Virus record (IMG/VR): IMGVR_UViG_3300025909_000005
Length of the DNA stretch: 64,000 bases
Origin: a virus
Lineage: Duplodnaviria > Caudoviricetes
Reading direction: 5' to 3' (one strand)
The notes under the pieces were generated by a model. It did not search any database, was not told the DNA's origin, and was given only the letters and a program-made list of their open reading frames with translations. Position numbers and translations under genes: made by a program. Shown here piece by piece: positions 1-64,000 of the stretch; position 1 is the first letter of the stretch, and each line of letters starts with the position of its first letter.

Positions 1-18704: not shown

Positions 18705-18776
18705 ATCTCGGCCGTGGGCAGCGGACGAACGTCTCCAAAACGTTTAGGCAGAGTTCGACTCTCTGACGGGATGCCA
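18705..18776 (+). tRNA. tRNA-Trp(CCA), second copy with atypical D arm
   Basis: AACGT-CTCCAAA-ACGTT, canonical T arm, GCCA. Confidence 0.7.
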
Positions 18777-18783
18777 AACAAAA

Positions 18784-18859
18784 CCCCTCCAAGCTAATCT
18801 AGTGAAAGCGCCGGTCTGAAAATCCGGAGAGCCAGGAGCGTAACCTGGGGTGGGGACCA
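18784..18859 (+). tRNA. tRNA-Phe(GAA), atypical T-loop AGCGTAA
   Basis: Loop CTGAAAA, ACCA. Confidence 0.8.
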
Positions 18860-18860
18860 T

Positions 18861-18936
18861 GGAGTAGTAACATAGCGGCTAATGTACCTCACTGTCTATG
18901 AGGCTATCGCGGGTTCGAGTCCCGTCTACTCCGCCA
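18861..18936 (+). tRNA. tRNA-Asp(GTC)
   Basis: Loop CTGTCTA, GCCA. Confidence 0.9.
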
Positions 18937-18943
18937 AAATTCT

Positions 18944-19017
18944 GGGTCGTTAATTCAATGGTAGAATCCCGTCTTGATAAGGCGGCGACGAAGGTTCGAT
19001 TCCTTCACGACCTACCA
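18944..19017 (+). tRNA. tRNA-Ile(GAT)
   Basis: Loop TTGATAA, ACCA. Confidence 0.9.
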
Positions 19018-19024
19018 CGTTTCT

Positions 19025-19099
19025 GGGACTGTAATTCAAGTGGTAGAAACCATCCTCTTAAGATGGCATGTGCGATTTCGAGTATCGCCGGTCCCACCA
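19025..19099 (+). tRNA. tRNA-Lys(CTT)
   Basis: Loop CTCTTAA, ACCA. Confidence 0.85.
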
Positions 19100-19106
19100 C
19101 AAATCT

Positions 19107-19182
19107 GGGTTAGTAGCTCAATTGGCAGAGCACTCGACTCTTAATCGATAGGTTGTGGGTTCAAGTCCCACCTGGCCCACCA
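19107..19182 (+). tRNA. tRNA-Lys(CTT)
   Basis: Loop CTCTTAA, ACCA. Confidence 0.9.
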
Positions 19183-19188
19183 GATTTC

Positions 19189-19262
19189 GCTCTTGTAGTA
19201 CAATGGTAGTACGCATCTTTGGTAAGGATGAGAACAGAGTTCAATTCTCTGCTTGAGCACCA
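19189..19262 (+). tRNA. tRNA-Thr(GGT)
   Basis: Loop TTGGTAA, ACCA. Confidence 0.9.
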
Positions 19263-19269
19263 GTTTTAT

Positions 19270-19347
19270 GTCTCCTTAGCTCAGATGGATTAGAGCGTCG
19301 CGCTACGAACGCGAAGGCCGGGGGTTCAAGTCCCTCAGGAGGCACCA
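19270..19347 (+). tRNA. tRNA-Arg(ACG)
   Basis: Loop CTACGAA, ACCA. Confidence 0.95.
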
Positions 19348-19353
19348 GTATCT

Positions 19354-19430
19354 TGGGCAGTAGCTCAGATTGGTAGAGCGTCTCACTGTTAATGAGAAGC
19401 GCGCGGGTTCGAGGCCTGCCTGTCCAGCCA
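19354..19430 (+). tRNA. tRNA-Asn(GTT)
   Basis: Loop CTGTTAA, GCCA. Confidence 0.9.
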
Positions 19431-19437
19431 AGACAAT

Positions 19438-19514
19438 TGGGGTGTAGCTTAATAGGAAGAGTAGCGTGGCTCTGAACCACGAACGCGTCAGTTCGAGTCT
19501 GACCACCCTTGCCA
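19438..19514 (+). tRNA. tRNA-Gln(CTG)
   Basis: Loop CTCTGAA, GCCA. Confidence 0.85.
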
Positions 19515-19519
19515 AATAT

Positions 19520-19588
19520 GGGGCACCATTCGGTTGCTCGATCTTTCGTTCCCTATGGAACCGCCGATTGATCGTTATCCGCCCCACC
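19520..19588 (+). ncRNA. Y-like structured RNA candidate
   Basis: GGGGC/GCCCC closure; TCGATC/GATTGA helix; GTTCCCT..GGAACCGC and GTTATC shared with the 24490 insert. Confidence 0.6.
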
Positions 19589-19595
19589 TTTCAAT

Positions 19596-19670
19596 TCCCT
19601 TGTAGCTCAGCGGTAGAGCAGTGCACTGTTAATGCACCTGTCGTTGGTTCGATCCCAGCCTGGGGAGCCA
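19596..19670 (+). tRNA. tRNA-Asn(GTT)
   Basis: Loop CTGTTAA, GCCA. Confidence 0.9.
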
Positions 19671-19677
19671 CATTCAT

Positions 19678-19755
19678 GCGGATGTCGTCTAAAGGACTTA
19701 GGACCCTAGACTTTCAATCTAGTCAATGCGGGTTCGAGTCCCGTCATCCGCTCCA
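19678..19755 (+). tRNA. tRNA-Glu(TTC)
   Basis: Loop CTTTCAA, TCCA. Confidence 0.95.
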
Positions 19756-19760
19756 AAACA

Positions 19761-19850
19761 TGCAACCGCTAGGACGTCGGTTATCGGTTAACTTTGGTTC
19801 GAATCCAAACTTCGCGCAAGCGTTGTATCCCGACCCCGCTTTTTGTTGCA
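19761..19850 (+). ncRNA. Y-like RNA with tRNA T-arm
   Basis: TGCAAC/GTTGCA and GTCGG/CCGAC stems; GGTTATC; TTTGG-TTCGAAT-CCAAA T-arm; GCAA tetraloop. Confidence 0.6.
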
Positions 19851-19859
19851 CTCATTCTT

Positions 19860-19933
19860 GGTAGTGAAGCTGAATGGTTAAGCAGGAGTCTCATAAGCTC
19901 TGTGTCGTGGGTTCGATTCCCACCATTACCACC
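19860..19933 (+). tRNA. tRNA-Met or Ile2 (CAT)
   Basis: Loop CTCATAA, ACCA. Confidence 0.85.
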
Positions 19934-19939
19934 AAATAT

Positions 19940-20034
19940 TCCGCGGTACTCTAACTGGTAAGAGACCTCACTGTTAATGAGACGTAAAGGCCTTCGGGCG
20001 TAATATGGAGGTTCGAAGCCTCTCTGCGGAGCCA
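19940..20034 (+). tRNA. tRNA-Asn(GTT) with long variable arm
   Basis: Loop CTGTTAA; ~24-nt variable region containing a TTCG hairpin; GCCA. Confidence 0.8.
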
Positions 20035-20043
20035 ATTTCAAAT

Positions 20044-20120
20044 GCCGTCATCGTCTAACAGGACTAGGACGTTACCCTCTCAAGGTGAAGATGCGGGTTC
20101 AAGCCCCGCTGACGGTGCCA
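20044..20120 (+). tRNA. tRNA-Glu(CTC)
   Basis: Loop CTCTCAA, GCCA. Confidence 0.9.
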
Positions 20121-20126
20121 GATTAT

Positions 20127-20203
20127 GTTGTACGTAGCTCAATTGGTAGAGCCCAAGGTTGTGAGCCTTGTCGTTGCGAGTTCGAGTCTCGTCGTACACC
20201 CCA
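20127..20203 (+). tRNA. tRNA-His(GTG)
   Basis: Loop TTGTGAG, G-1, CCCA. Confidence 0.85.
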
Positions 20204-20208
20204 AAAAT

Positions 20209-20283
20209 GCCTCGTTGGTTCAGTGGTAGAATGCCTCCGTGACATGGAGGAGGTCGTTGGTTCGATTCCAACACGAGGTACCA
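20209..20283 (+). tRNA. tRNA-Val(GAC)
   Basis: Loop GTGACAT, ACCA. Confidence 0.9.
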
Positions 20284-20286
20284 AAT

Positions 20287-20362
20287 TCCGAGATAGCTCA
20301 GTTAGCAGAGCGAGCCCCGTTTAGGGGACGGTACGGTGGTGCAATTCCATCTCTTGGAGCCA
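20287..20362 (+). tRNA. Atypical or pseudo tRNA (Lys TTT or Asn GTT reading ambiguous)
   Basis: Good acceptor and D arm, GCCA; irregular anticodon arm CCCCGTTTAGGGG. Confidence 0.5.
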
Positions 20363-20366
20363 GAAA

Positions 20367-20430
20367 TCCCGCACAAAGCGTTTCTGAACTTTGCTTTCAC
20401 GAGCCGAATGCAACGATTATCGCGGGGCCA
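20367..20430 (+). ncRNA. Y-like RNA candidate ending in CCA
   Basis: TCCCGC/GCGGGG closure; GCCGAATG and GATTATC motifs. Confidence 0.55.
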
Positions 20431-20436
20431 AACAAT

Positions 20437-20511
20437 GCCGTCGTAGCTCTCAGGGAGGGCCACCGCCTGTCTAGCGGATGTAGGTGGGTTCGAGTCCCAT
20501 CGGCGGCGCCA
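20437..20511 (+). tRNA. tRNA-Asp(GTC)
   Basis: Loop CTGTCTA, GCCA. Confidence 0.85.
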
Positions 20512-20513
20512 AA

Positions 20514-20627
20514 TTTGATGATTGGTGTAGGATGTCAGGGTTCGATTCCTTGAAGCGATTGTATGATCGTTGCTGGCGCTCCACCCAGTGTGGTGGTTCC
20601 GATGGGTTCAATTCCCATGTCATCGAA
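20514..20627 (+). ncRNA. tRNA-derived RNA with two T-arms
   Basis: TTTGATGA/TCATCGAA closure; T-loops TTCGATT and TTCAATT; two further hairpins. Confidence 0.55.
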
Positions 20628-20634
20628 CAGTTAT

Positions 20635-20712
20635 TGGGGGAAAGTTGAAGTGGTCGAGACACCTGGCTTTGAACCAGGTCATTAGTGGGTTCGAGTCCCA
20701 CTCCCCTTACCA
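20635..20712 (+). tRNA. tRNA-Gln(TTG)
   Basis: Loop CTTTGAA, ACCA. Confidence 0.85.
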
Positions 20713-20722
20713 CCATTGAAAT

Positions 20723-20847
20723 GCGGACGTAGTGTAGTGGACAGCACAGAACGTCGAAAGCAAGTTTTTGTCGCGTAAGTGACCGGACGCAATCGGTTAT
20801 CTTCTACGAAAAGACTAGGGTTGGTTCGAATCCAACCGTCCGCACCA
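20723..20847 (+). tRNA. tRNA-Arg(ACG) with 50-nt insertion at position 27/28
   Basis: Perfect acceptor, D and T arms; removing 20750-20799 gives GTCTT-CTACGAA-AAGAC and a 75-nt tRNA. Confidence 0.7.
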
Positions 20848-20871
20848 TTCATCTTTGTGTTACAATGTTCC

Positions 20872-21153
20872 ATGAAACATTCAGCACTCGAAGAAAAGCT
20901 CAGGGCCCAAGGCATCAATATCCTTCCGAGAATGAAGGGTCCTGTTGATGCAATTGAGGACGGTGAGCTAGGAATTCGGTATATCATGATCGCGCGAACT
21001 GTCAAGTTGACCTCGATCGATGATCTAATCAAGCTTCTGCCTGCTGAGGGCTTCTCCCTCTACAAGGTATTCAACACCATTGTTCGCTTTGGTGTTCCAG
21101 AAATCTGCTACATTGAAAGGACGCGCGATGCGCAGCACAGCTCCGACGCCTAG
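20872..21153 (+). CDS. Hypothetical protein within tRNA array
   Basis: 93-aa ORF after a TACAAT element. Confidence 0.5.
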   Translation: MKHSALEEKLRAQGINILPRMKGPVDAIEDGELGIRYIMIARTVKLTSIDDLIKLLPAEGFSLYKVFNTIVRFGVPEICYIERTRDAQHSSDA

Positions 21154-21181
21154 CGCGTCACGAAAACGTACCACAATCCAT

Positions 21182-21259
21182 GGGGTTGTGGTGTTCAACG
21201 GTTAGCACACTGGACTTTTAATCCTGCAGGATCCGGTTCGAATCCGGACGGCCCTACCA
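21182..21259 (+). tRNA. tRNA-Lys(TTT)
   Basis: Loop CTTTTAA, ACCA. Confidence 0.9.
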
Positions 21260-21260
21260 A

Positions 21261-21635
21261 ATGACAAAACCATTTCACGAACTGACAGAGCGACTTCGTC
21301 GCGAACAGATCCTGATGGAACAAGATCATTGCTGCGCTCGATGTGGTCTTGATAAATGGCTGGAGAATTTGATTCCACTTGAGTTGGAACACAAAGACGG
21401 CAACAACAAGAATAATGAGCGCTCCAATCTAGAATTTCTCTGCCCAAACTGTCATGCGTTGACAGACACGTGGCGTGGAAGAAACAAGAATGGGTCCAAG
21501 AACATAAGTGATGAAGAGCTGCTAGCAGCTCTTAAGTCCTCACCAAGCATTCGACAAGGTCTACTGAAGTTGGGCCTGTCAGGCAAGGGCAACAATTACA
21601 GTCGAGCAAACCGGCTGTTATCCCTCAACCCATAA
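21261..21635 (+). CDS. HNH (homing-type) endonuclease
   Basis: CARCG..LELEHKDGNNKNNERSNLEFLCPNCH; AT-richer than flanks. Confidence 0.9.
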   Translation: MTKPFHELTERLRREQILMEQDHCCARCGLDKWLENLIPLELEHKDGNNKNNERSNLEFLCPNCHALTDTWRGRNKNGSKNISDEELLAALKSSPSIRQGLLKLGLSGKGNNYSRANRLLSLNP

Positions 21636-21650
21636 CCCAGGAGATACAAG

Positions 21651-21977
21651 ATGGATGCAACCTTCCGCAGCAAGTTCCTCACGAACACTGACGAAACCGG
21701 CCGCTTCATCGTATATTCTCCTCGCACCGGCCGGACGTACTACGTTGAGCCGATCGAAACGGAACACACACCTGAATGGGGCTCGATTGACCCGGCGACG
21801 GGCAACCTGATGCACAAGAAGGGTGACGGCAAGTACCGTGGTGGCATCTCTCCGAAGGAGAGCATGATCACGAAGGAAGCTGGCTTCACCAAGATTCACG
21901 AGCTCGAACGTGGTACGTCACCGCACAATGCGATCGACGTTATCGACGCTCAGTACCCAGACAAGGTGGAAGCATGA
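21651..21977 (+). CDS. Hypothetical protein
   Basis: GGAG SD, phage-like codon bias. Confidence 0.7.
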   Translation: MDATFRSKFLTNTDETGRFIVYSPRTGRTYYVEPIETEHTPEWGSIDPATGNLMHKKGDGKYRGGISPKESMITKEAGFTKIHELERGTSPHNAIDVIDAQYPDKVEA

Positions 21978-22141
21978 GCAAGATTGAAAAGCAGCGTGCC
22001 AAGCTGCAAGAGCGGATCGCGGAACTGGAGACCGAGCTTCGGCTTGCTCTTCAGAAGAAGTCGTCCAGCGCAACTGAGATCGACGTGCCTGGAAAGACGC
22101 GTCGGTTGCAGGAGCTGCGTGCTCAGCTGGCAGCTCTCTAA
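21974..22141 (+). CDS. Small coiled-coil protein (55 aa, absent from ORF track)
   Basis: ATGA overlap; MSKIEKQRAKLQERIAELE. Confidence 0.55.
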   Translation: MSKIEKQRAKLQERIAELETELRLALQKKSSSATEIDVPGKTRRLQELRAQLAAL

Positions 22142-22142
22142 T

Positions 22143-22215
22143 ACCACGGTCAGTGGATCAGACACTGCGGTTGCGAGCCGTGGATGTGAAGGTTCGATTC
22201 CTTCTCGTGGTACCA
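22143..22215 (+). tRNA. tRNA-Arg(GCG), compact D region
   Basis: Loop TTGCGAG, canonical T arm, ACCA. Confidence 0.65.
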
Positions 22216-22220
22216 AATTC

Positions 22221-22296
22221 GCGTCTGTAGCTCAGTGGACAGAGTAGCGCCCTCCGAAGGCGTTGGCCGGTGGTTCGACTCCACTCAGACGCACCA
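22221..22296 (+). tRNA. tRNA-Arg(CCG)
   Basis: Loop CTCCGAA, ACCA. Confidence 0.95.
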
Positions 22297-22305
22297 AGTT
22301 TTAGT

Positions 22306-22382
22306 GGTGGCTATAGCTCAGTTGGTAGAGTCCGTGATTGTGATTCACGTGGTCGTCGGTTCAAGCCCGACTAGTCACCCCA
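22306..22382 (+). tRNA. tRNA-His(GTG)
   Basis: Loop TTGTGAT, G-1, CCCA. Confidence 0.95.
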
Positions 22383-22384
22383 TT

Positions 22385-22459
22385 GCTCTCTAAACATTGC
22401 CGGTGATGCCCTGTCTTGTAAGCAGGTTTAAGACAGTTCGAATCTGTCAGAGAGCTCCA
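22385..22459 (+). tRNA. tRNA-Thr(TGT)
   Basis: Loop CTTGTAA, TCCA. Confidence 0.85.
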
Positions 22460-22468
22460 AACATTCAT

Positions 22469-22543
22469 GCCCTTGACGTATTATTGGTGGTACAACGGTT
22501 TCGTAATCCGTGGGAGTCAGTTCGATTCTGACCTTGGGCACCA
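22469..22543 (+). tRNA. tRNA-Thr(CGT)
   Basis: Loop TTCGTAA, ACCA. Confidence 0.85.
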
Positions 22544-22547
22544 ATCT

Positions 22548-22636
22548 AGGTACCTAGCTCAAAGGGTCGTGCACGACCCGGCCAGAGCGCCGTGTGATCA
22601 GCGGAGGTTGTGGTTGAACCCCACAGGTGCCTGCCA
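22548..22636 (+). tRNA. Atypical tRNA with hairpin inserted in D-loop (anticodon possibly GAT)
   Basis: AGGTACC/GGTGCCT-GCCA; GCTC/GAGC D stem enclosing GGGTCGT/ACGACCC. Confidence 0.55.
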
Positions 22637-22671
22637 GTTTACATTCGATGCTACATGGAGTACAATGCACT

Positions 22672-22899
22672 ATGAGCATCGAAATCATCCGCGCTACCAT
22701 CAGCACCGACTGCGAGAGAGAAAAGCTGGAGACCATCGCGGTTCTCCCCATTTCCCTCCGCGCCGAAGTCGAACAGGCCGTTGCCTCGCGCAACATCCAG
22801 GCCCTCCTCGACAAGTCAACCTTCCGTTACTACACGAACATGTCGGCCATCGCGCTGATCATGAATGGTGACGACCTCAAGGAGTTCATGCGTGTCTGA
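22672..22899 (+). CDS. Hypothetical protein
   Basis: After TACAAT promoter. Confidence 0.6.
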   Translation: MSIEIIRATISTDCEREKLETIAVLPISLRAEVEQAVASRNIQALLDKSTFRYYTNMSAIALIMNGDDLKEFMRV

Positions 22900-23245
22900 A
22901 TACCGTGACATGTTCGGTCGCGAGATCAAGGTCGGCGACTACGTGGTCTATGCCGCAGTGGACGGCCGTTCAGCTGTTCAACGCGTCGGACGCGTGACGA
23001 AGCTTTCGACTGGCTCGGGCTCCTGGCGGGGTGAGAGCATCCCGAAGATCGTCTGCGAGACGTGGAACTACCACCAAGCTGTTCGCAGCGACTGGGACCG
23101 TGAAACGCGCGAGTACACCCACGTGCCGTTCGGCCAGTCAGGCAAGCAGTCAAAGCAGGTCTCGCTCGGGTTCCTCGAGCGGCTGGTCATCGTTCCTGCT
23201 GAACACGTTCACCCGAAGATCATCGAGGACCTAAACCAGCCTTAA
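22892..23245 (+). CDS. Hypothetical protein (SH3/KOW-like start)
   Basis: DMFGREIKVGDYVVYA pattern. Confidence 0.65.
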   Translation: MSEYRDMFGREIKVGDYVVYAAVDGRSAVQRVGRVTKLSTGSGSWRGESIPKIVCETWNYHQAVRSDWDRETREYTHVPFGQSGKQSKQVSLGFLERLVIVPAEHVHPKIIEDLNQP

Positions 23246-23267
23246 ATAGAAGGTCAAGGAGACCTCT

Positions 23268-23555
23268 ATGAAAACTGTTTACTGGGTGGTCATCATCGCC
23301 TGCCTCATGATTGCCGAGGGTTTTGTGGTGCGAGCGCACTATCTTAAAGCCGCGGCGCCCATGGATGCGTCTTCACAGGCTGTTTCTGATTCAGAGGCAG
23401 CTGCTCAGGCTGCTGCAAAAGCCGCAGTCTCGGCCCGAAAGGCCGCCGACTCAACTAAAAGCACTGCCAATTCCGCCGAGGGTTCAGCACAAGATGCTGC
23501 AAACTCGGCAAGGGACTCGCAACTTTCTGCGAATCCTAAACCCCTCAAGAAATAA
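23268..23555 (+). CDS. Ala/Ser-rich membrane-anchored protein
   Basis: Late promoter, N-terminal TM. Confidence 0.65.
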   Translation: MKTVYWVVIIACLMIAEGFVVRAHYLKAAAPMDASSQAVSDSEAAAQAAAKAAVSARKAADSTKSTANSAEGSAQDAANSARDSQLSANPKPLKK

Positions 23556-23623
23556 CGGAGACTTTTCACCCATGACTGCCATGTACCACTCCATCACCTC
23601 GAAGTGCAACTACATGGGAATCT

Positions 23624-24223
23624 ATGGAACAGTATCCGAGCATCGCAGGGAGCGCCAAGGCGCCGCTCAATAAACCCTGCATCGCGTTCTACAAGTACGA
23701 CGGCTCTAACCTCCGCTGGGAGTGGACGCCTAAGAACGGCTGGCACAAGTTTGGTACGCGTCGACACCTGTTCGACCACACCGACCTTCAGTTCGCTCAG
23801 GCAATTCCTCTCTTCATGAACGGACTCGGTGACGAGATCGTCTATCGAACAAAGCAGCTTGTCCGCAACCCACAGCGGATTACGGCGTTCACCGAGTTCT
23901 TCGGCCCGAACAGCTTTGCTGGCTCTCACGTCGAGTCAGACCCGAAGGAGCTTCGCCTCTTCGACGTCTACCTCTTCCAAAAGGGGCTGCTGCCAGCAAA
24001 GGACTTCGTGAAACTCTACGGAGACATGAAGGAAGCTGCGGAGATTGTGTATGAAGGTCCACTGAACAAGCAGTTCGTGATGGACGTTCAGAAGGGGAAG
24101 TACCCGGTGTTCGAAGGCGTCATTGCCAAGGGACACGAATTCATGGTCAAGATCAAGACAGATGAGTACTTCCTGAAGCTTCGCCACCACTTTCCACAAC
24201 GTTGGGAGGAGTACGGAGAATGA
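23624..24223 (+). CDS. ATP-dependent ligase adenylation domain (Rnl2-like RNA ligase)
   Basis: KYDGSN, TEFFG, LFDV, EGVIAK, VKIK motifs. Confidence 0.8.
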   Translation: MEQYPSIAGSAKAPLNKPCIAFYKYDGSNLRWEWTPKNGWHKFGTRRHLFDHTDLQFAQAIPLFMNGLGDEIVYRTKQLVRNPQRITAFTEFFGPNSFAGSHVESDPKELRLFDVYLFQKGLLPAKDFVKLYGDMKEAAEIVYEGPLNKQFVMDVQKGKYPVFEGVIAKGHEFMVKIKTDEYFLKLRHHFPQRWEEYGE

Positions 24224-24477
24224 AGACGAATCATCGACGCAAGAACCGCGGTCTCAAGATTCCACCAGGAGTCTGGTACACGGGCAAGGATGAAGATGGC
24301 AGGCCGAAGTACGGCATGCTGACGTCCATGGCTCTGATGAGAGGCGGCTGTAGCCCGAGCTTCTCTGGCCGGGATGGTGCGCGGCGAGCAATCGCAGGAA
24401 AGAAAAAGAAGGATCATCGATCAGCACGCCACCGTGCTGACGACGCGGTCCGCCAGGAAATTATCTCCCTGGAGTAA
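24220..24477 (+). CDS. Basic hypothetical protein
   Basis: ATGA overlap. Confidence 0.55.
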   Translation: MKTNHRRKNRGLKIPPGVWYTGKDEDGRPKYGMLTSMALMRGGCSPSFSGRDGARRAIAGKKKKDHRSARHRADDAVRQEIISLE

Positions 24478-24489
24478 TTTGAAATAAAT

Positions 24490-24620
24490 GGTGATGTAGT
24501 GTAAGGGTTAGCACGGTAACAACATCGATCTACGCCTTTTGTTCCCTCGGGAACCGCTTGTTGATTGGTTATCCACTCATAAAGGGCAAGAACTGGTTCG
24601 AGTCCAGTCATTCACCTCCA
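24490..24620 (+). tRNA. tRNA-Met-like (CAT) with 55-nt insertion at position 27/28
   Basis: D and T arms intact; removing 24517-24571 gives GTCCA-CTCATAA-AGGGC and a 76-nt tRNA; TCCA end. Confidence 0.65.
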
Positions 24621-24684
24621 ATCCCGGGCCTAGTCAAGAAATTGGCTGGGCCCGTTTTGCAACCGCCCCAGATAGGAGCACATC

Positions 24685-24903
24685 ATGTCCAAGACCATCA
24701 AGGACCACGTCCAAGGCTACTCCAAGTTCCAGTTCTACCGCAAGGGTGAGCTGCACTACCGCACGGTCGACACGAAGTTCGACTTCGTCGTTCCACTCGA
24801 GGACTGCGGTGATGGCACGTTCCTGGACGAAGACAAGTCGATGTTCATGATGCGCTACATTCGCAAGCAGATGGAAGCCAATGCGGAGGGTCAGGCTGCG
24901 TAA
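24685..24903 (+). CDS. Conserved phage hypothetical protein
   Basis: GGAG SD; FQFYRKGELHY..FVVPLEDCGDGTF. Confidence 0.7.
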   Translation: MSKTIKDHVQGYSKFQFYRKGELHYRTVDTKFDFVVPLEDCGDGTFLDEDKSMFMMRYIRKQMEANAEGQAA

Positions 24904-24911
24904 ATAGTGGC

Positions 24912-25418
24912 ATGACCCAGCCAGCAGATGACATCACCGCGAAGAACGTTCGTACGGCCATTGAGCTTGATCACAAGCATGATCAAGACATCTCAAAGCT
25001 CGAACACATTGCCATCAAGGTCAATAACTTCGCGGGCTCCGTTGCCTTCATCATCTGGCACTTTCTGATCTTCGGTACGTGGATGGCATACAACTACTTC
25101 GCGCACAAGCACGCGTTTGATCCGTATCCATTCACGTTCCTGACGATGACGGTGTCGCTTGAGTCGATCTTCCTGTCGGCTCTCCTGCTCATTGCACAGA
25201 ACCGAATCTCAAACGCGCAGGATCAGAGATACAAGCTGGACCTGCAGATCAACCTGCTGGCAGAGCAGGAGAACACCCTCATGATGCGAGTCATCGACCG
25301 AATGGCCAAGAAGATGGGTGTCGATGCGTCTGAGCTGCAGGACTACCTCGACGACACCAAACCTGACAAGGTGGCTGAGGTCATCGAACAAGTAGAGAAA
25401 GAAGCGGAAGAACCATGA
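24912..25418 (+). CDS. DUF1003 membrane protein
   Basis: FDPYPFTFLTMTVSLESIFLSALLLIAQNR signature. Confidence 0.9.
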   Translation: MTQPADDITAKNVRTAIELDHKHDQDISKLEHIAIKVNNFAGSVAFIIWHFLIFGTWMAYNYFAHKHAFDPYPFTFLTMTVSLESIFLSALLLIAQNRISNAQDQRYKLDLQINLLAEQENTLMMRVIDRMAKKMGVDASELQDYLDDTKPDKVAEVIEQVEKEAEEP

Positions 25419-34638: not shown

Positions 34639-34665
34639 ATATCTGCACTAGATATAGGAGCCTGA

Positions 34666-35487
34666 ATGCCCGACGAGAAGACTTCACCCGAAGCCAAGCC
34701 TGCCGAGATCCCAGCACCAGCTGTCGCCACTCCTAGCGACGCAAAAGCAGAGAAGCCATCTGTTGACAAGGAAGCGATTCTGACGTTCGTTGAGAACATG
34801 ATCGATACCTTGACCTTCAGGCGGCTGGCTCTCTCTGCGCTGCTGATCTTGATTGGCCTGGTTCTGTTTTCTCTCTATGAGAACCGGACCGCGATCGTGA
34901 ATCACTACACGCAACCGCAGGTCATCGCTACTGACGAATCGCCGCCAGCTAGCTGGACCCTGTCCGACGGTAGCAAGTCTCAACTGGTTCAGCTGACGCA
35001 CACCACGGCGGTGAAGATGGTCATGGTCACAGATGTGGACCTGAAGAAGAACCGCAAGCTCGTTCGCTTCTACTACATCAACGACGACACGATCAAGCTG
35101 TCTCAGGAGGAGCTTCAGGCTGTTGCACTCCCCCAGGCGGTGTTTGACTACGATGCCAAGAACACGGAACAGATGGTCGCCATTCTGAGCAATGACTTCC
35201 GTTGCGACCCGTACAAGGACACGATCTACTTCCGCTACGCGCCTGAACTGCAGGACAAGATTCCTACCATTTGCCGAATTGCAGTGCCTCCATTTGTAGG
35301 CCAGTTTGTAGGTTTTCTTTCAGTTGGCATTGGAAAGCAGCTGCAACCGAGTGATATGGACAGCGTCCGCCTGGAAGTAAGCCGGCTAGCTGTTGACATC
35401 TACCTGCATGACGTGATCAAGAAGCCAGGTTCAGCAGCATCCGCTGCCTCTGCAGCGAAGGCCCGTTTTCTACACCTGACGAACTGA
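34666..35487 (+). CDS. Single-TM GAF-like paralog
   Basis: TM; NDFRC and CRIAVPPFVGQFVGFLSVGI. Confidence 0.7.
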   Translation: MPDEKTSPEAKPAEIPAPAVATPSDAKAEKPSVDKEAILTFVENMIDTLTFRRLALSALLILIGLVLFSLYENRTAIVNHYTQPQVIATDESPPASWTLSDGSKSQLVQLTHTTAVKMVMVTDVDLKKNRKLVRFYYINDDTIKLSQEELQAVALPQAVFDYDAKNTEQMVAILSNDFRCDPYKDTIYFRYAPELQDKIPTICRIAVPPFVGQFVGFLSVGIGKQLQPSDMDSVRLEVSRLAVDIYLHDVIKKPGSAASAASAAKARFLHLTN

Positions 35488-35540
35488 CTCCCCCATCACC
35501 TCTGGCCCTAAATAGTCATCTAGACAAGAGGGTACACGGA

Positions 35541-36251
35541 ATGGCCATCCAAGAACGGGTGTTGTCACTAGTCGCCAAGATCGTCAGGGTCATTTCGCTC
35601 AAGAACGTGGCGCTTTGGTCCCTAGCCGGCGTTTTGGCACTTGTTGGCCTCACTGCATTTCAGAATCGAACGGCGATCGTCAGCTACATTATCAACGGCC
35701 CAACCGTAGATACGGCGCCCCTGTCTTCGTTTACAGTCTCTGCTGCGTCTCAATCGCGTATCAAGTCACTGGTAGATTCAGATGACTTGATCAATGCAAT
35801 GGTTGTGTTGAACGCCGACATTCGCAACAACCGCCGCGTCCCAATTCACTGGTACTCTGACGATCCATCTGCTGAAAAGGCGCTCGACAGCCTCTTCAGC
35901 GGGAAGTACGGTGGCATTCCACTCTTCACGTCTGACGAGAAGAACAATGAGGGTGTCGTTGGCGTGATCAACGGCGAGTTCACCTGCTCGGAGTACACGG
36001 CGGGCGGCAACGCTGCCCTGTTCCCAAGCATGCAGTCCCGCTTCCCGTACGTTTGCCGCACGTCGCTCCCACCATACTACGGTCAGTTCTCTGGTTACAT
36101 CACGATCTGTTTGAACCGCGTTCCATCTGCAGATGAGCTCATCAACTTGAAGACCGAGGCGCTGAACATTTCGACCGAGATCTACTTCCGCGACGTGCTG
36201 CCATCAAGCAAGAAGGTCAATCCTACAAACCCGGCAAATCCTGCAAACTGA
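35541..36251 (+). CDS. Single-TM GAF-like paralog
   Basis: TM; NGEFTC and CRTSLPPYYGQFSGYITICL. Confidence 0.7.
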   Translation: MAIQERVLSLVAKIVRVISLKNVALWSLAGVLALVGLTAFQNRTAIVSYIINGPTVDTAPLSSFTVSAASQSRIKSLVDSDDLINAMVVLNADIRNNRRVPIHWYSDDPSAEKALDSLFSGKYGGIPLFTSDEKNNEGVVGVINGEFTCSEYTAGGNAALFPSMQSRFPYVCRTSLPPYYGQFSGYITICLNRVPSADELINLKTEALNISTEIYFRDVLPSSKKVNPTNPANPAN

Positions 36252-36348
36252 GCGCGCGGGTAATAGCATTAGTGGCTAGATAGCGCCCACGGTTCAGCAT
36301 AAATAGGCCATACACAGATACCCGTTGACCCCTCTTAAGGAGACCACG

Positions 36349-36654
36349 ATGTCCATTTCATCATTTTTCGCCAGCCTCAAGGCCAAGCTCCGTGCTGCCG
36401 AGGCCAAGGTAGAAGCAAAGTACGAGGCTGAAAAGGCCAAGGTTGAGGGCGAGTACAAGGCCCACAAGGTAGAAGCCACAGCCAAGGACAAGATCGATGC
36501 TGTTGAGCAAAAGGCCGACGACAAGCTCGCCGCCGCCGAAGAGAAGCTCAAGAACGCAACGACCGAGACCGAAAAGTTCGCAGCCCAAGCTGAGTACGAC
36601 GTTGCAAAGGCCGAACACGCCGTTGCTTCCCGTACGAAGCACGCCGCCGAGTAA
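36349..36654 (+). CDS. Ala/Lys/Glu-rich helical (LEA-like) protein
   Basis: Repetitive AKVEAKYE units; late promoter. Confidence 0.7.
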   Translation: MSISSFFASLKAKLRAAEAKVEAKYEAEKAKVEGEYKAHKVEATAKDKIDAVEQKADDKLAAAEEKLKNATTETEKFAAQAEYDVAKAEHAVASRTKHAAE

Positions 36655-36657
36655 GTC

Positions 36658-36855
36658 ATGTACGTGGGACCCTTCTTCTTTGGTGTCCTACTCCTGGGGC
36701 TGTTCCTCATTGCCCTTGTCCTGTGTCTTGCCTGGGCCCGAAAGATTCCAGGCATGCGCAGGTCGCGGCGCAATGACTGTAACTACGCAGGCCCAGAACG
36801 TCGTCACGCGAAGGTCGTAGAGTTCGAAGTTGATGATACAATAGAAAATGAGTAA
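36658..36855 (+). CDS. Small membrane protein
   Basis: TM followed by GPERRH. Confidence 0.55.
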   Translation: MYVGPFFFGVLLLGLFLIALVLCLAWARKIPGMRRSRRNDCNYAGPERRHAKVVEFEVDDTIENE

Positions 36856-36988
36856 CTATGAGTCTCGAATCTATATCTCTGATCAACGGTCTTTCGATCG
36901 GGCTTGAGCACGTCGATGAGATTCCAGAGGAAGACATTCCTACCTCCATCATTCTAGACTTCTTCATCTTTCGATTCATCTTCTCCGT

Positions 36989-37447
36989 ATGAACTTCCCT
37001 ACCATCGCCATGATCCAAGAAGCGGTTGCCACGCGTGCTGGCATCATTCCGTTCCTGGCAGATGGGCGCGCGCTGTTCTTCGTGTCGTCAGATCCTTCGT
37101 ACGGCGGGCCAGATCCTGCGATTGCGAAGGGGCGAGTTGACCAGGGAGAGACAGTCGTGCAGGCAGCCATTCGTGAGGGAGCTGAAGAGCTCGGCCTTCG
37201 TCCAAGCAACTTTGCAGGCAAGCCTTTCCTCGGCTGGTCTGGCTCGGTTGGCGGCCTTCAGGCAACGTATGAGATGGCCGTCTACTGTGTGCAGGTCAAG
37301 GATGAGAAGGCCTTCAGCAAACCAGGTCACGAGACAGAGCGCACAGTTTGGTACACGCGGGAAGAATTTGCAAAACACGGCCGCCGTTCACACCAGGCAA
37401 TGGCGAATGCAGCCTTCGATAAGATTGACGCGCGCCTTCGAAAATAA
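36989..37447 (+). CDS. NUDIX hydrolase
   Basis: KGRVDQGETVVQAAIREGAEELG Nudix box. Confidence 0.9.
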   Translation: MNFPTIAMIQEAVATRAGIIPFLADGRALFFVSSDPSYGGPDPAIAKGRVDQGETVVQAAIREGAEELGLRPSNFAGKPFLGWSGSVGGLQATYEMAVYCVQVKDEKAFSKPGHETERTVWYTREEFAKHGRRSHQAMANAAFDKIDARLRK

Positions 37448-37544
37448 ATACAGAACAGAACAACTACCGGAAATGGGGTCCTGTTCTACGTGGCAGGACC
37501 CCATTTCTGTTTACAGGACTTCTCTTTCAGGTTATAATCAGACT

Positions 37545-38000
37545 ATGCATGATACAGACGAATCAGGTTACGAAAAGCGAGCCCGAGCTGGGCTGATTCC
37601 CTACATGCGTGGGGAAGATGGCCAGCTCAGCTACCTCATGATGGTCAGCTCCGACCCAAAGTTCGGAGGCCCTCGTCCGATGATCTCGAAAGGGAAGATC
37701 GAAAAGGGTGAGACCAAGCTGGAGGCAGCGGTCCGTGAAGCGGAAGAGGAACTCGGCTTCAAGATGCGAAATGCACGGGGCAACCTGGTGCAGATCGCCG
37801 AGGAGCGGGTGACGCTGCATTCGGGCGCCTATGACCTCGCGGTCTATGGTGCTGAGATCATCGACAAGTACGACTTCGACAAATGGTGCGACGAGACGGA
37901 ATACGTCGTATGGATGACCCTGTCGGAGTTTCGAAACAAGGGTCGCCGAGACCACGTGAAGTACGTGGAAAAGCTAGAAAATATCGTGAGGACATCATGA
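37545..38000 (+). CDS. NUDIX hydrolase (tandem paralog)
   Basis: KGKIEKGETKLEAAVREAEEELG. Confidence 0.9.
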   Translation: MHDTDESGYEKRARAGLIPYMRGEDGQLSYLMMVSSDPKFGGPRPMISKGKIEKGETKLEAAVREAEEELGFKMRNARGNLVQIAEERVTLHSGAYDLAVYGAEIIDKYDFDKWCDETEYVVWMTLSEFRNKGRRDHVKYVEKLENIVRTS

Positions 38001-38614
38001 GCAGGATCTTGACACTTGACGCACAGGGACAGCCACACAGGTGGGTCTCCTACGAAGACGCAATCGTTTACCACGCAAAGAACCTGGTTGCTTGGCAGCT
38101 GGGCGAAGGCGAAGGCGACGTCATGTACCGTGGCGGTGAGAACCGCATCACTGGCCTGACGTCGACGATCACGACTGCACCGATCATCGCCGTGAAGGGC
38201 GAGACAGGCAAGCGCGCGTACAAGGTTCCTTCGCTTACGAACCGTGAACTGTTCCGGCGTGACCGTCACCTGTGCGCGTACTGCGGCAAGGTCTTCTCAG
38301 ACCTGCGTCTGACGCGTGACCACATCATCCCGCAGTCGAAGGGTGGTAAGGACACGTGGATGAACGTGGTCACAGCTTGCGAGAGCTGCAACCACAGGAA
38401 GGACGACCACATGCTCGAGGAAATCGGCATGAAGCTCCTGTACGTGCCGTACACGCCGAACAGGGCTGAAGCGCTCATCCTGGAAAACAGGAACGTTCTC
38501 GCCTGCCAGATGGAGTACCTCAAGTCATTCCTCCCAGACCACTCGCGGGTGTGGGACGACATGAGGGACAAGGAAATCGCTGCGAAGCCGACACGTCACT
38601 CCTTCTACCAGTGA
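37997..38614 (+). CDS. HNH endonuclease (McrA-like)
   Basis: RRDRHLCAYCG..LTRDHIIPQSKGGKDTWMNVVTACESCNHRK. Confidence 0.9.
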   Translation: MSRILTLDAQGQPHRWVSYEDAIVYHAKNLVAWQLGEGEGDVMYRGGENRITGLTSTITTAPIIAVKGETGKRAYKVPSLTNRELFRRDRHLCAYCGKVFSDLRLTRDHIIPQSKGGKDTWMNVVTACESCNHRKDDHMLEEIGMKLLYVPYTPNRAEALILENRNVLACQMEYLKSFLPDHSRVWDDMRDKEIAAKPTRHSFYQ

Positions 38615-38749
38615 TCTCAAGCGCCATCACCGGCGCTTCTGCCGGAGCCATCTTCGCATCAGGGCAACGCCTTGGTGTAGTGGTGGCTTCGGCCATTTTG
38701 ACCGCAATTTTGAACTGCTACTGTTTTCACCTTTCTAGAAAGAAGCACC

Positions 38750-39316
38750 ATGGATCTTGAGCAACGAATCGCTACCATCGTCGAGCGCACGCGGACATTG
38801 TGGCTCATCTTCGCTCTTGCCCTGTCAGCAGTCGTCATTGGCTTCTGCCCGCCATGGGCTTGGATCCTACTCCTTCCAGCCTTCTACCTCACGTACTACG
38901 CCGCCCTCGTCATTGCGACCCTCGTGCTGGCGTCGCAGGTGACTGCGGAGGAGTTCCATGAGAACGAGAGGCAACAGCAGGAAATGCGAGAGCGCGTGCA
39001 GCAGCTCGACCCCGATGCTCTCGACGAACTCAACGCGTACCTCGACACGGGCATCAAGGAGCCTGACGAAAAGCTGCTGAAGCTGATGGAGAAGGCAGGA
39101 CTCACGGAGGTTCAGATCAACCCGATCGAGGAGCACTCCGAACCGCCATTCGGCTTCTTCGATGGCAAGCCGCTCTACGACTGGATAGTGCTGAAGGGTC
39201 AGGGCCGATTCGAGTACGCTGGCCTGAAGCAGGACTTCGGCAAGGTCTGCCCCAAGGGGAAGATCTGCGCTGACATCGATGGGATCGTGTACATGCGCGA
39301 TCAGCAACCTGCGTAA
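38750..39316 (+). CDS. Membrane-anchored hypothetical protein
   Basis: Two TM segments plus soluble domain. Confidence 0.65.
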   Translation: MDLEQRIATIVERTRTLWLIFALALSAVVIGFCPPWAWILLLPAFYLTYYAALVIATLVLASQVTAEEFHENERQQQEMRERVQQLDPDALDELNAYLDTGIKEPDEKLLKLMEKAGLTEVQINPIEEHSEPPFGFFDGKPLYDWIVLKGQGRFEYAGLKQDFGKVCPKGKICADIDGIVYMRDQQPA

Positions 39317-39424
39317 AGTTGATGCAAACTGCGCGTTCAGCGCTTATAATGCATATATAGATTGATGCTACGGCAGAAACCGCTAGCACATTGAGTGGGT
39401 CCCTGGAGACCCACAAAGAACTAA

Positions 39425-39512
39425 GCGACCGAAAGTTAGACGATTATCTTGCAGATACGTTGGTGTCCCCGGACATCATGTTACCCGTCCAACATCTCTT
39501 TGTCGCCCTTTT
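39425..39512 (+). ncRNA. Y RNA candidate
   Basis: GCGAC-C-GA / TTGTCGC bulged-C helix (compensatory variant of the GUCCGA/UUGAC Ro site); GATTATC; upstream of Ro60. Confidence 0.7.
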
Positions 39513-39542
39513 CTCAAGTTCTAATTTCAACCCCAAACAATC

Positions 39543-39842
39543 GTCTCACTGACGAACCGCCGCGACTTGGTTATCCATTCTACGGCAACCTTTCATTGTC
39601 CTCGGATGATGACGTGCATCGAGATACGTTAACTCGGTTAGGTGCCTGTGCCGAATTGCAGGATATTGCTGATCGAAATCAGATAGGACACCAGTAGCCG
39701 AATCTCCCGGTGTAGGAAGTCATTAACCTCAGGTGCCTGGCCGTCGGTCGGGAATTTCTTTTGAGGCATGTAGGTGAATCAACCGCGAAAGCGGGCCACC
39801 GTTCCGAACTTTCCAAACGCATTTTTTGTTTGTCAGTGAGAC
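39543..39842 (+). ncRNA. 300-nt closed structured RNA upstream of Ro60
   Basis: GTCTCACTGACGAAC / GTTTGTCAGTGAGAC 15-bp terminal helix; GGTTATC; two GAAA tetraloops. Confidence 0.65.
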
Positions 39843-39891
39843 ACCCTCATTCGCTGCCGTGTGCAGCCGTACCTCCAGAAAGGAAACACCC

Positions 39892-41508
39892 ATGTCATCT
39901 TCGATCTACACGAACACCGCAGCTTCCCAGTCGACCAAGCCGACCGTCGCCAAGACGCCAGTCACGTCGCCACAGCCGGGTCGCGAAGCCGAGATGTCTG
40001 TGAACAACACGGGTGGCTTCACCTTCGTGCTCACGCACTGGGGTATCCTGGACCGCTTCCTCATGCTCGGCTCCGAGTCGGGCGGCTACTACGTCGGTGC
40101 GCAGGAAACGACCAACATGTCGTTCGACGTGGTCAAGAAGTGCATCAAGGAAGACGGCGTTCGCGTCGTGAACCGTGCGCTCGAGTACTCGCTCGCAGGC
40201 CGTGCGCCGAAGAATGACCCGGCTGTCGTGGCCATCGCCCTCGCGGCGGTGTACGGCAACCCGGAAACCGTGGCGGCTGCCTACGAGGCGCTGCCGAAGA
40301 TCGCACGTACCGGTACGTGGCTGTTCCTGTTCGTCGAAATCCTCGACAAGCTGGGCAAGTGGAACGCCGCTGCAAAGCGCGGCGTGGCGAACTGGTACAC
40401 CAGCAAGCCAATCGACAAGCTGTCCGTCCAGCTGCTGAAGTACCAGCAGCGCAACGGCTGGGCGCACCGCGACGTGCTGCGTCTCGCACACGTGAAGCCG
40501 TCGTCTGACGTCGTGTCGAACGTGTTCCGCTACTCGATCAAGGGCGAACTGCCGGAAGGCGCAAGCGTTCCGCAGGTGCTCATCGACTTCGAGTCGCTGA
40601 AGCGTTCTGAGGACAAGAAGACTGTCCTGAAGCTGATTGAAGGCTCTGACCTGCTCACGTGGGAAATGGTGCCGACACAGTTCCTGAAGGACAAGGACGT
40701 GCTCATGGCGCTTCTGGCGAACATGGGTCTCACGGCAATGATCCGCAAGCTGGGTGCCCTCTCGGCCCACGGCGTGATCGCACCGCTGTCGGAAGGTTCG
40801 AAGCTGGTCATGGCCAAGCTCTCGGACATCGATCAGCTGAAGCGCGCTCGTGTCCACCCGGTCACGATCCTGCAGGCGTTCAAGCAGTACCAGTCAGGCC
40901 ACGGCACGAAGGGTTCGCTGACCTGGTCGCCAGATGCACGTGTGCTGACGTCGCTTGACGACGCCTTCTACGCAGCGTTCGCGCTAGGTGAGAAGACGAA
41001 CGACAACTACCTGCTGGGTGTCGACATCTCGGGCTCGATGCAGGGCGCGAACGTGAACGGTTCTCCGAACCTCACGGCCGCTGAAGTTGCAGCAGTGATG
41101 GCCATGGCCATCGTGCGCAACCAGCCGAACCACTGGATCACTGGCTTCAACACCCGTCTGATCGACCTGCACCTGACTCCGTCGATGCGCCTCGACGCAG
41201 CACTGAAGGCGCTGAACAAGCACTGGGACGGTGGCGCCACCGACCCGTCGAAGACCTACGAGTACGCCACGGCGCACAACATCAAGGTCGACAAGTTCGT
41301 GTCCATCACGGACAACGAAGTGAACTGCGGCCAGCAGCACACGTCGCAGGCCCTCGCCAAGTACCGTCAAAAGTCTGGCGTGGCAGCGAAGAGCGTGATC
41401 ATCGGCACCTCGGTGTCCAAGTTCACACTCGCTGACCCGAAGGATGCCGGCATGCTGGACATCGCGGGCTTCGACAGCGCGGCACCGCAGCTGATCGCAC
41501 AGCTCTAA
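39892..41508 (+). CDS. rsr: Ro60/TROVE-domain RNA-binding protein
   Basis: NNTGGFTF, LDRFLMLGSESGGYY, YQQRNGWAHRD, vWA VDISGSM, TDNE, DIAGFDS. Confidence 0.95.
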   Translation: MSSSIYTNTAASQSTKPTVAKTPVTSPQPGREAEMSVNNTGGFTFVLTHWGILDRFLMLGSESGGYYVGAQETTNMSFDVVKKCIKEDGVRVVNRALEYSLAGRAPKNDPAVVAIALAAVYGNPETVAAAYEALPKIARTGTWLFLFVEILDKLGKWNAAAKRGVANWYTSKPIDKLSVQLLKYQQRNGWAHRDVLRLAHVKPSSDVVSNVFRYSIKGELPEGASVPQVLIDFESLKRSEDKKTVLKLIEGSDLLTWEMVPTQFLKDKDVLMALLANMGLTAMIRKLGALSAHGVIAPLSEGSKLVMAKLSDIDQLKRARVHPVTILQAFKQYQSGHGTKGSLTWSPDARVLTSLDDAFYAAFALGEKTNDNYLLGVDISGSMQGANVNGSPNLTAAEVAAVMAMAIVRNQPNHWITGFNTRLIDLHLTPSMRLDAALKALNKHWDGGATDPSKTYEYATAHNIKVDKFVSITDNEVNCGQQHTSQALAKYRQKSGVAAKSVIIGTSVSKFTLADPKDAGMLDIAGFDSAAPQLIAQL

Positions 41509-41554
41509 ACCAAGGAGGCTTCGGCCTCCTTTCTTTTTGTAACAGGAAATACGG

Positions 41555-41821
41555 ATGGACCACGCAGAACGTGAGGCGGTGAGGGAGGCGAACCCACCTG
41601 TCGTGGATTGGGCGCACAGCGCTCACGCCTACTTCGACTGGGGTTGGAAGGGCTGCGGCTTCGGCCAGTTCTCCTTCCACTATGACCACGAGACCGAGAA
41701 GTGGTCCTGTTCGAACGAGATGATGGGCCCTGAAGCTTCGCGAAAGCTGCTTCACGCGTTCGCTGACTTCGTCGCTGACAACCTCGCGCCGGTCATTCTT
41801 GAGCAAGACAAGCGAGATTGA
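41555..41821 (+). CDS. Hypothetical protein
   Basis: AGGA SD. Confidence 0.6.
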   Translation: MDHAEREAVREANPPVVDWAHSAHAYFDWGWKGCGFGQFSFHYDHETEKWSCSNEMMGPEASRKLLHAFADFVADNLAPVILEQDKRD

Positions 41822-41856
41822 TGTACATCTGCACGGGACTGTTGTAAAATGGTCTC

Positions 41857-42543
41857 ATGCAAATCTACTGTGACGGCGGTCAAAAGACGCATCAGACCAA
41901 AACCGCACTGACCAAGAAGCGAGCACTGGTCCAGACGATCTCGTTCGGCATTCGTGTCGAGCTCGGTGGTGATGAAAGCGCTGAGCTCTCTGGTCGCCGC
42001 ACAGGTCGCACGATCAATGGGCTGCACGAGCAGTTTGCGTTCATCGAGGCTGTCATCTTCGCAGATGCGCACAACGGCAACACGTTCAACACGGTGATCT
42101 ACACCGACTGCATCGGCCTCACCGGCATGTGGATGTTGCCAACTCTGTCCGAACGCATGAGCACTGGCGTCGCCCGCCGCTTCCGCAAGGACCTCGACCG
42201 ACTCGATAAGTACTACTCGAAGCGCGTTCTCGATCTGGCCTTTGACTACTTCCTCTTCGCGAAGGTGGTGTGGGTCAAGGGACACGACACGAACAAGTGC
42301 ATCGGAAACGCTCGCGCAGACTATCTCGCAACCATGGCCTACGAATCGCGCACTCCGCAGCCGTTCGAGAAGTGGATCAGAGTTGGCTTCGCAAAGTACG
42401 ATGGCAACGGAAAGCATCACCGAGTTTACGCCGCATTCGGCAACACCCTGCAAAAGGAAAAGCAAGTATGGCCACAATCCACCATGACCTCATCGGAACG
42501 ATCCCTGAAGTTGAGTGCTTCCGCAACGGAGTCCTCGAAGTAG
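41857..42543 (+). CDS. RNase H-like protein
   Basis: IYCDGG, HEQFA, YTDC, WVKGH..GNARADYLA. Confidence 0.8.
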   Translation: MQIYCDGGQKTHQTKTALTKKRALVQTISFGIRVELGGDESAELSGRRTGRTINGLHEQFAFIEAVIFADAHNGNTFNTVIYTDCIGLTGMWMLPTLSERMSTGVARRFRKDLDRLDKYYSKRVLDLAFDYFLFAKVVWVKGHDTNKCIGNARADYLATMAYESRTPQPFEKWIRVGFAKYDGNGKHHRVYAAFGNTLQKEKQVWPQSTMTSSERSLKLSASATESSK

Positions 42544-42773
42544 CTGACCGCATCGTCGCCCACCGTGCCGCGATGGTCCGTCCTGAGTTCGGTCTCATGG
42601 ACCGAGTGGACATCGACCTCTGGATTCAAGATCAGTTCAAGGACCCTGCCGCCCTCAAGGCGATCAGCGACGGCGTCATTCTCGAAATGTGCGCGACTCA
42701 CTTCTACGGCCTGGACCCGGAAGAGTTCGACGACATCCTCGACCTCATCACCGAAATCCGCGCTCTGTCCTGA
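42467..42773 (+). CDS. Hypothetical protein
   Basis: AAGGA SD before MATIHH. Confidence 0.6.
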
Positions 42774-42825
42774 TTGTACACGGCGCGAGCCGTAGGTTAT
42801 AATCGATCAAACGATAGGACAACCC

Positions 42826-43065
42826 ATGGCCCTCCCGCAAAACCCAGATCAGTTCCGCCAGCGGGCGGACACGGCAGCCTGCTTCTTCGGGTACGACATT
42901 GACGATCCCTCATGGACTGCCTCGATGAACCACCTGATGGACTGCATCGCCTACGCGCGCAGAAACCCGCTGGCGGCCCCCTCTGACTACATGTCGCCCA
43001 TCGACATCATGTTCGGACGAACTGTCGTCGATCTCATCGAGGAATACGAGGCACTACAACAATGA
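42826..43065 (+). CDS. Hypothetical protein
   Basis: After promoter 42775-42803. Confidence 0.65.
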   Translation: MALPQNPDQFRQRADTAACFFGYDIDDPSWTASMNHLMDCIAYARRNPLAAPSDYMSPIDIMFGRTVVDLIEEYEALQQ

Positions 43066-43305
43066 GCAGCAACTGATGGAACGCACCACTGAAGTCCATC
43101 TCACGCAGGAAGAGATGCAGGCGATTCTTCGTCGCGCACTGGGGCTGCCACACGCTGGTGTGATCGACATCTTCATCGAGGACGAGCTGCCACTGCGCGG
43201 CAGCTTCAAGGTGGTTCACTTCGAAACGGACATCAGACCGCACCTGTAACGCCTTTGGTTACACTTCAGGTTCTAGAGGAGTGGCAGATGTTCTATAATC
43301 GATCT

Positions 43306-44010
43306 ATGAAAAGTGATTCACTGACGAAGTTCGAGAAGCTTCGCATCTCAGCACGCTACTGGCTCCTCGGCCTGGCTGAACACGATGAGCGGTACTACAG
43401 CGTGTTGGACGCCATGGAGTATGGCCTCGAACACCACTGCGGTGTTCGCAACGGCGGCGACCCCGAGTTCATCCACCAGCTGATGATCTTCCACCACATC
43501 CGCACGTTCCACAAGGTGCTGCGGAACCCTCACACCGTCTACAAGCTGATCTTCCTGCACGATGCAGTCGAGGACCCACGCACTGACGCTTCTACTGGCG
43601 AAAAGGTGTTCGTCTCCCTCGAGGAGGTGGCTCGTCGCTGGGGCCCTGAGCTGGCCAACAAGCTTCGCCTGATCTCGAAGGAGATTCTTGGCGTCAAGAA
43701 CCCCGACTACTCGCTCGATACCATCTTCGCTGACGAGGACCTCTCAGTGGTGAAGTCTGGCGACCGCGTCAACAACGTCTCCACGATGTTCGGCGTGTTC
43801 AAGCCGGCGCGGCTTGAGCGCTACGTCAAGGAAACGATCGAGCAGTTCCTCGATCGAATCAAGTCTGCACGCCGCAAGTTCCCGCACCAAGAAGCGATCT
43901 ACGAGAACGCCAAGATGGAGCTCGTGAACCAGCTGACCCTCATCAACCACATCATGAGCACCACGAATGAACTGGGAACTTCCGTTTCGGCCAATTCTAC
44001 CGCATCCTGA
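43306..44010 (+). CDS. HD-domain (p)ppGpp hydrolase-like protein (SpoT/Mesh1 type)
   Basis: H.G.RNGGDPEFIH, LHDAVED, VKSGDRVNN. Confidence 0.85.
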   Translation: MKSDSLTKFEKLRISARYWLLGLAEHDERYYSVLDAMEYGLEHHCGVRNGGDPEFIHQLMIFHHIRTFHKVLRNPHTVYKLIFLHDAVEDPRTDASTGEKVFVSLEEVARRWGPELANKLRLISKEILGVKNPDYSLDTIFADEDLSVVKSGDRVNNVSTMFGVFKPARLERYVKETIEQFLDRIKSARRKFPHQEAIYENAKMELVNQLTLINHIMSTTNELGTSVSANSTAS

Positions 44011-44147
44011 TCTGCCGCAGAGCTTCCGCGACCTCGTCACCTACAAGGATGTCGAGCTGCGCATCGCAATGCTGCTGACGGAGCTGCCGCCCGATCAACG
44101 CGAGAAGGTGCTGGTGACGGCGCTGCACCGCTCGGAGATCGTGTAGC

Positions 44148-64000: not shown

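What the first reader, a model, noticed from the sequence alone, without database searches (positions are those of the whole stretch)
24490..24620. Second tRNA (CAT) with an insertion at the identical 27/28 position and the same GGTTA|TC junction
Seen: removing 24517-24571 (55 nt, closed by TAAC/GTTA) yields a 76-nt tRNA with a G27-C43 pair and loop CTCATAA. The insert sequence differs from the Arg insert but ends with the same GGTTA|TC. GGTAAC/GTTATC pairing competes with the anticodon stem for the TC, suggesting a conformational switch. The gene lies just downstream of the Rnl2-like ligase operon (23624-24477). Independent recurrence at the same site argues for a system rather than decay.
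Basis: partly seen in the sequence, partly recalled or inferred. Interest (0 to 1): 0.8.

Follow-up and report, generated by a model that had tools for sequence, protein, structure and literature searches.

The report
tRNA gene carrying Ro60-docking arm
This giant soil phage encodes a methionine-type tRNA whose anticodon stem carries an extra, conserved 55-base arm built like the Ro60-binding stem of Y RNAs, so it is most likely a tRNA-shaped Y RNA and not a tRNA with an intron or a decaying gene.

Summary
Window 24490-24620 is a CCA-ending tRNA(CAT) body interrupted after G27 by 55 nt (24517-24571). The junction reads GGTTA|TC, as in the Arg(ACG) copy at 20723-20847.

The insert is a conserved three-helix arm: P1, P2, then a U.G pair, a bulged C and a capped helix P3. 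I found 12 such genes in 9 Ro60-encoding phages. P3 pairs in 72/72 cells and P2 in 78/84, with many compensatory changes.

The arm's 3' strand carries ACCG-N9-10-GGUUAUC. The same motif occurs in a Y RNA upstream of this phage's Ro60 gene. Mycobacteriophage YrlA and human Y4 carry close variants of it.

In distant relatives the arm-bearing tRNA-like RNA lies 0.1-1 kb from Ro60. The arm matches the mycobacteriophage YrlA stem with strand order rotated.

Best reading (about 0.65): a circularly permuted YrlA-type Y RNA that keeps an anticodon arm and a free CCA end and docks phage Ro60.

Not supported:
- the intron/ligase idea
- the conformational switch
- a functional link to the neighbouring ligase

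No RNA or binding data exist.

This scan had already reached the same reading for the Arg copy and for similar genes in other genomes. I found no published description.

The parts
24490..24516 (+). 5' part of the tRNA body: acceptor 5' strand (24490-24496), U8 A9, D arm GTGT/AAGGGTTA/GCAC (24499-24514), G26, G27
   Evidence: Sequence; ARAGORN cloverleaf after in-silico removal of the arm
24517..24525 (+). Arm, P1 5' strand and bulge: TAAC (24517-24520) or AAC (24521-23) pairs with GUU(A) of GGUUAUC; A24524 and U24525 are unpaired
   Evidence: AAC/GUU pairs are A-U 12/12, A-U 12/12 and C-G 8/12 plus one U.G. RNAfold of the isolated arm gives this helix
24526..24532 (+). Arm, P2 5' strand CGATCTA, pairs with 24561-24567
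   Evidence: 6/7 pairs here; 78/84 cells paired over 12 members with compensatory changes
24533..24539 (+). Asymmetric internal loop, 5' side (CGCCTTT); U-rich end conserved
   Evidence: Alignment A3 and hand parse
24540..24556 (+). Ro60-site-like core: U24540.G24556 pair, P3 GUUCC/GGAAC (24541-45 with 24550-54) capped by tetraloop CUCG (24546-49), bulged C24555
   Evidence: P3 plus closing pair 72/72 cells paired in 12 members, 4 columns with changes on both sides. Same C-G / bulged C / G.U core in mycobacteriophage Colt YrlA. Resembles the vertebrate GGUCCGA bulged helix (PMC4201824). The population variant G24549A lies in the loop
24557..24573 (+). Arm 3' strand: junction CUUG, P2 3' strand UUGAUUG (24561-67), GUUAUC (24568-73); with 24553-56 it forms the motif ACCG-N10-GGUUAUC
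   Evidence: Motif 4x in window vs 0.01 expected. Exact motif in one Ro60-upstream RNA (39556-39575); close variants in the other (39427-39448), in Colt YrlA and in human Y4 5' end
24572..24587 (+). Anticodon-type stem-loop: UCCA (28-31), loop CUCAUAA with CAU at 24578-24580, AGGGC (39-43); G27-C43 closes it across the arm; A31.A39 mismatch
   Evidence: Loop and mismatch conserved in orthologues G033 (A.A) and G012 (A.C)
24588..24620 (+). Variable loop AAGA, T arm ACTGG/TTCGAGT/CCAGT, acceptor 3' strand CAT(T)CACC with one bulged T, discriminator T24617, encoded CCA
   Evidence: DNA contigs from three other samples keep the bulge; the discriminator is A in two of them
24625..24658 (+). Terminator-like hairpin (13 bp, GAAA loop) followed by UUUU, 5 nt after the CCA
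   Evidence: RNAfold -24.5 kcal/mol, z -4.96, 0/200 shuffles as good; missed by the simple scan
20723..20847 (+). Sister gene: tRNA-Arg(ACG) with the same kind of arm (P3 GUCGC/GUGAC, GUAA loop)
   Evidence: Rfam tRNA 38.9 bits over 122 nt; CM R1 54.5 bits; 85% identical orthologue in G035
39826..41508 (+). Phage Ro60 gene (TROVE + Ro60 vWA), the proposed protein partner, same strand, 15 kb downstream
   Evidence: Pfam PF05731 4e-23, PF25045 3e-44

Best explanation
The gene encodes one stable RNA of about 131 nt. It is a tRNA-shaped body with an open acceptor end, encoded CCA, D and T arms and a CAU anticodon-type loop. A 55-nt arm branches from the 5' strand of its anticodon stem.

The arm is the Ro60-binding stem of a Y RNA. 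It consists of a base helix (AAC/GUU of GGUUAUC), a 7-bp helix P2, an asymmetric loop, then U.G, a bulged C and a helix P3.

The RNA is therefore a circular permutation of a YrlA-type Y RNA. The break lies at the acceptor end, as in a real tRNA, and the Ro stem is capped.

Inferred mechanism: the phage Ro60 ring (39826-41508) docks on the bulged-C helix and the ACCG...GGUUAUC strand. The tRNA-shaped part then acts as the effector module, presenting or tethering Ro60 to proteins that recognise tRNAs. Candidates are processing, repair or modification enzymes, PNPase-type nucleases, or host anticodon nucleases.

Shown here:
- the anatomy
- its conservation and covariation
- the shared motif with Ro60-linked RNAs
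- co-occurrence with Ro60

Inferred:
- that Ro60 binds
- that the arm stays in the mature RNA
- what the complex does

This copy has a bulged acceptor stem and a 31.39 mismatch. With a bulky arm and a bound protein on the anticodon stem, it probably does not decode on the ribosome.
For: 1. The arm is a selected structure.
- There are 12 members in 9 phages.
- P3 pairs in 72/72 cells and P2 in 78/84.
- On alignment A3, 91.5% of cells pair against 26-44% when partners are slid. Nine pairs change on both sides, and 0/500 shuffles reach the observed score.
- P1 and P2 were not in the model that made that alignment.

2. Orthologues exist.
- Arg copy vs G035: 85% identity overall and 95% in the tRNA body.
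- CAT copies occur in G033 and G012 with the same D arm and the same 31.39 mismatch.
- With arms removed, ARAGORN of 10 bodies as tRNAs.

3. The motif links the arm to Ro60 RNAs.
- ACCG-N9-10-GGTTATC occurs 4x in the window vs 0.01 expected.
- One of the four lies in the RNA just upstream of Ro60.
- Relatives' Ro60-upstream RNAs read GGUCGAAC-N6-GGUUAUC.
- Colt YrlA, a mycobacteriophage representative of the published YrlA class that partly matches Rfam YrlA, has the same P1, P2, C-G/bulged C/G.U core and P3 in rotated order.
- Human Y4 begins GGUCCGA-N8-GGUUAUC (PMC7012775).
- The motif overlaps the strand that Ro60 contacts (PMC4201824).

4. Position.
- In G018 (also G015, G027, G030) an arm-bearing tRNA-like RNA lies about 100 nt upstream of Ro60.
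- In G056 and G051 it lies about 1 kb from Ro60 on the same strand.

5. Co-occurrence. CM R2 hits 7 of 33 Ro60-encoding contigs and 0 of 24 without Ro60. Fisher p = 0.016.

6. Ordinary Arg(ACG) and CAT tRNAs coexist in the same arrays, so the arm-bearing copies are not needed for decoding.

7. Population variants in the element fall in the tetraloop and the discriminator only.
Against: - There is no RNA or protein-binding evidence. The one metatranscriptome run does not cover the element.
- Rfam YrlA does not hit the element.
- This copy is 15 kb from Ro60, outside the 4-kb criterion used for YrlA. In G012 the copies are 90-100 kb away.
- Most Ro60-encoding contigs examined have no R2 hit.
- The motif in this phage (RACCG) departs from the published GNCGAA consensus.
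- Sequence cannot say whether the arm or the anticodon hairpin stacks under the D stem.
- The co-occurrence test mixes fragments and related genomes, and half of the contigs were collected through Ro60 itself.
Confidence: 0.65

Rival explanations
1. The 55 nt are an intervening sequence. An endonuclease removes it and a phage RNA ligase (23624 or 10166) joins the halves, giving a normal 76-nt tRNA-Met. Ro60 or the arm structure might control this step.
For: - Removal restores a cloverleaf that ARAGORN accepts.
- Two ligase-type genes are in the window.
- The gene follows one of them by 12 nt.
Against: - The cut sites would lie inside a helix strand, not in a bulge-helix-bulge.
- The site shifts between 27/28, 28/29 and 29/30 relative to the motif.
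- 55 nt is too small for a group I intron, and Rfam finds no intron or ribozyme family.
- Five relatives with such genes have no tRNA-splicing endonuclease, while the control genomes give hits.
- The arm sequence and structure are conserved as in Y RNAs, which an excised spacer would not need.
- Ligase adjacency is not conserved.
- The spliced product of this copy would still have a bulged acceptor stem and a 31.39 mismatch.
Confidence: 0.1
2. The arm is a functional structured domain that works without Ro60. It could be a handle for another protein, or a shield or decoy that alters recognition of the tRNA by host anticodon nucleases or processing enzymes.
For: - Covariation shows selection for structure only, not for a partner.
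- In most carriers the genes lie far from Ro60 and inside tRNA arrays.
- Earlier notes of this scan (e1-2704762, e1-4263093) describe tRNA-like RNAs paired with non-Ro proteins.
Against: - The arm carries the strand motif shared by Ro60-adjacent RNAs of this phage, of relatives, of mycobacteriophage YrlA and of human Y4.
- No R2 hit was found in 24 Ro60-less related contigs.
- In G018, G056 and G051 the RNA sits beside Ro60.
Confidence: 0.17
3. This particular copy is a decaying pseudogene of an arm-bearing tRNA, or an insertion scar with no function.
For: - It is the only member with a bulged acceptor stem.
- It is not detected by Rfam's tRNA model even with an insert allowed, unlike the Arg copy.
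- It is only 72% identical to its closest orthologue body.
Against: - The arm is intact: P3 6/6, P2 6/7, 59.5 bits with R1.
- The T and D loops, CAU loop and CCA are kept.
- Three other samples carry the same sequence, with changes only in the tetraloop and the discriminator.
- It has its own strong terminator.
Confidence: 0.06

Closest known systems
YrlA, the tRNA-like Y RNA of bacteria and mycobacteriophages (Rfam RF02553; Chen et al. 2014, PMC4201824; Wang et al. 2018, bioRxiv 10.1101/312249)
   Same: - A Ro60-type stem is joined to a tRNA-shaped module with D and T arms.
- The stem has the same parts as in phage Colt YrlA: AAC/GUU base helix, 7-bp P2, asymmetric loop, G.U, bulged C, long helix.
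- It is encoded by Ro60-carrying phages.
- M. smegmatis YrlA is even cut by RNase P in its acceptor loop and receives CCA.
   Different: - Strand order is rotated. Here the RNA ends are at the acceptor stem with an encoded CCA, and the Ro stem is capped by a tetraloop.
[quoted passage not shown] This RNA keeps a 7-nt CAU loop.
- It lies in or beside a tRNA array, 15 kb from Ro60.
- The Rfam model does not detect it.
Metazoan Y RNAs (e.g. human Y4) with Ro60
   Same: - The strand motif GGUC-C-G-A, 8 nt, GGUUAUC matches GGAAC-C-G, 10 nt, GGUUAUC here.
- Both have a bulged-C helix as the Ro60 site (PMC4201824).
   Different: - In metazoan Y RNAs the 5' and 3' ends form the stem and there is no tRNA-like module.
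- Homology over this distance is not shown. The likeness is a short motif.
Thermus phage phiLo Ro60 with Yrl1/Yrl2 (PMC12135203)
   Same: Phage-encoded Ro60 binds phage-encoded Y-like RNAs. This was shown by EMSA, and the complex engages host PNPase.
   Different: Those RNAs are ordinary stem-bulge-stem Y RNAs next to the gene, defined by a CGAA motif, not tRNA genes with an arm.
Non-canonical tRNA introns of Archaea (bulge-helix-bulge, various positions) and bacterial group I tRNA introns
   Same: Extra sequence interrupts a tRNA gene, and removing it in silico restores a cloverleaf.
   Different: - There is no BHB motif and no splicing endonuclease in relatives.
- The insert is too short for group I.
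- The insert itself is the conserved, covarying part.

Membership tests
Canonical elongator tRNA | Detected as a tRNA by standard finders | tested here: inconclusive
   The full-length gene is not called by ARAGORN or Rfam RF00005, even at E<=5. It is called tRNA-Met(CAT) only after in-silico removal of 24517-24571.
Canonical elongator tRNA | Regular 7-bp acceptor stem and paired 31-39 | tested here: not met
   The acceptor stem needs a bulged T (24611/12), or else has two mismatches. A31.A39 is a mismatch. Three other samples keep the bulge.
Canonical elongator tRNA | U8, A14, GG in D loop, T-loop TTCRANY, U33, purine 37, 3' CCA | tested here: met
   Read from the sequence.
Canonical elongator tRNA | Aminoacylation and use in translation | not testable with these tools
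   No biochemical data.
YrlA (RF02553) | Match to the Rfam covariance model at its gathering score (69 bits) | tested here: not met
   No YrlA hit on the element at E<=5. Even bona fide-type phage YrlAs (Colt, L190) reach only 33-35 bits, over the tRNA-like core.
YrlA (RF02553) | Ro60-site motif on the stem strand (GNCGAAN0-1G, like vertebrate GGUCCGA) in a bulged helix | tested here: met
   A variant form is present: GGAAC-[C]-G with U.G and bulged C, conserved 12/12. The GNCGAA form is present in the homologous G018 RNA.
YrlA (RF02553) | tRNA-like module with T and D arms | tested here: met
YrlA (RF02553) | RNA termini in the Ro stem, acceptor closed, no free CCA, no anticodon loop | tested here: not met
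   The topology is rotated: open acceptor with encoded CCA, capped Ro stem, CAU loop present.
YrlA (RF02553) | Encoded within about 4 kb of Ro60 on the same strand | tested here: not met
   This copy is on the same strand but 15 kb upstream. The criterion is met by the related RNAs of G018, G056 and G051.
YrlA (RF02553) | Bound by Ro60/Rsr | not testable with these tools
   Needs EMSA or RIP.
tRNA intron (BHB type or group I) | Bulge-helix-bulge at the junctions with a splicing endonuclease, or a group I ribozyme core | tested here: not met
   The junctions lie at the base of helix P1. There is no PF01974 in 5 carrier genomes, while the controls give hits. The insert is 55 nt with no Rfam intron hit.

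The most novel reading that the evidence does not exclude
These are working, chargeable tRNAs, or sentinels that look like them, permanently fitted with a Ro60 handle. The phage would then couple its Ro60 particle directly to the tRNA pool. One way is to guard particular anticodon loops (Arg-ACG, Met/Ile-CAU, Asn, Val, Thr, Glu) against host anticodon nucleases. Another is to act as bait whose cleavage recruits Ro60 with nucleases or ligases for tRNA repair. They would also be the missing link showing that YrlA Y RNAs arose from a tRNA that acquired a Ro60-binding arm and was later circularly permuted.
Probability: 0.2. Interest if true: 0.85.

Novelty: new variant of a known kind. Interest (0 to 1): 0.62.

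Why it matters
- Y RNAs and Ro60 are conserved from bacteria to humans, yet what the tRNA-like half of bacterial Y RNAs binds is unknown.
- A form that is still a recognisable tRNA gene, with anticodon and CCA end, sitting among ordinary phage tRNAs, gives a concrete and testable link between Ro60 particles and tRNA biology during infection.
- It suggests how YrlA evolved.
- It explains 'broken' or 'intron-containing' tRNA calls in giant-phage genomes that standard tRNA finders miss.
- The finding is not unique to this window. The scan found the same design on the Arg copy here and in several other phage and giant-virus genomes, so the value of this copy is mainly as confirmation and as a second, more diverged member.

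Tried and rejected
- Near and distant BLAST of the locus against GenBank phages gave no match.
- Synteny through the upstream ligase-like protein found 34 related contigs, none with the element downstream.
They yielded only L071 (the G033 orthologue), L190, L268, L277 and L283.
- The listing of Rfam tRNA hits over 20 contigs was cut before the low-scoring insert-bearing hits.
- Sequencing runs: the only RNA run (X22, contigs) covers 21060-21305, 22238-22402 and 24635-24850 but not the element or the Arg copy. It says nothing about expression or splicing.
- CM R2 found nothing in the cultured Sinorhizobium phage Phosso. Phosso has only an ordinary Y-type motif 1.6 kb upstream of its Ro60.
- A motif hit in Ro60-less G002 (L155) turned out to be a normal type II tRNA-Tyr, so it is chance.
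- RNAfold of the whole 131 nt gives a non-cloverleaf minimum-energy fold with z -1.1, which is uninformative.
- Nearest-neighbour comparison of tRNA bodies could not decide between a single origin and repeated insertion.
- Burroughs and Aravind 2016 and the 2020 Annual Review on bacterial Ro60 could not be read.
- No structure or complex prediction was run, because the tools take no RNA.

Full report
**Context.** The window comes from a giant soil phage with no close relative in GenBank.
- It carries about 30 tRNA genes at 18.3-22.5 kb, plus outliers.
- It has an RNA ligase at 10166-11257 (PF09414).
- It has a Ro60 gene at 39826-41508 (TROVE plus Ro60 vWA). This is 37% identical to the Ro proteins of cluster C mycobacteriophages.
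- No whole genome is held for it.

**The observation.** The sequence at 24490-24620 reads as follows.
- Acceptor 5' strand, U8 A9, a D arm (GTGT / AAGGGTTA / GCAC), G26 and G27.
- Then 55 nt (24517-24571).
- Then UCCA, the loop CUCAUAA, AGGGC, a 4-nt variable loop, a standard T arm, an acceptor 3' strand, T and CCA.

ARAGORN and Rfam do not call the full gene. With the 55 nt removed, ARAGORN calls tRNA-Met(CAT).

The Arg(ACG) gene at 20723-20847 is interrupted at the same place. It also ends its insert with GGTTA followed by TC.

Two details need adding.
- The acceptor stem pairs fully only if one T of the TT at 24611-12 bulges out.
- A strong hairpin plus U-tract (24625-24658, -24.5 kcal/mol, z -5) ends the gene.

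Contigs from three other rhizosphere samples carry the same element, including the extra T. Their only differences are G24549A in a tetraloop and T24617A at the discriminator.

**What the insert is.** A short bipartite motif, ACCG, 9-10 nt, GGTTATC, occurs four times in the window against 0.01 expected. All four are on the + strand:
- in both tRNA inserts
- in a spacer of the tRNA array (19765)
- in the RNA just upstream of Ro60 (39556)

Looser forms add three more sites: 18545, 20404 and 39427.

In every case the ...AC-C-G part can form a helix ending C-G, bulged C, G.U.
- In the free-standing copies at 18545, 19764 and 39427, and less convincingly at 39555, the partner strand lies downstream. 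The RNA ends would then close that helix, as in ordinary Y RNAs. At 20404 I did not find such a partner.
- In the two tRNA inserts the partner lies immediately upstream through a tetraloop. In this copy it is U-GUUCC-[CUCG]-GGAAC-[C]-G. In the Arg copy it is U-GUCGC-[GUAA]-GUGAC-[C]-G.

**Relatives.** I collected related contigs in two ways: through a neighbouring protein and through Ro60. I then searched them with covariance models built from the inserts: R1 and R2. This gave 12 arm-bearing tRNA genes in 9 phages:

| Phage | Genes |
|---|---|
| this window | Arg, Met |
| G012 | Asn, Val, a Leu-like type II gene, Met |
| G033 | Met |
| G035 | Arg |
| G050 | unassigned |
| G051 | Thr |
| G049 | Glu-like |
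| G056 | unassigned |

- After in-silico removal of the arm, ARAGORN accepts 9 of 10 bodies.
- The Arg gene of G035 is the orthologue of the window's Arg copy: 85% identity overall and 95% in the tRNA body.
- The CAT genes of G033 and G012 share this copy's D arm, and they share a mismatch at 31.39 (A.A and A.C).
- In relatives these genes sit inside tRNA arrays, next to ordinary tRNAs of the same anticodon. The same holds here: an ordinary Arg-ACG at 19270 and a CAT tRNA at 19860.

**Arm architecture and covariation.** From the tRNA outward the arm has these parts.
- P1: AAC pairs with the GUU of GGUUAUC.
- A 1-3-nt bulge.
- P2: 5'-CG-N5 pairs with N5-YG.
- An asymmetric loop: 6-8 nt ending in U's on the 5' side, 3-4 nt on the 3' side.
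- A U.G pair (C-G once).
- A bulged C.
- P3: 4-6 bp closed by a loop of 3-7 nt, often a GNRA or UUCG-type tetraloop.

Over the 12 genes, P3 with its closing pair is paired in 72/72 cells and P2 in 78/84, with many pair types per column.

On the nine-sequence alignment A3:
- The structure pairs 91.5% of cells, against 26-44% when partners are slid.
- Nine pairs change on both sides.
- No shuffle out of 500 reaches the observed covariation.
- P1 and P2 were not part of the model that produced that alignment.

This rules out a random insertion or a decaying scar as a general explanation.

**Link to Ro60.**
1. Published work places the Ro60 contact on the 5' strand of a bulged helix: GGUCCGA in vertebrates and GNCGAAN0-1G in YrlA (PMC4201824). 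The arm's strand GGAAC-C-G is of that type.
2. Human Y4 RNA begins GGUCCGA, 8 nt, GGUUAUC (PMC7012775). This is the same two-part motif at nearly the same spacing.
3. Mycobacteriophage Colt represents the published phage YrlA class. Its core matches Rfam YrlA at E 1.7e-4. Its stem has the same parts: TAAAC / GUUACC base, a 7-bp P2, then G.U, C-G, bulged C, G.U and a 9-bp terminal helix. The difference is order. In YrlA the RNA starts and ends in that terminal helix and the acceptor is closed. Here the terminal helix is capped and the acceptor is open.
4. In G018 (likewise G015, G027, G030) the RNA directly upstream of Ro60 is itself an arm-bearing tRNA-shaped RNA. It has the GUGU...GCAC D arm and a GGUCGAA motif at the bulge, and Rfam's tRNA model finds it as a 123-nt hit. 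In G056 and G051 the arm-bearing gene is about 1 kb from Ro60 on the same strand.
5. R2 hits occur in 7 of 33 Ro60-encoding contigs and in none of 24 without Ro60. Fisher one-sided p = 0.016. The one motif match in a complete Ro60-less relative is an ordinary tRNA-Tyr.

This test is weak. Many contigs are fragments, they are related to each other, and half were collected through Ro60.

**Against the intron reading.**
- The junctions lie at the foot of a helix, not in a bulge-helix-bulge.
- Their position relative to the anticodon stem shifts between members: after 27, 28 or 29.
- 55 nt cannot hold a group I core, and Rfam finds nothing but tRNA in 18.0-27.5 kb.
- Five carrier genomes lack a tRNA-splicing endonuclease, while the archaeal controls score.

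ORF 23624-24223 does look like a minimal ligase: KYDGSN, EFFG, EGV and KIK motifs, and phrog_548 at E 1.9e-6. Pfam misses it. Its neighbourhood with this gene is not conserved.

**Against a dedicated switch.** Across the family, however, only AAC/GUU is constant. GGUUAUC overlaps the anticodon stem by 0, 1 or 2 nt. One or two nucleotides of branch migration are expected at any three-way junction.

**An open point.** In YrlA the Ro stem occupies the place of the anticodon stem, and a 'V arm' lies between it and the T arm. In these genes the anticodon-type hairpin sits exactly in that V-arm position in the sequence order. Colt YrlA even has a 3-bp hairpin with a 7-nt loop AUUGCAA there. The RNA may therefore fold in either of two ways:
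- as a tRNA with a side arm
- as a YrlA whose V arm imitates an anticodon arm

Sequence cannot decide this, and it bears on whether the loop could ever reach a codon.

**Verdict.** The finding is real, and it is one member of a conserved family. The best explanation is a circularly permuted YrlA-type Y RNA: a tRNA with a Ro60-docking arm. The arm stays in the mature RNA. I put this at about 0.65.

This copy is the more irregular of the two in the window (bulged acceptor, 31.39 mismatch), so a decoding role is unlikely for it.

**Prior work.** Earlier notes of this scan reached the same reading for the Arg copy (e1-5407358) and for similar genes in other genomes (e1-5308151, e1-5340904, e1-3458874, e1-733404). 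I re-derived it independently on this copy and did not test the notes on other genomes.

In the papers I could search YrlA is described only in its closed-acceptor form without an anticodon loop. I therefore rate this a new variant of a known kind.

Noticed in passing
window 18538-18618, 19757-19850, 20363-20436: The spacers of the tRNA array hold small RNAs with the same Y-type motif. The first has normal Y-RNA topology: an 8-bp terminal helix ATCTGAAC/GTTCAGAT, a bulged C and G.U (RNAfold z -2.3). The second adds a T-arm-like hairpin (TTTGG-TTCGAAT-CCAAA). The third has GCCGAAUG...GAUUAUC.
   Followed up: partly
window 23624-24223: A 199-aa ORF with covalent nucleotidyltransferase motifs (KYDGSN, EFFG, EGVIAKG, MVKIK). 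It has only a weak PHROG RNA-ligase match and no Pfam hit. It is conserved (42-73% identity) in 34 giant-phage contigs.
   Followed up: partly
window 10166-11257: An RNA ligase (PF09414, phrog_24030 at 2e-135) whose first ~80 residues match HNH endonuclease families.
   Followed up: no
window 20848-21113: One rhizosphere sample (X5) has a contig that joins 20847 to 21114 with 5 other letters in between. That strain lacks the 266 nt right after the CCA of the Arg copy.
   Followed up: no
L181:3242-3364 (-), = G018; also G015, G027, G030: The RNA directly upstream of Ro60 in these phages is a tRNA-shaped RNA with the arm at 27/28. It has a GGUCGAA motif and a non-canonical 7-nt loop AUAUCCC, and no encoded CCA.
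   Followed up: partly
L001:1203-1350 (Mycobacterium phage Colt): Between the Ro stem and the T arm of its YrlA lies a small hairpin CUC-AUUGCAA-GAG whose loop looks like an anticodon loop (U33, UGC, A37).
   Followed up: no
L268 ~4033-4150 (IMGVR_UViG contig, + strand): A Y-type motif (GAACCGAAAG...GGTTATCC) lies directly 5' of a tRNA-Ile(GAT)-like sequence with the GUGU...GCAC D arm and an A31.A39 mismatch. This is possibly another arrangement of the same parts.
   Followed up: no
L359:~880-915 (Sinorhizobium phage Phosso, cultured): A GCCGA-N9-GGGTTATC motif lies in a 500-nt gap 1.6 kb upstream of its Ro-like gene, probably an unannotated Y RNA. No arm-bearing tRNA was found by R2.
   Followed up: partly
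window 19940-20034 and 20287-20362: ARAGORN calls a 95-nt tRNA-Asn with an unusually long extra region, and a tRNA with a two-base 'anticodon'. These are odd members of the array and were not examined.
   Followed up: no
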